Shown here one piece after another: positions 1-64,000 of a stretch of DNA of 64,000 bases. How positions within the stretch are numbered: the first letter of the stretch is position 1; each line of letters begins with the position of its first letter. The stretch is from contig JBFMGK010000003.1 in NCBI GenBank assembly GCA_040752575.1, positions 1-64,000 on the forward strand, in the 5' to 3' direction. The stretch is from Candidatus Bipolaricaulota bacterium. GTDB lineage: Bacteria > Bipolaricaulota > Bipolaricaulia > UBA7950 > UBA9294. Below the pieces are notes generated by a model, which saw only the letters and a program-made list of their open reading frames with translations, did not search any database and had not been told where the DNA came from. The position numbers were made by a program, and so were the translations under genes.

Positions 1-1360
1 AGGCTGCGAGGACGCCGAGGAAGAGGCCCGGGCTGAGCGAAGGTGCAAAGGAGCCGACGCCAAGCGCCGGCCCGAGCAATCTGGTCCCGAAGAGGCTCAG
101 CACGCCGCCGAGGACGAGGCCCAAGATGCCTCCGATCAGCCCCATGAGACCGGAGTCGACAAGGAACAGGGCCATGACCTGTCCGTCGCGTGCCCCCACG
201 GCCTTGAGGATCCCGATCTCCCTCGTGCGTTCGAGGACCGCCGTGTACATCGTGTTCATCAGTCCGACGCCGCCCACGAGCAGGGCGACTGCAGCGATGC
301 TCGCTAGAACGGTCTCGATCATCCCGAGTGTCCCTTGGATGCTGTCGGCGATCTCCTGTACGGAGACGGGCGTCGCCGTCACGCCCTGCGAAGAGAGCTC
401 GGCCGTGATGGCGGTCATTACGGTGTCCACCGAGGCGCCGGTTTCCATCCGGACGATCGTCGTGCTATTCGTCGAGGCAGTCGGCCAGACACTTCTCGCC
501 CTCTCCTCCAGAACGAACAGCGAGTCCTCGGTGCTGGTGAACCCCCGAGTCAGAAGCGACGCCGTTCCCCCCATTTGCCCGACGGTCCGCGTGAGGTCGC
601 CGGCGCCCATCGCCGCGGGCCCTGCAGGTGCGCCGGGATCCTCCATGACGCCGGCGCTTCGGGTCGAGGCAAGAATCCCGACGACGACAAATGCTTCCCC
701 GCCGATGGTGATGCGATCTCCAACGGTCGCACCGAGGCTCTCCGCGCCTCGCGCGCCGAGGACGACCTGATTCTGTTCGGTGCTGGTGAATGTCGTGCCT
801 TCGGCAACCTGGAAGCCGGAGAGAATGGACGGGAACGATGCGAGGAAACCAAGCGACGGTGTCGTGAGCCGCAGGAAACCGCTTGCCGTGGGACCGTTAA
901 CGTTGACCACCCGGCTTCCGAGGTTCCCCGCTTCGATGAGTCCGGGCACGTCGGCCAGCAGCGCTTCTGTGTCGACCGTCGGCATGGCGACAGGAGCGCT
1001 CGTCGATGGCGACTGCCCGATCTGGCTCGGGGCGAATGTCCCTCCGGGCGTCGCCTGCGTCGTTCCGGCCGACGAGGCCTGTGGCTCCTGACGGCCGGCA
1101 AACGTTCCGCGCCCCGCCATTCGTTCCGTCAAGGCCGTCCCCAACGCGCGTTCGGCCATCACGCCCCCGCGGGGCAGGATGACGATGATGTCGTAGCCGA
1201 TGTCCTCGAACTGCTGCAGAACGGCCGTTTTGACTCCCGTTCCGATCGACAGGAGAGCCACGACGGCGGTTACGCCGATGAGGACCCCCAGGATGGTCAG
1301 CCAAGAGCGCGTTCTCCGGCTGCGGATGTTGCTCGCGGCCAAGCGAACGATGTGGATCAT
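1..1360 (-). CDS. MacB/FtsX-family ABC transporter permease (3' end runs off the window)
   Basis: Not in the ORF track; hand translation from ATG 1360 gives MIHIVRLAASNIRSRRTRSWLTILGVLIGVTAVVALLSIGTG and later MYTAVLERTREIGILKAVGA, both MacB permease motifs. ATGA overlap with the upstream ATPase stop. Confidence 0.9.
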   Translation of the reverse strand, partial: MIHIVRLAASNIRSRRTRSWLTILGVLIGVTAVVALLSIGTGVKTAVLQQFEDIGYDIIVILPRGGVMAERALGTALTERMAGRGTFAGRQEPQASSAGTTQATPGGTFAPSQIGQSPSTSAPVAMPTVDTEALLADVPGLIEAGNLGSRVVNVNGPTASGFLRLTTPSLGFLASFPSILSGFQVAEGTTFTSTEQNQVVLGARGAESLGATVGDRITIGGEAFVVVGILASTRSAGVMEDPGAPAGPAAMGAGDLTRTVGQMGGTASLLTRGFTSTEDSLFVLEERARSVWPTASTNSTTIVRMETGASVDTVMTAITAELSSQGVTATPVSVQEIADSIQGTLGMIETVLASIAAVALLVGGVGLMNTMYTAVLERTREIGILKAVGARDGQVMALFLVDSGLMGLIGGILGLVLGGVLSLFGTRLLGPALGVGSFAPSLSPGLFLGVLAA

Positions 1361-2052
1361 CTCTCCTCACCTCCCCTTACCGGCGCCCTGAACGACTCGA
1401 CCTGACCGTCGCGAAGCATCACAACGGCGTCTGCCTTCTCGGCGATCTCGGGGTTATGGGTGACCACGACGACGGTCTTTCCGCGTCGTACCAGGTCGCT
1501 GAGCAGGTCGAGGATGCGCAGTCCGGTCTGCGTGTCGAGATTGCCCGTGGGCTCGTCGGCCAGGATCAGCGCGGGATCGTTGACCAGAGCACGCGCGATC
1601 GCCACGCGCTGTTGCTCGCCGCCCGACAGCTTCGACGGCCGGTGCTGGGCGCGGGCAGCGAGGTCGACACCGGCGAGAGCCTCCTCGGCCCTCTTTCTTG
1701 CCGCAGCGACCTTCTCGCCGCGCAGAAGCAGCGGGAGTTCGACATTGCGCAGGGCGGACTGGTTCGGGATCAGATTGAACTTCTGGAAGACGAACCCGAC
1801 GTCGGTCGCCCGGAAGTCGGCGCGGTCCTTGGACGTGAGGCCACCGAGGTCGCGGCCGCCATACTCGACGCGTCCGCTCGTCGGCGTATCAAGACACCCT
1901 GCGAGATGGAGGAAGGTCGACTTCCCCGAGCCCGAGGGTCCCATGATCACCGACAGGTTCTTCGGCGGGATGGACACGCTCACGCCGCGTAACGCTTCGA
2001 CGCGCGTATCTCCCATTTGGTAGGTCTTGTGGACGGTATGGAAGGTGATCAT
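1357..2052 (-). CDS. ABC transporter ATP-binding protein (LolD/MacB-like)
   Basis: Walker A GPSGSGKS, signature LSGGEQQR, Walker B ILADEPTGNLD, VTHN. Start trimmed to MITFHTVHK behind a GGGGAG RBS. Confidence 0.93.
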   Translation of the reverse strand: MITFHTVHKTYQMGDTRVEALRGVSVSIPPKNLSVIMGPSGSGKSTFLHLAGCLDTPTSGRVEYGGRDLGGLTSKDRADFRATDVGFVFQKFNLIPNQSALRNVELPLLLRGEKVAAARKRAEEALAGVDLAARAQHRPSKLSGGEQQRVAIARALVNDPALILADEPTGNLDTQTGLRILDLLSDLVRRGKTVVVVTHNPEIAEKADAVVMLRDGQVESFRAPVRGGEER

Positions 2053-2062
2053 CGCTCTCCCC

Positions 2063-2755
2063 CTACGGCTCGCGAACGAACTCCGCCAGCTCGACAAGAC
2101 TGAACGTGCGGAAGATCCCTGTTCCCTGGTCCGCGGAATCCGCCGTGTACCGGAGAGCCATGCGCGCCGGGAAGGGGAGGAGATTGCGGATCTCGAGATC
2201 CACGGCGAACGAGAAGTCAATCTCCACGTTCGTGTAGTCGGCGTGGGTGTACGTACCGTGCACGACGTCGACGCCGGCGATCGTCCCCAGGTCGCCGGCC
2301 TGGAACCGCGCGCCGTCGGGAAGCAGATACTCGCGCCCCGGCTCGATCTCGCTCGCGGAGATGTAGGATAAGGGACTCATGTCGATCGTCCCGCTCGCGT
2401 TCTCGGCCACGCGAATCCCCAGACGCGGCAGAGAGATCCCGAAGAAGCCGATGTGAACCAGGTCAAGCGGCACTCGCTCCGTACTGGTCGAGACGATCTC
2501 GTACGTGCCGTCCTCGAGGGGCCTGATCTCGGTCGTCGTCGTCGACGCGCTCGTCGTCCCTTCACGCCCGACGCGATAGGTGTACTTCAGGTACCCGCCG
2601 GGATAGTCACCGCCGCCGAACAACTGAATGTCGGCCGGACGTTCGCCCCGCTCGCCGTCGGGCGGCGGAGCTTCCGCCGTTTGCGCAGCAACGATCCCGG
2701 CAAGGGCAACCAGGCCGGCCAGCGCAAGCCCAATCGATCTTGACACTCTCGTCAT
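2063..2755 (-). CDS. Exported protein of unknown function
   Basis: Signal peptide MTRVSRSIGLALAGLVALAGIVAA, GGAGGT RBS, first gene of the ABC operon. Confidence 0.75.
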   Translation of the reverse strand: MTRVSRSIGLALAGLVALAGIVAAQTAEAPPPDGERGERPADIQLFGGGDYPGGYLKYTYRVGREGTTSASTTTTEIRPLEDGTYEIVSTSTERVPLDLVHIGFFGISLPRLGIRVAENASGTIDMSPLSYISASEIEPGREYLLPDGARFQAGDLGTIAGVDVVHGTYTHADYTNVEIDFSFAVDLEIRNLLPFPARMALRYTADSADQGTGIFRTFSLVELAEFVREP

Positions 2756-2821
2756 GCTGAACCTCCACACGATCATCTGGGACGAGCGTAAGGGGGCACA
2801 ATGGAGCGGCCCGGGCATCCC

Positions 2822-2841
2822 TGTGGCAGATCTGTGGAGAA
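2822..2841 (-). promoter_or_regulatory. Candidate response-regulator box, copy 1 (TGTG-N7-TGTG on plus strand)
   Basis: TGTGGCAGATCTGTGGAGAA, 67 nt from the start at 2755; similar boxes at 30866 and 37483. Confidence 0.55.
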
Positions 2842-2862
2842 CCGGCATCGACCGGAGCCGGG

Positions 2863-3957
2863 TTAGGACGCTCCGGGGCGCGCCCCCAGGGTGACGGGAA
2901 CGGTAAGCGGCTGGCCGTTGCGGACGAGGTCCAGGCGCACGACTTGCCCGACGTGGGTTCTGAGCTCAAGGTGGACCGTGATCTCCGACATCTCCCGCAC
3001 CGGAACGTCGTCGATCCCGACAATCACATCGCCGCCGAGCGGAATCAGATAGGCGCCGAGGCGCACGCGCCTCGTTCCCGCGCGCAGGCCCGCCGCCTCG
3101 GCCGGCGAGTTCTCGGCGAACCCGAGAATCAGAACCCCTTCGGAAACCTGGGGCAGGAAACCCGTCGATCCCAGGAGGGCGATCGTTGTCTTGTTGAGGT
3201 CCAACGTTTCGATGCCGAGCCAAGGATGCGCATACGTGCCCTTCGCGAGCAGTTCAGGCACGACGCGCCGAATCGTGTTCGAGGAGATGGCGAACCCTAT
3301 CCCCGCGCTGGATCCGCTCGACGAGAGAATCTGCGAGTTCACGCCGATCACGCGCCCATCGAGGTCGAGGAGCGGTCCCCCGGAGTTGCCCGGGTTGATC
3401 GCGGCGTCGGTCTGGATCACCTCGCCAATGAACTGATTGGCCTCGGGGCTTTCGATCACCCGCCCCAGAGCGCTCACGATGCCTGTCGTCAGAGTCTGTT
3501 GAAGACCAAACGGGCTTCCAATCGCAAGGACAGTCTGTCCAATGCGGAGCAGGCCGGAGTCCGCGAGGCCGAGGGGCGGAGGTAGCGTTGTCGCCGTATC
3601 AACGGCCAAGACGGCAAGGTCGTTGCTCGCATCGCTGCCGACGACCCGCGCGACCACCTCTTCCCCGGAGGCCAGTGTGACGACCAGCTCATCGGCGCCT
3701 TCGACGACGTGGTAGTTGGTCACGATATGCCCGAGGTCGTCGTAGACAAACCCGGATCCCGTCCCTTCCTGAGGAATGGTCCCGAGAAACCAATTCATGA
3801 CGTAGGCGACGCTCGTGATGTTGACGACAGACGGGGCGCTGCGCTCGTAGACCGCAATGATTCGATCCTCAACGGCGGCGGCGGCCATCGCGAGACTCAG
3901 CCCGGTGATCGCCAACACCGACAGCAAGGCGCGGGCCCTCGAAGGATGCGTTCGCAT
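2863..3957 (-). CDS. HtrA/DegP-like trypsin serine protease with PDZ domain
   Basis: VTNYHVV, DLAVL, QTDAAINPGNSGGPL catalytic motifs, C-terminal PDZ, N-terminal signal sequence. Start trimmed to MRTHPS. Confidence 0.93.
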   Translation of the reverse strand: MRTHPSRARALLSVLAITGLSLAMAAAAVEDRIIAVYERSAPSVVNITSVAYVMNWFLGTIPQEGTGSGFVYDDLGHIVTNYHVVEGADELVVTLASGEEVVARVVGSDASNDLAVLAVDTATTLPPPLGLADSGLLRIGQTVLAIGSPFGLQQTLTTGIVSALGRVIESPEANQFIGEVIQTDAAINPGNSGGPLLDLDGRVIGVNSQILSSSGSSAGIGFAISSNTIRRVVPELLAKGTYAHPWLGIETLDLNKTTIALLGSTGFLPQVSEGVLILGFAENSPAEAAGLRAGTRRVRLGAYLIPLGGDVIVGIDDVPVREMSEITVHLELRTHVGQVVRLDLVRNGQPLTVPVTLGARPGAS

Positions 3958-4072
3958 GTTGCCTCCACTCGGTTCTTCTCGGGTGCAGTACCTCGGTTCG
4001 AGCGTACGCCGCGCCCGTGAACGAGGCGCGGCGGTCTTGCGGCATGCTCGTAGAGGGACTGCGGCGGCAGGT

Positions 4073-4729
4073 TTACGGACGGTCGGCCGCCGGCTCTTCG
4101 ACCACCGGCCACGGAATGGGCCCCACGCCGCAGTCCGCAACGAAGGAGGCCACCGAAGCACGAACCGACACGACGTCTCCCACGCCCGCAGGGACCTCGG
4201 CGGCAAAGCGGACGCGCTCGCCGGGCTCGATGCCGTTCACGTCGACCAGCGTCTCGGCAATGCGCACATCGTCTCGGTCGTAGAACTTCACGCGGACGAC
4301 GACGGAACGCAGGTCGTGGGGAGACGCGTTGCGCATCGTGCCGAGAACTCGCGTCGGAAAGCCCGTCGACCACGAGACGTCGAACAGCTCGACGACCGGG
4401 ACCACGCGGACGACGCGCGCGGCCTCCGAAGACACCCCACGGTCGTCGGTCACGGTGAGGCGCACGGTGTAGTCGCCCGGGCCTTCGAAGGCGTGCGACA
4501 CCCATCCGCCGGCATCGCTCCACACGGTCCCGTCGCCGAAGTCCCAATCCGTCCGGACGATCCAGTGGCCCTCGGCCGTCGTCGATGTCGATGTGAACTG
4601 CACATCGAGCCCTCCCCGCCAGCCGTCAGGGCAGTCGACAAACTGCGCGACGGGAGGGATGCGCGGGGCGAAGCAGCCGCCCACCGCCAAGATCCCCACC
4701 GCGACCAGCGCAATCCCCCACCGTTTCAT
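4073..4729 (-). CDS. Lipoprotein with PKD domain and C-terminal FxLYD-like domain
   Basis: Lipobox-like AVGGC; WDFGDG and YTVRLTVTD (PKD); VRVKFYDRD. Confidence 0.8.
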   Translation of the reverse strand: MKRWGIALVAVGILAVGGCFAPRIPPVAQFVDCPDGWRGGLDVQFTSTSTTAEGHWIVRTDWDFGDGTVWSDAGGWVSHAFEGPGDYTVRLTVTDDRGVSSEAARVVRVVPVVELFDVSWSTGFPTRVLGTMRNASPHDLRSVVVRVKFYDRDDVRIAETLVDVNGIEPGERVRFAAEVPAGVGDVVSVRASVASFVADCGVGPIPWPVVEEPAADRP

Positions 4730-4880
4730 GGAAGCCTCCCCATACTAGATCAGAACTGCGTTTCTGCGCCACTGCACGCCGCGTCTCCGCCGTGAGACGA
4801 TACGGAGACGTTGTCCCGGCAATCTCTCCTCGGCCCGCCACGTAGTGAGGATGGGAGCATCGCACCGCCCGACCCACCCT

Positions 4881-5708
4881 CTACGCATGCGGGCCACTTT
4901 CTTTCATCTTGCCTCCGGACCGCTGGCGCACGGCTTCATAGAGCAGGACCGCCGCCGCGGCAGAGACGTTCAGCGAATCGTTCCGCCCCAGCATCGGGAT
5001 CCGCACTACTACGTCTCCCGCGGCCAGAAGATCGGAGGACAACCCCGCATCCTCAGCCCCCACAGCAATCGCAACGGATCCCTTGAGGTCCACGTCAACA
5101 TAGGACGATCGGGCCTCCGGAGAAGTCACAACCAAGCGAACGCCCCGACTTCGCAACCAAGCGGCGGTTTCGGCCGTCGTCGCCGTAGCCAGCGGCAGGA
5201 AGAACGCCGTGCCGAGGCTCGCGCGAAGAACGTTGGGGTTCCCGAGGTCGGCGGCCGGATCGCACAGAATGACCCCGTCGGCACCGGCGCCGTCGGCCGT
5301 CCGCAGGAGGGCGCCGAGATTCCCCGGCTTCTCCACCCGCTCAGCGACCAGGAAGAGCGACGTCGGCAAGGTGCGAAGATCGTCCAACCGTCTTCCGGGT
5401 GCGGGGCCGACGGCCAGAACTCCGTCGGGCCCTTCGCGATACGACATCTTGCGGAACGGCTCCACCGCCACGACAACCACGGGAACGCCAAGGCGCTCGG
5501 CAAGACAATGTGCCTCAGCCACGCCGTCGCCGCCGAGGTCGGGGGACACGTAGACCTCGGTGGGAAGCCAGCCGTTCTCGAGGGCTCGCTCAACCTCTCG
5601 CCGTCCCTCCAGGACCGTGAGCCCGACGCGACGCCGGAACCCGGCGTCGCGTTGCAGACGTGCAATCGTCTTGACGCGATCGTTGGCCGCGCTGCGAATC
5701 TCGTCCAC
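4881..5708 (-). CDS. TrmH/SpoU-family RNA 2'-O-methyltransferase
   Basis: EKPGNLGALLRTADGAG, VGAEDAGLS, IPMLGRNDSLNVS motifs. Confidence 0.93.
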   Translation of the reverse strand: MDEIRSAANDRVKTIARLQRDAGFRRRVGLTVLEGRREVERALENGWLPTEVYVSPDLGGDGVAEAHCLAERLGVPVVVVAVEPFRKMSYREGPDGVLAVGPAPGRRLDDLRTLPTSLFLVAERVEKPGNLGALLRTADGAGADGVILCDPAADLGNPNVLRASLGTAFFLPLATATTAETAAWLRSRGVRLVVTSPEARSSYVDVDLKGSVAIAVGAEDAGLSSDLLAAGDVVVRIPMLGRNDSLNVSAAAAVLLYEAVRQRSGGKMKESGPHA

Positions 5709-5735
5709 GCGGACCTCCGCCGAACCCGGGCTGCC

Positions 5736-7256
5736 CTATTCTTCCTCCACGGAGAGGACGTACGAAACCGTCGTGTCGCCGGCATAGAGCTCCACCGTGA
5801 TCCAGTACGTTCCCGGTTCGAGGTCTACGACGAGTTTGCTCCACAGCCCGTCTCCGCTGTCGTCATCGCATCCGACGGTTGCCCCGTCCTCATCATAGAG
5901 GCACATGTACGTGTCCCCGTCGCCGTCGCCGGAAGTCTCGAGGAGCAGCGTGGCCGCGTGGTCGAGGGTGAAGCTGAACCCGTCAAGGTCCGTCGGCGAC
6001 ACTTCGGCCAGCACCTCGCAAGGCAACGTGAGCGCCATCGCCGTCTCCTCGTCGTCGTTGGGTTCGACCTCATCCAACGCCGCGGGGCAGGACCCCGGTT
6101 CGACGGTCAGCGTGTAGTCGAACGTCGCCTCCGGCTGTCCTCCGGAAACAAAGACCACGTAGTTCCCGGCCGTCAGCCTTCTCTGGAGGCCGCTCCACAG
6201 CTCTTCATTGCTCAGGTCCCGGCACCCTAACTCGTTCCCGGCCTCGTCGGCCAGGCACACGACGCTCCCGCCGCCGGCGGGGCCTGCCGTGGAGACGCGC
6301 ACACACGTCTCCTGCGCAAGGGTGAAGGCAAACGCGTCGACGTCACCGGGGGCCAAGAACTGGTGCACCGTGATCGTCTCTCCGGCGGGGAGCGTCCCCA
6401 GGTCGACCGCCTCGGTCGCCGTGTCATTCGGTTCCACGTCCCGGAGAACCATAGGAACGAACCGCAGCTCGTACTCCGCGATTCCCTCGTTGTCCGCATA
6501 CTCGTGAACGCGCACCGCGTATGGTCCCGGCGCCGGGTTCAGGAGATGAATGCGGCTCCAGGCCTCGCCACCCGAATCGTCATCGCGCTGGACCGGGACG
6601 AGGTATCCCAGGTCGGAGTCCAGCGCGTAGAGCACGAGGACGCTGTCGGCGTCGATCACGGCCGTGGTCTCGATGCGCACGATTCTCGACAACGTCTGAA
6701 GCGGCGCTCCCCACGCGGTGGGCACGGCGAACGCGAAGAAGTCCACGTCGCCGGCAGGATCGATCGCCGCGTGAACGGAGAAGGGCCCTTCGTCGGTCCA
6801 TCTGACGACGGTCGCCTCGACAAGCCCGTCGTTGGATTCCCGCTCCAGCGCTCCGGTGATCTGCAGCGTGTAGCTTCCCACCGCGAGGCCGGCATTCTGC
6901 ACGCGCAGCCGATAGGCGCCGGGCTCCGTCAGGATGTACAGAGTCGTCTCGCCCGAGGCAACGAAAACTCCATCGTCGCGGAAGAGCACCAGCTGCCAGA
7001 TGCCTTCGCCCTCGACGCTCAACCGCAGCGAGCGTGCCTCGCCGCCGCCAAGAGTGAACGCGTACGCATCGAGGTCCCCCGCGTAGTCCGCCGCTCCGCG
7101 GACGACGATCGTCGCGGCCGTATCTCCCACTTCGCCGATCGCCTGAGGAACGGCGTCGTTGGGTTCTACCTCCGCAAGGGGAGCGGCCCCCAAAGCCACT
7201 GAACCGAAGCACAGCACGATCATGGCCCATGCCGCCATCCGGAGTGCGCGATGCAT
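5736..7256 (-). CDS. Exported protein with four tandem pre-peptidase C-terminal (PPC)-like domains
   Basis: Signal peptide; repeats EVEPND/ERESND/DVEPND/EVEPND, each followed by a D-x-D-x-F/Y motif; DDDSG twice. Confidence 0.8.
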   Translation of the reverse strand: MHRALRMAAWAMIVLCFGSVALGAAPLAEVEPNDAVPQAIGEVGDTAATIVVRGAADYAGDLDAYAFTLGGGEARSLRLSVEGEGIWQLVLFRDDGVFVASGETTLYILTEPGAYRLRVQNAGLAVGSYTLQITGALERESNDGLVEATVVRWTDEGPFSVHAAIDPAGDVDFFAFAVPTAWGAPLQTLSRIVRIETTAVIDADSVLVLYALDSDLGYLVPVQRDDDSGGEAWSRIHLLNPAPGPYAVRVHEYADNEGIAEYELRFVPMVLRDVEPNDTATEAVDLGTLPAGETITVHQFLAPGDVDAFAFTLAQETCVRVSTAGPAGGGSVVCLADEAGNELGCRDLSNEELWSGLQRRLTAGNYVVFVSGGQPEATFDYTLTVEPGSCPAALDEVEPNDDEETAMALTLPCEVLAEVSPTDLDGFSFTLDHAATLLLETSGDGDGDTYMCLYDEDGATVGCDDDSGDGLWSKLVVDLEPGTYWITVELYAGDTTVSYVLSVEEE

Positions 7257-7363
7257 CGTGAGCTCCTTTCCTCGAGGCGCGCCCCGCAAGGTTCGGCGCG
7301 TCGGGAACGAACCGCAATCATCCACCCTACGAGAGGGGGTTCACGCCGTCAACTCCACGTCCG

Positions 7364-8683
7364 CTAAGCATCCAGGCGGAACGGCGGGTAGACGTCGGTC
7401 ATCAGCGCAACGTAGGCTGCAACGCGAAGGGCCCAGCGATTGGCCCCGACGACGAGACGGAATAGATCCTCGGGGTAGCGGCCGGTGAACAGCAACGCAA
7501 CGCCGCTGTAGAGCGCGAGAAGAAACACGAGGCCTCCGTAGGCGAAGCCCGTCCCCCCGACCAGCAGTCCGACAACAAGGTAGTGTGGTACCGCGAGGAG
7601 CCACCACTTCACGAAGGCGATCCGTCTTGAAAGCGCAGCGGGGTAGGGCACATCGAGATCAGCCGGGTAGCCTCCGGCGCGCAGAGAGAACGGCGGATAC
7701 TCGTCGGTCGCCAGAGCGAGGTAGCCGTAGTAGCCCACCCTCCACGTCCAGCGCAGGACGCCGACATTGAAATCGAACAGACCCCGGGGGTAGCGCCCGG
7801 TCAGCAGGATGGCAATCCACGAGATCCCCCACGACACGACGAAGCCCGCCCACAGGAAGCCCAGGACGAAGGCGTGGGGGATGAGCAGCAACCCCTTGAC
7901 GAGCCAAAGGAGCGGCGAGAGGTTCCCTGGAGGATCTGCGCGCAGCGTAAGTGGGAAGGTCTGCGGCGAGATGGACGGCGAGGAGTCGTCTCCCGCACGG
8001 GTGACGGCACTCGACCGGCGTGCGCAGAGAATCACGACGAGGGCGCCGAGAAGGAAGATCGCAACGCCGACGCCGAGGACGACACCGGCCAGCGTCAACA
8101 GGATAGGCGCCCGGGCCGCGAGCGACACAGAGGCATCAACCCCCGATGTCGCGTCCGCATTCATCAGGACAACGGCCACATCGCTCGGTTCGATGCGCCA
8201 CGTCAACGTCTGGGAGAGCGTTCCGGTCGCGCTGGTGAGCCAGAAGGGTTGGGCGGACGGCACGGCGGGCTCTCCGCTTCCCTGGATCTCGCGCACGTCG
8301 ATGAAGGCAGGCTCTTTGCGATCCCCCCGGACGGCGTGCCGTTCGGTGATCTCGGCGCGGCTCACGCCCTGCAGGTAGTTGTCCACGTCGGCCCGCGAGG
8401 CCAATCCGACGAACAGCGCGGCCGCCGCGCCTTGCGGCGAAACGCGGAGGCGAAGGGTCACCTCGTGGCGGAGCCAGAACCAGGGGCCGGCGCGGAAGTC
8501 GGCCGGGGCAACGATCGCATAGCCGTCCGAACGGACGACCGTCGGGCGCATCGTGACGTAGCCTTCGGCATCCGCCAGCACGCGCTCCGCAACCAGGACG
8601 CCCCCGCCACCTAGGATCATCCCCAGTCCGGAGAGGGCGACAAGACTCCCCAGGACAATACCCACGACTCTTCCCGTGCTCAC
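7364..8683 (-). CDS. DUF4389-type membrane protein
   Basis: Two repeats of LL(A/L)xPH...TGRYP...W...YPPF. Confidence 0.85.
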   Translation of the reverse strand: MSTGRVVGIVLGSLVALSGLGMILGGGGVLVAERVLADAEGYVTMRPTVVRSDGYAIVAPADFRAGPWFWLRHEVTLRLRVSPQGAAAALFVGLASRADVDNYLQGVSRAEITERHAVRGDRKEPAFIDVREIQGSGEPAVPSAQPFWLTSATGTLSQTLTWRIEPSDVAVVLMNADATSGVDASVSLAARAPILLTLAGVVLGVGVAIFLLGALVVILCARRSSAVTRAGDDSSPSISPQTFPLTLRADPPGNLSPLLWLVKGLLLIPHAFVLGFLWAGFVVSWGISWIAILLTGRYPRGLFDFNVGVLRWTWRVGYYGYLALATDEYPPFSLRAGGYPADLDVPYPAALSRRIAFVKWWLLAVPHYLVVGLLVGGTGFAYGGLVFLLALYSGVALLFTGRYPEDLFRLVVGANRWALRVAAYVALMTDVYPPFRLDA

Positions 8684-8901
8684 GCCGTCCTCCTTCGACG
8701 CTTCAATGCAGGAACATGACCTTCCATGCTACGAGTTCCCGCTGCGGGGCGGCAACATCCGATGGCAGACCCCCGTGGGAGACGCCGTCCCAGCGGACGC
8801 TTGGCGGCGAAGCTCTGGACCCTGCCTCGCGCAGAGGACGCACGTCGCGCGTTCGAGTAGACTGGGACGGTCTCGGTGGACGAGGCCGCAAAGGAGGATC
8901 C

Positions 8902-9255
8902 ATGAGCCGACGTCTGCTCTTCGGAGTCTTGCTGGTTCTCGGCACGGCGTTGCTCGCGTCGTGCGTCTACATCGCCAATCTTCAGCCCATCGCGATCTTC
9001 ACCGCAACCCCGACGCACGGAACGACGCCGCTTGCCGTCCAGTTCGACGCCACCGCATCGTACGATCCCGACGGCGCGCTCGCAGCGTTCCTTTGGGACT
9101 TCGGCGACGGCCAGACGGCTTCGACAAGCGTCTTCCCGTTTGCCCATGTGTTCATCGTGCAGAGCACCTCGGAGGTGTTCACCGTAGTCCTCACGGTGAC
9201 GGACCTTGAGGGGGCACAGGACACGGCCGTCCAGAATGTGACCGTCGATCCGTAG
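8902..9255 (+). CDS. PKD-domain lipoprotein
   Basis: AGGAGG RBS, lipobox LLASC, FDATASYDPDG, WDFGDG, LTVTD. Confidence 0.85.
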   Translation: MSRRLLFGVLLVLGTALLASCVYIANLQPIAIFTATPTHGTTPLAVQFDATASYDPDGALAAFLWDFGDGQTASTSVFPFAHVFIVQSTSEVFTVVLTVTDLEGAQDTAVQNVTVDP

Positions 9256-9299
9256 ATCCCGCGAGACAGGGGAACCCGCAACGAGCTAAGGAGCGCTCC

Positions 9300-10772
9300 A
9301 TGGCCGACGAGACCGCGAAACCCGACGTGAAGGACACGGCGGAGACATCCAAACAGCGCAAGCTGCTCGCTCTCGCGCCGCGAGAGACCGAACACGAAGT
9401 GGTCATCGGCCGAAAGACGCTCCGATATGTGGCCCGCGCCGGCGTCTTGCCGCTTGTCGACGAAATGGGCGCGACCGAGGCCGAGGTCTTCTTCACCGCG
9501 TACGAGCTGCTCGACGTCCCCGACCGTTCGCGAAGGCCGCTCACGTTCGCGTTCAACGGCGGTCCGGGGTCGTCATCGATCTGGCTCCACATGGGGGCCC
9601 TCGGCCCCCGACGCGTGAAGATGGAAGCCCAGGGGTGGATGCCCCAACCGCCGTTCCGCTGCGTCGACAACCCCCTGACGTGGCTCGACCGGACCGACCT
9701 CGTGTTTGTCGACCCCGTCGGCACGGGGTTCAGTCGCGCCGCGCGCCCGGACTCGGACAAGAAGTACTGGAGCTTTCAGGGCGACCTCGATTCGGTGGGG
9801 GAGTTCATCCGGCTCTACCTCACGCGCTACCAGCGCTGGACGTCCCCCCTCTTCCTCGCGGGCGAGAGCTACGGGACCACGCGTGCGGCCGGGCTGTCCG
9901 AGCACCTTGTCGACCGCGGGATCGCCTGCAACGGAATCATCCTGATCTCGACCGTTCTCGACTTCAGCGCCATTCGCTTCATGACGGCGAACGACTTACC
10001 TTTCCAGCTCTTCGTGCCGACCTATGCCGCGACCGCGTGGTACCACCGGCGGCTTGCGCCGGCGCTGCAACGCAAGCCCTTGGCCGAACTGCTGGCGGAA
10101 GTGAAGACTTGGTGCGAAGGCGAGTACACCCTTGCCCTCATGAAGGGCGATCGGCTGGCGCCCGCGGAACGGGAGAAGATCGCCAAGCGGCTCGCCGCGT
10201 ATGTGGGACTCGACGTCGCCTACGTTCTGGGGACGAACCTTCGCGTCGAGATCTTCCGATTCTGCAAGGAGCTGCTGCGCGACGAGCGGCGCAGCGTCGG
10301 GCGTCTCGACTCCCGCTTCAAGGGCATCGAGGCCCTGGCCGTGACGGAGCACCCCGAGTTCGATCCGTCGATGCTCGCGATCACGCCGCCGTACACGTCG
10401 GCGTTCAATCAGTACGTGCGCTCGTCGCTGGGCGTGGAGACCGATCTGGTCTACGAAGTGCTCAGCAGTTCGATCAACGAGAAGTGGACGTGGGAGAATG
10501 GCCGGCTTCCGGCGACGGGGGAGACGCTGCGCGCGGCCATCGCGAAGAACCCGTACATGCGAGTCCTCGTCGCCCAGGGAACCTACGACCTCGCCACGCC
10601 CCTCTTCGCCACCGAGTACATGCTCACGCACATGAACGTCGACGCCGCACTGCGGGCCAACGTCCAGATGGCGACCTACGAGGCCGGCCACATGCTCTAC
10701 CTCGATGAGGGCTGCCTCGCGCAACTCAAGTCGGACGTCGACGCGTTCCTCCGCGCGGCGACGCCGAAATAG
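9300..10772 (+). CDS. Serine carboxypeptidase, peptidase S10 family
   Basis: FNGGPGSSS, DPVGTGFS, GESYG nucleophile, YEAGHM. Confidence 0.93.
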   Translation: MADETAKPDVKDTAETSKQRKLLALAPRETEHEVVIGRKTLRYVARAGVLPLVDEMGATEAEVFFTAYELLDVPDRSRRPLTFAFNGGPGSSSIWLHMGALGPRRVKMEAQGWMPQPPFRCVDNPLTWLDRTDLVFVDPVGTGFSRAARPDSDKKYWSFQGDLDSVGEFIRLYLTRYQRWTSPLFLAGESYGTTRAAGLSEHLVDRGIACNGIILISTVLDFSAIRFMTANDLPFQLFVPTYAATAWYHRRLAPALQRKPLAELLAEVKTWCEGEYTLALMKGDRLAPAEREKIAKRLAAYVGLDVAYVLGTNLRVEIFRFCKELLRDERRSVGRLDSRFKGIEALAVTEHPEFDPSMLAITPPYTSAFNQYVRSSLGVETDLVYEVLSSSINEKWTWENGRLPATGETLRAAIAKNPYMRVLVAQGTYDLATPLFATEYMLTHMNVDAALRANVQMATYEAGHMLYLDEGCLAQLKSDVDAFLRAATPK

Positions 10773-10782
10773 GACCGTCTCG

Positions 10783-11424
10783 CTACGACGTGGATTCGGC
10801 GTCGTACGGGCGGGCGTCGAGGCGACCCGCGGTTCCCGTCTTTCGCGCCATACGGCGCCACATGGCGTTGCCGCCCACTCGATAGAGCCAGGGCGGCATC
10901 CCTTTTGGAAGGGGAACGTCTGGCGGCGGTTCTCCTCGGCCGATCGCATCGGCAATGCGAGCGAAGGCCGACTCGGGCACTCGGCGGTAGACCTGTGCGC
11001 CACCCAGGGCCAGAGCGCCAAGCCAACGCCACCCGGCTTCGTGAGCGAAGCGTTCGGCCAGGGCAACGGCGGACGCATTCTGCTCTCGTTCGGGAAAGCC
11101 GCATTGGATGAGCAGAAGAAACGCAACGCGTCCCTTGCCGCACGACTTCGCGACGAGCTCCTCCATGAGGGCGATGACGGGGGCGGGAAAGGAGTCAACA
11201 TAGAGGGGCGCGGACAGGAGGACCACGTCCGCCTCCCCGACGAGCCGGAGCGTCTTGTCGAGATCCGCCGGTGCCATCAGCGCTTCGTGCACGTGGACCG
11301 TGTCGCCTGTGAAGCCCCGCCGGCGCAACTCGTCGAGGAGCCGCTCGCCAAGACGGCCCGACGCACTTCGCTCGACACCCCGGGGACTCCCAACCAGCAG
11401 AACGGCCCGTTGCGCCTCGGTCAC
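10783..11424 (-). CDS. Flavodoxin-like NAD(P)H-dependent oxidoreductase
   Basis: LVGSPR, SAPLYVD, QCGFPE; overlaps the upstream flavodoxin stop. Confidence 0.8.
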   Translation of the reverse strand: MTEAQRAVLLVGSPRGVERSASGRLGERLLDELRRRGFTGDTVHVHEALMAPADLDKTLRLVGEADVVLLSAPLYVDSFPAPVIALMEELVAKSCGKGRVAFLLLIQCGFPEREQNASAVALAERFAHEAGWRWLGALALGGAQVYRRVPESAFARIADAIGRGEPPPDVPLPKGMPPWLYRVGGNAMWRRMARKTGTAGRLDARPYDAESTS

Positions 11425-11978
11425 GACGTCACCGCCTTCACGAGAGCAGAGATCGCCTCAGCGGCGCGCGGGTCTCCCCGGGTCACGACGGAGGCCGCCA
11501 TGCGCGAGGTCCGCAGGTTGAGTGCGTTCCGCTCGACCAGCGTCTTGAAGAGCGCCTCGGCGGGCAAGTCCGGCGCATCGAGCGTTCCCAAGCCCAAGAG
11601 AGCTGGGGGGCGCGGATAGCGTCTGCGATGGTGCGTCTCCCCCGCAACCCGAGCGAAGAACGGCGAGATGTTGGGGATCATCCTGTCGAGAGCCTTCTTC
11701 AGCTCCGCCGAGACCCCGCCGAACGTCACGGGCGTGAAGTACGCCATGAGGTCGCTGCGCGCCAGGGCGCGGGCGACGTCTCGTCCATCGTCGGCAAGGA
11801 CGCACTCGCCCGGGGTCTTCACCCAGCAGCCGAAGCATCCTAGGCATGGTGCGATCTTCTTCTCGCGTAGCGCGATGACCTCGACGGCGTGGTCGGCGCG
11901 GGCCAGTGAATCGACCAAATGGGCCAAGAGCGCGGAGTCTCTTTCGTCACGCGATCCATCGAGCACCACGGCCTTCAT
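11421..11978 (-). CDS. Flavodoxin-family iron-sulfur flavoprotein
   Basis: CLGCFGCWVKTPGEC cysteine cluster, TPVTFGG, KKALDR. Confidence 0.85.
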   Translation of the reverse strand: MKAVVLDGSRDERDSALLAHLVDSLARADHAVEVIALREKKIAPCLGCFGCWVKTPGECVLADDGRDVARALARSDLMAYFTPVTFGGVSAELKKALDRMIPNISPFFARVAGETHHRRRYPRPPALLGLGTLDAPDLPAEALFKTLVERNALNLRTSRMAASVVTRGDPRAAEAISALVKAVTS

Positions 11979-12201
11979 GCCGCCATCGTAGCGTCGCCCG
12001 CGCCGGCGGGTCAACGCCGGACTCCATCAGACGCGTCGTCCACCTTGCCATCCGCGAGAAGCGCGTGAACGCGCGGTCATATCTCGCCGCGCCACAGATC
12101 GGCCGAAGCGTTACCGCGTCCAGCGGCCCGGCGCAAGGCGTCGCGGGCACAGCCATTGCAGCGCAGGAGAGAGACCACTACGCTTAGCCTCGAGGTGGTA
12201 C

Positions 12202-12777
12202 GTGGACGATCGACGGAGAGTGCTCATTCTGGTTGGAAGCCCTCGCAGAAACGGCAACAGCGCCTCGTTGGCCGAGGTGTCGGCGCACGCCGCCCGCGAA
12301 GCCGGCGCCGACGTCGAGACCGTATTCCTGCACGAAGCAGGCATCGGACCCTGTACGGGGTGCGGCGCCTGCCGCGCGTCGGTCGAGGCAGAGTGCGTTC
12401 TGCGCGACGGGATGACGCCCCTCTACCCCAAGCTGCGGGCCGCACATGCGATCCTCATCGCGACGCCGATCTACAGCTACGACATGACCGCCCAGACCAA
12501 ACTCCTGATCGACCGGCTCTACGCTCTGGGAAGCCGTGACGGCAACGCGCTCAAGGGCAAACGCTTCGGCTTCCTCATCGTCTACGGAGCCAAGGACGAG
12601 GTCTCCTCGGGAGCTGCGACGGCCATGCGTTGCTTCCGCGACACGTTCGAGCGGAAGGCACAATGGATGGACATCGTCCACGGAACGGCCGGCGAAGCCG
12701 GCTCAGCCCTCGGCAACGCTCGCCTGGTCGCCGAGGCCGCTCGCCTCGGCACAGAACTCGCCCGCGCCGCCCGCTGA
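12202..12777 (+). CDS. Flavodoxin-family iron-sulfur flavoprotein (Isf-like)
   Basis: GSPRRNGNS, CTGCGAC...C, ATPIY, KLLIDR. Confidence 0.88.
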   Translation: MDDRRRVLILVGSPRRNGNSASLAEVSAHAAREAGADVETVFLHEAGIGPCTGCGACRASVEAECVLRDGMTPLYPKLRAAHAILIATPIYSYDMTAQTKLLIDRLYALGSRDGNALKGKRFGFLIVYGAKDEVSSGAATAMRCFRDTFERKAQWMDIVHGTAGEAGSALGNARLVAEAARLGTELARAAR

Positions 12778-12850
12778 CGGCATGTAGACCCCTGGCTCGT
12801 TTCCCCAAGGACTTCGCCAGTCCCTGCTTCTCGGACGGCGCGTCGTCGGG

Positions 12851-13041
12851 TACAATGGAGCGTGCGGGAGCTAGATCCCGCTTGAATGTCAGACCTATCT
12901 TGTTGATCTGTTTCGTGATGTGCTGACCCGGCCCGCGGGGCTGGGCGGGCGGTTCCACGGATGAAGAGTACGGACGATCGCAGGGGCTCGGTTTCGATCT
13001 GCGTTGGTTTTGGGTTTCGACTTGCGAGGAGGTGAGCGGAC
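12851..13041 (+). promoter_or_regulatory. Putative -10 box and long structured 5' leader of the KamA-like gene
   Basis: TACAAT at 12851-12856; hairpins at 12864-12881 and 12927-12945; AGGAGGTG RBS before ATG 13042. Confidence 0.4.
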
Positions 13042-14895
13042 ATGGTCGGGAGAGTTCCCGGTTCAGTGCGTGAGGTGGGCCTGGAGGCCTTGTGGAGGGA
13101 GGACCCGGCGCTCGCCGATCTCCTCGAGAAGAGCGAGACGATCGAGGCAGCGCGGGTTGCCTTGCGCGTCTACTTGAACGACCTCGAGGCCGCCCTGCGC
13201 GCGCGCGACGTATTGCGGAACCGCATCGAGCGAGCGGTCGCCCTGGATCGCATCGGAATCCTCAAGGAACTGCTGTCTCCGGAGAACGAAACGCTCGCAC
13301 AGTGCAGCCTTGTCGAGACGCTCTGGCGCTGGGCTCACGAGCCGGAGGCCTCGGGCGACATCTCTCCCGGTTTCATCGAGGAAGTGTGCCACCTCTTGCG
13401 CGCCGTGCGCGGTGAGACGGGCCTCGGCCGCGGCTGGTTGGCCGAGGCCGAAGAGGTCTCGGTCGAGCAGGGTCTTGGAACCGCACTGGCTCCCTCGGAC
13501 CGACGGCGGGCGCGACGCCGATCGATCGCCCTGGACGGCCTGGCCGACCACGTTTTCGACGCGATCGCCCGCTTTCCCTGCGGGCTCGATGAGCCCCTCG
13601 TCGGTCGCCGCGTGGAGAATCGGCGCCGCGTGCAGGCCTCTCTCGGCGCCACGAACGCGGAGTGGGACGACGGACGATGGCAGATGGAGCACGTGCTCAA
13701 AGGGAAGACCGGCGCGCGGATCGTCGGGCAACTCGTCTCCCTGTCGCGCGAAGAGGAGGAGGCCATCGACCTTGCCGTCACGCACGGCGTTCCGTGGGGG
13801 ATCACACCCTACTACCTCACGCTGTTCGACATGCCGTCATCGGACCGCATCGAGGACGGACAGGTGCGTAGCCAGGTCATCCCGCCCGTTCACACGGTGC
13901 GCGCGATGATCGACCACCGCGGCGACCGCAAGACGGCCTTCGACTTCATGCGAGAAGGAGAGACGTCCCCGGCGGACGGCGTCACGCGCCGCTACGCCGA
14001 GGTTGCCATCTTGAAGCTCTGCGACACGTGCCCGCAGATCTGCACGTACTGCCAGCGCAACTGGGAGATCGAGGAGCCCATGGCGGCAAGCAAGATGCCC
14101 ACGCTTGCGGCCATCGAGCCGGCCCTGCGGTGGTTCGCCGAGCATCCCGAGGTTGTCGACGTCCTGATCACGGGAGGCGACCCCCTCGTCGCGACGGACG
14201 ACGTGCTGCGCGCGCTCCTCGAGCGCCTCGCTGGGATGAGCCACGTGCAGTACATCAGGATCGGGACGCGCGTTCCGGTCACCGCGCCGACGCGTGTAAC
14301 CGAGGAACTCGCCGAGCTTCTGGGCTCGTACATCGTCCCCGGACGGCGCGACGTGGTCATCACGACGCACGTTGAGAGCCCCTACGAAGTAACCCCCGAG
14401 CTAGCCGCGGCCGTGAGCCGCCTGAGGAACCGCGGCGTGCGCGTCTACAACCAGCAGGTGTTCACGTTCGAGACGAGCCGCCGTTTCCAGACCGTCGCCA
14501 ACCGTCTGGCGCTCAAGCGCGCCGGCATCGATCCGTACTACACCTTCTACACAAAGGGGAAGGACGAGCACCGCGACTACCTTGTTCCTGTCGCGCGGCT
14601 TCTTCAGGAGCGCAAAGAGGAAGCGCGCCTTCTCCCCGGCATGTATCGCACCGACGAGTCAGTGTTCAACGTACCCGGTCTCGGCAAGCATCACCTTCGT
14701 GCGGCGCAGGACCGCGAGTGGATCGGTCTACGCGCCGACGGTCGCCGAGTCTACCTGTTCCACCCGTGGGAGAAGGGGATCGCCCCCGTGCCCGCATGGC
14801 CGTACGTCGATGTCTCGATTGCGGAGTACCTCGATCGTCTCGCCGCGCACGGCGAGAACGTCGCGGACTACGAGTCCATCTGGTACTACAGCTAG
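13042..14895 (+). CDS. KamA-family radical SAM protein (lysine 2,3-aminomutase-like, long form)
   Basis: ITPYY, RRY, CPQICTYCQR (CxxxCxxC), VLITGGDP, IRIGTR, NQQV, PYY, and PGLGK with the candidate PLP lysine. Confidence 0.88.
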   Translation: MVGRVPGSVREVGLEALWREDPALADLLEKSETIEAARVALRVYLNDLEAALRARDVLRNRIERAVALDRIGILKELLSPENETLAQCSLVETLWRWAHEPEASGDISPGFIEEVCHLLRAVRGETGLGRGWLAEAEEVSVEQGLGTALAPSDRRRARRRSIALDGLADHVFDAIARFPCGLDEPLVGRRVENRRRVQASLGATNAEWDDGRWQMEHVLKGKTGARIVGQLVSLSREEEEAIDLAVTHGVPWGITPYYLTLFDMPSSDRIEDGQVRSQVIPPVHTVRAMIDHRGDRKTAFDFMREGETSPADGVTRRYAEVAILKLCDTCPQICTYCQRNWEIEEPMAASKMPTLAAIEPALRWFAEHPEVVDVLITGGDPLVATDDVLRALLERLAGMSHVQYIRIGTRVPVTAPTRVTEELAELLGSYIVPGRRDVVITTHVESPYEVTPELAAAVSRLRNRGVRVYNQQVFTFETSRRFQTVANRLALKRAGIDPYYTFYTKGKDEHRDYLVPVARLLQERKEEARLLPGMYRTDESVFNVPGLGKHHLRAAQDREWIGLRADGRRVYLFHPWEKGIAPVPAWPYVDVSIAEYLDRLAAHGENVADYESIWYYS

Positions 14896-14908
14896 GCCGG
14901 CCGACGGG

Positions 14909-15832
14909 TCAGCGCACGGCAGCGGCGAGGTGAGACAGGAACAGCTCGCGGTCGGCGTCGAGGACAACGTCGGCGTTGGGCGTCTTGCCCGACACGCGCA
15001 GGTGGTCGACTACCGTGGCCCCGCGCGTGAGTTCGCTATGGCTCTCGATGTCGACGCGCAACCGCTGGACGACCGTCGCAACGCGAGGATCCAGCGCGAC
15101 AGCCATCGCGATCGGGTCGGGAAGATCGAATCCCTCCTGCTTCAGGTAGCTCTTCCCGAACTCGCGCAGTCCCTTCTGGATGTCAACGCAGAACGCCGCA
15201 AGGTCCGAGACTTGGCGCAGGCGTCGCTCATCTTCGGGGCTGAACCGGGCACGTTTGTGCGAGACGTCCCATCCGACCATCTCGATCGGCATCCCGGACT
15301 CGAAGACGATCCGCGCCGCTTCCGGGTCGACCCAGATGTTGTACTCCGCGGCGGGCACGATGTTCCCGTAGCCGAAACCGATGCCGCCCATAACGACGCA
15401 CCGCGCGACATCCTTCGCGAACTCCGGCCTCCGCAGTAGAGCTACGGCGACGTTCGAGAGAGGTCCTAGCGTCACGAGCGTGAGTTCGCCGCGATGGCGC
15501 TCCGCTTGCGCAAGAAGGACATCGATCGCATGGCCGTCGGCCGGAACGCGTCCCGACAGAGGCAGGCCGATATCGCCCAGCCCGTCTTCGCCGTGACAGA
15601 ACTGCGCCGTCTGGAGCGGCCGCAGCAGGGGCTTTGCCAAGCCGGCGTAGACCGGGACGCGCTCCCCGCACCGCTCCACCGTGTACAGGGCGTTCTGGAC
15701 CCCAACCTCGAGGGGAACATTGCCGGCCACAACGGTGATCGCGTCGACCGAAACGCCCTCATGCCGAAGCGCCATGACCAGAGCCACCGCGTCGTCGGAC
15801 GCCGTGTCCGTGTCGATCACAAAGTGCCGCAC
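14909..15832 (-). CDS. Nucleoside hydrolase (IU-NH/Rih family)
   Basis: IDTDTASDDAVAL, HGEDGLG, LGPLSN, AEYNIWVDPEAA, PDP. Confidence 0.93.
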   Translation of the reverse strand: MRHFVIDTDTASDDAVALVMALRHEGVSVDAITVVAGNVPLEVGVQNALYTVERCGERVPVYAGLAKPLLRPLQTAQFCHGEDGLGDIGLPLSGRVPADGHAIDVLLAQAERHRGELTLVTLGPLSNVAVALLRRPEFAKDVARCVVMGGIGFGYGNIVPAAEYNIWVDPEAARIVFESGMPIEMVGWDVSHKRARFSPEDERRLRQVSDLAAFCVDIQKGLREFGKSYLKQEGFDLPDPIAMAVALDPRVATVVQRLRVDIESHSELTRGATVVDHLRVSGKTPNADVVLDADRELFLSHLAAAVR

Positions 15833-15860
15833 GCGAACCTCCCTCTCACGCCTCCGGCCG

Positions 15861-16055
15861 TCACGATACGCGCGCCGAGAACCGATGTGAACCGCCCGCG
15901 CGTGGATCCTGCCACAGCGAGCCTATCGGCACGTCGCCGAAATGCGCACCGGTTTCACCGTCGTACCACACGACGCCTGCCCGGAGTGCCTCTCCCGACG
16001 CCTGGCGCAGCTTGCGCAAGCTGTGGAAGTCGGCCGCGGTGACGGTCGCCGCGGC
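15861..16055 (-). pseudogene. C-terminal remnant of an AAA_14/DUF4143-type ATP-binding protein
   Basis: Start-less frame AAATVTAADFHSLRKLRQASGEALRAGVVWYDGETGAHFGDVPIGSLW, preceded by an in-frame TGA. Resembles, from memory, the family C-terminus EVKAAATVT..DF.GLRKL...GVVLYDGE...FG....VPI..LW. Confidence 0.65.
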
Positions 16056-16123
16056 TCATGGTGCGAAAGCGCCAGCTCACGTACGACCTCCTCTCGATCC
16101 ACGTGGCTTCATGGGCCCCTCCA

Positions 16124-19100
16124 TCATGCCACCCACCCCTCCGAAAGAGCCTCGGCCTGTTCGAGAACGGTCTCGGTCGCCTTGGCCTGCTTGTCCGGCG
16201 GGTAGCCGTACTTGCGCAGGATGCGTTTGACGAGCACGCGTAGCTGAGCGCGAACGTTCTCGCGCACGGTCCAGTCGATCTTGACGTTCTTCCGCACGGT
16301 GTCGGCCAGCTCGCGCGCGATGGTCCGCAGGGTCTCGTCGCCGAGCACCTTCACGGCGCTGTCGTTCGTCTCGAGCGCGTCGTAGAAGGCGACTTCGTCG
16401 TCGCTGAGCTTCAGCCTCTCGCCCCGCGTGTCGGCCTGGCGGATGTCTTTCGCGAGACCGATCAGCTCTTCGATGACCTCCACGGTCTCGATCGCGCGGT
16501 TCTGGTACTTGCGGATCGACTGTTCGAGCAGCTCGGCGAACGACCGCGCCTGCACGACGTTTCGCTTCGAGCGTGTCTTGATCTCGCCCGCGAGGAGCTT
16601 GCGCAGAAGCTCGACGGCGAGGTTCTTCTGCGGCATGCCGCGCACCTCGGCAAGGAATTGCTCGGAGAGAATCGAGATGTCGGGTTTCTTGAGACCTGCG
16701 GCGGCAAACAGGTCGACCACGTCGTCGGAGACGATGGCGCCGGAGATGATCTGCCGGATGGCGTGGTCGAGTTCCTCGTCGGTCTTGCGATCGACGGTTG
16801 CGCCCTTGGCGAGCACGGCGCGCACGGCCTGGAAGAAGCCGACGTCGTCGCGAATCGCGAGCGCCTGCTCGTGCGGCACGGCCAGAGCGAACGCCTGCGA
16901 TAGCTCAGTCACGGCGCGCAGCCAGCGTGCTTTTCCGTCCGCCTGCGCCAGGATGTGCTCCTGTGCCAGAGGCAGGAGCGCGAGCTTCTCCTGTGGCGTT
17001 CCGCTCACCCACTTCGCCCAGTTGAAGCCCGGAACGACGCCTGCTGGCGTCGGAAACTGAGCAAGGAGGCCGCGGCAGATCTCGTACTTCTCGAGGATCA
17101 GCGAGACGGCCTCGGCTTGGTCGATCGCTGTCTCTCCCGTCCCGCCGCTCTCGGTGTAGGTCGCAAGCGCGCGGCGCAGCTCGTCGGCGAGGCCGAGGTA
17201 GTCGACCACCAGACCGCCGGGCTTGTCGCCGAACACGCGGTTCACGCGCGCGATCGCCTGCATCAGGCCGTGCCCGCGCATTGGCTTGTCGACGTACATC
17301 GTGTGCAGGCTCGGCGCATCGAACCCGGTGAGCCACGTGTCGCGAACGATCACGACACGGAACGGATCGGCCGGATCGCGGAAACGCGCCGCCAGAACCT
17401 CGCGCTTCGGCTTATTGCGGATGTGCGGCTGCCAATCGAGCGAGTCGCTCGCCGAGCCGGTCATCACGACCTTCATCGACCCGTGCTCGTCGTCCGCGCC
17501 ATGCCATTGCGGCCGCAGCGCGGCGATCTCGCGGTACAGCTCGACGCAGATGCGGCGGCTCATGCAGACAATCATCGCCTTGCCTTGCATCGCTGCGAGC
17601 CGCTTCTCGTAGTGATCGACGATGTCGCGCGCGATGACCTTCACGCGCTGCGGCGAGCCGACGACGGCTTCGAGCTGGGCCCACTTCGTCTTGAGCTTCT
17701 CCTTGCGCTCGACCTCTTCGCCTTCGGTCGCCTCGTCGAAGTCGAGGTCGATCTTCGGCTTGTCGGCTTCGGCAAGGGCGAGCTTCGCGAGGCGGCTCTC
17801 GTAGTAGATGGGCACCGTCGCCCCGTCAGCGACCGCGCGCTGGATGTCGTAGACGCTGATGTAGTCGCCGAACACGGCGCGCGTGTTCTTGTCGGTCAGA
17901 TCGATCGGGGTTCCGGTGAACCCGATGAACGACGCGTTGGGCAACGCGTCGCGCATGTGGCGAGCGTACCCGTCGATGAAGTCATACTGGCTACGGTGTG
18001 CCTCGTCGGCTAGGACCACGATGTTCCGTCGGTCTGAGAGTACCGCGTGCTGGTCGCCGCCCGGCTCAGGAAAGAACTTCTGGATCGTGGTGAAGACCAC
18101 CCCGCCGCCCTCGGTGCGGAGCTTCGCGCGAAGATCGGCCCGGTCCTGGGCCTGCTCCGGCGCCCAGCCGACCACTTCGCGACAGCGCGAGAACGTGCCG
18201 AAGAGCTGATCGTCGAGATCGTTGCGGTCCGTGATGACGACGATCGTCGGATTCGCCATCGCCGGCTCAAGGATGATCCGTCCGGCGTAGAACGCCATCG
18301 TCAGGCTCTTACCCGAGCCCTGCGTGTGCCAGATGACGCCGACCCTGCGATCGCCGGGATCACCGCCCGGGCGGAGGCCTGCCTCGTAGCGCCCAGGCAC
18401 GTAGGCCGTTCGATCGTCCGGCACCTGCCGCGTCGCGCGCAGCGTCTCCTCCACCGCGGCGTTCACGGCGTGGAACTGGTGGTAGCCGGCCATCTTCTTG
18501 CTCGCAATGCCCGCAGCATTGCCGTCCTCGAAGACCACGAAGTGGCGAACCAGGTCGAGAAGACGCCGCTTGTCGAAGACGCCGCGCAGCAGGACCTCGA
18601 GCTCTGTCAGGCGTGCGCTCGCGTCCTCCTTCCCCTCGATCGTGCGCCACGGCTTGAACCACTCCCGCCCCGCACCCAGAGCGCCAATCCGCGCCAGCGT
18701 CCCGTCCGAGACGACAAGCGCCTCGTTGTAGGCAAGGAGCGCGGGGATCTCCGCCTGGTAGGTCTGGAGCTGCTTGTACGCCGTCCACACCGTCGCGTTC
18801 TCGTCGGCCGGGTTTTTGAGCTCAATGACCGCGAGCGGCAGGCCGTTCACGAACAAGACGATGTCTGGCCGCCGCGTGTGCTGGCCTTCGGCAACCGTGA
18901 ACTGGTTCACCGCCAGCCAACCGTTGTTGTTGGGGTCCTCGAAGTCGAGGACGCGAGCCTGATCGCCCGCAATCGGTCCATCTGGGCGCCGGTACTCCAC
19001 CGGGACACCCTTCACGAGCATGCGGTGCACGACGCGGTTGCGCTCAATCAACGAGGGCGCATCGACGCGCGTCAGCTTCCGGAAGGTGTCTTCGAGCGCT

Positions 19101-19303
19101 TCGGGCGGAAGCTGCGGATTGAGCTTCACGAGCGCATCGCGGAGGCGGCACTCCAGGACCACATCGCGGAAGCTGGGATAACTTCGCTCGGCATTGAGTT
19201 CTCCGGCCGCGATGGCGGGCCCGTAGAGCACTGCATAGCCAAGCTCTTCGAGCCAGGCGAGGGCAGCGTCTTCTACGACAGATTCCGTAAAGGCCCTAGC
19301 CAT
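16124..19303 (-). CDS. hsdR: Type I restriction endonuclease subunit R
   Basis: [20 protein letters not shown] nuclease motif, [36 protein letters not shown]. Confidence 0.97.
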
Positions 19304-19496
19304 GGCCTCTCAGTTCAGGCGAGCGCTTCGCCCGGCCTGCGTGCCGCCTCTCCCGTATCCGGCAACGGTTGCCGGATTCATTGCCGGATACTCCTCCGTT
19401 CAGGAGCGTTAGCCATGTATCCGGCAATCCGACCTTGCTTCGTTGCCGGATAGCCGGCACCGCAGAAGGAGCGCAGCCGAACCATGCGGTCCTCAT
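19296..19496 (-). other. Short linker ORF (66 aa) coupling the deaminase gene to hsdR
   Basis: ATG overlaps the deaminase TGA (ATGA); its TAG lies just inside the hsdR start. No recognisable domain. Confidence 0.35.
19355..19452. repeat. Cluster of five ATCCGGCAA motifs in mixed orientation
   Basis: Forward copies at 19355-19366 and 19417-19428; reverse copies at 19368-19378, 19380-19391 and 19442-19452. Confidence 0.8.
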
Positions 19497-20989
19497 CCTC
19501 GAAGCACCTCGTAGCGCGTCGCTCGCGCGCTTCCCACTCTCCGCAGCAACCCGAGCTCAGACAGGTGGCCAAGCTGGAAGCGTGCAGTCCGAAGCGGAAT
19601 TCCCATAGCGTCCTGGTATTCAGCCGTAGTCACGACCTCGCGCGTCGCCAGCCAGTCCCAGCCCGTTCGTTCTGCTTCGCTGAGCTGCGCAAGCATGTCA
19701 CCACGAGACTTCGGCAGGGCCGCCTTCGCTTCTCGGTACAGTGTCAGAACCACATAGGGCGCCTTGTAGGAGTAGGCCGGCAGAGGCATACCCGCCGCCT
19801 GCGCGCGATTCCTCATCGACTTCAACCCCAACCCTCTCTCCTCGGCAAGATCCAGCCTCGCGAACACAAAATGCAGAACAGGGTTACGACTCAGCATAGG
19901 CGCCTCGAATGCTTGCACCTGCTCGAGAGTCACTGGCTCCACAGGAAGCCCGGGGCTCCACACCTCAACTCTCTCCGGGGTCGCCACCAATTGACACTTC
20001 CCGCCGGCGATCTCGTAGTCACGGTGTACGAGCGCATTGACGATACCCTCGCGAATCAACTCGAACAGAGCCGCGTTCGACTCCCTGCGGCGAGCTTCGG
20101 ACCGGTCGATCGGGTTGGGCAGCTTGTCGCGGAGCCATTGCAGCGCCTGTTCGGGCGCAAGGATCTGCGGACCGTCGAAGTCACGCGTCTCTTCCCTTCC
20201 GTCAGGATAGTGGATCGTTCCAAGCAAGCCGGCTTGCGGCATGACCGTCCGCGGCTCCTTCCCGAACAGGAGGAATCCGTACCCGGTCGGCGTCCAGCGA
20301 CCGTCCTTCTCCGTCAGGAGGCCCTGCTGAGCCAATCGCCGATAGAAGGCCGCCGAGCCGACCTTGTCGCGCATGCCGGCCGTCGCCCAGTACATCTCCA
20401 GCGCCTCGTCTGACAAGTCGTCGGTCGCCGTGTTCGCGAACGCTTCTTCTAGACTGGAAAGGAGCGCGGCTTTCGGCTTCGCCTTCCGCGCGGCCGCCGC
20501 CCGCTCCAGCGCTTGCGCGATGAACTCGCGGTTCTCCTCCTGGATGACCTCTTGGAGATCGCGATCGAACATCCGGACCGTGACGCCGGTATCCTGGAGG
20601 TACTTGATCCCCTTGCGGTCGACCTTTGGATCGGGGTCCTCAATCCCGACCCAGACATCTTTGATCCTGGCATTCACAATCCGCTCGGCGCATCCAAGCT
20701 TCGGCTCGTGGCGAGAGCCAGGAGCGCATGGCTCAAGCGTCACGAACAGAGCAGCGCCATCGAGCCGGGCATCGCGGTTCTTCCGTTCGAGCAGCGTGTA
20801 CTCGGCATGATCGCCATCGCGCAACTCCCCGCGGCATGCCGTCTCGACCGTCCCGTCCGGCTTCCACAGCACGGCTCCGACGCGAGGACTCGCCTTGGCA
20901 TCCGCGCGCGGCTCGGCAATCGACTGTCGCATGACGTCGACAGCCAACTCCATCAGCTTGCGAGGATCTAGCTCAGCGGGCGGTGTCAT
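19493..20989 (-). CDS. Fusion of a RibD-like Zn deaminase, an HATPase_c_4-like domain and a winged HTH
   Basis: SPRVGAVL, HAEYTLLE, TLEPC-x11-C, EDPDPKVDRKGI; then REGIVNALVHRDY, VWSPG, SRNP, EERGLG; C-terminal wHTH-like LRRVGSARATRY. Own GAGGAG RBS. Confidence 0.85.
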   Translation of the reverse strand: MTPPAELDPRKLMELAVDVMRQSIAEPRADAKASPRVGAVLWKPDGTVETACRGELRDGDHAEYTLLERKNRDARLDGAALFVTLEPCAPGSRHEPKLGCAERIVNARIKDVWVGIEDPDPKVDRKGIKYLQDTGVTVRMFDRDLQEVIQEENREFIAQALERAAAARKAKPKAALLSSLEEAFANTATDDLSDEALEMYWATAGMRDKVGSAAFYRRLAQQGLLTEKDGRWTPTGYGFLLFGKEPRTVMPQAGLLGTIHYPDGREETRDFDGPQILAPEQALQWLRDKLPNPIDRSEARRRESNAALFELIREGIVNALVHRDYEIAGGKCQLVATPERVEVWSPGLPVEPVTLEQVQAFEAPMLSRNPVLHFVFARLDLAEERGLGLKSMRNRAQAAGMPLPAYSYKAPYVVLTLYREAKAALPKSRGDMLAQLSEAERTGWDWLATREVVTTAEYQDAMGIPLRTARFQLGHLSELGLLRRVGSARATRYEVLRG

Positions 20990-21127
20990 GTTTACGTTCT
21001 CCTCGCGGCCGCGGCACGCGCGACGCGCATCGCCCTCTTCCTCTTCTTCATCTTCATCCTCGCTATCTTCGTGTTCGGCGTGATCGTCGAGATCGTCATC
21101 GTCGTCAACGTCGTGATCTCTAGGTGT

Positions 21128-21610
21128 CTAGTCATTCCAGTGTGCCGCGATGTATCCGGCGATCCCATGGGCCGGATGGAACGCAGGGTAGGTTCTCTGG
21201 AAGGCATCCAGCGCATCGGCAAGCGAGGTCTTGGGCAAGGCCGAGGTATGCCGAAGCAGGTACAGAAATGCAATCCCCGGCCCGCGGGATTCGCCCTGGT
21301 TGCAGTGGACGAGGACCTTCTTCCCGCTCGCCAGCTTCTCATGGATGAACGCGATCGCCGCCTCGACTAGCTCCTCGTGGATGTAGGCTGGATCGTCGAC
21401 ATCGACAAGGTTGAGGTACAGGCGGTCGCCGCGCACTGCATGGAGGTACTCCGGATGCCCCTTCGGAGCTCCCTTCGTTGTGTAGCCGAGGAGCTGACGA
21501 TGGTAGGGCTCTTTGCACGTGTGGACGACGGCCCAACCTTCTCTGCCATCAACCTGATACTCGAAGTCACCCTGGTGGCCGACGAAGAGGTTGGCAAAGA
21601 CCTCAATCAT
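21128..21610 (-). CDS. Dual-specificity/PTP-superfamily phosphatase
   Basis: KVLVHCNQGESRG (HCX5R P-loop), NLFVG, LNLVD. Start trimmed to MIEVFANLF. Confidence 0.9.
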   Translation of the reverse strand: MIEVFANLFVGHQGDFEYQVDGREGWAVVHTCKEPYHRQLLGYTTKGAPKGHPEYLHAVRGDRLYLNLVDVDDPAYIHEELVEAAIAFIHEKLASGKKVLVHCNQGESRGPGIAFLYLLRHTSALPKTSLADALDAFQRTYPAFHPAHGIAGYIAAHWND

Positions 21611-21712
21611 GTGTCCCCTGCGCGACGTGCTCGGGATCATGCGGAACCCCATAGCGGAGGCGTACCAGCCGTTCGAGAACGATGCCTTCGTCTGGAGCCA
21701 CGGGGATTGTGC

Positions 21713-23428
21713 TCATGACGTCTCATCTACTATCGCTTCCGCACCTACTGGCATGCACGACTGGACCAGAGCGCGCAACGCCCGCAACCTGTCCTCCTTG
21801 ATGAGGCCAGTCTCGTAGTGGTATAGGACATGTTGGGGCTTCCTGTGTGGCGATCCCGCACGAGGGATCGCCAGGAAGGTTTCAAGCTCTCCCGGCACGC
21901 ACACGATCGCGGACGTGAGCACCGCATCTTTCGAATCCCGAATCAGCTGATTGAGGTCGGCGTGCTCGTCCCTACCATTGTCGTCGTCGTGAAGAACAGA
22001 GTGCGGTATCCCGAGGCAAGCCATGAGGTTCATGAAGCGGTGGATGTTGTACTTGCCGAGACCGTCCAGCACGTAGAGACCCTCCGGCAACCTCGGCACC
22101 TTCCCCGCGTCAACCAGCCTTCCTATCAAAGCCTGCTCGGTCGGCCCCTCTACGATCAGCACATGACCTGCGAAGAACATCCCGCAGCGATCCGGATTCA
22201 GCCACAGGAAGTACTTGAGTGCCTCCATCTCCGGCATCCAGTCCTCTTTCGCCAGCGCGTCCTTGAGCTTGGGCCACTTCACGGCGATCCGGTTCAGAGC
22301 CTGGTTCGCGTCAGCTAGCTTCTCCCAGGCGTCGCGGCTTATCTGCCGAATCATCACATGGCCGGACTCGCGCCGAAGACACGAGATGGTAGGAATCAGC
22401 GCTGCCTGACGACTCACGAAGTGCGACGAGTGAGTTGAGCAGAGAACCTGCTGGTAGCCGCCCGCTGACAGCTGCCGCAGGCTGTCAGCCAACAAGAACT
22501 GCTGGGGCGGGTGCAGGAACGCCTCCGGTTCCTCAAAGAGAAGGAGCGTCATAGACGGTGCGAAGTCCTTTGCCTTCTTGGACGGCTTCTTCGGCACGTA
22601 CTTCGCGCCCAGACGGATCAGAGTGTAGATCAGATGTCGCTGGAAGCCCGATCCGAACTGCTCAGCACCCAGCGGCGTCCCATGCGTCTTATCCAAGCAT
22701 CGATAGTCAAGAAGAGACTTGATCATCTCGGCCACTGAGGGCGACCTGAGATCTACCTTGAATGACGCACCCCAGTCCTGGAGGGCCTCCGTTAGCTCCG
22801 CCTCAAGTCTCTCGAGGGATGCGCCGTCCCGGGAGGTCTCAACCTTGATCTTCTCTGCGAATGTCTCGAAGTCGGCACAGAGCTTCTCATATGCGGGGCT
22901 GGACTGGACCGCTCCTTCGAGCACGTTGGTCAGAAGGTCGCGAAGAGCCGATGGCCCGCTTAGTTTCGTGTGCTCGTCGACCTTGCTCACGGCAGGGATG
23001 AAGACGATGTCCCCTATCTTGCCGCTCTGGACGTTCTTCGCACCGTAGAAGGACTCGGATGACAGGGTCCCGTCCGCCGCGTAGCCAAAGATGTAGCCTT
23101 CCTTGTCCTTCTCTGGCGACCTTAGGTACTTCCTCAGTCTGAGCGTCTTCTCCGCTGTGCGATATGTGTCGGCTAGGGATGCGTCTTCTGCATCCGTCAG
23201 CGCGAAGGTCAGCTCCACCCAAGCTTCCTCATCCGCTGGAGCAATGAACGGGAAGTCACGTTCCTGCTTGTACTTGAACCCGTCCTTCTCATAGACTGCC
23301 CGTACCGCATCAATGACCGTGCTCTTCCCAGAGTCATTGGCCCCTACAAGCAGGTTGTAGTCGTACAACACGACGAATGCGTCGTGGACGCCGCGGAAGT
23401 TGTGAATCGCCAGTGATGAGAGCTTCAC
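21713..23428 (-). CDS. OLD-family ATP-dependent nuclease (ABC ATPase + TOPRIM)
   Basis: IHNFRG, GANDSGKS, FGSGFQR, FEEPEAFLHP, STHS; TOPRIM IVEGPTE and HDDD. Confidence 0.92.
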   Translation of the reverse strand: MKLSSLAIHNFRGVHDAFVVLYDYNLLVGANDSGKSTVIDAVRAVYEKDGFKYKQERDFPFIAPADEEAWVELTFALTDAEDASLADTYRTAEKTLRLRKYLRSPEKDKEGYIFGYAADGTLSSESFYGAKNVQSGKIGDIVFIPAVSKVDEHTKLSGPSALRDLLTNVLEGAVQSSPAYEKLCADFETFAEKIKVETSRDGASLERLEAELTEALQDWGASFKVDLRSPSVAEMIKSLLDYRCLDKTHGTPLGAEQFGSGFQRHLIYTLIRLGAKYVPKKPSKKAKDFAPSMTLLLFEEPEAFLHPPQQFLLADSLRQLSAGGYQQVLCSTHSSHFVSRQAALIPTISCLRRESGHVMIRQISRDAWEKLADANQALNRIAVKWPKLKDALAKEDWMPEMEALKYFLWLNPDRCGMFFAGHVLIVEGPTEQALIGRLVDAGKVPRLPEGLYVLDGLGKYNIHRFMNLMACLGIPHSVLHDDDNGRDEHADLNQLIRDSKDAVLTSAIVCVPGELETFLAIPRAGSPHRKPQHVLYHYETGLIKEDRLRALRALVQSCMPVGAEAIVDETS

Positions 23429-24732
23429 GCTGCACTTCTCCTGTGCGATGAGCCGAATGCTCCGACCCGTATCTTGCCTGCTATGAGGTCTGGCAAGAGA
23501 GCGTCACGCGTTGCCGAAAGACTCCTGCTCTCGGATTCTCCACTGACGGCGCGCTCAAACCACGGTCTGACAAGCCCTCCGAAAGCCTCGGCACACTCCT
23601 GAGAGGGCATGGCCAGCATGAAGCGCGCCAGCGCCTGCGCGGGCACGCGCTGGCGACCGCTTGTACCAGTCATACTCTGAATTGCAGACTCCCGGAAGCC
23701 CTCCGAGCGAGCGAGGCAGTAGCCGAACTCAGGCGGCAGTGGCGGTCTCGGACGAAGCACGATGAACTCCGTGGACCCCCAGCCGACCTCACCGTTCCGC
23801 AGGAAGCTGACCAGAGCGGTCTTCCCGTTCTCGAGGCACGGCGTGATGCGCGCGACGAGGGTGTCGCCATTGGTAAACCGCACACCAGATCCGAAGGCAC
23901 GGTCAGCCACCTGATCGGGAACGTGTCCTCGGGTCGGCATATTGGCCATGTCAAGGTAGGGGGCTACATCGCCCTTCCGCAGCGCCCGGGGCGGGTTGAC
24001 CTCGATGACCTGACGAAGTCGCGCCACTTCCCACCCACTCGGTATTTCCCCCAACTCTGACTCCTCGAAGGAGTCGGGGAACAGGTCGGCGATGTGCGGA
24101 GGCAGGCCAGTGTCGCGGCCTTCCGCCTTGGCGCGGACGGGATCGAAGTCGACGAACCATGACTTGAACAGCGCCCGCGCCATCGCCTCAAGCGTCTCGT
24201 TCATCCGGCGGTTCAGCTCGATCTTGTCATCGAGCGTGCCGAGGATGTGGGCGATGGCGCGCTGCTCGTCGATATCCTCAGGGACCACGATCGGGAAGTC
24301 GGGCATCTCGATGAGGGGAATCCGGTCAACGGTGCTTCCGTGGATAGTCCGCGCCCGGAGGGTCTCCTGGAACTGCGGTCCGAGGTATGCATAGAGGAGA
24401 AACCGGTTGTCGATCCTGCCGGGCCGCGCTCGGAGGAGCCCCATCCGTCGCCCAAGGCAACAACGCAAGCCGTCAGGGACTAGCGCTGCCTCGCCTAGGC
24501 GCGTTTCGTAGGAGAAGACGACGTCGGCGGGCATGGGCTCCACCCGGCGCGTCCAGCGTCGATAATCCTCCTCAGAGAGATGTTCCGTCCGCGCTAGATC
24601 TACTCGACCGTTCGCCAGACACGAGATACCTAGAAACACAGGGCCGCTATCGGTCTTGGCCGGCGTCGCATGCGGCCCATCGAAGATCTCGGCGAGCTCC
24701 CCAATGGGCACCTCGCGCCACCTACTCGCCAT
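23425..24732 (-). CDS. hsdS: Type I restriction-modification specificity subunit S
   Basis: Two variable TRDs separated by [42 protein letters not shown]-terminal [13 protein letters not shown]. Confidence 0.95.
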
Positions 24733-24970
24733 GCCCCAGCTCCTTCATGTTCTTGGCGATCGCTTCGTCGAGCTTCTTTGCCTCTGCCTGTTGCTCCCGC
24801 AGCGACGCGATGAGCCGCTGCATCTCGTCGCCCTCGGCTTCCTCGGCACCGACGCAGCGTCCGATGGCGAGCAGGTGTTTCAGACTACGAAGCGGGGCGT
24901 GCCAAGCTAGTGGCGTCCGGAGTGTGGCGCGTGCATTCGTCGTCCATATCCGTGCGTCCGCCGTAATCAT
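24722..24970 (-). pseudogene. Chimeric short ORF ending in a degenerate second copy of the hsdM C-terminus
   Basis: [43 protein letters not shown] versus Hsd[50 protein letters not shown]; overlaps the hsdS start. Confidence 0.85.
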
Positions 24971-26750
24971 GTCCCTTTGCCTCGCGTTTTTCCCCCGCCG
25001 CCGTTTGGAGGATTTGGAGAAGTTATGGAGTCGGCGGTAACGGATCTGGAGCCCTCCATATCTCTTGGCGGCCTAACATAATGCGAGCCCTTCTTGACAC
25101 CTCTCATCTCAAGTTCGCTGCGCCTTACAAGCCTCGCCAGAAGATCGCGAGCCTGGTGCGAGGCGATCCGGCACAGGTCTGCCGCTTCGCGTCGCGCAAT
25201 ACGTCCATGCTTCTCGACGTATTGCAGCACCATCTGCTCCTGCTGGAGCGGCTCGAAGCCGCGCTGTCTCACGTAGCCGGCCTTGTCGCCCAGTGCCCGA
25301 TACGTTGCGGCCGACAGATGCCACGTGCGACCCTTCTTCTGGCCGCGCTCTTCGATGAGCCCCGCCTCCACGAGGTGATGGAGGATCGCCCGGGTGTCGG
25401 CTTCCGGCTTCTGAGTCAGCCTCGCGATTCTCGCTGTGTCGAGGCTCCGTTCCTGCCACAGGGCGTTGAGGGTGAGCAACTCGTCCAGGCTCATCACGCG
25501 CCCGCCTTGCGCCTCAGTGACTAGCAGACGCACGAACTCGAGATTGGCTTTTCCGCCGGGGATAACGACAACGACACCCGCAGGGTCACTGCGCGCATAA
25601 GATGGCGCTGGCCGACCGTTTCGCAGCTGCTCGTAGAAGATCGTGTCGATCCCGCGTGCCGTGCGCTCCACGATGCCCGCGCGTTTGAACGCATCAGCCA
25701 GAAGTGGATTGCGCGGCCGAGGAGCGGTTACGAGGAGGTTCCCCAGGTGCACCCCTTCGGGGAATCCTCCGGGGCTGCTGATCTCGATCCGGTCCGAATG
25801 CCACTGGAAATGCACGGCTCCGAGGCGCTGGTAGTCCCGATGGATGAGGGCGTTCGCGAGAGCCTCGCGCAGGGCCCGCTCCGGGTAATCCGGAATGCCG
25901 ACGCGAAGCAGTCCGACCATGAGTTCCTGCTCACGGTTCCGCGCGCGAATCCGCCCTTCGATCTCCTCCATCACACGCAACAGAGGCCAGCGAAAGAAGT
26001 CGTTGGTCTCGACGTCGAGCCCACGGAGGGCCTGAAAGGCAACCTCGTGGTTGGGTACGAAGCGTCGGAGCGACTCCTCCCTGGCGAACAGGAGCAGCGC
26101 GGCAAGTCGAACGCTCCGGGCGACGCCATTCGCCTCAACGACGCCGAGAGCCTTGGCAAGTTCGAGGTCTGGCAGGTCCAGTAGCGACTCGTCGCTCCGT
26201 CCGCGGCGTTCTCGGATGCTGCGACGGAATCGCTCGAACTCAAGTGGGTCGAGATCCTCCCACCGTGCTGGAGCAACGCTCTGCGCCGAGGGGTCCGTGA
26301 CACCCCGATCTGCCTGGAGAGATCCCATTGAGGTTGCGTCCATAGGGAGGCACGCCGGGCGACCGTCGCCACCAAGCGTTCGCCGCAAGAAGACGCCATC
26401 ACTCGTCCCGACGGGAACACGCTGCACGGGGATCTCAATGCAAAGGATGTCCTCGCCCTGCACTGGCACGACGTTGACCTGCACGGACAGGGCGGGGCGC
26501 GTCCGACCCGCAACCAGCGCCGCAATGCGGTCGGGCAAGGTCGTCGCACCATGGCGCGGCCGCGCGCCTGTGATCCGCCCATCGTCCTCGACGCCGACAA
26601 GCAGGTTCGCGGGCGCAGCTCCCACGCGGTTTGCCAGGCAGACAACCGCTTCGACAAGGTCGTGATCGTTCAGAGGGCACCGCTCTTCCCCCTTGAACTC
26701 CACCTCCAGCGACTCTCCAGCATGAATCAACCGCAGGAGTTCCGTCGGCG

Positions 26751-26754
<4 letters not shown>
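24967..26754 (-). CDS. AlbA_2 (Schlafen-like) + HATPase_c_4 + winged HTH protein
   Basis: [25 protein letters not shown] (AlbA_2); [41 protein letters not shown]; two C-terminal HTH-like segments. Confidence 0.9.
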
Positions 26755-28802
<2,048 letters not shown>

Positions 28803-29034
28803 GGCTAGCCCGCGGCCCGTCTCGCCGCCGCACACCTCCAGGACCGTCTCCGCGATTCTAGCGTAGGGGTAGGTGGAATCCAACACGGGGGAATGGGCGA
28901 GCAGGAATGCAGTCCTGTGGTGGTACGCTCCGCCGGACCAACCACGAGACTTGTCGAATGGCAAGCACCGCCATAGAGTCGCAACGTGACGCGGAACTGC
29001 ACCCACGCCCAGCTGCACACGATAGGAGGCTCTC

Positions 29035-30087
29035 ATGCGTACCGGGGTATTGATGTGCTTCGTCTCGCTCGTCTTCTTGGCCCATGGTTCCGTCGCGCAG
29101 ACGTCTGAAGACGGCCTTCTGCCAAGCGTTCAGCTCAGCCCGCAGAGCATCTACGGGTTTGGTCAGATCACCGACGTCGCCTGCAGCGGGCTCGGTGACG
29201 ACTTCTACATTGCTCTTACCAGCACTACACCCGACGAGGTCGCGCTCCTACAACACACGTCGAGCGGAATCGCCGTCAAGTTCCGCGCGGTCCTTGAGAG
29301 CTACGCAACGCATGTCGACGTGAGCGCGGCGGGCTCAGTGATTGCTCTCGTCGGAAGTACCCCGCGGGTGTGGTCTGCCTCAGGGCAAGAGCGGGCGTTG
29401 GCCTTGCCCAAAGAGGTTGCGAACGCAATCTACACTGGATTCACAGCAGGAGATGTCCCCTACGCAGTGGGGGTGCAGGCGACGCGATTCGTGTACTGGG
29501 ACGAAGCCAGCGCGGGCGTCCGGATCTCGCAGGACACTGGCGTAGACTTCGAAACAGGCACTGCGCCAACAGCTACAGACTTCGAAGAGGTCTCGCTGAC
29601 GTTTCTTGCAGTGCATGACCGGTGCCAGCTCTTCACCTGGATCCTCGGAGCCGGTACGGCTCCCCTCATCAAGACCGACCTGTACCTTGAGGCAGGGGGC
29701 TACCGCAGCAGTTTCGGTCGGATACTGGACGTGGGCCCTGCTGTTCAGTACATCGTTCTCGGCAACAGGACTACCGTTGGCGGGCTGTCGCGCCTGTACT
29801 CCTTCGCCCCGGCCGCAGCTTCCTACACTGCAATCAACACCTACGGTCTCGCGGATGTCAGTGAGGTTCGTATCAGCCCAGATGGCGCAACCCTATGGCT
29901 GTCTGGGCGAAACGGTGCCGACTTCGCCGTGGTCGCGCTCGATGCGATGACACTCCGCGCGTTACGCGGCTACGAAGAGCCGCGATCCGTCAGTGGGCTC
30001 ATCGGGGCATTCAGCACGGACGGTGCACATGCAGTCCTCGTCTCCGGGGGTAGCGTCGCTGTCTGGAGGATTGCCCCAGCGCCGTAG
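29035..30087 (+). CDS. Exported beta-rich protein, possibly a beta-propeller
   Basis: Signal peptide; [18 protein letters not shown] and VAVW blade-like motifs; more A/T at third codon positions than core genes by eye. Confidence 0.65.
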
Positions 30088-30192
30088 CACGACCGGTCGC
30101 GTGCGGCGTGAGGTGTAGGGACACCGCGACCACCTGCAGAGGGATGCTGCTGTACTTGACAAGGTGGGCTCACGCGGATGGTCAAGAGAAAC

Positions 30193-30216
30193 GCGGGCCG
30201 CCTGTTGGCGGCCCGC
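30193..30216 (-). terminator. Intrinsic terminator-like hairpin
   Basis: GCGGGCCGCC-TGTT-GGCGGCCCGC perfect 10-bp stem followed by GTTTCTCTT on the minus strand, between convergent genes. Confidence 0.8.
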
Positions 30217-30255
30217 TGGAGGTTGGTGGAACGGAGGGGCTTGTGTGTCCTCTCC

Positions 30256-30789
30256 CTAGGGTTGGAAGCCTCGGCTCATTCCGCGTCCGCAGGTCGACGA
30301 CTCGCAGTCGCTGCACCCCATGGCGCCGCGCATCGAGCCGCCGCGGCTCATGGAGCCCCGCATCTCGCTGCCGCGCATCTCACCCATGCCGTTCATCATC
30401 CCCGCGGCGCGGGAGCCGCGGTTCATCTGATCGGCCTGGCTCTGCGTGATCCGGCCGCTCGCGACGGCTTCGTCGATCAGTTCGGCCATCGCCCGAGCGG
30501 TGGCGAGCCGCTCCTTCATCGCCGTCGCCTGCTCTTCGGTGATGCGGCCGGCCGCGAGGGCCTCGTCGATCGACTGCTCGTGGGCCGTCTGCATCGCGGC
30601 GACAAGCTGCGGCTCTTCAATGCCGAGGTTGGCTGCGACCTTCGCGAGGAACGACGACGTTTCGACGGTCACCGCGGCCGCTGTGTCCTCCGTCTGCGCG
30701 AAGACGACCGCGCTTGCAACACCAAGTGCCGCCAAGGCGGCGACGACGCCAACGATCTTCAAGGACCTCTTGGTTCTCAGGTTGCTCAT
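30256..30789 (-). CDS. Exported helical protein with Met/Gly-rich tail (YckD/DUF2680-like repeats)
   Basis: Signal peptide; repeat IDEALAAGRITEEQA / IDEAVASGRITQSQA; tail MMNGMGEMRGSEMRGSM...CSDCESSTC. Confidence 0.75.
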   Translation of the reverse strand: MSNLRTKRSLKIVGVVAALAALGVASAVVFAQTEDTAAAVTVETSSFLAKVAANLGIEEPQLVAAMQTAHEQSIDEALAAGRITEEQATAMKERLATARAMAELIDEAVASGRITQSQADQMNRGSRAAGMMNGMGEMRGSEMRGSMSRGGSMRGAMGCSDCESSTCGRGMSRGFQP

Positions 30790-30865
30790 GTCTTGGACCT
30801 CCTGTCCTTCTTCGGGTCTGACGGAAGGAGTGTGGCGGCATGGTGCGAAGGGCTTACGGCGAAGG

Positions 30866-30885
30866 TGTGGCAGTCCTGTGCGGAA
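30866..30885 (-). promoter_or_regulatory. Candidate response-regulator box, copy 2
   Basis: TGTGGCAGTCCTGTGCGGAA, 77 nt from the start at 30789. Confidence 0.55.
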
Positions 30886-31033
30886 CGACCGCCGCGGGGG
30901 AGAGGCGAGAAGGCCTATCGGTGTCGTTCTTTCACGACTTCTCCATCGGAGTCTAACGCGGATCTCACGCGTCGAGGAAACAATCTACCATCTCAGCTGT
31001 AGGGTGATGTGGTAAGCGTGAAAGGAGGGGCAC

Positions 31034-31207
31034 GTGCCGAAGAAGGAACTGGTCGACAAACTGAGCATCTATGTACCCAAGGCGAAGGCGACCCTTCAAC
31101 CCGTCGAGCGTCTCATGAAGATCGGTGAGAAGAAGGATCGTTCGGTGAACTACCTCGTCGTCGAAGCGATTCTCGAGTATCTCGACCGACAGGAGACCAA
31201 GCAGTAA
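31034..31207 (+). CDS. Small ribbon-helix-helix (CopG/Arc-like) protein, 57 aa
   Basis: Not in the track. AAAGGAGG RBS, GTG start, MPKKELVDKLSIYVPKAKATLQPVERLMKIGEKKDRSVNYLVVEAILEYLDRQETKQ. Confidence 0.85.
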   Translation: MPKKELVDKLSIYVPKAKATLQPVERLMKIGEKKDRSVNYLVVEAILEYLDRQETKQ

Positions 31208-31225
31208 TCCTGTCGAGCAGCTCAG

Positions 31226-31387
31226 CTACTCGTCGATCATCTTGCGCACGGCGTCCGCCATGGCCGCCTGGGATTTCGCGTCGAGCCAGGCGAGCACCTT
31301 GCGCCAGGCAAAGGGGATCCCGGCCGCGAGCATGAGCGCGACGAGAGCCCACGCCGAGGCCGAGATGAGCTTCGCGATGCCGTCCAT
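31226..31387 (-). CDS. Small single-pass membrane protein, 53 aa
   Basis: GGAGGTG RBS; MDGIAKLISASAWALVALMLAAGIPFAWRKVLAWLDAKSQAAMADAVRKMIDE. Confidence 0.6.
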   Translation of the reverse strand: MDGIAKLISASAWALVALMLAAGIPFAWRKVLAWLDAKSQAAMADAVRKMIDE

Positions 31388-31470
31388 CCCGCACACCTCC
31401 AAGTCTCCCGCCAGTCCACCGTCTGGAGCGCGGGAGGACGCCTCGAAGGCGCCCTCCCACGGCAGACGTT

Positions 31471-32937
31471 CTATCCCTTCATGACACCCACCTGCACATT
31501 GCGGAAGCGCGTCGGCGCGGCACCGTGCCCGGTGTGCGCGACTTGCCCGGGCTGCCCCTTGCCGCAGTTCGGCGTACCCCAGACGTGCCAGTGATCCTTG
31601 TTGCAGATCGCATCGCACCCGGCCCAGAACGTGGGTGTCATGCCGGTGTACGTCGCGTTCTTGAGCATCTTGCCGATCTTCCCCTTCTTGATCTCGTAGG
31701 CGAGTTCCGTCCCGAACTGGAAGTTCAGGCGCTTATCGTCGATCGACCAGCTCTTGTTGGTGATCATGTAGATGCCATCCTCGGTGTCGGCGATGAGGTC
31801 GTCGAATGTCCACTCGCCCGGCATGAGGCTCACGTTGTTCATGCGAATGATCGGAATGCGGTTCCACCCATCGGCCCGCATCGCGCCGTTCGAGCGCTCG
31901 GGGGCGTTCGGGTGGATCCTCCGGAGCTGCTGCGCGGTTTCGCGCGACGTTAGGTACCCGACGAACTGCCCGTTCTTCACGATGTCGGTTCGCTGTGCGG
32001 GGACGCCTTCGTCGTCGAAGCCGTAGGTACCGAGGCCGCCCGGGGTAACGGCGTCGGAGACGATGTTCACGATGTCCGATCCATAACGGAAGTTGCGGAA
32101 CTTCTCCGGAGTCAGGAAGCTTGTGCCGGCGTAGGCGGCTTCGGTGCCGAAGACGCGGTCGAGTTCGATCGGATGGCCGCAGGACTCGTGGACCTGGAGC
32201 CCGAGCTGCGGTCCGTCGAGGATGATCGTCGTCACCCCGCCGGGACACTGAGGCGCCGACAAGAGGCCGACGGCCTCCTCGGCGACGCGGCGGGCGTTGC
32301 CCGGCAGGTCCCAAGTACGGACGAACTCATAGCCGCCGGTACCCTGATGGCGGCCGAACGAGTTGGGGTACGAGCGCTGTTGCATCTCGCCTTCGGCGAC
32401 GGCCATCACAACGATTCCGGCGCCGCTCTCGACGAGGACCTGCTCGATGTAGCTGCCTTCGGTCGACGCGAACGTCTTGGTCTCGCGCTGGAAGCCGAGC
32501 GCCCCGTCCACAACGCGCACGCCCTGGACTGACTGCGCGTCCTTGTCGGCTCGCAACAGGTAGTCGATCTTGTCCTCGAGGGACACCTCAAACGGGTCGA
32601 TCTCGAGCGGTGTCTTGTACGTCGCGACGTGAGCCTCCTTAGGCCCCAGATCGACGTCTGCCTTCTTGCTGATCGCGCTCGCCTTGGCGATGGCGACGGC
32701 GAGCTCCGCAATGCGGTCGATCTCCGCCTTTTCAAGGCGATTCGAACTCGCGAAACCCCAGGCGCCGTCGGCAATCACGCGAACGCCGAAGCCGTACGTC
32801 TCGGCAAGCGTCAGGTCTTGAACGACGCCGTTCTTGGTCTCGATGTTCTGTGTCTCACGCCGCACGACGCGGATGTCGGCGTACGAGGCTCCCCTCGCCC
32901 GCGCGACGTCCAGCGCACGATCCGTGTACTCTCGCAT
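31471..32937 (-). CDS. tldD: TldD metalloprotease subunit
   Basis: HESCGHPIELD, FDDEGV, RMNN, CGKGQ, HGAAP. Confidence 0.93.
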   Translation of the reverse strand: MREYTDRALDVARARGASYADIRVVRRETQNIETKNGVVQDLTLAETYGFGVRVIADGAWGFASSNRLEKAEIDRIAELAVAIAKASAISKKADVDLGPKEAHVATYKTPLEIDPFEVSLEDKIDYLLRADKDAQSVQGVRVVDGALGFQRETKTFASTEGSYIEQVLVESGAGIVVMAVAEGEMQQRSYPNSFGRHQGTGGYEFVRTWDLPGNARRVAEEAVGLLSAPQCPGGVTTIILDGPQLGLQVHESCGHPIELDRVFGTEAAYAGTSFLTPEKFRNFRYGSDIVNIVSDAVTPGGLGTYGFDDEGVPAQRTDIVKNGQFVGYLTSRETAQQLRRIHPNAPERSNGAMRADGWNRIPIIRMNNVSLMPGEWTFDDLIADTEDGIYMITNKSWSIDDKRLNFQFGTELAYEIKKGKIGKMLKNATYTGMTPTFWAGCDAICNKDHWHVWGTPNCGKGQPGQVAHTGHGAAPTRFRNVQVGVMKG

Positions 32938-32959
32938 GGCTCTCCTTTCCCGGAGCGGG

Positions 32960-34303
32960 CTACTCGGTCCCGCCCGTGAACCGGAAGTTGCGGATCTTCG
33001 CCGCGGGAGCGCAGGTCCCGAGCGCATTCCAGTCGTTCTTGATCAGTGCGAGCGTCGACCCCAACGTTTCGACGTTCGCCAACGCCTCGAGGATGCTTTG
33101 GGTGAAGCGAAGGTTCTTCAGCGGCCGCGTGACCTTGCCGTTCTCGATGAGGAAGGTACCGTCGCGCGTCATCCCTGTCAGCACTGTCTTCACGGGGTGC
33201 AGGATGTTCGTGTAATGGAAACGTGTCACCCAGATGCCGCGTTCGGTCGAGGCAAGCATCTCCTCTTTCGTCGACGTGCCCGGCTCGAGAAACAGGTTGA
33301 TCGGCAGCGGACCCATCGTGTTCGGCGCCGGCAGGCTGTGCCCGGTCGACGCCTTTCCCGGTTCGCGACTCGCAGTGAACGAGTCGTAGACGACGTTCTT
33401 CGCGATGCCCTTCTCGATCAGGACGACCTTCTGCTTGGCGACGCCCTCGAAGTCGAACGGCAGCGGCAGGCCGCGCGGATCGGATCCATCGTCCCAGATG
33501 GTAATCTTGTCGCCGGTGACGCGTTCGCCGATCTTGCCGCACATGAAACTCCGCCCTTCCTGCACGGCAAGCGCGCCGAGTCCCATGTAGCCCAGGAAGA
33601 ACAGCATGTCGGCCACGGCGGGCTCTTCGAGGATCACGGTGTATTCGCCGGGCTCGATCGACGTCGGCTTGCGCCCTGCGAGCGCCTTGTCGATGGCCGT
33701 CTTGCCGGCTGCCGCGGTGTCGAGCTTGCGCACGTCGATCGCCGCGGCCTCGCCCCAGCCGGAGCTGTCGTCGGCCATGATCACCGTGACGAGCCCGGCG
33801 ACCGTTCCGCGGTGGTAGGCCGAGACGCCGAGCGAGTTCGCGATCAGCATCTCCTGGCCCTCCGTCGAGAAGGCTCCTGCGGCTTCGAGGCCGGCGCTTC
33901 GCGACGCGGCCAGGATCTTCTCGACGCGCTCGGCCCGCTCGCGGGGAGTGAAGGCCGCCGTCGCGTCGACGTAGGCGTCGACCTTCTTCGCCGTGGTCGG
34001 CCCAGGAAGCGAGCGGAAGTCAGGGTTCTTCTGTTGGAACCGTGCGACGGTCTCGGCGCGCCGCACGACCGTTCGAAGCCCCTCTTCGCTGAGATCGTTC
34101 CCGGCGGCGACACCCGTCTTCTGATCGACGATCACGCGAACGCGCACCGTGGCGTCCGTCTCGGAAACGTTTTGGTGAATCGTGTTCGTGGCGAACCTCG
34201 TGAGGTGGGAGTCGTTCGCTGTGATCATCACCTCCGTCTGGTCGGCCTTCGCTTCACGCAGCACGCGCTGCGCGGCGTCTGCAAGACGACTCTGACCTAG
34301 CAC
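32960..34303 (-). CDS. TldE/PmbA-family subunit
   Basis: TRFATNTIHQN, IANSLG, PGEYTVILEE, PFDFEG, TGMTRDG; lacks HExxxH; adjacent to tldD. Confidence 0.9.
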   Translation of the reverse strand: MLGQSRLADAAQRVLREAKADQTEVMITANDSHLTRFATNTIHQNVSETDATVRVRVIVDQKTGVAAGNDLSEEGLRTVVRRAETVARFQQKNPDFRSLPGPTTAKKVDAYVDATAAFTPRERAERVEKILAASRSAGLEAAGAFSTEGQEMLIANSLGVSAYHRGTVAGLVTVIMADDSSGWGEAAAIDVRKLDTAAAGKTAIDKALAGRKPTSIEPGEYTVILEEPAVADMLFFLGYMGLGALAVQEGRSFMCGKIGERVTGDKITIWDDGSDPRGLPLPFDFEGVAKQKVVLIEKGIAKNVVYDSFTASREPGKASTGHSLPAPNTMGPLPINLFLEPGTSTKEEMLASTERGIWVTRFHYTNILHPVKTVLTGMTRDGTFLIENGKVTRPLKNLRFTQSILEALANVETLGSTLALIKNDWNALGTCAPAAKIRNFRFTGGTE

Positions 34304-34501
34304 GTTGCCTCCTCCCTTTCTTCCCGCTCTGCCCGTGGCCGGGGACGAACCGTCCCTCGGTTTCCCATCTGCAGAGGGTACCGTCGGCGGCGGACCCGCT
34401 CAAACGCGTCGTCGCCTCTGTGAAGTGAGTCGGCGTGAGCACGAGAGGAGTTCACCGCCGTCGGTGATTCCGGCGGGTTCCGGATCTATACTGACGACGC
34501 T

Positions 34502-35188
34502 ATGTCCGCCCGCGTGCTGGTTGTGGACGACGAGGACTGGGTACTCGAGACCGTCAGGCTCTACCTCGAACAGGCCGGGTTTGAGGTCGCTACGGCTCGC
34601 GATGGCGAGTCGGCGTTGGAGGCTTTCTCGCGATTCGCTCCCGATGTGATCGTTCTGGATTGGATGCTCCCGCGGCTCGACGGTCCGTCGGTCGCCGAGC
34701 GCGTCCGCGCGTCCTCCAAGGTTCCGATCATCATGCTGACCGCGCGGGTCGGCGAAGAGGATCGCCTTCAGGGCTTCCGAGTCGGTGTCGATGATTACGT
34801 CGTGAAGCCCTTCAGCGCACGAGAACTCGAAGCTCGCGTGCGCGCCGTGCTGCGCCGCTCCGTCGGCAAGGAGCCCGCGACGCTCGAGGTAGGCGACGTG
34901 CGACTCGATCGCGAGCAGCGCTTGGTGTGGGTCCGCGAAGATCTAGTGGAGGTCTCGGCCATGAGCTTCGACCTACTTGCCTTCCTGATGGCCCATCCCG
35001 GCAGGGTGTTCACGCGTCTCGAACTCCTCGAAGCGGTTCGCGGCGAGACCTACAGCGGCTTCGAGCGCGCCGTCGACTCGCACATCAAGCGTCTGCGCCA
35101 GAAGATCGAGCGCGACCCCTCGGACCCCAAGATCATCCTCACCGTCTTCGGCGTGGGCTACCGACTCGCGCGGGGCGACGAGCCGTGA
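34502..35188 (+). CDS. OmpR/PhoB-family response regulator
   Basis: VVDDE, LDWMLP, IIMLTAR, DDYVVKPFS, VDSHIKRLRQK, TVFGVGY. Confidence 0.95.
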   Translation: MSARVLVVDDEDWVLETVRLYLEQAGFEVATARDGESALEAFSRFAPDVIVLDWMLPRLDGPSVAERVRASSKVPIIMLTARVGEEDRLQGFRVGVDDYVVKPFSARELEARVRAVLRRSVGKEPATLEVGDVRLDREQRLVWVREDLVEVSAMSFDLLAFLMAHPGRVFTRLELLEAVRGETYSGFERAVDSHIKRLRQKIERDPSDPKIILTVFGVGYRLARGDEP

Positions 35189-36555
35189 TCTCGCGCCTGC
35201 GTCGCCTCTCGTTCCAGACGAAACTCCTCGCGTCGTTCTTCGTCGTCGTCGTTCTGGCGACGGTCGCCGGGTACTTGTCGATCAGCCGCTCCGTGAATCG
35301 AGCCTTCTCGGACTTCAGCGTTCGCAGCTTCACGCTGCAGGACGAGGTGGTTGTCCAACTCGTCGTGGCCACGTACAACCGCACGGGGAGTGTCGATGCA
35401 CTCGTCGAGTTCCTGAATCGCGGCCCGCGAGACATCCCCATTCTCCTCGTGAACCCCGAACGGAAAGTCGTCTTCGCTCCCGATGACGAGTTCGCCGGCC
35501 GCACGTTGGACGAGCGCCAGCTTGAGGGAGGGCAGTCGATCCGCCTCCCATCGGGCGAGGTCTGGACGGTCGTGCCGTACCGAGCCATGGCCGGCCGCAT
35601 CGAACTCGAGAGACGGTTCATACGCGCCACAGGACGTGCCTTCTGGCTCGCCGGCTTCGCGGCCGCAGCCGCGGCGCTGGCTCTGGCCTTGGTTCTGGTT
35701 CGTCAGATGACAAGCCCCCTCCGCCAGCTCGAAACCGCAACGCGCCGCATCGCGGCGGGGCGATTCGACGATCGCGTGGACGTGCGCTCGGCCGATGAGA
35801 TCGGCCATCTGGCCGCATCGTTCAACGACATGGCCAGAAGCCTCGAGCGCTCGGAAGAAGCCAAGCGGCGGATGATCGCCGACATCTCGCACGAGTTGCG
35901 AACGCCTCTTGCCGCCGTCCGATCGGCGCTTGAGGGTCTTCGGGACGGCTTGGTCGAACCCACCGAAACCACGTTCGCCGGCCTACATGACCGCGTCCTC
36001 CTCTTCGGACGTCTCGTGGGCGACCTGCATCAGTTGGCCCTCGCCGACGCAGGGCAACTCTCGATCGAGCGATCTCCGTCACGGATCGACGCGCTCCTCG
36101 AGGGCATCATCGAGGCGATCGAGCCCCAGATCGAGGACGCCGGTCTGGCGATGGCGTGGTCCGTAGCTCCCGACCTTCCGGTGCTCTGGGTGGATGCGCA
36201 TCGGATCGAACAGGTGCTGCTCAACGTTCTGGCCAATGCCATTCGCCACACGCCGGCGGGCGGACGTCTGGAGGTTTCGGCAGCCCTCGAGAACGATCGT
36301 GAGGTTTGGATCCGGGTCTGCGACTCGGGACCGGGCATCCCGGCCGACGCGATCGAGCGGGTCTTCGACCGTTTCTATCGTGCAGACCCTGCTCGCGAAG
36401 CGGGCGGAGCGGGTCTGGGGCTGGCCATCGCCCGCGCGCTCGTGGAAGCGCACGGCGGACGGATCTGGGCCGAGAACCGCTCCTCGGGAGGGGCCTGCTT
36501 CACCATCGCTCTCCCGGCCTTGGACGGAGAAAGGAGAGGCCCGCCGCTCGCATGA
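35185..36555 (+). CDS. HAMP sensor histidine kinase (BaeS-like)
   Basis: Two TM segments, DEIGHLAASFN, SHELRTPL, NAIRHT, DSGPGI, GLGLAI; GTGA overlap with the regulator. Confidence 0.94.
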   Translation: MISRLRRLSFQTKLLASFFVVVVLATVAGYLSISRSVNRAFSDFSVRSFTLQDEVVVQLVVATYNRTGSVDALVEFLNRGPRDIPILLVNPERKVVFAPDDEFAGRTLDERQLEGGQSIRLPSGEVWTVVPYRAMAGRIELERRFIRATGRAFWLAGFAAAAAALALALVLVRQMTSPLRQLETATRRIAAGRFDDRVDVRSADEIGHLAASFNDMARSLERSEEAKRRMIADISHELRTPLAAVRSALEGLRDGLVEPTETTFAGLHDRVLLFGRLVGDLHQLALADAGQLSIERSPSRIDALLEGIIEAIEPQIEDAGLAMAWSVAPDLPVLWVDAHRIEQVLLNVLANAIRHTPAGGRLEVSAALENDREVWIRVCDSGPGIPADAIERVFDRFYRADPAREAGGAGLGLAIARALVEAHGGRIWAENRSSGGACFTIALPALDGERRGPPLA

Positions 36556-36591
36556 GCGACGGGCCGTCAACCGCACAGGGCGGTGGCGTAC

Positions 36592-37413
36592 CTAGGGCAC
36601 GGCCGCCAGCTTCAACTCCAGCGCATGTGAGAAGCTCTCGATCCCGCCCAGGAGTCGGTCCATGACCCCGGCGCGAACGGCCTTCGCGAGGCGGGAGACG
36701 TCCTCCGGTCTCGGTTGTGCGCTCTGCGGGCCGTGCCGCATCGCCCAGGGGTTCGACATCTCGCGCTGCATCGCGCCAGCTCTCCCCGCGGTCGGCGCAT
36801 CCGTCGAGGCGTCCCGATCGTGAATCCGCGCGGCAAGCTGCTCGCGCAGTCTCTCGATCACGTTGGCCCCGTCCGAGGCTCCCTCGGCGCGCTCAGCGAC
36901 CCGCTCCCGCAGTCTCTGTACGAGGGCCTGGGGCTCCTGCACGGACGCAGTGGGGGTCGGCGCTTCCAGAGCCCGCTGGATCCAAGCAGGACCGTACTGA
37001 AGGAGAGTCTCGCCCTGGCTCATCGTCAACGTCCCTTTGATCTCCTCGAACGCGCCGGCCAGAGCGCCGCGCAGCGCTTCCTGCGCCGCCTCCATCTCCT
37101 GCCTCCGTGCGTCAAGCCGCGCCTCGAGTTCCTCCGCCGTACCGCTCCAGGAGATCATCTCGTCCTCAAAGGCCGCTCGCTTCGCCTCGATCGCCTCCCG
37201 CTCGACCAGCACGCGGTCGAGCGCCGCGTGGATGGACTCCATCTGACCGCGCGACAGCTCGAGTCGATTGATCAACACGAGGGCTTCGAGGCTTGCCCCG
37301 TCGGCCTCCTCCGTCGCGCCTCGGCCGGGAAGAACCTGCGTGCTGGCTGGGATCACGGCCGCCGCACTGAGTACGACGATCAACAAGAGGACTCTCAACG
37401 TCTTCGTCTTCAT
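36592..37413 (-). CDS. Exported alpha-helical protein (possibly Spy/CpxP-like)
   Basis: Signal peptide MKTKTLRVLLLIVV...; LELSRGQ and LTMSQ resemble LTxxQ motifs; coiled-coil character. Confidence 0.65.
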   Translation of the reverse strand: MKTKTLRVLLLIVVLSAAAVIPASTQVLPGRGATEEADGASLEALVLINRLELSRGQMESIHAALDRVLVEREAIEAKRAAFEDEMISWSGTAEELEARLDARRQEMEAAQEALRGALAGAFEEIKGTLTMSQGETLLQYGPAWIQRALEAPTPTASVQEPQALVQRLRERVAERAEGASDGANVIERLREQLAARIHDRDASTDAPTAGRAGAMQREMSNPWAMRHGPQSAQPRPEDVSRLAKAVRAGVMDRLLGGIESFSHALELKLAAVP

Positions 37414-37482
37414 CTCTGGCATCCCTCCGTCCATGTAGTGTCTTCAGAATGCGTCACCCAAGTGAATGGACGTTCGCCGGCT

Positions 37483-37502
37483 TGTGTCAGCCTTGTGAAG
37501 GG
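37483..37502 (-). promoter_or_regulatory. Candidate response-regulator box, copy 3
   Basis: TGTGTCAGCCTTGTGAAGGG, 70 nt from the start at 37413. Confidence 0.5.
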
Positions 37503-37523
37503 ATGAGGTTCGACTGGGGTACA

Positions 37524-38432
37524 ATGCGGCCACGCCTCGCGCGGCCATCGTCCGGGGGCGCGTTCGAGAAGGGGGGTACGCTGGAGGCCTGTTCGCAGTC
37601 GCCCTTAAAGCAGGAGCCCTGCCGTACCGGCCCGACCGGGAAGGAGCCGGTCCACGAACCGGGATCTCCCGCCATCTGTGCCCGCGGATTGACGCTGCAC
37701 TACGACAAGCGGACCGCTCTCGAGGACGTGTCGTTCGATGTCCCTGCAGGCGCACACGTCGCCGTGGTCGGCCCCAACGGCGCGGGAAAGAGCACGCTGC
37801 TCAAGGCCGTCGCCGGCCTTCTTCCCTGGACGCAAGGAACGCTCCGCGTCTACGGCCATGAGCCCCGCGACCACCTGTGCATTGCCTACGTTCCGCAGCG
37901 GGCTGCGGTGGACTGGCGGTTCCCCGTGACCGTCCTCGACGTCGTTCTCATGGGCCGCGTCCACCGCCGGGGCCCGTTGCGGCGCATGACGCGCCGCGAC
38001 CGCGCGCTCGCCGAGGCCGCGGTCCAATGGGTGGGCCTCGGCCCCCAGGCGGGGCGCCAGATTGCCGAGCTGTCCGGAGGAGAACAGCAGAAGATGTTCC
38101 TCGCGCGAGCGCTGTCCCAGGAGGCGGAACTCGTCCTACTCGACGAGCCCTTGGCGGGCATCGACGCGTCCTCGGAAGTGGAGATCCTCGACCTGCTGGA
38201 TCGCCTTTCCGGTACGACGCTGCTCGTGGCCTTGCACGACCTTGGCATCGCCGCAAAACACTTCTCGCTTGCCCTGCTCGTCCGGGGTCGCCTTCTTGGG
38301 TTCGGGGCGCCCGAGGACGTATTCACACCGGAGAACCTTCAGTCGGCCTATGGGGAGTGCCTGAAAATGGTCCGCACGGCCGACGGAACCCTCGTTGTTC
38401 AGGACACGCCGTGCTCGAGGGGAGCGAGGTGA
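37524..38432 (+). CDS. Zn/Mn ABC transporter ATP-binding protein (start uncertain)
   Basis: GPNGAGKS, AYVPQR, FPVTVLDVVLMGR, LSGGEQQK, LLDEP, HDL. Confidence 0.88.
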   Translation: MRPRLARPSSGGAFEKGGTLEACSQSPLKQEPCRTGPTGKEPVHEPGSPAICARGLTLHYDKRTALEDVSFDVPAGAHVAVVGPNGAGKSTLLKAVAGLLPWTQGTLRVYGHEPRDHLCIAYVPQRAAVDWRFPVTVLDVVLMGRVHRRGPLRRMTRRDRALAEAAVQWVGLGPQAGRQIAELSGGEQQKMFLARALSQEAELVLLDEPLAGIDASSEVEILDLLDRLSGTTLLVALHDLGIAAKHFSLALLVRGRLLGFGAPEDVFTPENLQSAYGECLKMVRTADGTLVVQDTPCSRGAR

Positions 38433-39289
38433 CGACGGTGGAGTGGTTGATCGCGCCGCTGCGCTATCCGTTCATGGTTCGAGCGCTTGTGGCTTCGACC
38501 CTGGTCGGCGGGCTGTCCGCCGTCGTGGGAACGTTCGTCGTCCTGCGCTCCATGACATTCCTGGGCGACGCGATCGCCCACTCGGTTCTTCCGGGGATCG
38601 CCGCCGGCGTCCTTGTGAGCGGTCGTGGCGACCGGCGGACGCTGTTCTGGTGGGCCCTCGGAACTGCGGTTCTCGTCACGTTGGGCATCGGCTGGGTCCA
38701 CGAACGCGGTCGGGTTCGCGAGGACGCCGCAATCGGCATCGTGTTCGCCGGCATGTTTGCGCTCGGAATTGCCCTGCTATCCACCGTTCGCGGCTTCTCG
38801 GTCGATCTCGTTCACATCCTGTTCGGGAATGTCCTCGCGGTCTCTTCATCGGACCTCGTCTTGATCGCCGGCTTCGGCGGGGGAGTCCTTCTGATCCTCG
38901 GCGCGTTCTATCGCGAGTTCGTCCTGGTGTCGTTTGACCCAATCCTCGGCGCGACGCTTCGTCTCCCCGTGCGGCTCTATCGCTACGCACTCCTTGTGCT
39001 GACGGCGGTGACCGTCGTCGTCTCTCTGCAGGTGGTTGGACTCGCCCTGATGCTCGCCATGCTCGTAGCGCCGCCGTCGACGGCGCTCTTGCTCACGCGC
39101 CGCGTTCCGGCCACGATGGCGATCGCGGCCCTCTGCGGCGTCGTGTCAGGCCTCGTCGGGCTCTATCTCTCGTTCTACTTCTCCGTCGCCTCGGGGGCCG
39201 CCATCGTCCTCGTGGCGATCGGCCTCTTCCTGTTGGCGCTCTTGGTCACGCGACGGCGGGTTGTGTTCGCACGTCTGCGCACGCGCTAG
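38429..39289 (+). CDS. Zn/Mn ABC transporter permease (ZnuB/MntB-like)
   Basis: GDAIAHSVLPG, EDAAIG, ILFGNVL, SFDP, SGAAIV. Confidence 0.92.
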   Translation: MTTVEWLIAPLRYPFMVRALVASTLVGGLSAVVGTFVVLRSMTFLGDAIAHSVLPGIAAGVLVSGRGDRRTLFWWALGTAVLVTLGIGWVHERGRVREDAAIGIVFAGMFALGIALLSTVRGFSVDLVHILFGNVLAVSSSDLVLIAGFGGGVLLILGAFYREFVLVSFDPILGATLRLPVRLYRYALLVLTAVTVVVSLQVVGLALMLAMLVAPPSTALLLTRRVPATMAIAALCGVVSGLVGLYLSFYFSVASGAAIVLVAIGLFLLALLVTRRRVVFARLRTR

Positions 39290-39331
39290 AGCGTACTTGC
39301 CGACCCGCAGGGACTCCGATACCTTCGTCCT

Positions 39332-40234
39332 ATGGGACTTGAGGTTCGCCGCGCGCGGGTCGCGGACAAAGAGCGAATCGTCGCCATCGCTTCGCAGATC
39401 TGGGATGGCGGCGACTACGTGCCCGCCGTGATCGACGACTGGCTGGCTTGCTCTCGTGGCGAGCTTCTGGTCGCGGAAATCGACGGCACCGTGGCCGCGT
39501 TTGCGCAGCGAACGTGGCTTGCTGCCGGCCACGCGTGGCTGCAAGGAATCCGGGCCGATCCAGCGCTGCGCGGTCGCGGGGCCGGCCGCGCGTTGACGCA
39601 GGCGCTTGTCGAGGCCTGCGATCGGGATGGCGCACGCCGCATCGGCCTGTCGACCTACATCGACAACCTCGAGTCGATCCACCTCGTGGAGTCGTTCGGC
39701 TTCGTGCGGCGGGCCTCGTTCTCTTACGTCGAAGGAACATCGGAAGTTCCTGGCGCCGCGCCGTTGGGGGACATCGACGTCCCGTCCGACGCGGAGTTCG
39801 AGGCCTTCGTGCGCGCGTCGACCTTCCTTCGGGCGGCGCGCGGGCGGTTCCCGTCGGAGTGGCGGTTCCTCGAGTTCGACTGGGAACCGCGAGTCGCTTT
39901 GGGCTGGGCTCCCCATCGCTTCGCCCTCCGCCGCGATGGCCGGATCGTCGCCGCGCTCTGCGCGTCGTACCCGGCCCGGGCCGACATGCAGGGGGCCTTT
40001 CTGTCATTTCTGGAGGGCTCCCGGGAGGACGTTGCCGCCCTTCTCGCGCACGCCGTCCGGCAGCTCGAGGTGCCGGGCTGGGAAGCCATGATCCCCGCGC
40101 CGGACGGGGACGCGTCGCCCATCCTTGCCACCCTGCGTGAACTTGGGTTCACCTCGTGGAGGGACTTCACGCCGGACTCGTTCTGCTATGAGCGCGACGC
40201 TCTCTCCCGCCCTGGGACGGTGAGACCGGGGTGA
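39332..40234 (+). CDS. GNAT-family acetyltransferase
   Basis: WDGGDY, LQGIRADPALRGRGAG acetyl-CoA motif, N..SIHLVESFGF. Confidence 0.85.
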   Translation: MGLEVRRARVADKERIVAIASQIWDGGDYVPAVIDDWLACSRGELLVAEIDGTVAAFAQRTWLAAGHAWLQGIRADPALRGRGAGRALTQALVEACDRDGARRIGLSTYIDNLESIHLVESFGFVRRASFSYVEGTSEVPGAAPLGDIDVPSDAEFEAFVRASTFLRAARGRFPSEWRFLEFDWEPRVALGWAPHRFALRRDGRIVAALCASYPARADMQGAFLSFLEGSREDVAALLAHAVRQLEVPGWEAMIPAPDGDASPILATLRELGFTSWRDFTPDSFCYERDALSRPGTVRPG

Positions 40235-41010
40235 GCGGCGTGTGGTCTCAAGGCGAACGGGAGAGGTATGCGCGCCACTTCGTGCTCCCGGGGTTCGGCG
40301 AGTCGGGACAACAGAAGCTGCGGCGTGCGCGCGCCCTCGTGGTCGGGGTCGGAGGCCTTGGAAGCCCCGTTGCGCTCTACCTCGCTGCCGCCGGCCTCGG
40401 AACGCTTCATCTCGTCGACGCGGATCGGGTGAGCGTCTCGAACCTTCAGCGCCAGATCGTTCACGGCACGGCAACCGTCGGACGGCCGAAGCCGGAGTCC
40501 GCCGCCGTCCGCTTGGCGGACCTCAACCCGGCGACGCTCCTCGAACTGACGATGGCTCGTTTCTCGTCGGCCAACGCCCGTACGCTCGTGCGCGACGCCG
40601 ACATCGTTGTCGACGGAACGGACAATCTCAAGACGCGATTCCTGATCAACGAGGCCTGTCTCGAACGAGGTATCCCATTCGTCTACGGAGCCGTGTCGCA
40701 GTACGAAGGGCAGACCGGAGTCCTGTGCCTCTCCGGAGGCCCGTGCTATCGCTGTCTTTTCCCCTTGTGTCCGCCCGAGGACGCCGTGCCCGATCCGGAG
40801 CGCGTAGGTTTGCTTGCCGTCGTTCCAGGCGTCATCGGCACGCTCCAGGCGGCCGCCGCGATTCGCTGGATCACCCGCTACGCGGAGACGCCTGTCGGGC
40901 GCCTCCAGATCTACGACGCTCGCCTAGGAGAAGTCTTCTCGATCGAGATCGCTCGGGATCCCGCATGTCCCGCGTGCGGAGGCGCTACAGGCGGGTCGTC
41001 GACTCCCTGA
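40231..41010 (+). CDS. ThiF/MoeB/HesA-family adenylyltransferase
   Basis: RYARH, GVGGLG, SNLQRQ, DGTDN, CYRC and CPAC zinc pairs. Confidence 0.92.
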   Translation: MSGVWSQGERERYARHFVLPGFGESGQQKLRRARALVVGVGGLGSPVALYLAAAGLGTLHLVDADRVSVSNLQRQIVHGTATVGRPKPESAAVRLADLNPATLLELTMARFSSANARTLVRDADIVVDGTDNLKTRFLINEACLERGIPFVYGAVSQYEGQTGVLCLSGGPCYRCLFPLCPPEDAVPDPERVGLLAVVPGVIGTLQAAAAIRWITRYAETPVGRLQIYDARLGEVFSIEIARDPACPACGGATGGSSTP

Positions 41011-42304
41011 AGCGAACGCCCATCGCTTCGAGCTCTCCGAGGACGGGTTCGTAGATCTCCGGAAGCATCGGCACGTGCACACCGACAAGGTCGATCTCGC
41101 CGGCAAGAATCCGCCGCGCGGCGATCGCCGCAGGCAGACCGACAAGGCGCGACATCGACGTGTCGCCCTTCGGGATCCCGAAGTCGACCAGGGTCGAGAC
41201 GACCTTCTCCGACCGCCCCGGGTAGGTGACGGTGAACTCGTGCTGCATGACGAGCATGTCACGTTCTCCGGGCGCGTACTGCATCCTCTCCAGCATGCGC
41301 GACGCGAGGACGTCTAGGTAGGTTGTCGCCGTTCGCGGCAGGGCGTCGTCGCTCACAAGTCCAAGCCAAACGAGATCCGTGACCGGCTTCGCACCCGTCG
41401 TCAATCCGAGGCGTGCGGCGAGGTCGGCGGCCGTCGCCGGACCCGGGAGCCCGAGAAGGCGACCCGTGAGGCGAGCGAAGGTCATCCCGGCAAGATCGCC
41501 TCGCTCCGTCTCGTCGAGCCAACCGAGGTCGGCGATCGCCTTCAGCGTATCGCACCATCCAGGGTAGCGGAGGGTGCCGCGGAACATGCTCTTGACCGAG
41601 GAGATTCCGTAGCTCTCGATGTACGGCAGGGAGTCTCGATTCGGGTAGACCTCGAGGTCGCCGAACCCGACGATCGGGCACGGGGCGTGATGGGCGAACA
41701 GCTCGGGCCCAGGGACGCTGACGACTTTTCCCTCGCGAAGATACCGTGCCGGGTTCTTGCCGGCCATCACCACCCCGCGCGGCGCCCACGAGAACTTGTA
41801 CCCCATAGGATTCGTGTTCGCCTCGGGCGCGGGAATCCCTCCGGTGTTTGAGGTGAACCCAACGAGCGTGCCTCCGTCGTCGCGCACGCGATCGATGATC
41901 TTCATCGCCGACATATGGTCGATGCCGGGGTCGACGCCGATCTCGTTCAGGAGAAGGACGCCGCGCTCTCGCGCCGCCGCGTCCAGCGCGCGCATCGCGT
42001 CCTTCACGTACGACGTGGTCACCATGTGCTTGCCGTGTTTGACACAAAGCCGCGCCACGAGCGGATGATAGGCATAAGGAAGCAGGCTGATCGAGAGATC
42101 GTGACGAGACACGAGGGCTTCAAGTGCGGATTCGTCGTCGACGTCGAGGGCCACCGCGCGACCTTGCGTCGCGCCGCCGATGAGTCGGGCGGCCTTGTCG
42201 ACGGTGCGCGTCGCCACCGTGACTCGCGTGTCCTTCACGGCAAGGAGATAGCGAACCAGCGGTCCGGCCACGAGGCCGGCGCCTAGAACGAGAATCGTCT
42301 GCAT
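40985..42304 (-). CDS. Saccharopine dehydrogenase (Lys9/SDH-type)
   Basis: LGAGLV, SLLPY..H, VTTSY, NEIGVDPGIDHM, YKFSWAP, RGTLRY, SMSRLVG. Confidence 0.93.
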   Translation of the reverse strand: MQTILVLGAGLVAGPLVRYLLAVKDTRVTVATRTVDKAARLIGGATQGRAVALDVDDESALEALVSRHDLSISLLPYAYHPLVARLCVKHGKHMVTTSYVKDAMRALDAAARERGVLLLNEIGVDPGIDHMSAMKIIDRVRDDGGTLVGFTSNTGGIPAPEANTNPMGYKFSWAPRGVVMAGKNPARYLREGKVVSVPGPELFAHHAPCPIVGFGDLEVYPNRDSLPYIESYGISSVKSMFRGTLRYPGWCDTLKAIADLGWLDETERGDLAGMTFARLTGRLLGLPGPATAADLAARLGLTTGAKPVTDLVWLGLVSDDALPRTATTYLDVLASRMLERMQYAPGERDMLVMQHEFTVTYPGRSEKVVSTLVDFGIPKGDTSMSRLVGLPAAIAARRILAGEIDLVGVHVPMLPEIYEPVLGELEAMGVRFRESTTRL

Positions 42305-42327
42305 GAGGTCTCCTCCTCGGTCGGCCG

Positions 42328-43638
42328 TCAGGCCGAGTTGAGATGCTGCTCCAGGTGGGCGTAGTCGGGCGCCAACTCGCCGCGATAGGCGATCACAGCC
42401 CGTTTGAGTTCGAGAGGAAGATCGAGGGCGTCGAGGCCGACCGAGAAGTCTGCCGTGGCGAGGGCCGGAACGAATCGCTTGAGGACGGCGCTGAAGTAGA
42501 TCGAAGCTTCGCGGGGCAGTTCGCTGGGAAGGATCTCGACCGCCATGACCACGGGACCGCGCCCCTCGACTCCGGTCGAGGTCGTTCCTGTGTCGGGATG
42601 GTAGACGTAGACGGGATCGTCGGGTTCCGTCGCCTTCACGGTGATCTCGACTCCGCCTTTGACGTCGCAGGAGATGTCGCCGATCGCGCGGAGTCTCGGC
42701 TGCCCGGTCGCAAACAGGTCTCGGATCGCCTGCCGTGTGACGAGCCGCGGGTACTTCGGCTCCCAATAGATGCAGTTCACCAGGACGTGGAGATAGGGAA
42801 GGTAGCGAGCGAAACGGCCCGCGTAACGCTCGGGATGGCGGCGGTACTCCTCGAGGTCAAAAGCCATCCCGTCGCTAAGCGGCCGAACGGTATCCTCCTC
42901 GCGGAACACGACCTTGACGATCGGCGTCGCACCAGGACTCTCGGCCGCGGCCGGCAAATCCCGAGGCGAAACCTCGCGAGAGGGCAATAGGTCCAAGATC
43001 TCCTGGGCCCCGCGGGAGACGTTCCCGTAGCCCGCAATGCCGATGACGAGCGGGGAGATCGCGGAAGGAAGTCCCTCGGCCCGAAGCCGATCGCCCACGG
43101 CGCGCAAGTGGGCCTTGGCAGCGTCCAGCGAGGGGTACGCGGAGGCTTGCCGGACCTCTTCGAGCGGCGTCGAGAGACCCTCGATCGACAGTCTCGTACC
43201 GAGAGCCCAGAGCGTGTCGATCATCCCCGCGAGCCCTGCGTAGTTGCCGAAGAAGACCAGGCGGCGGCCGGCTTCGTCGACGATGCGCTCGTAGTCGATG
43301 ATCGTCGACCCCTGCTCAAGGATCCGCTGCAACATGGGCATGTTGTACGGCTGACCCTTGATCGTGTGCGAGAAGAAGACGTAGACCTTCTCGGGCTGAA
43401 GCGCCTCGATCGGGATCTCTTTGAGGCCCAGGATGACCGGGCAATCGCACAGGTCGTCCTGGACGAGGAGTCCGCATCGGCGGTAGTCGTCGTCCGAGTA
43501 GACGCGCCGATCCGAGGATTGCACGACAAACGAGAGACCCTTGCCCGCGACAAGATCGCGGAGATCGTCCGGGACCAACGGCGTGCGTCGCTCCCACGCG
43601 TAGAGATCCTCTCGCCGAATGCCGATTCGATTGACCAT
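42328..43638 (-). CDS. Lysine-ketoglutarate reductase-like protein (LKR domain, AlaDh/PNT fold)
   Basis: GIRRED..WERRTPL, FFSHTIKGQPYNMPML, IDYE, RLVFFG, GNVSRGAQE, NCIYW, DISCD, LPSELP. Confidence 0.9.
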   Translation of the reverse strand: MVNRIGIRREDLYAWERRTPLVPDDLRDLVAGKGLSFVVQSSDRRVYSDDDYRRCGLLVQDDLCDCPVILGLKEIPIEALQPEKVYVFFSHTIKGQPYNMPMLQRILEQGSTIIDYERIVDEAGRRLVFFGNYAGLAGMIDTLWALGTRLSIEGLSTPLEEVRQASAYPSLDAAKAHLRAVGDRLRAEGLPSAISPLVIGIAGYGNVSRGAQEILDLLPSREVSPRDLPAAAESPGATPIVKVVFREEDTVRPLSDGMAFDLEEYRRHPERYAGRFARYLPYLHVLVNCIYWEPKYPRLVTRQAIRDLFATGQPRLRAIGDISCDVKGGVEITVKATEPDDPVYVYHPDTGTTSTGVEGRGPVVMAVEILPSELPREASIYFSAVLKRFVPALATADFSVGLDALDLPLELKRAVIAYRGELAPDYAHLEQHLNSA

Positions 43639-43753
43639 TCGACGTTTCCCTTCCACGTTCGCGCGAACGTGCGTCCCAAAGCCCGGTCAGTATAACGCAC
43701 AGCCCGCACGAGCGCACGGAATCTCCCAATGGAAGGACACATTCCGGCAGAAC

Positions 43754-44527
43754 CTAGCGTCCCGACCACACCTCGAACGCCCGCCGCCCTTCGGCGCGCA
43801 GGAAGGCCCAGGCGACCAGCGCTCTGGTGTCGTGATGGAACGTCTCTCCCAGGCTGTCCAACCAGGTGTCGAGGCTTCGGACGAGGTCGGCCATCGCGTC
43901 GGTTGCGGGAGCGGTGAACGCGGCGTCCGTGGCGTCGAGAAGCGAGGCGGGCACGCCGAGATGCCGAAGCTCCTGCTCGCTCCAGTGATGCGTCGAGGGC
44001 CAGGAAGAAGCGGCCAAGAAAAGCGTCTTCACGAGCGCTGCGAGCGCGTCTGCGTAAAGAAGCCGAAGGTTGAGAGCCCCGCCACGCTCGCGGGTCTTGC
44101 GGGCTCTTCCCAAGGCAAAGCGGAACTCGAGGTAATGAACGCGCAAGCGGTCAAAGCGAAGGAGCGGCGGGAGTTCGGCGAGCGCGGCAACGACGCGCTC
44201 GATCCGTCCTTCGGGATCGTGGAGGATCCTCGCGTGCTGGTACGGATAGTGGAACAGGTCCTGTGTCGAACGCGTGAGTCCCACGAACTCAGACCAAGGC
44301 CTAAGGTAGATCTCGTAGTCGACAACGCGTGGATTCCCCTCGCGCATCGTGAACGCGTGTCGCTCGGCATCGGTCGTCATCTCATAGGCACGATCCTCAA
44401 GGATCACTTCGATGTCGAGGTCGGAGAGGCCATCGGTCTGCGGGCGCGTCGACGAGCCGACAAGATAGGCCCCGACGACATCCTCGCGCTCGGCGTAGGG
44501 ACGTATCAGCGTGATCGCGCGCTCCAC
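43754..44527 (-). CDS. DNA-pol-beta-superfamily nucleotidyltransferase domain protein
   Basis: GAYLVGSS...SDLDIEV (GS..DxD), ILHDPEG, helical C-terminal half. Confidence 0.8.
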   Translation of the reverse strand: MERAITLIRPYAEREDVVGAYLVGSSTRPQTDGLSDLDIEVILEDRAYEMTTDAERHAFTMREGNPRVVDYEIYLRPWSEFVGLTRSTQDLFHYPYQHARILHDPEGRIERVVAALAELPPLLRFDRLRVHYLEFRFALGRARKTRERGGALNLRLLYADALAALVKTLFLAASSWPSTHHWSEQELRHLGVPASLLDATDAAFTAPATDAMADLVRSLDTWLDSLGETFHHDTRALVAWAFLRAEGRRAFEVWSGR

Positions 44528-44579
44528 GAGTCTCGCCTCCTCGGAGCAGAAAGCAGCGCGCCGCAGTCAGGCTGCGGCG

Positions 44580-44655
44580 TGGTGGGTGGTACAGGGCTCG
44601 AACCTGTGACCTCATGCACGTCAAGCATGCGCTCTCCCAGCTGAGCTAACCACCC
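44580..44655 (-). tRNA. tRNA-Val(GAC)
   Basis: GGGTGGTTAGCTCAG...CTTGACGT...GGTTCGAGCCC...CCACCCACCA; CCA encoded. Confidence 0.96.
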
Positions 44656-44664
44656 AAGGTCAAG

Positions 44665-44736
44665 AGGCGGCGACCGGATTCGAACCGGTGAATCAGGGAT
44701 TTGCAGTCCCTTGCCTTACCACTTGGCTACACCGCC
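44665..44736 (-). tRNA. tRNA-Cys(GCA)
   Basis: GGCGGTGTAGCCAAGTGGTAAGGC...CTGCAAA...GGTTCGAATCC...CGCCGCCT; CCA not encoded. Confidence 0.95.
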
Positions 44737-44866
44737 GACGCTCGGAGTATACGAACTCGCTCCAAGTGGGTCAATTCGCGGGTTCCCGCGCGCAGACCGG
44801 AGACGGTTGTCGTTGTCTCACTTATCCTGTAAGATCGTACAACCCTTGTTCACTAAGGAGGATGCC

Positions 44867-46687
44867 ATGCGTACCTCGGCTCTTCTCCCCCTCGGACTTG
44901 CCTTCCTCGGCCTCCTGTGCGCGGCGCCGGTCGCCATCGGAGCGTTGTCGGTCGAAGTCGAACAAGCGGCAACGCAGGCCGACCCGACGAACGGCGACGC
45001 CGTCGTCTTCCTGGTGACGTTCGACGAGCCGGTCTTCGGCTTCGCCGCCGACGACGTTGTTCTGAGTCTCGCCGCGACGGCAACGCGGGTCGAAGTTCTC
45101 CCCGGCGGCGGGACGGCATTCCGCCTCGACGTGACGGAGATCATCGGCGACGGCGTCCTCTGCGCTTCCGTCCCGGCAGGCGTCGCGCACGCCGTCGCCG
45201 ACGGCCGCCCGAACGACGCGTCGACGAGCCTCGATGCTTGCGTCACGATCGATCGCAGCCCGCCTCAGGCGCCGACGACGAGCCTCCCCGAGAACGGCAC
45301 CGCAACGTCGGACCTGTCGCCCAAGCTGTCGTGGGATGCACCGGACGACGCCACGGGCATCAAGAACTACCGGGTCGTGATCGAGGGGCCCACGCCGCGT
45401 GACACGTATGTGACAAAGACGTCCTACACACCGACCCTGACCGAGGGCGTCTATGCCTGGCGCGTCAACTGCCGAGATCGAGCCGGCAACACAAGCGTCT
45501 GGTCAGAGACGACGACGTTCACCGTGGATGCGACCCCTCCAACTTCGTTGACCCTTCTTGCCGCCACCCCTTCGCCCGGAGAGTGGTCCTCGGCCAACGC
45601 CATCGACCTCTCCGTCCTCCCGTCCGAAGATACGCTCTCGGGACTGGCGGGGTACTGCTGTGCGTGCGAACGGTCGCCGGACTGGACGCCGTCGGCAGTT
45701 CCCAACAGAAGCGAAGATTGGGCCGGCGAGTCGTTCGTCGTCCCGTTGGACGGCGAGTGGTGGGTCCACGCCTGCGCGGTGGATCGAGCCGGAAACCTCG
45801 GCCCTGTTTTCACCAGCGGGCCGTTCGGCGTAGACCGAACCCCTCCGTCTCTGACCTCCCACATCCTCCATCTCCCGAATGACCCTGGGAAACCCTACGC
45901 CACGCTCGGCGACGTCGACCTCGCCGTCGTCGACAATCTGGATCCGCATCCGTCGGTGGCCTGCGCGCTGGTTCGGGGAACTCAGCTCCCCTTCGGAGAC
46001 ACGATCTCCGAAGTCACGGCCCGCGACCGCGCGGGCAACGAGGCGGTCGGAGCGTTCAGGGTCTGCGTCGTCAACACAGAGCCGCCCCGTGTGGACATCG
46101 TCGAGCCCCGAGCGGGCGCGGAGTTCGCCCTCGGCGAGGCGGTCACGCCGACGTGGACCGTCGCGTCGCTCGCCCCCGTCGTCTCGCTGCGAACCCGAGG
46201 ACTACAGGAACAGATGCTCGACACCCGAGTCCCGGGGCGGAAGACGTTCTCGGTGTCCGTCACCGACTCTACCGGGCTGTCCTCGTCGGCCCAGGTGCAG
46301 TACGTCGTGCGCTACGCGTGCCGCGACGTCGAGATCCTGCGCGTTGGGCCCGACGGGTCGGAGGACGTCCTCGCAACGCGTCCCCAGGTGAGCGCCGCCT
46401 CGGCCATCCCGCCTCGTCTGCGTTCGGCGGAGTGGCTCCGGGTCCGTTGCGCCGTGGATGATGGACTCGTCGGGCCGGCTCGTGGGGCGATTACGTATTC
46501 TCTCGTCCGCGCCGACCCAGACCGCCCCCTTGCGCCGATCTTGGAGAGGATCGGCGTCTTGGCCGACGACGGCGTGAGGTTCACGCTGGACTTGCCGCTC
46601 ATCGTCTTCCGACCCGGTGAGTACACCTTGTGGCTCGGGTTTGTCGACGGGACGAGCGAGAGCTTCGCGTTCGAGCTCTTCCGATAG
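44867..46687 (+). CDS. Exported multi-domain Ig-like/FN3/HYR protein
   Basis: AAGGAGG RBS, signal peptide, VTFDEPV, repeated DRAGN and D.TPP boundaries. Confidence 0.8.
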   Translation: MRTSALLPLGLAFLGLLCAAPVAIGALSVEVEQAATQADPTNGDAVVFLVTFDEPVFGFAADDVVLSLAATATRVEVLPGGGTAFRLDVTEIIGDGVLCASVPAGVAHAVADGRPNDASTSLDACVTIDRSPPQAPTTSLPENGTATSDLSPKLSWDAPDDATGIKNYRVVIEGPTPRDTYVTKTSYTPTLTEGVYAWRVNCRDRAGNTSVWSETTTFTVDATPPTSLTLLAATPSPGEWSSANAIDLSVLPSEDTLSGLAGYCCACERSPDWTPSAVPNRSEDWAGESFVVPLDGEWWVHACAVDRAGNLGPVFTSGPFGVDRTPPSLTSHILHLPNDPGKPYATLGDVDLAVVDNLDPHPSVACALVRGTQLPFGDTISEVTARDRAGNEAVGAFRVCVVNTEPPRVDIVEPRAGAEFALGEAVTPTWTVASLAPVVSLRTRGLQEQMLDTRVPGRKTFSVSVTDSTGLSSSAQVQYVVRYACRDVEILRVGPDGSEDVLATRPQVSAASAIPPRLRSAEWLRVRCAVDDGLVGPARGAITYSLVRADPDRPLAPILERIGVLADDGVRFTLDLPLIVFRPGEYTLWLGFVDGTSESFAFELFR

Positions 46688-46699
46688 GTCGCGCCTCTC

Positions 46700-48990
<2,291 letters not shown>

Positions 48991-48992
48991 CC

Positions 48993-50500
<1,508 letters not shown>

Positions 50501-50504
<4 letters not shown>

Positions 50505-51043
50505 CCTTCCCCTCCCTCGCCCAGAGCGACCCGCAACCGCTCGAGCGACGCGCGCACGGACCCATCGAGAACGCGCCCCATGGTCTCGACGCGAACTCCG
50601 GCAATGAGGCTCCTATCGACGCGTTCGCTCATCCGCACGGGCCGTCCGAGGGACTTCTCCAGCCGGTCCTTGAGGCGCGAACGCTCGTCCTCGTCGAGGG
50701 CCCGCGCAGTGGCTATCACGACGGGCACAAGGCCCGCACGTTCCGCGGAAACCGCAGCGAACTCCTCGGCTACGATCTCGATGAGTCGTTCGCGCCCGTT
50801 CTGAACCAACAAAGCGAGCGCACGAGCCGTCGGCGTCGCCACGTCCGGAAACGCTTGCCGAAGGAACTGCTGCTTGGCTTCCCGCGACACGAGGGGGTGC
50901 TCCATCCACCGGCGCAAACGAGGCACATCGCGGAGGGTGGCGCAGACTTCGTCAAGGTTACCCGTGATTCGAAGCGCCCCGTCGTCCTCGGCTGCCGCGT
51001 AGAGCGCCTCGGCATAGCGGCGGGCGATCTCGCGCGGGGTCAT
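50501..51043 (-). CDS. atpH: F1 ATP synthase delta subunit
   Basis: [22 protein letters not shown]; position in operon. Confidence 0.93.
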
Positions 51044-51564
51044 CGTTTCTCGGCTCCGAGCGTTGCTTCGTCCAGTTCCTCGACCAGACGATCGAGGAAA
51101 CGACGGTGATCCTCGGCGCGCACCTCGCGATCGAGCACGGTCCGCGCACCGAGGAGGGCGATGTCCGCGACGCGCGCGCGAAGCTCGCGGATCATTTCGT
51201 CGCGCTCCTTCTCGAGGTCTCTCCGCGCCCCCTCAACAATCCGCGCCGCCTCTTCCTTTGCCCGCGTCTTGCTCTCCTCGATTGTCGCCTCGGCGTGGGC
51301 TTGCGCGTCGTCGATCATCTTCGCGGCGCGCTCGCGCGCCTCGCGGAACTCCCGCTCCCGCTCCGCGACAAGCTCGGCAGCCCGTGCCTCGTTGACCCTT
51401 GCGCTCTCCATCTCGGCGGCAATCCGCTCCCGTCGGCGATCGAGGTACTTCATCGCCGGTTTGAACAGCCAGCGATTGAGGAAGTACATAAGGATCGCGA
51501 AATTCGCGAGTTGCAGGATGAGGCCTACGTTGAGCTCGAGGATCTTGCCCCACTCGATGGTCAC
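51040..51564 (-). CDS. atpF: Fo ATP synthase subunit b
   Basis: QLANFAIL...LFKP...RRERI then coiled coil; GTG start. Confidence 0.93.
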   Translation of the reverse strand: MTIEWGKILELNVGLILQLANFAILMYFLNRWLFKPAMKYLDRRRERIAAEMESARVNEARAAELVAEREREFREARERAAKMIDDAQAHAEATIEESKTRAKEEAARIVEGARRDLEKERDEMIRELRARVADIALLGARTVLDREVRAEDHRRFLDRLVEELDEATLGAEKR

Positions 51565-51575
51565 GGCATCTCCCT

Positions 51576-51851
51576 CTAGGCCACGAAGATCAGGACAATC
51601 GCGATCAGGAGCGAGTAGATGCCGGTTGTCTCGGTCACCGCACAGCCGATGAGCATCGTGCGGAAAAGCGATCCCTGAAGCTCCGGCTGGCGGGCGATCC
51701 CGTCGAGCGCGTGGCCCACGGCATAGCCTTCGCCGATGGCAGGGCCGATGGCGCCGATCCCCATGCACAACCCCGCTCCGAGGAACTTCGCCGCCTGAAT
51801 GAGATCCGCTCCGCTGATCCCGCCGACGGCGGTCTGCGCGTCTTGCAGCAT
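51576..51851 (-). CDS. atpE: Fo ATP synthase subunit c (Na+-type signature)
   Basis: GIGAIGPAIGEG, ARQPE, ETTGIY. Confidence 0.96.
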   Translation of the reverse strand: MLQDAQTAVGGISGADLIQAAKFLGAGLCMGIGAIGPAIGEGYAVGHALDGIARQPELQGSLFRTMLIGCAVTETTGIYSLLIAIVLIFVA

Positions 51852-51860
51852 GAGCCCTCC

Positions 51861-52577
51861 TTACCCTTCAACCGCCATGTTGATGTACGTGACGGCCAAT
51901 ACGGAAAAGACAAACGCCTGGATGAACCCGGAGAACAGCCCGAACACCGCATTGAGCGCCGCCGGAACCGCGATCGGAACCAACACCGCCGTGACGACGG
52001 TAACAAGGACCGTTCCAGCGAAAACGTTCCCGAACAGACGAAACGAGTGCGAGATCGGCTTGGCGATCTCCCCGATCAGGTTGAGCGGCAGCATGAACGG
52101 GTATGGATCGAGGAAGCCGCGCAGGTAGCGCCGCACACCCTTGATGCGAATGGCATAGGCGTGCGCAAGGATGAACACGAGGAGTGCCAGGCCAATCGTA
52201 ACGTTCGGGTTCGCGGTGGGAGACTCAAGGCCCGGAAGCACCGAGAGCCAGTTACAGACAAGCACATAGAGGAAGAGCGTGCCGATGAACGGGAACATCC
52301 TCGCGCCAAGGCCCGGGGAACTGAAGTTCGACGTGAGCTGGCCTTCGACCGCGGCAATTAGGGCATCCAGCGCCGCCTGCGCCCGGTTCGGCTTCTCTTC
52401 GATTGGCTGGCAGAGAGCCCGCCGTAAGAAGAACGCGAGAAGGAAGAGGATCCCCATGGCGATCCACGACATGATGAGCATCGTCCAATCAAACCGGATC
52501 TGCAGGCCCCAGATGTCGACCACGGCGACTTGCTTTTCGCCCAGGTGGTCCAGCGTCTTCGCGAGCTGCTCAAACAT
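51861..52577 (-). CDS. atpB: Fo ATP synthase subunit a
   Basis: SPTAN, KPISHSFRLFGN, IQAFVF..L...Y. Confidence 0.96.
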   Translation of the reverse strand: MFEQLAKTLDHLGEKQVAVVDIWGLQIRFDWTMLIMSWIAMGILFLLAFFLRRALCQPIEEKPNRAQAALDALIAAVEGQLTSNFSSPGLGARMFPFIGTLFLYVLVCNWLSVLPGLESPTANPNVTIGLALLVFILAHAYAIRIKGVRRYLRGFLDPYPFMLPLNLIGEIAKPISHSFRLFGNVFAGTVLVTVVTAVLVPIAVPAALNAVFGLFSGFIQAFVFSVLAVTYINMAVEG

Positions 52578-52951
52578 CAGGCTCCCGCCCCCCCGCGTGC
52601 GTTCGTCGCCACCGAGTGTACATGAGTCACCAACACGGCTCCACACGCACCCCAGAGCGCTTCACGAGACAGGAACACCGCCAAGAGGCCCAGACCCAAC
52701 CCCAGAAGGGCAAGCCGCCCAAGGTACGAGGCGGCGGCGGCCGCGCGAACCCGACGCCCCTCGCGTCGCAGCGAATCAAGGCTTTGGATCAACAGCCCGA
52801 CGTACGCAAGGTAGAGCAAGAAGCCGGCGACCACCCCGAGGGCGGCCTGGCCCCGTCCGGCTGCCGCGAGACCCGCGGCCGCTGCAAGGCAGAGGATGAG
52901 CGGCCTCACGACGTGAAACTCGCGCAGGCAAGCGGAGACAAACGCCATCAC
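52577..52951 (-). CDS. atpI: ATP synthase protein I-like membrane protein
   Basis: Hydrophobic ~124 aa ORF whose TGA overlaps the atpB ATG. Confidence 0.7.
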   Translation of the reverse strand: MMAFVSACLREFHVVRPLILCLAAAAGLAAAGRGQAALGVVAGFLLYLAYVGLLIQSLDSLRREGRRVRAAAAASYLGRLALLGLGLGLLAVFLSREALWGACGAVLVTHVHSVATNARGGAGA

Positions 52952-52962
52952 GAAGCAGACGC

Positions 52963-53520
52963 CTAAATCGTCTGGATCTGCTTGGTCTTCTGGTCGATCA
53001 AGTCGTCGATGGCCTTCGTGTACTCGTGAATCGAGGCATCGTTCTTCTCGCGGTGGCGTCGAAAGTCGTCTTCCGAGACGGAGCCGGCCTTCTTCATCTC
53101 TTCGAGCTTCTCGTTCGCCTCACGGCGGACATTGCGCAAGGCGACCTTGGCCTCTTCCGCCCTTGCCTTGATGACTTTGGTCAGCTCGCGGCGTCGCTCC
53201 TCGGACAGCTTGGGCACTTTGATCCGCACGACGTGGCCGTCGCTCATGGGGTTGAGCCCGAGATCGGAGGCGAGGATCGCCTTCTCCACCGCACCGATCT
53301 GCGTCTTGTCGAACGGCTGAACGACCAACAGATTCGGATCGGGGGCGGCGATCGAGGAGAGCTGCCGTAGGGGCATCCTCGTCCCGTAGTAGTCCACGAC
53401 AACGTCCTCCACCATGGCGGGGTTCGCTCGCCCAGTCTGGACCTTCGCGAGATGCTCCTTCAAGACGTCAACCGTCCGCTTCATATGCTCCAGCATCTCC
53501 GTTCGTACCTGTTCTGGCAT
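52963..53520 (-). CDS. frr: Ribosome recycling factor
   Basis: TGRANP, YYG, QPFD, DLGLNP, LSEERR, ALRNVRR. Confidence 0.96.
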   Translation of the reverse strand: MPEQVRTEMLEHMKRTVDVLKEHLAKVQTGRANPAMVEDVVVDYYGTRMPLRQLSSIAAPDPNLLVVQPFDKTQIGAVEKAILASDLGLNPMSDGHVVRIKVPKLSEERRRELTKVIKARAEEAKVALRNVRREANEKLEEMKKAGSVSEDDFRRHREKNDASIHEYTKAIDDLIDQKTKQIQTI

Positions 53521-53581
53521 ACGGCTCCCCTCGAGGCGGATCGTCGCGGCTCGTCGCCGCCCCTTACGCCGCCCCGACAGA

Positions 53582-53655
53582 TGGAGGCGAGCGGGTTCGA
53601 ACCGCCATCCTCCTGCTTGCAAAGCAGGCGCTCTCCCGATTAGAGCTACGCCCCC
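53582..53655 (-). tRNA. tRNA-Ala(TGC)
   Basis: GGGGGCGTAGCTC...TTTGCAAG...GGTTCGAACCC...CGCCTCCA; G3:U70 pair; CCA tail not encoded. Confidence 0.95.
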
Positions 53656-53766
53656 CGGGTAAACGTTGTTCTCTTCGTCAGTATACCGCGACGGATCTCT
53701 CAATCAACGAATCAGCGCCTCTTGGTGGCCGTCTCGGAGCGCGTTACGATCCGACAGAGGTCTCCG

Positions 53767-55608
53767 ATGAATCGTCTTGAGCAACGGCTCGCCGAGCTAC
53801 CATCCACTCCGGGGGTCTACGTCATGAAGGACGCAGACGGAACGCCGCTCTACGTCGGGAAGGCGGCCTCCCTCCGCGCTCGGGTGCGTTCGTATTTCCA
53901 ATCCGCCGAAGGACTGTCCCCGCGCATTCAGGCCCTCGTGGCCGAAGTGGAGGACATCGAGGTGATCCATACCTCAACGGAAGCCGAGGCCTTCCTTGTG
54001 GAGGATGCGCTGATCAAGCGACACCAACCGCGGTTCAACGTCCGTTTGCGCGACGACAAGCGATACCCCTACTTACGGATCACCCATGAGCCCTTTCCTC
54101 GTGTCCTCGTCGTTCGCCGCCGCGCTCACGGAGGCGGGCGTTACTTCGGCCCCTATACGAACGCCAAGGCCATGCGGGCGGCGCTGAAGATGGCGCAGAA
54201 GCTCTTCCCGATCCGCACCTGCTCGCTCGACCTGCCGCTCGCCGCGCCGAGGCGCCCCTGCCTCAACTACGACATCGGCCGCTGCCTCGGCCCGTGCGCC
54301 GGACTTGTGACGAGAGAGGAATACGGTGAAGCCGTGGACGGGGTCGCATCCTTCCTCGAGGGGAAGACGACCGAGCTCCTTCGCCGGATCGAGCACGAGA
54401 TGCGCGATGCCGCAAGCCAGATGGACTTCGAGCGCGCCGCCCGCCTGCGCGATCGGGCGGGTGCCCTGACGCGCGCCGTGGAGCGCCAGTCGGTCGTCTT
54501 CCCCGACGAGCGGGACCGCGATGTCGTGGGACTGCACATCGAGGGTGAGTGCGCGACGGCCTTCCTGTTCCTCGTTCGCGACGGCCGCGTCTGCGCACGC
54601 GAAACGTTCTCCCTACGCGTGCCGGACGGGATCACTCCGGCAGACGTTCTGGCGGAGTTCCTCGGGCAGTACTACGCGCAGGCGGCGGCGGTGCCGAGAG
54701 AGGTTCTCCTGCCCCTGGACTTGGGCGACGGCGACGAACTCGCCGACGTCCTCTCGGCCGCTCGGGGAACGCGCGTCCGTCTTGTCGTTCCCCGGCGAGG
54801 CGACAAACGGGCTCTGGTCGACCTCGCCTCCGAGAACGCGCGCTTCGCCCTCAAGGCAAGGGCCAAAGCCGACCTCGCTCGCGACCGCGAAGGCGCGTTG
54901 GTAGAGCTGGTGGACGCGTTGTCGCTTGCGGCACTTCCGCTTCGCATCGAGGCGTTTGACATCTCGAACACGCAGGGACAAGAAGCCACAGGGTCGATGG
55001 TCGTCTTCGAAGACGGCAAGCCTCGGCGAGACGCCTATCGGAGGTTCAAGGTCTCGCTCGCCGAGAAGCCTGATGATGTGGCCATGATGGCCGAGGTGTT
55101 GCGCCGGAGATTCCGTAGAGGGCTGGCCGAGATCTCCGATCCCACGGCAGGACGGCCCCGCTTCGCCGAGTTTCCCGATCTCCTCCTCGTCGACGGAGGG
55201 AAGGGGCAGCTTGGCGCCGCGGCACACGTCCTCCGCGAGTTGAACGTCGAGGGCATCGACGTGATCGGCCTTGCGAAGCGCGAGGAGGAGATCTTCGTTC
55301 CGGGCAAGGCGGATCCGATCCGCCTCCCCGACGGCAGCGAGGCGCTGCTGCTGTTGCGGCACGTGCGCGACGAGGCGCATCGCTTCGCGGTCACCTATCA
55401 CCGCAAACTTCGCGGCCGGCGCAGTCTACGCTCCATCCTCGACGACGTTCCGGGCATCGGCCCCAAGCGAAAGAGCGCTTTGATCCAGCGATTCGGATCG
55501 CTTGACGCCCTTCGCGCCGCGTCGCCGGACGAGATCGCCGCAGCCGGATCGATGCCGCGCTCGCTCGCCGAGCGAGTCCTCGACCACCTGCAGCGCGCGG
55601 CAACATGA
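53767..55608 (+). CDS. uvrC: Excinuclease ABC subunit C
   Basis: PGVY..YVGKA (GIY-YIG), DDKRYPY, RIEAFDISN, DGGKGQ, RDEAHRFA, HhH GIGPK. Confidence 0.97.
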   Translation: MNRLEQRLAELPSTPGVYVMKDADGTPLYVGKAASLRARVRSYFQSAEGLSPRIQALVAEVEDIEVIHTSTEAEAFLVEDALIKRHQPRFNVRLRDDKRYPYLRITHEPFPRVLVVRRRAHGGGRYFGPYTNAKAMRAALKMAQKLFPIRTCSLDLPLAAPRRPCLNYDIGRCLGPCAGLVTREEYGEAVDGVASFLEGKTTELLRRIEHEMRDAASQMDFERAARLRDRAGALTRAVERQSVVFPDERDRDVVGLHIEGECATAFLFLVRDGRVCARETFSLRVPDGITPADVLAEFLGQYYAQAAAVPREVLLPLDLGDGDELADVLSAARGTRVRLVVPRRGDKRALVDLASENARFALKARAKADLARDREGALVELVDALSLAALPLRIEAFDISNTQGQEATGSMVVFEDGKPRRDAYRRFKVSLAEKPDDVAMMAEVLRRRFRRGLAEISDPTAGRPRFAEFPDLLLVDGGKGQLGAAAHVLRELNVEGIDVIGLAKREEEIFVPGKADPIRLPDGSEALLLLRHVRDEAHRFAVTYHRKLRGRRSLRSILDDVPGIGPKRKSALIQRFGSLDALRAASPDEIAAAGSMPRSLAERVLDHLQRAAT

Positions 55609-55667
55609 CCCGGTGGAGCGGCTTCGCGGCGGGTTCTATACTCAACGAGATCGAAGAGGAGGACGGC

Positions 55668-56720
55668 ATGCAGTCGATCGAGGTGTTGCGGGAGCTGTCG
55701 GATGCCTTCGGCGTGGCCGGCTTTGAGGACGAAGTCCGCTCGCAGATCGAGAAGTTGATCCGTCCCTATGTCGACAGCGTGTCGACCGATACGCTGGGAA
55801 ACCTGATCGCCGTTCGCCGTGGGGCCGACTCGAGAGTCCTGATGCTCGACGCCCACATGGACGAGGTCGGATTCCTCGTAAAGTGGATCGACGACCGCGG
55901 GTACCTGCGGTTCGCTCCGCTGGGGGGATGGGACGAGCGCATCGTCCCCGGCCATCGAGTGGTCCTCAAGACGAGGCGCGATGAGAAGCGGCTGGGCGTC
56001 ATCGGCTCGGCGCCCCCGCACATCCTGTCGGCCGAAGACCGCGCCAAACCGATTCCCCTCGCCAAGATGTTCGTCGACGTGGGCGCAACGTCGCGCCAAG
56101 AGGCGCTGGATCTAGGGATCCAGATCGGCGATCCGTTCACGATCCACTACTCCTTCGCCGATCTCACCGAGGGCACCGTCACCGGAAAGGCTCTCGACGA
56201 TCGCGCCGGCTGCGCGGTGCTCATCGAGACCGCACGACGGCTTGCGGAGTCAGACCTTGGGATGACAACCGCCTTCTCGTTCTCGTTCGGCGAGGAGCTC
56301 GGCCTGCGTGGGGCGACGACGGCAGCGTTCCATATCCAGCCCACGCTCGCCCTCGCCGTAGAGGGAACGATCGGCGCCGACATGCCGGACGTCGCCGAGG
56401 ACTGCCAGCCGGCGCGCCTCGGGCGAGGCCCGGCGCTCAGCGTCGCCGACCGATCGATTGTGGTCTCCCCCAAGCTCCTGCGGAGCTTGGAAAAGACGGC
56501 CGACGAGCAGTCGATCCCTTACCAGTACAAGCTGCCAACGTACGGCTCGACGGACGCCGGGGCGATCCATCTGTCGCGCGGCGGCGTGCTGGCAGCCGTC
56601 GTTTCCGTGCCGTGCCGGTACATTCACTCGCCGGTCTCAACGCTTCGCCGCAACGACTTCGAGAACACGATTCGACTCGTGACCGCTTGGGTCGCGTCGC
56701 TACCCGGATCCGTCTTCTAG
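55668..56720 (+). CDS. M42-family aminopeptidase
   Basis: AHMDEVG, KALDDRAG, EELGLRGA, TDAG, RYIHSP. Confidence 0.93.
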   Translation: MQSIEVLRELSDAFGVAGFEDEVRSQIEKLIRPYVDSVSTDTLGNLIAVRRGADSRVLMLDAHMDEVGFLVKWIDDRGYLRFAPLGGWDERIVPGHRVVLKTRRDEKRLGVIGSAPPHILSAEDRAKPIPLAKMFVDVGATSRQEALDLGIQIGDPFTIHYSFADLTEGTVTGKALDDRAGCAVLIETARRLAESDLGMTTAFSFSFGEELGLRGATTAAFHIQPTLALAVEGTIGADMPDVAEDCQPARLGRGPALSVADRSIVVSPKLLRSLEKTADEQSIPYQYKLPTYGSTDAGAIHLSRGGVLAAVVSVPCRYIHSPVSTLRRNDFENTIRLVTAWVASLPGSVF

Positions 56721-56732
56721 GTACGGCAGGAT

Positions 56733-57959
56733 CTACGCTCGGGCGGGGACTCGCCGGGCCGCGAGGGCTTCCGTCACGACGTCGGCGAGGCGGCGTATCC
56801 CTTCGTCGATCGTCTCGGGGGTGGCGAGAGAATACGAGAGCCGTAGGGTGTTCTTCCCGCCGCCGTCGACGTAGGCTGAGGATCCCGGGACATAGGCCAC
56901 TTTGTGTCGGATGGCGCTCTCGAGCATCTCTTCGGCGCTGAGGTCCTCCGGCAGCCACATCCAGATGAACAGCCCGCCGTCGGGATTGGTCCAACGGAGG
57001 CCCGGCTCATCGGGCATGTACTTCTCGAGCGCCGCAATCATGGCTTCCTTCTTCGCCCGATAGATCGGCCGGATCTCGTCCAGATGTTGGTCGAGCCCGT
57101 GCCGCTGCATATACCTCGCGGCAATCATCTGCGTCAGCTTCGAGGTGCACAGATCCGTCGGCTGTTTGACGCGGATCAGTGCGTCCATGAGTTCTCCTCG
57201 CGCCACCAGCATGGCCAGTCGAAGTCCCGCCGAGAGAACCTTCGAGAAGGTCAACAGCATGATGGTCCGACCCTCGGTGTCCTGGCTGAAGATCGACGGG
57301 ATGGGCTCCCCAGAGAAGCGCAGGTGCCCATAGGGATTGTCCTCGAAGATCAACAGGTCGTAGGCGCGGGCAACCTCGAGAAGTCGCTGCCTCTTCTCGA
57401 ACGACATCGTGATGCCGCTCGGGTTCTGGAAGTCGGGGATCACGTAGATCGCCTTCATCTTCTTCCCTTCGCGACGCGCCGCCACGATTCGGGCCTCCAA
57501 CTCCTCGATGTCCATGCCGTCGTCCTCTAGCGGGACGCCGATCTTCGTGACCTGGAAGAGCGTGAACGCCTGGACGGCCCCCAGATAGGTCGGGAGGCCG
57601 CAGAACACCACGTCTCCGGGGTCGAAAAACGCCTTCCCTAGAAGATCCAGACCCTGCTGGGACGCCGTCGTGACCAGCAGTTCGTGGATCGAGACATCGA
57701 TTCCCTGAGGCTTGAGCCACTCGATCATCGCTTGGCGCAGCGTACGACTGCCTTCCGTCGTCCCGTACTGCAGAACGTTCGCCGCTTCGTTCCGCAAGAG
57801 GTCCGCCGCGATGTCGGCGAGTTCCTCATTGGGAAAGGTCTCTGGCGCAGGCAGTCCACCTCCGAACGAGATGATCTCGGGTTGCTCCGTCAGCTTGAGC
57901 AGCTCGCGGATGGCGGAACGCTTGGCGCCGGTGGCGCGACTAGAGAAGTGGTGTCTCAT
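56733..57959 (-). CDS. PLP-dependent class I aminotransferase (LysN/2-aminoadipate transaminase-like)
   Basis: SAIRELLK, ISFGGGLP, LQYG, PDFQNPSG, EDNPY, TFSKVLSAGLR, GGLFIW. Confidence 0.9.
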   Translation of the reverse strand: MRHHFSSRATGAKRSAIRELLKLTEQPEIISFGGGLPAPETFPNEELADIAADLLRNEAANVLQYGTTEGSRTLRQAMIEWLKPQGIDVSIHELLVTTASQQGLDLLGKAFFDPGDVVFCGLPTYLGAVQAFTLFQVTKIGVPLEDDGMDIEELEARIVAARREGKKMKAIYVIPDFQNPSGITMSFEKRQRLLEVARAYDLLIFEDNPYGHLRFSGEPIPSIFSQDTEGRTIMLLTFSKVLSAGLRLAMLVARGELMDALIRVKQPTDLCTSKLTQMIAARYMQRHGLDQHLDEIRPIYRAKKEAMIAALEKYMPDEPGLRWTNPDGGLFIWMWLPEDLSAEEMLESAIRHKVAYVPGSSAYVDGGGKNTLRLSYSLATPETIDEGIRRLADVVTEALAARRVPARA

Positions 57960-58036
57960 CGAACGCTCCTTAGACCGCCCCTTGACTCGCCCCGAAGATG
58001 AAGGCTCTGGATTCTATGCAACTCTTCGATGGGCTG

Positions 58037-58606
58037 TCAAAAGACCAGCCAGTGAAAGAGCGGCAGAAGGCTCGCGGCAACGAGGGTTCCGAGTACTGCT
58101 CCTCCCGCGATGTCGAGGAAGTAGTGCTCGCGTAGGTAGACGCGCGACAGGGCAATGGTCGTCGCGCCCAGACAGACGGCCGCCTGTACGGCGGGATGAG
58201 GGTAACGAACGGCGACGAGATAGGCGAGACCGAACGACGTCGTCGCGTGACCCGAGGGGAACGAGAAGGTGTCGATCACGCGCCCGCGAAAGCCCTCACC
58301 GTCGGCTTCCGGGCGCTCGCGGGACACGGCCATCTTGAGCAGACGCACGAGGACCAGATTCGCCACGGTGACGCCGAAACCCACGACGACGTTCCAGCGA
58401 TCGGCGGTCGTTCCGAACACGGCAAGGCCCGTGGCAAGAGCGGCCCAGACGTATCCGTCTCCGAGATACGTCGCCGCGACGAACAACCGATAGAGCTTTC
58501 GTAGCGCCTGCGCCCCGCTGAACGCTTCCATGGCGCGTTCGTCCCAGGCGTGGAGCGTGGCGAACAGAGGATCGAGTCGATCGCAGACTCGACTCCAGAC
58601 GCTCAC
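58037..58606 (-). CDS. PAP2-family phosphatase
   Basis: K....RERP, SFPSGH, SRVYLREHYFLD. Confidence 0.92.
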   Translation of the reverse strand: MSVWSRVCDRLDPLFATLHAWDERAMEAFSGAQALRKLYRLFVAATYLGDGYVWAALATGLAVFGTTADRWNVVVGFGVTVANLVLVRLLKMAVSRERPEADGEGFRGRVIDTFSFPSGHATTSFGLAYLVAVRYPHPAVQAAVCLGATTIALSRVYLREHYFLDIAGGAVLGTLVAASLLPLFHWLVF

Positions 58607-60069
58607 GCCTCGTCCCTCCGCCGGAGGGTCGGGAAGAGGATCACGTCGCGAATCGAGGCGGCGTTCGTCGCAAGCATGGCCAGCCGGTCAAGGCCCACGC
58701 CCATGCCTCCCGTGGGAGGCATCCCGTGCTCCAGAGCAAAAAGGAACTCCTCGTCGATCCGCTGAGCCTCTTCGTCTCCCGCCGCCCGAAGGGCCTCCTG
58801 GGCGAGGAAGCGCTCCCGCTGATCGACCGGGTCGTTCAGCTCGGAGAACGCGTTGGCAATCTCCATGTTCATGACGAACAACTCGAAACGCTCCGCGAGA
58901 TGCGGGGCGTCGGCGTGGCGCTTCGCGAGCGGCGAGATCTCTACCGGGTAGTCGGTCACGAAGGTCGGCTGCACGAGGTTCGGCTCGACGTAGCGGTCGA
59001 AGAGGTGTTCGATGAGTTGAGCCCGACCTAGCTGCGGAAGCCCAATCTGCCGCTCGGCGGCCGCGGCAAGGATCTCCGGTGCCGTGCGAGTCCCCACCTC
59101 GACCCCCGATGCCTCAGAGATGGCATCGAGCATCGACACGCGGCGCCAGGGAGGGGTGAAGTCCAGGGTTCGGCCCTGGTACTCGATGACGAGCGAACCG
59201 GCCGTCGTCAGAAGCACGGCCGCAACGAGCGCCTCGGCCAGTTCCATCATCCCCTCGACGTCGGTGTACGCCTGGTAGAGCTCGAGCATCGTGAACTCGG
59301 GGTTGTGCTTCGTGGACACCCCTTCGTTGCGAAAGCACTTCCCGATCTCGAATACGCGGTCGATCCCACCCACCAGCGCACGCTTGAGGTACAACTCGAG
59401 CGCGATCCGTAGGGTGAAGTCCACGTCCAATGCGTTGTGGTGGGTCACAAACGGGCGGGCGTTGGTGCCGCCGGGAATCGGCTGAAGGATGGGCGTTTCC
59501 ACCTCGACGAACCCTCGCCCCGTAAGCTCGCTCCGCAGCGTCGACATCATCCTCGCGCGGCGAAGGAATCTTTCTCGGCTCTCTTCGTTCGCCAGCAGAT
59601 CGAGCGAGCGATGCCGGTAGCGCAACTCGACGTCCTTCAATCCATGCCACTTCTCGGGAAGCGGTCGTGCGGCCTTCGCCAGGAAGAACAGGCGCTCGGC
59701 ACCGATCGTCAGCTCACCGCGCTTCGTGCGGAAGACCTCTCCCGCCACCGCCACGAAGTCGCCGACGTCGACCAGCGAGAGGTCCTCGTAACAGGAGCCG
59801 AGTCGATCGACGGTCGCATGCACCTGGAGCCGGCCGGTCGCATCGCGCAGGTCGACGAATGACGCCTTGCCCATCCCGCGGATCGCCGTCACGCGTCCCG
59901 CAACGGTTGCACGCTCGGAACTCGTCGCCTCGGCGGCAAGATTCACATGTCGTGAGACAATCTCGCCAATCCTCGTCGTCGGCGGAACGCGAGCCGGGTA
60001 CGGCTCCCGCCCACGGCGGCGGAGTTCGTCGACGCGAGCTAAGCGGGCGTGGAACAGGTCGTCGGACAT
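58603..60069 (-). CDS. lysS: Lysine--tRNA ligase (class II)
   Basis: PLPEKWHGL, EVETP, ARPFVTHHN, FRNEG, HNPEFTMLE, GMPPTGG. Confidence 0.97.
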   Translation of the reverse strand: MSDDLFHARLARVDELRRRGREPYPARVPPTTRIGEIVSRHVNLAAEATSSERATVAGRVTAIRGMGKASFVDLRDATGRLQVHATVDRLGSCYEDLSLVDVGDFVAVAGEVFRTKRGELTIGAERLFFLAKAARPLPEKWHGLKDVELRYRHRSLDLLANEESRERFLRRARMMSTLRSELTGRGFVEVETPILQPIPGGTNARPFVTHHNALDVDFTLRIALELYLKRALVGGIDRVFEIGKCFRNEGVSTKHNPEFTMLELYQAYTDVEGMMELAEALVAAVLLTTAGSLVIEYQGRTLDFTPPWRRVSMLDAISEASGVEVGTRTAPEILAAAAERQIGLPQLGRAQLIEHLFDRYVEPNLVQPTFVTDYPVEISPLAKRHADAPHLAERFELFVMNMEIANAFSELNDPVDQRERFLAQEALRAAGDEEAQRIDEEFLFALEHGMPPTGGMGVGLDRLAMLATNAASIRDVILFPTLRRRDEA

Positions 60070-60075
60070 GGATTC

Positions 60076-60555
60076 CTATTTCTTGATGGCAATCACGCGA
60101 AACCGCGAGGTTCCAGAAGGCAGGTCGGCCGTGACCTGGTCGCCCTCGCGCTTGCCAAGGAGTAGGCGTCCGACCGGCGAAGCCACGGAGATCTTCCCCA
60201 TCTCGAGGTCGACCTCGGCCGGGCTCACCAGGGTGAACGTCCCGCTCTCCTTCAGAGTCAGGTCCTGAAGGATGAAGCTCGATCCGATTCCGATGATATC
60301 GGTCGAGATCGACTCCTCGGGGAGGACCTCGGCGACCTCGAGAATCGACGCAAGGCGCCGCACTTCCCTCTCGTAGTACTCCTGTTGGCTCTGAAGATAC
60401 ATGTACTCTTTGTTCTCTCGGAGGTCGCCGCCGTTGAGCTTCGACGCTTTGAGCTTCTCGGGAATCTCCTCGTAGAGAATCTTCTCCGCCTTCTGAAGCT
60501 CCTGCTGCATGAGCTCATGGCCCTCTTTGGTGAGGGTGACCGTCTCTTGGTTCAT
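60076..60555 (-). CDS. greA: Transcription elongation factor GreA
   Basis: LTKEG, GDLRENKEY, ISVASPVGRLLLGK. Confidence 0.92.
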   Translation of the reverse strand: MNQETVTLTKEGHELMQQELQKAEKILYEEIPEKLKASKLNGGDLRENKEYMYLQSQQEYYEREVRRLASILEVAEVLPEESISTDIIGIGSSFILQDLTLKESGTFTLVSPAEVDLEMGKISVASPVGRLLLGKREGDQVTADLPSGTSRFRVIAIKK

Positions 60556-60914
60556 CGGGACTCCTCCCTCCGCATTGCCTCGTTCGTACCCCGAATCAGA
60601 AGCTCCATGATGTCTTCCACTCCCGCCTCTCGACACGCCTTGTCCGGCCGCACGACGATGTCGGCGCGTGGGAGATCGGGCGCACCGCAGCGAAACGCTT
60701 CGCGAATCAACCGCTTGACGCGGTTCCGCTCCACGGCGTTGCCGAATCGCCGCCCCAGAACGATGCCCACGCGCACCCCCTCGGGCCTGGGGCGCACGTG
60801 AAGAGAAAAGAGCTCTCCTTTCCACGTCGCACCTTCGCGAAACGCGCGCCGGAAGTCATTCTGACGCTTGAGTCGCATCGAGGCACGGAAACGGCGTTCG
60901 CCGCCGCAAGGCAT
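60552..60914 (-). CDS. rnpA: Ribonuclease P protein component
   Basis: RLKRQNDF, RVGIV, GNAVERNRVKRLIREAFR (RNR motif). Confidence 0.93.
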   Translation of the reverse strand: MPCGGERRFRASMRLKRQNDFRRAFREGATWKGELFSLHVRPRPEGVRVGIVLGRRFGNAVERNRVKRLIREAFRCGAPDLPRADIVVRPDKACREAGVEDIMELLIRGTNEAMRREESR

Positions 60915-60999
60915 GCGCGAACTATAGCTTCAACGTCTGTGTTGTTCAAGGTTTGCTCGACTGCGAGCGCGGAGCTTCTTGCGGTACACTCGCCGGACG

Positions 61000-62211
61000 A
61001 TGGACGAACAGCGCCCGCTCAGCGTGACGGAACTCAATCGCGCCGCTCGCCGCCTTCTCGAGGAAGCCATCGGCGACGTGTGGGTCCGCGGCGAGATCTC
61101 GGAAGCTTCGCACGCGCCCTCGGGACACGTGTATTTCACGCTGCGCGACGAGGAGGCGGAGATCAACGCCGTGCGCTTCCGCGGGCGGGCGCCCTTGCTG
61201 GTGACGCTCACACCGGGCATGGCGGTCCTCGTCTACGGCCGCCTGACGGTGTACGAACCGCGCGGACGCTACCAATTCGTCGCGACGCTCGTACAACCGA
61301 TCGGCGCCGGTCCGCTGCAGGCGGCATTCGAGGTTCTCAAGGAGAAGCTGCGAGTCGAGGGGCTGTTCGACCCGGCGCACAAGAAGGCGCTTCCACCTTT
61401 TCCTGAGAGGGTCGCCGTCGTCACCTCGCCGAGTGGTGCCGCCCTCCGGGACATCCTCGCCGCCCTCGCGCGGCGATGGCCCTTGTCCCACGTGCTCGTG
61501 TTCGCGGCTGCCGTTCAGGGGGAGACGGCCCCGGCGGAGATCGTTGCGGCGATCGAGCAGGCCGTGGGGTACTCCGAGTCGGTCGCCGCGATCGACGTGC
61601 TCCTCGTCGGCCGCGGGGGCGGCTCGGCCGAGGATCTCGCCGCGTTCAGTGACGAAGCGGTCGCCCGTGCGATCTACGCGTGCCCTATCCCGGTCGTGTC
61701 GGCCGTCGGACACGAGGTCGACGTGTCGATCGCGGACTTCGTCGCCGACGTGCGCGCTCCGACGCCTTCGACAGCCGTCGAGTTGGCGACGCCCAACGCG
61801 GCCGACGTGGTGCGGCAAGTGCGCCAAGGTGCGCGGCGGCTCCGAGTCGCCGTAGACGACCGACTGCGCGAATCGTTGACGGCCCTGAAGGCGGCTTCTC
61901 GCGTCGCGTTGTTTCGCGAACCGATGCGCCGCCTGGAGACCTGCGAGCAGAGGATGGACGGCGCCGTCCTCCGCGCAACCCGGGCCACTTCGTTTGCCCT
62001 TGACGCGCGGGACGCGCGGCTCTCGCACGCTCTCGACGTACTCAGGTTGTCGGATCCGCGGCGGCCGCTCGCACGAGGATACTCTATCACGATGCGCGAA
62101 GGGAGCGAGACGCCGCTTCGTGACGCTTCGACCGTCGCGATCGGCGAGCGGTTGCGCACCCTCTTGGCGCAAGGCGAGGTTGTGTCGAGCGTAGAGGACG
62201 TGAGGCGATGA
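61000..62211 (+). CDS. xseA: Exodeoxyribonuclease VII large subunit
   Basis: SVTELN, SGHVYFTLRD, RGGGSAEDL, SAVGHE, APTPS, RGYSI. Confidence 0.96.
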   Translation: MDEQRPLSVTELNRAARRLLEEAIGDVWVRGEISEASHAPSGHVYFTLRDEEAEINAVRFRGRAPLLVTLTPGMAVLVYGRLTVYEPRGRYQFVATLVQPIGAGPLQAAFEVLKEKLRVEGLFDPAHKKALPPFPERVAVVTSPSGAALRDILAALARRWPLSHVLVFAAAVQGETAPAEIVAAIEQAVGYSESVAAIDVLLVGRGGGSAEDLAAFSDEAVARAIYACPIPVVSAVGHEVDVSIADFVADVRAPTPSTAVELATPNAADVVRQVRQGARRLRVAVDDRLRESLTALKAASRVALFREPMRRLETCEQRMDGAVLRATRATSFALDARDARLSHALDVLRLSDPRRPLARGYSITMREGSETPLRDASTVAIGERLRTLLAQGEVVSSVEDVRR

Positions 62212-62423
62212 AGATCGAAGAGGCCCTGACCAAGCTGGAGGAGATCACGGCACGACTTGAGAAGACGGATCTCCCGCTCGAAGAAGCCATCGAGTTGTTC
62301 GAGATCGGCCTCAACGTGGCGGCCGAGGCCAAGAAAGCCCTCGAAGGCGCACGTCTGCGCGTCGATCAGGTTCTGGAGCGAACGCGAGGGACGTTCGACC
62401 TCGAGGCTTTGGACGGCTCGTAG
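62208..62423 (+). CDS. xseB: Exodeoxyribonuclease VII small subunit
   Basis: EEALTKLEEI...LPLEEAIELFEIG; ATGA overlap with xseA. Confidence 0.92.
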   Translation: MKIEEALTKLEEITARLEKTDLPLEEAIELFEIGLNVAAEAKKALEGARLRVDQVLERTRGTFDLEALDGS

Positions 62424-62431
62424 CCCGCTTC

Positions 62432-62437
62432 TATAAT
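62432..62437 (+). promoter_or_regulatory. -10 box of a probable leaderless trxB transcript
   Basis: TATAAT 7 nt before the ATG, no SD sequence. Confidence 0.65.
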
Positions 62438-62444
62438 CGCACCC

Positions 62445-63407
62445 ATGCAAGGATCGCCTTCGATCCATGACGTCGTCATCGTCGGCGCCGGTCCCGCGGG
62501 GCTGACGGCGGCCGTCTACGCGCGGCGCGGCTTGCTCTCGACTCTTGTGCTGGAGAAGGGGATCCCCGGGGGACAGCTCAACGAGACCGACGCCGTGGAG
62601 AATTGGCCGGGAAGCGTCCTCGTCTCGGGCGCCAAACTCATGGCCGACCTCCGCGATCAGGCCGCGCGGCTTGGCGCCGAGATCGTGCAGGACGAGGTCG
62701 TCGAGGTGATCGCGAGGCCGGGGGATCATCGGGTGAAGACGGCAAACGCTGAATTCTCCGCGCGGACGGTCATCCTGGCTCCGGGATCGAGAGCCCGTAA
62801 CCTGTCCGTCCCTGGAGCCGAGGAATTCAAGGGCCGCGGCGTATCGGTCTGCGCCACGTGCGACGGCTACTTCTTCCGCGACCAGCGCGTGATCGTCGTC
62901 GGGGCGGGCGATACCGCGCTGATCGAGGCGTTGTTCCTCGCTCGGCTCGCGGCGTCGGTGGCAATCGTCGTTCGCCACCCCCAGAGCGACCCGCGCGCCG
63001 TGCGCGGATCCGCGGCGCTGCGACGTCGCGCCGAAGAGGACCCGAAGATCCGGTTCTTGTGGAACCGGAATGTCACCGCGGTGATGGGTCAGACAAAGGT
63101 CGAGGCCTTGCGCCTCGAACGGCTGGACGATGGGACGCTCGACGAGATTCCTTGCGAAGGCATCTTCGTGAGCATCGGGCACGAGCCGCAGACCGACTTC
63201 CTACGGGGAGCCGTCGCCCTGGACGCCGAGGGTCGCATCGAAACGGACGATCGGCTGCGTGCGTCGGTTGGGGGCGTCTTCGCGGCCGGGGACGCACGCC
63301 GTACGTCGCACCATTACGCGCAGGCGGTCATCGCCGCCGCCGACGGCGCGATCGCCGCTCTGGAGGCGGAGTCATACCTCGTGTGGCGTCTTGCCGGGTC
63401 GCTCTAG
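62445..63407 (+). CDS. trxB: Thioredoxin-disulfide reductase
   Basis: GAGPAG, GGQL, GRGVSVCATCDG, GAGDTA, FAAGD. Confidence 0.93.
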   Translation: MQGSPSIHDVVIVGAGPAGLTAAVYARRGLLSTLVLEKGIPGGQLNETDAVENWPGSVLVSGAKLMADLRDQAARLGAEIVQDEVVEVIARPGDHRVKTANAEFSARTVILAPGSRARNLSVPGAEEFKGRGVSVCATCDGYFFRDQRVIVVGAGDTALIEALFLARLAASVAIVVRHPQSDPRAVRGSAALRRRAEEDPKIRFLWNRNVTAVMGQTKVEALRLERLDDGTLDEIPCEGIFVSIGHEPQTDFLRGAVALDAEGRIETDDRLRASVGGVFAAGDARRTSHHYAQAVIAAADGAIAALEAESYLVWRLAGSL

Positions 63408-63449
63408 GACCTCGGAAAGCGCGGCACGAGAGAAAGAGGAGGAAGATCC

Positions 63450-64000
63450 ATGTATCCGACCATCTCGAAGCTGTTCGAGGACGCTACGCAAACGCATCGC
63501 GACCGCGTTGCGCTGCGGATGCCGATCCCGAAGGAACGCAAGAGCGGCCGCGGCGTTCAGCTTGTCCTTAACGAAGTGTCGTACGGCCGCCTCGGGGAAA
63601 TGGTGGGCCGATTGGCCGCCGCGCTGACAGAGCACGGGGTCGCACGAGGCGACCGCGTTGCGCTGATCTCCAAGCCGCGCACCGCGTGGGCGACCAGCTT
63701 CTTCGCCATCCTGCGCTGCGGCGCAACCGTCGTCCCGCTCGACCCCGAGCTGCAGAAGAACGAGATCGGACGGATCCTCGCCGAAGCTCAGGTGAAGGGC
63801 ATCGTGACCTCAGGGAGCAAGGCGGATGACCTCGTCGAGCTACGGAAGGAGGGTGTCCTCCCGTCGGCCTTCTTGGTCAGTATGGACCGCTCGAAGCACG
63901 AGGACGTGCTGTTTCTCGATGCCTTGCTGCTCGGCAAGACGCCGCTTCCGTTCGTCGAGGTGGATCCGCAGGACTTGGCGATCCTGATGTACACGTCGGG
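63450..64000 (+). CDS. AMP-binding enzyme (long-chain acyl-CoA synthetase-like), runs off the window
   Basis: Not in the track. AGGAGG RBS; MYPTISKLFE...GVARGDRVAL...VVPLDP...DLAILMYTSG. Confidence 0.9.
   Translation, partial: MYPTISKLFEDATQTHRDRVALRMPIPKERKSGRGVQLVLNEVSYGRLGEMVGRLAAALTEHGVARGDRVALISKPRTAWATSFFAILRCGATVVPLDPELQKNEIGRILAEAQVKGIVTSGSKADDLVELRKEGVLPSAFLVSMDRSKHEDVLFLDALLLGKTPLPFVEVDPQDLAILMYTS

Follow-up and report, generated by a model that had tools for sequence, protein, structure and literature searches.

Schlafen-GHKL-HTH proteins appear as "Schlatpase"-HTH in the available parts of one preprint (10.64898/2026.05.29.728809) and as pSlfn HisKinase-HTH in those of another (10.1101/2025.07.24.666596), where the Schlafen domain is most often fused to HisKinase or HisKinase-HTH and the two protective genes have other architectures. 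A Schlafen domain with a minimal histidine kinase and a winged HTH (wHTH), adjoining BREX, is described in the available text of PMC12839542. The word "deaminase" is absent from the main text of both preprints and their available parts make no mention of a cis site array, while RecG, AlbA, Schlafen and wHTH do not occur in the main text of PMC3239186. As reported in the available parts of 10.64898/2026.05.29.728809, the PF13749 ATPase of the SLFN-pAgo protein RzAgo uses E314/N318 to bind and hydrolyse ATP and drives an active tetramer, and the locked state is a filament held by nucleic acid. The gene analyzed here lies in a 64,000-nucleotide stretch of DNA from a Candidatus Bipolaricaulota bacterium, referred to below as the window. 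Its product shares with Schlafen-GHKL-HTH proteins (including DIP2311, PDB 3LMM) the PF13749 ATPase, the C-terminal HTH and the company of RM or BREX genes, whereas a Zn deaminase stands where those proteins have a Schlafen RNase (SLFN_AlbA_2). With RzAgo it shares the ATPase family with its ExxxN motif, an equivalence inferred from the motif and not from an alignment, as well as a parallel layout of N-terminal effector and C-terminal nucleic-acid sensor; the ATP-driven tetramer and the locked resting state are features of RzAgo. However, the sensor of RzAgo is a guide-loaded Argonaute and its effector a tRNase, in contrast to the fixed-specificity wHTH, genomic dsDNA array and deaminase described here.

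Both dCTP deaminase and RADAR RdrB are anti-phage nucleotide deaminases, and we know of no anti-phage nucleotide deaminase under the control of a DNA array in cis. In type III ToxIN, the antitoxin is a transcribed tandem RNA repeat located upstream of the toxin, and phages carry pseudo-ToxI repeats. Kongming KomA is also an anti-phage nucleotide deaminase, according to the available text of PMC13728456, which further reports that Metis senses host genome degradation and that ICP1 Gp145 acts as an antitoxin mimic. Another nucleic-acid restraint is the msDNA cage of retron Eco1 (cited in the available parts of 10.64898/2026.05.29.728809). The protein studied here has nucleotide deamination as its likely defence output in common with dCTP deaminase, RADAR and KomA, but differs from them in its domain partners. 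None of the deaminase models of PADLOC 2.0 matched it; two pAgo-associated models, both over the scaffold, were the only ones to do so. A search of the open-access literature revealed no account of the fusion or the arrays, although the architecture could be listed in the supplements of PMC3239186, PMC12839542 and both preprints.

Domain architecture, operon and distribution of the fusion

An intact Zn deaminase joined to HATPase_c_4 and a wHTH, within a restriction operon, had been proposed in a first-pass annotation, and the ORF, all of the named motifs and the Pfam results agreed with it (Table 1). The key residues of the deaminase domain are H61, E63, C88 and C100, within the motifs HAE (61-63) and C88-x11-C100, accompanied by the family residues R53, R93, K97 and D118, and by DPDP at 118-121. 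Further along the chain are REGIVNALVHRDY (313-325), SPG (345), RNP (368) and EERGLG (383), the residues of the ATPase part being E314, N318, H322-R323-D324-Y325, S345-P-G, R368-N369, E383 and G388. The recognition helix of the wHTH spans 466-478, with R470 and F471 as specificity residues.

Table 1. Positions of the fusion gene, its domains, the array units and the surrounding operon in the window.
Feature	Position	Strand	Remarks
Deaminase-ATPase-wHTH gene	19493..20989	minus	ORF, 498 aa
N-terminal RibD-type zinc deaminase domain	20495..20989	minus	residues about 1-165
Linker/middle domain and PF13749 GHKL-type ATPase	19730..20494	minus	residues about 166-420; model of low confidence
C-terminal winged HTH	19493..19700	minus	residues about 430-498
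Array unit 1	19419..19451	.	ATCCGGCAA at 19443-19451 (gene strand), inverted copy at 19419-19427, degenerate middle site
Array unit 2	19357..19389	.	direct ATCCGGCAA at 19381-19389 and 19369-19377 (period 12), inverted at 19357-19365
hsdR, type I restriction subunit	16124..19303	minus	context, downstream
Dual-specificity phosphatase-like (DSP) gene	21128..21652	minus	context
OLD-type ABC ATPase-TOPRIM nuclease	21713..23428	minus	context
hsdS	23425..24732	minus	context
SLFN_AlbA_2-HATPase_c_4-wHTH gene	24967..26754	minus	Schlafen version of the same scaffold, same operon
hsdM with DUF559 insertion	26751..29036	minus	listed ORF probably begins upstream of the true start

Pfam returned dCMP_cyt_deam_1 at 13-115 (E 7.8e-11), HATPase_c_4 at 329-417 (E 2e-14) and a weak HTH_20 match at 447-485 (E 1e-3, below its own cut-off), in addition to weak matches of the 498-aa protein to Inv-AAD and MafB19-deam; neither RibD_C nor SLFN_AlbA_2 (PF04326) matched it. 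These results bear out two further proposals of the annotation, namely that the domain is RibD-like without the reductase and that a deaminase replaces AlbA_2, at the N terminus, on the same scaffold. The family profile matched the scaffold protein DIP2311/3LMM across positions 232-418 (E 7e-20), and positions 166-420 are assigned, on sequence, to a linker or middle domain and a PF13749 ATPase with ExxxN (E314, N318). In the AlphaFold model (mean pLDDT 66.7) the deaminase and the wHTH were of good quality, the latter as three helices plus a wing (pLDDT 76-90), and the ATPase part was poor and unreliable. The best structural matches of the model were RibD deaminase domains (Z 19.3, rmsd 2.4, 145 aligned), compared to Z 14.8 for TadA. 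Domain parsing, a check that the annotation had proposed, gave a RibD-like fold with the Zn-site residues intact.

On the minus strand the operon runs in the order hsdM (with DUF559), AlbA_2-HATPase_c_4, hsdS, OLD-type nuclease, DSP phosphatase, deaminase gene and hsdR. The fusion belongs to a widespread family: 3166 of 8000 scored candidates passed E 1e-3, and both domains were present in all 120 candidates listed. The alignment comprised 76 rows, i.e. the query and the 75 near-full-length members among 150 listed 50%-cluster representatives. E63 was kept in all 76 rows, H61, C88, C100, R53, D118, E314, N318 and N369 in 75, R93 in 72 and K97 in 69. Since the Zn ligands and the catalytic Glu were kept in 75-76 of 76 diverse rows, the motifs are not due to chance, and the retention of catalytic residues across the alignment shows both active sites to be under selection.

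None of seven same-genus genomes carried the gene; among 24 same-family genomes, four had a match, which was full length in two (32-35%). The protein tree, built by a quick method, mixed phyla. The gene is accessory and mobile, and its family conserved. The fusion was not detected among 72,556 plasmid records (E 1e-20) nor in cultured phages, which gave only 14 matches to the scaffold part at 25-35% identity, and viral contigs yielded one partial match. Longer fusions of the deaminase (873-2490 aa) were absent at E 1e-15, which is weak evidence, and the ESM Atlas, searched with the deaminase part, returned only generic dCMP_cyt_deam_1 clusters under 0.9.

The fusion was present in 77 of 96 retrieved loci, whose neighbours were labelled from Pfam scans of 287 out of 306 neighbour representatives, taking the top five families of each. 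A defence-type gene lay at most three genes away in 48 of these 77 loci, which are not independent of each other, in line with the restriction-operon setting described in the annotation; the other 29, without a defence neighbour, count against a defence reading. RM-type genes were found in 35-37 of the 77, two loci (L003 and L027) being doubtful. A fixed partner gene was rejected; the DSP phosphatase recurred only at the locus of the closest homologue (L001).

Relation to RibD and candidate substrates

With RibD/RibG the protein shares the closest fold (Z 19), the CDA-fold HxE...PCxnC Zn site and the long C-x11-C insert. These best sequence and structure matches, along with homologues located within housekeeping operons (L068, L070, L074), would suit a deaminase of the riboflavin pathway, or else a selfish insert with no defensive role that hitch-hikes in RM operons, an explanation to which we give very little credence. 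Unlike RibD, the protein has no reductase and no rib operon, is fused to an ATPase-wHTH and is accessory. Its score against TIGR00326 (RibD, NCBIfam) was 56 bits vs. a cut-off of 156, no riboflavin-family neighbour was present in the 77 loci among the neighbour representatives scanned, and a separate 369-aa bifunctional ribD is encoded elsewhere in the genome (contig C72). Moreover, the RibD His residues are replaced (C+2 is Pro, and Arg53 stands where RibD has His), and no His reached 70% in the CxxC insert of the family, where a conserved His is given for RibD/RibG in a table of PMC3239186, in its available part. The phage copies of the array described below would also remain unexplained. 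A riboflavin role was rejected on the grounds of the missing reductase, the sub-cut-off score, the lack of rib neighbours and the separate ribD, in support of the annotation. The genome's other PF00383 match has a CAE motif and was rejected as TadA. The protein is neither a RibD nor a Schlafen-GHKL-HTH protein, although it would work like the latter.

RibG of B. subtilis holds the ribose 2'- and 3'-OH through Asp101 and Asn103, and the phosphate through Lys79 (PMC8256712, available text). These residues align with D118, D120 and R93, respectively. Because the pocket keeps the ribose-OH and phosphate binders of RibD (D118/D120, R93), it suggests a ribonucleotide 5'-phosphate or RNA as substrate rather than dCTP or ssDNA. 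The range of substrates listed in the annotation is narrowed by the same residues: ribonucleotides and RNA stand, and dCTP, dCMP and ssDNA are disfavoured. As the amine removed by RibD derives from guanine C2, a guanine nucleotide is our first guess; tRNA may also be a substrate.

A DNA-binding domain and a deaminase in one chain could also form a site-directed editor, in which the wHTH brings the deaminase to arrays and nearby phage DNA or nascent RNA is mutated, and the weak matches to Inv-AAD and MafB19-deam point the same way. We regard such an editor as very unlikely, given a fold nearer to RibD than to TadA and a ribose-OH-binding Asp kept in 75 of 76 rows; furthermore, the host's own array would be its first target, and phages would lose their sites.

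A site array in cis and its match to the wHTH

Starting about 40 bp past the stop codon, with unit 2 located 62 bp beyond unit 1, the array contains five exact ATCCGGCAA sites. Elsewhere in the genome the sequence occurs as 21 isolated copies. Both this array and its phage copies fall outside the interval covered by the first-pass annotation, and were missed there. An array was present at 74 of 75 full-length homologues (67 downstream and 7 upstream). Using a strict triplet, the 75 full-length genes with flank gave 57 arrays downstream, 4 upstream and none inside, compared to 0-1 in shuffles and 4 in 500 random genome windows. A looser site caller found sites downstream of 67 of the 75 genes. 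Of the other eight, seven have an ERK(A/T)QR helix and, upstream of the start, the site predicted for it, ATCCCGACA, in units spaced by about 62 bp; the last one has a degenerate pair, which leaves 0-1 of 75 genes without an array. The most frequent site spacings were 12 and 62 bp. DNA gating, put forward in the annotation, gains support from these sequences, with a matched site array in cis for each wHTH.

The correspondence between residues and bases was analyzed by mutual information on 58 genes under 85% identity (450 alignment columns), the site registers of the window, L007 and L025 having been set by eye. Two columns ranked highest: R470, paired with site bases 4-5 (z 13), and F471, paired with bases 7-8 (z 17). 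When bases 4-8 were predicted by nearest neighbour, residues 466-472 gave the right answer for 42.7 of 58 genes, the best result of all 7-residue windows (median window 10.6, chance 4), whereas the deaminase, the ATPase and the rest of the wHTH gave 14.5, 18.3 and 31.5 of 58, respectively. Pairs at least 65% identical N-terminally but differing at 470-471 shared the site in 0 of 99 cases, and pairs with the same helix under 60% identity shared it in 25 of 32. Within a single Myxococcota clade, all four combinations were observed: R-N with CGGCC, R-F with CGGCA, K-F with GGGCA and K-N with GGGCC. A held-out set consisted of 55 further wHTH genes, 46 of them with a site call and most found through the pattern, which limits the types represented; the prediction was exact for 29 of 46 and within one base for 40, vs. 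a mean of 6 and a maximum of 15 after shuffling. Two members of this set (L006 and L035) look mis-called and were scored as misses. The array sequence follows two residues of the recognition helix, and the code predicts that changing R470/F471 to K/N switches the site from ATCCGGCAA to ATCGGGCCA.

The wHTH and the downstream array are linked and travel together. Pairs strictly independent on the tree, three to four per trait, were mostly in the expected direction and almost never opposite, without reaching significance (p 0.125-0.25). Linkage alone is nevertheless insufficient as an explanation, because of the upstream arrays and the four-way Myxococcota clade. Site specificity changed 33 times on the 58-row tree, a quick tree. 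The closest homologue, L001 (84%), has a different helix and a different array, behind which a triplet of the window's type is left over; the 3' cassette is thus swapped. The arrangement differs from that of type III ToxIN, the sites occurring in both orientations, lying mostly downstream and tracking the wHTH helix.

The window's triplet was found seven times in the genome collection, four of them behind a homologue (three with RTAR[F/Y], one the L001 leftover) and three alone. At least 121 matches to the general triplet were found in the same collection, of which 80 were retrieved with long flanks. A deaminase-scaffold gene preceded 30 of these 80, and a scaffold without a deaminase match preceded 11 (four of Schlafen type, the rest cut or truncated). 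Three followed a wHTH remnant, 11 had a scaffold piece elsewhere nearby, one had too little flank, and 24 were arrays without a scaffold gene nearby. Ten of these 24 orphans adjoined hsdR, mod, RhuM, RadC, DUF499/pAgo, DUF3037 or DUF4276, i.e. RM or defence slots. Arrays thus seem to outlive the gene, gene-less arrays being common and array-less genes not; orphan arrays may persist merely through abutting the start of the next gene. Six Schlafen-type genes (L093, L094, L260, L294, L310 and L319) were located directly before such sites.

An array that is nearly obligatory and free as to side is easier to understand as a tether than as a terminator or promoter operator. The arrays could nonetheless be ordinary autoregulatory or operon operators, with the effector switched on by something other than the array (a phage protein, RM inhibition or the ATP level) and the phage copies titrating or exploiting the regulator. 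The wHTH is a transcription-factor fold, arrays often lie just ahead of hsdR, and at the seven loci with the array upstream of the start plain autorepression explains it. As a general explanation we find the operator unlikely, since most arrays trail the stop codon whatever follows, including convergent and housekeeping genes (murD, lysS), and since one would not expect a simple operator to be hypervariable in specificity. In addition, the 400 bp upstream of 66 genes contained only three exact cognate cores, and hence no loop partner.

Array copies in viral contigs and a possible DNA lock

The general triplet was detected in at least 120 viral contigs, with the gene absent; control searches gave 0 (reversed), 0 (period 14) and 1 (permuted). 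These matches form 43 independent contexts, the largest comprising 69 contigs in which the array lies between nrdA and baseplate genes. In this family, site positions were at least 90% conserved vs. 50-80% in spacers and coding wobble positions, and a T-run follows the inverted pair, which may double as a terminator. A further site at +61 to +63 was observed in 12 of 43 contexts (background 0.1), and 20 of 21 long viral records had exactly one hairpin. The contexts were very mixed (tRNA clusters, nrdA, integrase, within ORFs), with structural genes (head, portal, baseplate) adjoining the array in 8 of 26 long contexts and a tRNA no further than about 100 bp away in 5 of the 35 viral loci scanned. 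Stacked multi-specificity arrays showed no clear enrichment in phages (5 of 43 contexts vs. 4 of 96 control windows). Viral flanks of up to 2.5 kb (80 loci) or up to 300 bp (40 loci) contained no homologue or wHTH. The cognate wHTH profile, which recovered the domain in 4 of 5 bacterial genomes used as positive control and which a distant wHTH could escape, matched 0 of 21 long and 0 of 7 complete viral records. Short blastn gave no convincing triplet in cultured phages, only chance-level partial matches. Some array-bearing viral records may be host DNA; one of them (L186) carries a ribosomal L7/L12 gene.

These viral copies can be read in two ways, as the same sequence data allow either sign of the DNA effect, lock or trigger. 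As a trigger, the wHTH would recognise a DNA element that phages need, such as a late-operon control site, an origin or a packaging site, and binding or titration by many phage copies would assemble the ATPase and switch the deaminase on, the host copy tuning expression or setting a threshold. By analogy, foreign DNA is sensed in SLFN-pAgo by the C-terminal module, which switches on the effector at the N terminus. The phage arrays are conserved in the 69-contig family, single-copy and in part located beside structural genes, where they could have a phage function of their own, and of 64 site types, the 15 that occur in bacteria account for 94 of 129 phage sites. We consider the trigger, the main rival to the lock, possible, if rather doubtful: the host would be at risk of self-activation, having a cognate array next to its gene in 74 of 75 loci, the 67 downstream host arrays lie where promoter repression is impossible, and the 21 long viral records revealed no phage-encoded binder. 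The diversity of phage contexts also speaks against it.

Our preferred reading, held tentatively and with less than even confidence, is that of a one-gene anti-phage toxin locked on its own DNA array, with the phage arrays as decoys. A lock fits best because the array is near-universal, matched, side-free, left behind after gene loss and copied, with its exact geometry, by phages that have no binder. The wHTH would bind the 9-bp sites, several protomers occupying each 12/12/62-bp array, and the array-bound assembly would be inactive. Upon destruction of host DNA by phage nucleases, or loss of the island, the protein would be freed, and ATP would drive its assembly into an active oligomer, on the pattern of PF13749 in SLFN-pAgo. 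This oligomer would deaminate a ribonucleotide 5'-phosphate or an RNA base, and the infected cell would be stopped. Phages carrying one array copy would re-lock the toxin, and hosts would escape the decoys by swapping the wHTH-plus-array cassette. Five or six sites hold few protomers, so the lock would need tight expression control or filament spreading.

The proposed lock has nucleic-acid restraint, release on infection and a phage-borne mimic in common with ToxIN, retron Eco1 and Metis/Gp145. It differs in that the restraint is RNA, msDNA, a small molecule or a protein in those systems, whereas here it would be chromosomal dsDNA, read through a variable wHTH code. Control by a DNA antitoxin could represent a new category, a suggestion we advance with caution. 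It is conceivable, though we would not yet wager on it, that chromosomal dsDNA serves as the antitoxin, that the protein guards its own locus, and that a two-residue code diversifies the lock while phage decoys counter it. As part of the same reading, the lock would also operate in some of the Schlafen-GHKL-HTH proteins, a far larger family. Since the residue-to-base code gives the predicted site of each member, binding, lock-versus-trigger and decoy tests are feasible with 100-bp fragments. The commonest prokaryotic Schlafen-type scaffold (GHKL plus HTH), so far unexplained, gains a trigger that can be tested, and a deaminase derived from a vitamin-pathway enzyme joins the candidate defence effectors. 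In phage genomes, the non-coding DNA element would act as a counter-defence of a new kind, or else as a new trigger. If the lock holds true, the family would represent a toxin-antitoxin-like defence that fires a RibD-derived ribonucleotide deaminase once its own DNA disappears.

Family architecture and insertion sites

Some members of the deaminase family depart from the domain composition of the 498-aa gene in the window. An additional N-terminal region of 120-180 aa, for which no Pfam match was obtained, was present in P0144, P0159, P0171 and L080:7611-9452, and P0232 is a family member without the middle domain. The scaffold (HATPase_c_4 plus wHTH) was also found without the deaminase part in some actinophages, at 27-28% identity (cultured-phage matches H1-H12, including Mycobacterium phage Squirty gp31 and Gordonia phage gp38).

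In three Bacteroidota loci (L068, L070 and L074), the deaminase gene and its array sit within housekeeping operons, the insertion places being between mraY and murD, before lysS, and in a polysaccharide cluster. At two loci linked to DUF499 or type III RM genes, a pAgo gene was observed, after the deaminase-scaffold gene in L082 and after an array without the gene in L323.

Arrays in phage contigs

The viral contig L188 and 68 related viral contigs represent a large phage family, in which the triplet is kept immediately 3' of the nrdA stop codon, a T-run follows the inverted pair, and an extra site lies 62 bp beyond the triplet, directly ahead of the gp25 baseplate gene. In the 372-kb phage contig L127, two amber-reading tRNAs (anticodon CTA) lie next to the array.

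Neighbouring genes in the restriction-modification operon

A phosphatase-like gene of the operon adjoins the OLD-type nuclease gene, with identical gene order in L001, the closest homologue locus. The stretch separating it from the deaminase gene is of low complexity, with one frame encoding an acidic run, and looks like the remnant of a lost gene end. The DUF559 domain lies in frame inside hsdM; it is likewise found within hsdM- or hsdR-like genes in loci L021 and L283.

The tail of the Schlafen-HATPase_c_4 gene past the wHTH carries, in frame, approximately five copies (one forward, four reverse) of an nTnTGGAG-like word, possibly a site array belonging to that protein itself. On the other side of this gene, an 82-aa ORF is a copy of the C-terminal end of HsdM, which hints at an origin as if the Schlafen gene had arrived together with a duplicated hsdM 3' end.

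Coordinates of features in the window and in phage contig L127
Feature	Position	Strand	Remarks
Low-complexity stretch	20992-21127		
Dual-specificity phosphatase-like gene	21128-21652	minus	CX5R motif; within RM operon
82-aa HsdM-like ORF	24722-24970	minus	
Schlafen gene tail with nTnTGGAG-like copies	24967-25100	minus	
DUF559 domain	27240-27560	minus	residues 494-598 of listed ORF
tRNA (CTA)	L127:1321-1394		
tRNA (CTA)	L127:2405-2479

Follow-up and report, generated by a model that had tools for sequence, protein, structure and literature searches.

Inspection of a 64,000-nucleotide window of a Candidatus Bipolaricaulota genome revealed two distantly related ATPase genes, referred to as A and B, within one restriction-modification (RM) operon and both on the minus strand, which are independent cargo of this operon and not partners. 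Gene B encodes a deaminase-ATPase-winged helix protein and is followed by an array of short repeats. Because such repeats track the DNA-reading tail of B and recur in phages that lack the gene, B is likely an anti-phage enzyme that is restrained by the chromosome and likely fooled by phages. In its complete form, i.e. a stand-alone anti-phage deaminase caged on a chromosomal array, with the phage triplets of repeats acting as decoys, this is a tentative reading of sequence patterns, which we consider somewhat short of probable.

The features of the operon, all on the minus strand, are hsdM (26751-28802), which contains an in-frame DUF559 insert and probably starts at the ATG at 28802 (the longest ORF extends to 29036), gene A (24967-26754), hsdS (23425-24732; recognized in domain and defence-model searches), a gene for an OLD-family ABC ATPase-TOPRIM nuclease (21713-23428), which is separate cargo, a dual-specificity phosphatase-like gene (21128-21652), gene B (19493-20989), the array (19357-19451) and hsdR (16124-19303), whose start lies 54 bp past the array. 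The motifs quoted for ORFs A and B in a preliminary description of this DNA, as well as their positions and strand, were verified in the sequence. The phosphatase-like gene is an optional neighbour of B, present beside it in four related loci, and an HsdR-like gene comes next after B in 19 loci. The defence linkage proposed in that description holds for B: a type I RM system is located within three genes of it at 36 of 97 loci and other defence-type genes at 25 more, with a recognizable defence neighbour being absent at 36.

A and B have in common a chassis comprised of a GHKL ATPase domain (PF13749) and a winged helix; A carries a second winged helix, which is absent from B. The two proteins share 27% identity over 191 aa (BLASTP, E 4e-11), and a profile comparison extended the homology to residues 176-493 of B and 152-478 of A (probability 97.5, E 6.5e-12). 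The best fold match of both is PDB 3LMM (DIP2311). These results, together with the domain calls, support the earlier view that homologous C-terminal modules follow an AlbA_2 domain in A and a deaminase in B. The pair was also called paralogous, which is correct as regards homology; however, A and B are not recent duplicates, judging from a quick chassis tree on which they lie far apart, each beside relatives from other genomes. Among 46 labelled proteins of the phylum, the N-terminal domain of the chassis is AlbA_2 in 35, a deaminase in 4, DUF4062 in 3 and not called in 4; SIR2-like fusions were also seen. The proposal of effectors swapped on a constant sensor therefore stands for the effectors, but not for the constancy of the sensor end, where the helix and its site are themselves exchanged in the B family (see below). 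The database label of RecG helicase was rejected, since no SF2 helicase domains were detected in either protein.

The B protein (498 aa) is composed of a RibD-like zinc deaminase domain (dCMP_cyt_deam_1, residues 13-115), an N-subdomain, the GHKL ATPase domain (HATPase_c_4, 329-417) and the winged helix (HTH, 447-485), with LRTARFQL (466-473) as its recognition helix. The zinc, catalytic and ATPase residues are all intact: H61, E63, C88, C100, E314 and N318 are invariant among 45 aligned relatives, and the motifs HAE, EPC-x11-C and ExxxN occur in 120, 119 and 119 of 120 family members, respectively, with an invariant R-x-E-L-R-x-G-D preceding HAE. RibD/RibG (PDB 2B3Z, 4G3M, 3ZPC) is the best match of the N-terminal domain in both sequence and fold, and its HxE and PC-xn-C zinc site, including the zinc ligands and the catalytic glutamate, is retained. 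B differs from these enzymes in lacking the C-terminal reductase domain, and it scores only 56 bits against the RibD equivalog TIGR00326 (cut-off 156). Of two RibD motifs whose positions we take to bind the riboflavin precursor, NPxVG is kept in 7 of 120 family members and DPNP in none (DPDP is found in 117). A role in riboflavin synthesis was rejected on the basis of the missing reductase, the score below the cut-off and the presence of a separate full-length RibD-like gene in the host genome.

The dCTP deaminases and AvcD are defence deaminases that deplete nucleotides. B resembles them in being a likely anti-phage deaminase found in defence neighbourhoods, but belongs to another clade and has other partner domains. 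The same applies to a further deaminase-type anti-phage protein, KomA of the Kongming system, as presented in the accessible part of its description (PMC13434031). None of the deaminase system models of PADLOC 2.0 matched B, the chassis of which matched the Aga_SIR2-PNTD1-PNTD2 models only. The B family is widespread; a plasmid search for B homologues at E 1e-30 gave none. Neither the deaminase-PF13749 fusion nor the 3′ arrays were found described in a literature search largely limited to open-access papers.

The array contains five exact copies of ATCCGGCAA (0.34 expected), predicted to be sites of the B winged helix. The 9-bp site is arranged as a direct-direct-inverted triplet, which is present twice, with an inner period of 12 bp and an outer period of 62 bp; the middle site of the first triplet is degenerate. 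It is the only such cluster in the genome, in which the 9-mer is neither avoided nor enriched (26 occurrences; 21.7 expected). With a site skeleton chosen by eye from the same loci that were later counted, at least three exact copies were found in the 200 nt downstream of B at 76 of 93 family loci, versus 5 of 4650 Markov controls. Across 43 loci, 182 copies lie downstream of B, none in 11,703 nt upstream and two inside genes. A second triplet is placed 61-63 bp from the first in 35 of 45 loci, and the two-triplet pattern was matched by 34 of 224 fetched loci, some of them duplicates. The triplet was detected in 2 of 151 genomes of the phylum, each time behind a B gene, and in none of 251 Pseudomonadota genomes. 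Since 13 of the 93 loci have no array, including those of five genes from Gammaproteobacteria whose helices look intact, and of the two divergent deaminase fusions, the array is not obligatory. No promoter-like site was found in the region 19200-21300.

The sequence of the site varies with that of the recognition helix. In an alignment of 45 dereplicated loci (numbering of the 8-mer TCxxGxxA), R at residue 471 is paired with A at position 6 (29/29), and N, F or Y with C (16/16), while R at residue 470 is paired with CG (12/12) and K with GG (4/4). Q470 pairs with three site types, so this code is incomplete, and part of the covariation stems from linkage, as helix and site are adjacent. On a tree of the enzyme core, 26 changes of site type were counted (shuffled mean 29.4, minimum 10). 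Helix and site are thus shuffled across the enzyme tree, which identifies the DNA-reading tail as the rapidly swapped part of B. In a blind test, a genome located by the DNA pattern alone contained the site TCGGGCCA, with the predicted RTAKNH helix encoded upstream. Helix types with K/N or L/N at residues 470/471 are predicted to be specific for TCGGGCCA or TCCCGCCA.

Exact triplets were also found in 57 viral contigs, forming 22 clusters, one of which comprises 34 of the contigs; reversed, re-oriented, re-spaced and off-code control patterns each gave no match there. The frequencies of 16 site types in viruses and hosts are correlated (Spearman 0.90), and the unspecified base preceding site 2 is A or T in all 22 viral clusters and in 42 of 45 hosts. 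Mixed triplets are more frequent in viruses (9 of 22 clusters) than in hosts (1 of 24 triplets; p 0.004). Neither a B homologue nor a B-type helix was detected in 25 viral records (9 of them near complete), the host genome serving as a positive control for the helix search; one viral match to B was to the deaminase only. A single triplet is present in 21 of the 25 records, and the idea of a general second phage triplet was discarded, as the two-triplet pattern had no match in viral contigs. At some viral loci, one extra site lies approximately 62 bp away. The triplets occupy unrelated intergenic places with no phage gene common to their flanks, apart from three cluster representatives in which they fall within ORFs; one of these three matches lies in a peptide repeat and could be due to chance. 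A search of the GenBank phage collection with a triplet returned weak matches only. The viral sites could also belong to a phage protein of another family.

According to the accessible text of a recent preprint (bioRxiv 10.64898/2026.05.29.728809), the PF13749 part of RzAgo (SLFN-pAgo) drives ATP-dependent tetramerization and not sensing, and its effector stays caged by a nucleic-acid reader at the C-terminus until a signal arrives. B resembles RzAgo in possessing PF13749 with E-x3-N and a C-terminal reader, but RzAgo has an Argonaute core and is guided by RNA, whereas the reader of B is a winged helix whose ligand is likely a fixed chromosomal array. The preliminary description had regarded the ATPase-winged helix part as a sensor rather than a transcription regulator. 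RzAgo speaks against sensing by the GHKL domain, and the label of DNA-binding regulator is not simply wrong, because the helix of B appears to read a specific site.

In the mechanism that we tentatively propose, the winged helix of B would bind the array site in double-stranded DNA, and binding to two in-phase triplets would restrain the enzyme. Infection that destroys or alters the array DNA would release B, whose GHKL domain could then oligomerize with ATP, as in RzAgo, and switch on the deaminase; the substrate would be a nucleotide or a nucleic-acid base rather than a riboflavin precursor. A replicating phage, by supplying many copies of one triplet, would keep B switched off. The type III toxin-antitoxin system ToxIN is comparable, in that a gene-linked repeat restrains the toxin and phages carry pseudo-antitoxin repeats. 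Effectors caged by retrons, cited in the discussion of the same preprint, likewise depend on a gene-linked nucleic acid. In these systems the restraint is an RNA or msDNA product, whereas B would be held in check by the chromosome as such, through an exchangeable helix that reads it.

The helix-site covariation would fit equally well if the array were an assembly platform, on which binding nucleates the active oligomer and a phage triplet acts as a trigger or as a sink preventing assembly. This reading, unlikely but the strongest of the rivals, would also account for the second triplet of hosts, some six helical turns from the first, and for the mostly single triplets of viral contigs. However, with an activating array always next to the gene, another brake would be required, and phages should lose a pure trigger, yet they retain the triplets, at intergenic positions that are unrelated and share no flanking gene. 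A little less likely still is that the array is a downstream operator, limiting B or the next gene (here hsdR) by roadblock or looping, with infection sensed otherwise. Autoregulators are typically recognized by a winged helix encoded close to its cognate repeats, and the distance from the array to hsdR is 54-148 bp, HsdR-like genes being the recurrent followers noted above. Against this, upstream copies are absent, the array follows B whatever gene comes next, and a phage would gain nothing from copies that relieve repression.

It is improbable that the repeats are RNA hairpins, or recombination sites for the exchange of 3′ cassettes, instead of regulatory protein-binding sites. RNA folding of the region is favourable (z -4.3), and further triplets of other types in the 62-bp register of the arrays of loci L105, L110 and L146 look like a history of exchange. 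Nevertheless, the second direct copy, which a hairpin would not need, is kept (the best triplets contain 0.5 mismatches on average), pairing dwindles within three bases of the flank, and the residue-to-base covariation is left unexplained by both variants.

The preliminary description further suggested that A and B hetero-oligomerize, which, as a single two-warhead system joined through the GHKL domains, we regard as very improbable. The two share a chassis and an operon, a Schlatpase and a B gene also lie close together at locus L103, and, in the accessible text of the above preprint, RzAgo tetramers are hardly changed when the SLFN domain is deleted. This suggestion found no genomic support: a second PF13749 gene occurs at only 1 of 100 B loci (62 of at least 6 kb), hsdM abuts hsdS without A in five related operons (L076, L078, L083, L105 and L114), a duplicated hsdM tail flanks A, and the low identity of the proteins is accompanied by different 3′ repeats. 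This duplicate of the hsdM 3′ terminus (24735-24825, minus strand; 81% identity over 91 bp to 26773-26863), situated between A and hsdS and covered by an ORF at 24722-24970, is likely a scar of the arrival of A as a cassette.

By its domain content, A is an ordinary Schlatpase, a known class (PF04326 + PF13749; Schlatpase-HTH) described in 2026 in the same preprint and corresponding to pSlfn HisKinase-HTH (PMC13056530), as far as the available text of both goes; the preprint also reports RM linkage for Schlatpases. The protein (595 aa) contains SLFN_AlbA_2 (residues 14-125; PF04326, 41.5 bits, cut-off 25.3), HATPase_c_4 (314-390; PF13749, 58.9 bits) and two winged helices, and is DIP2311-like. 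The catalytic Ex4(E/D)xK (E14, E19, K21) is present in 120 of 120 relatives, and the ExxxN motif, with invariant E297-x3-N301, in 116 of 120; A is likely a tRNA nuclease. A structure model of A is unreliable over the ATPase region (pLDDT under 50). B has the Schlatpase N-subdomain, PF13749 with E-x3-N and C-terminal HTH, but carries a RibD-like deaminase in place of AlbA_2; the chassis alone is common. Short repeats of the TCCA(A/T)A type within the 3′-terminal part of gene A (25004-25061, minus strand) are candidate cognate sites of its last winged helix, on weaker evidence than for B: among relatives with the QARDL helix, 27 of 28 have the matching tail peptide, compared with none of 92 that carry other helices, and a sequence pattern for A-family repeats gave zero matches.

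It is possible, though more doubtful than the proposal for B itself, that PF13749-winged-helix proteins in general are immune effectors with their own chromosome as antitoxin and with a swappable helix and array, countered by 33-bp non-coding phage mimics. If so, such effectors would fire upon destruction of the host chromosome, and anti-defence would be encoded by a DNA site and not by a gene, in a readable residue-to-base code. Non-coding phage counter-defence of this kind would be invisible to gene-based searches. The B family offers a natural specificity code for winged helices, and a cognate 3′ array would provide a direct handle on the regulation of Schlafen-GHKL forms ending in an HTH, whose trigger is not given in the accessible text of the preprint. 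The accessible parts of the two Schlatpase papers (bioRxiv 10.64898/2026.05.29.728809, PMC13056530) make no mention of the deaminase fusion, cognate DNA arrays or phage copies. In the available portion of the second, the systems tested included HisKinase fusions, cloned under native promoters, but only two of seven systems were protective and these were of other types, which counts against the proposal for B; we speculate that failed cloning tests might reflect an array that was cut off or retained. Schlafen-GHKL proteins constitute 58.6% of prokaryotic Schlafen proteins according to the available text of the preprint. Few groups of Schlafen-type proteins are larger than that of the PF13749-winged-helix proteins.

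Gene B (window 19493..20989, minus strand, 498 aa), which encodes a RibD-like zinc deaminase fused to a PF13749 GHKL ATPase and a winged helix, is followed by five exact copies of ATCCGGCAA (window 19357-19451; 0.34 expected). At least three exact copies of one 8-mer of the form TCxxGxxA, a skeleton picked by eye from the same B-family loci, were found downstream in 76 of the 93 loci with enough DNA on that side (controls, 5/4650), and a direct-direct-inverted triplet in 75/93; the array was absent in 13/93, one being a truncated gene. The copies occur exclusively on the 3′ side of B genes. For the helix-site alignment, three loci (two divergent, one truncated) were removed beforehand; 80 of the remaining 90 carry arrays, and 45 were left at 80% identity. 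Among these dereplicated loci, triplets lie 61-63 bp apart in 35, and residue 471, located in the predicted DNA-recognition helix of B (residues 466-473), predicts position 6 of the site in all 45. Residue 470 predicts positions 3-4 when it is R, K or, mostly, L, and fails for Q.

On a tree of B residues 8-419 (two rows poorly filled), site type is scattered (26 changes versus a shuffled mean of 29.4; 6 of 200 shuffles gave a count this low), which indicates, at the sequence level, that helix and site travel together as a cassette. When 151 Myxococcota genomes were searched with the DNA pattern alone, two matched, a known B locus and a new genome, in which three triplets come after the remains of a B gene that has the helix expected for them. 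The 29 longer of the best 150 helix-profile matches comprised 12 deaminase-GHKL proteins, 9 GHKL proteins with no N-terminal domain called, one AlbA_2-PF13749 protein (Schlatpase) and 7 unrelated ones. Extra triplets of another site type, often in the 62-bp register, lie further 3′ of B in L105, L110, L122, L141, L146 and L055; they may be a record of former helix cassettes.

Among 43 other PF13749 genes, 16 have a 3′ end with at least three copies of a 7-mer (controls, 9/244), a weaker hint that 3′ sites may be family-wide, since the relatives of gene A are known from little DNA. Tandem tetrapeptides precede the helix in 8 of the 43. Such repeats (12-bp DNA period) stand immediately ahead of the winged helix in many Schlatpases (L025, L044, L058, L063 and others), where they may represent the same kind of site within the gene.

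The degenerate triplet was also detected in 57 viral contigs of 22 clusters (34 contigs in one cluster); four control patterns gave no match each in the viral contigs, nor did the full two-triplet pattern. Allowing at most three mismatches, 21 of 25 viral records contain one triplet and 4 contain two, and neither B nor its helix was found in any of the 25 whole records searched. The viral triplets are mostly intergenic, with unrelated adjoining genes, and could be used by an unrelated phage protein. They resemble the host set in unspecified flanking bases and type frequencies; mixed-type triplets are commoner in phages than in hosts. Many of the triplet-bearing viruses (L153-L209; this set alone, not size-matched) are large by length and completeness, several exceeding 200 kb.

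Because the host's own array is joined to the gene and the phage copies are gene-free, the simplest reading is that the chromosomal array, fixed to the B gene, would restrain B, and that the phage triplets would mimic this restraint. We favour this reading only tentatively, and binding and all later steps in it are inferred. Assembly driven by ATP and caging by a nucleic acid are proposed by analogy with the RzAgo study; no closer precedent for the mechanism was found in the accessible part of PMC13434031. It is rather unlikely that the array is instead a platform on which B is activated, and a little more doubtful that it is an operator, placed downstream of the gene; an RNA or recombination element is improbable. 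B with its array is a variant of the PF13749 chassis whose regulatory element and phage counterpart we did not find in print.

Gene A (window 24967..26754, minus strand, 595 aa) contains AlbA_2, PF13749 and winged helices. The common C-terminal module claimed in the preliminary description was confirmed, as an N-subdomain, the GHKL domain and a winged helix are common to A and B (27% identity across 191 aa; profile probability 97.5), and PDB 3LMM is the best fold match for both. They are distant family members (quick tree, 60 rows) and not recent duplicates. PF13749 is present in 39 of 151 genomes of the phylum; 58 of the matches come from genomes other than that of the window. N-terminal domains were tallied for 46 of the 58 (left out: one fragment, one split gene and 10 not fetched): 35 AlbA_2 (including one split and one weak), 4 deaminase, 3 DUF4062 and 4 with none called. 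Five of six longer relatives of the B chassis contain a SIR2-like domain. On this evidence, the proposed exchange of N-terminal warheads is real but ancient, and AlbA_2 prevails.

In the B search, 3166 of 8000 scored candidates matched at E 0.001, and all 120 of the matches listed combine deaminase and PF13749. The predicted structure of B is a good model (mean pLDDT 81.6). The family keeps the zinc ligands and the residues for catalysis and ATPase function, and the NPxVG and DPNP motifs of RibD, which we take to be substrate-binding, are altered in its RibD-like N-terminal domain; the genome has a separate RibD-like gene (369 aa). RibD-like deaminases are placed in riboflavin synthesis alone in the accessible part of PMC3239186, and a deaminase-PF13749-winged-helix fusion was not found described in the literature searched. 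A second, divergent deaminase-GHKL-wHTH clade of the same phylum (L046:1252-2736, L050:1255-2805) is without the B-type array; the fusion may have had either one or two origins. The gammaproteobacterial B genes of L009, L011, L012, L014 and L016 lack the array, have non-defence surroundings and provide a natural control for the array model; the genome of L011 (G151) has 16 PF13749 matches.

The suggested defence linkage of B was upheld. In 97 loci (not dereplicated), type I RM lies within three genes of B in 36 (one solely via an Abi_C protein whose tail resembles HsdR), defence-type families of other kinds, assigned from a hand list, in 25, and neither in 36. The other families include type III RM, DUF1156/DUF499, SIR2-HerA, TIR, BrxD and toxin-antitoxin.

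Gene A is a member of an already known family, the Schlatpases (AlbA_2 plus PF13749) of bioRxiv 10.64898/2026.05.29.728809. The available text of this preprint assigns 60,692 of 103,533 prokaryotic Schlafen proteins to this pair, reports RM linkage and describes tetramers driven by ATP binding; the ExxxN motif at the present locus matches its E314/N318. According to the accessible portion of PMC13056530, HisKinase-HTH fusions form 19.2% of its set, and seven systems were tried, HisKinase fusions among them, the two protective ones being of other types. Ex4ExK is retained in A and in 120/120 relatives. In the A family, 27 of the 28 proteins that have the QARDL helix share a tail peptide, which occurs in 0/92 with other helices; this, too, is a weaker hint of 3′ sites than the B arrays.

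A second PF13749 gene occurs in 1 of 100 B loci (62 loci of at least 6 kb), and, judged from sequence, the proposed hetero-oligomer of A and B is very unlikely. A better candidate is a tandem pair of Schlatpase-type genes (L051:7105-9917, G108:C5) in which the stop of one overlaps the start of the other and the second gene has a weak AlbA_2 match.

The minus-strand gene order is hsdM, gene A, a duplicated hsdM tail, hsdS, OLD nuclease, dual-specificity phosphatase, gene B and hsdR. HsdM carries an in-frame DUF559 nuclease-like insert (window 27148-27638), and G+C content dips to 0.60-0.62 mid-region versus about 0.66 in the flanks. In related operons hsdM abuts hsdS directly. At this locus the hsdM 3′ end is present on either side of A (window 24735-24825 and 26773-26863), which suggests that A arrived separately from B. 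The stop of the 24735-24825 copy overlaps the hsdS start, as if translational coupling had been restored. Among named relatives, the one nearest to B (84%) belongs to Candidatus Bipolaricaulis, with an identical OLD-phosphatase-B-hsdR order. The gap preceding gene B (window 20992-21127) contains short repeats of the GACGAT/GAAGAG type, and an ORF overlapping it has no Pfam match. The phosphatase gene (window 21128-21652) is also upstream of B in four related loci (L001, L071, L073, L106), and L040 has one near a DUF4062-GHKL gene; it is a possible accessory of the PF13749 chassis.
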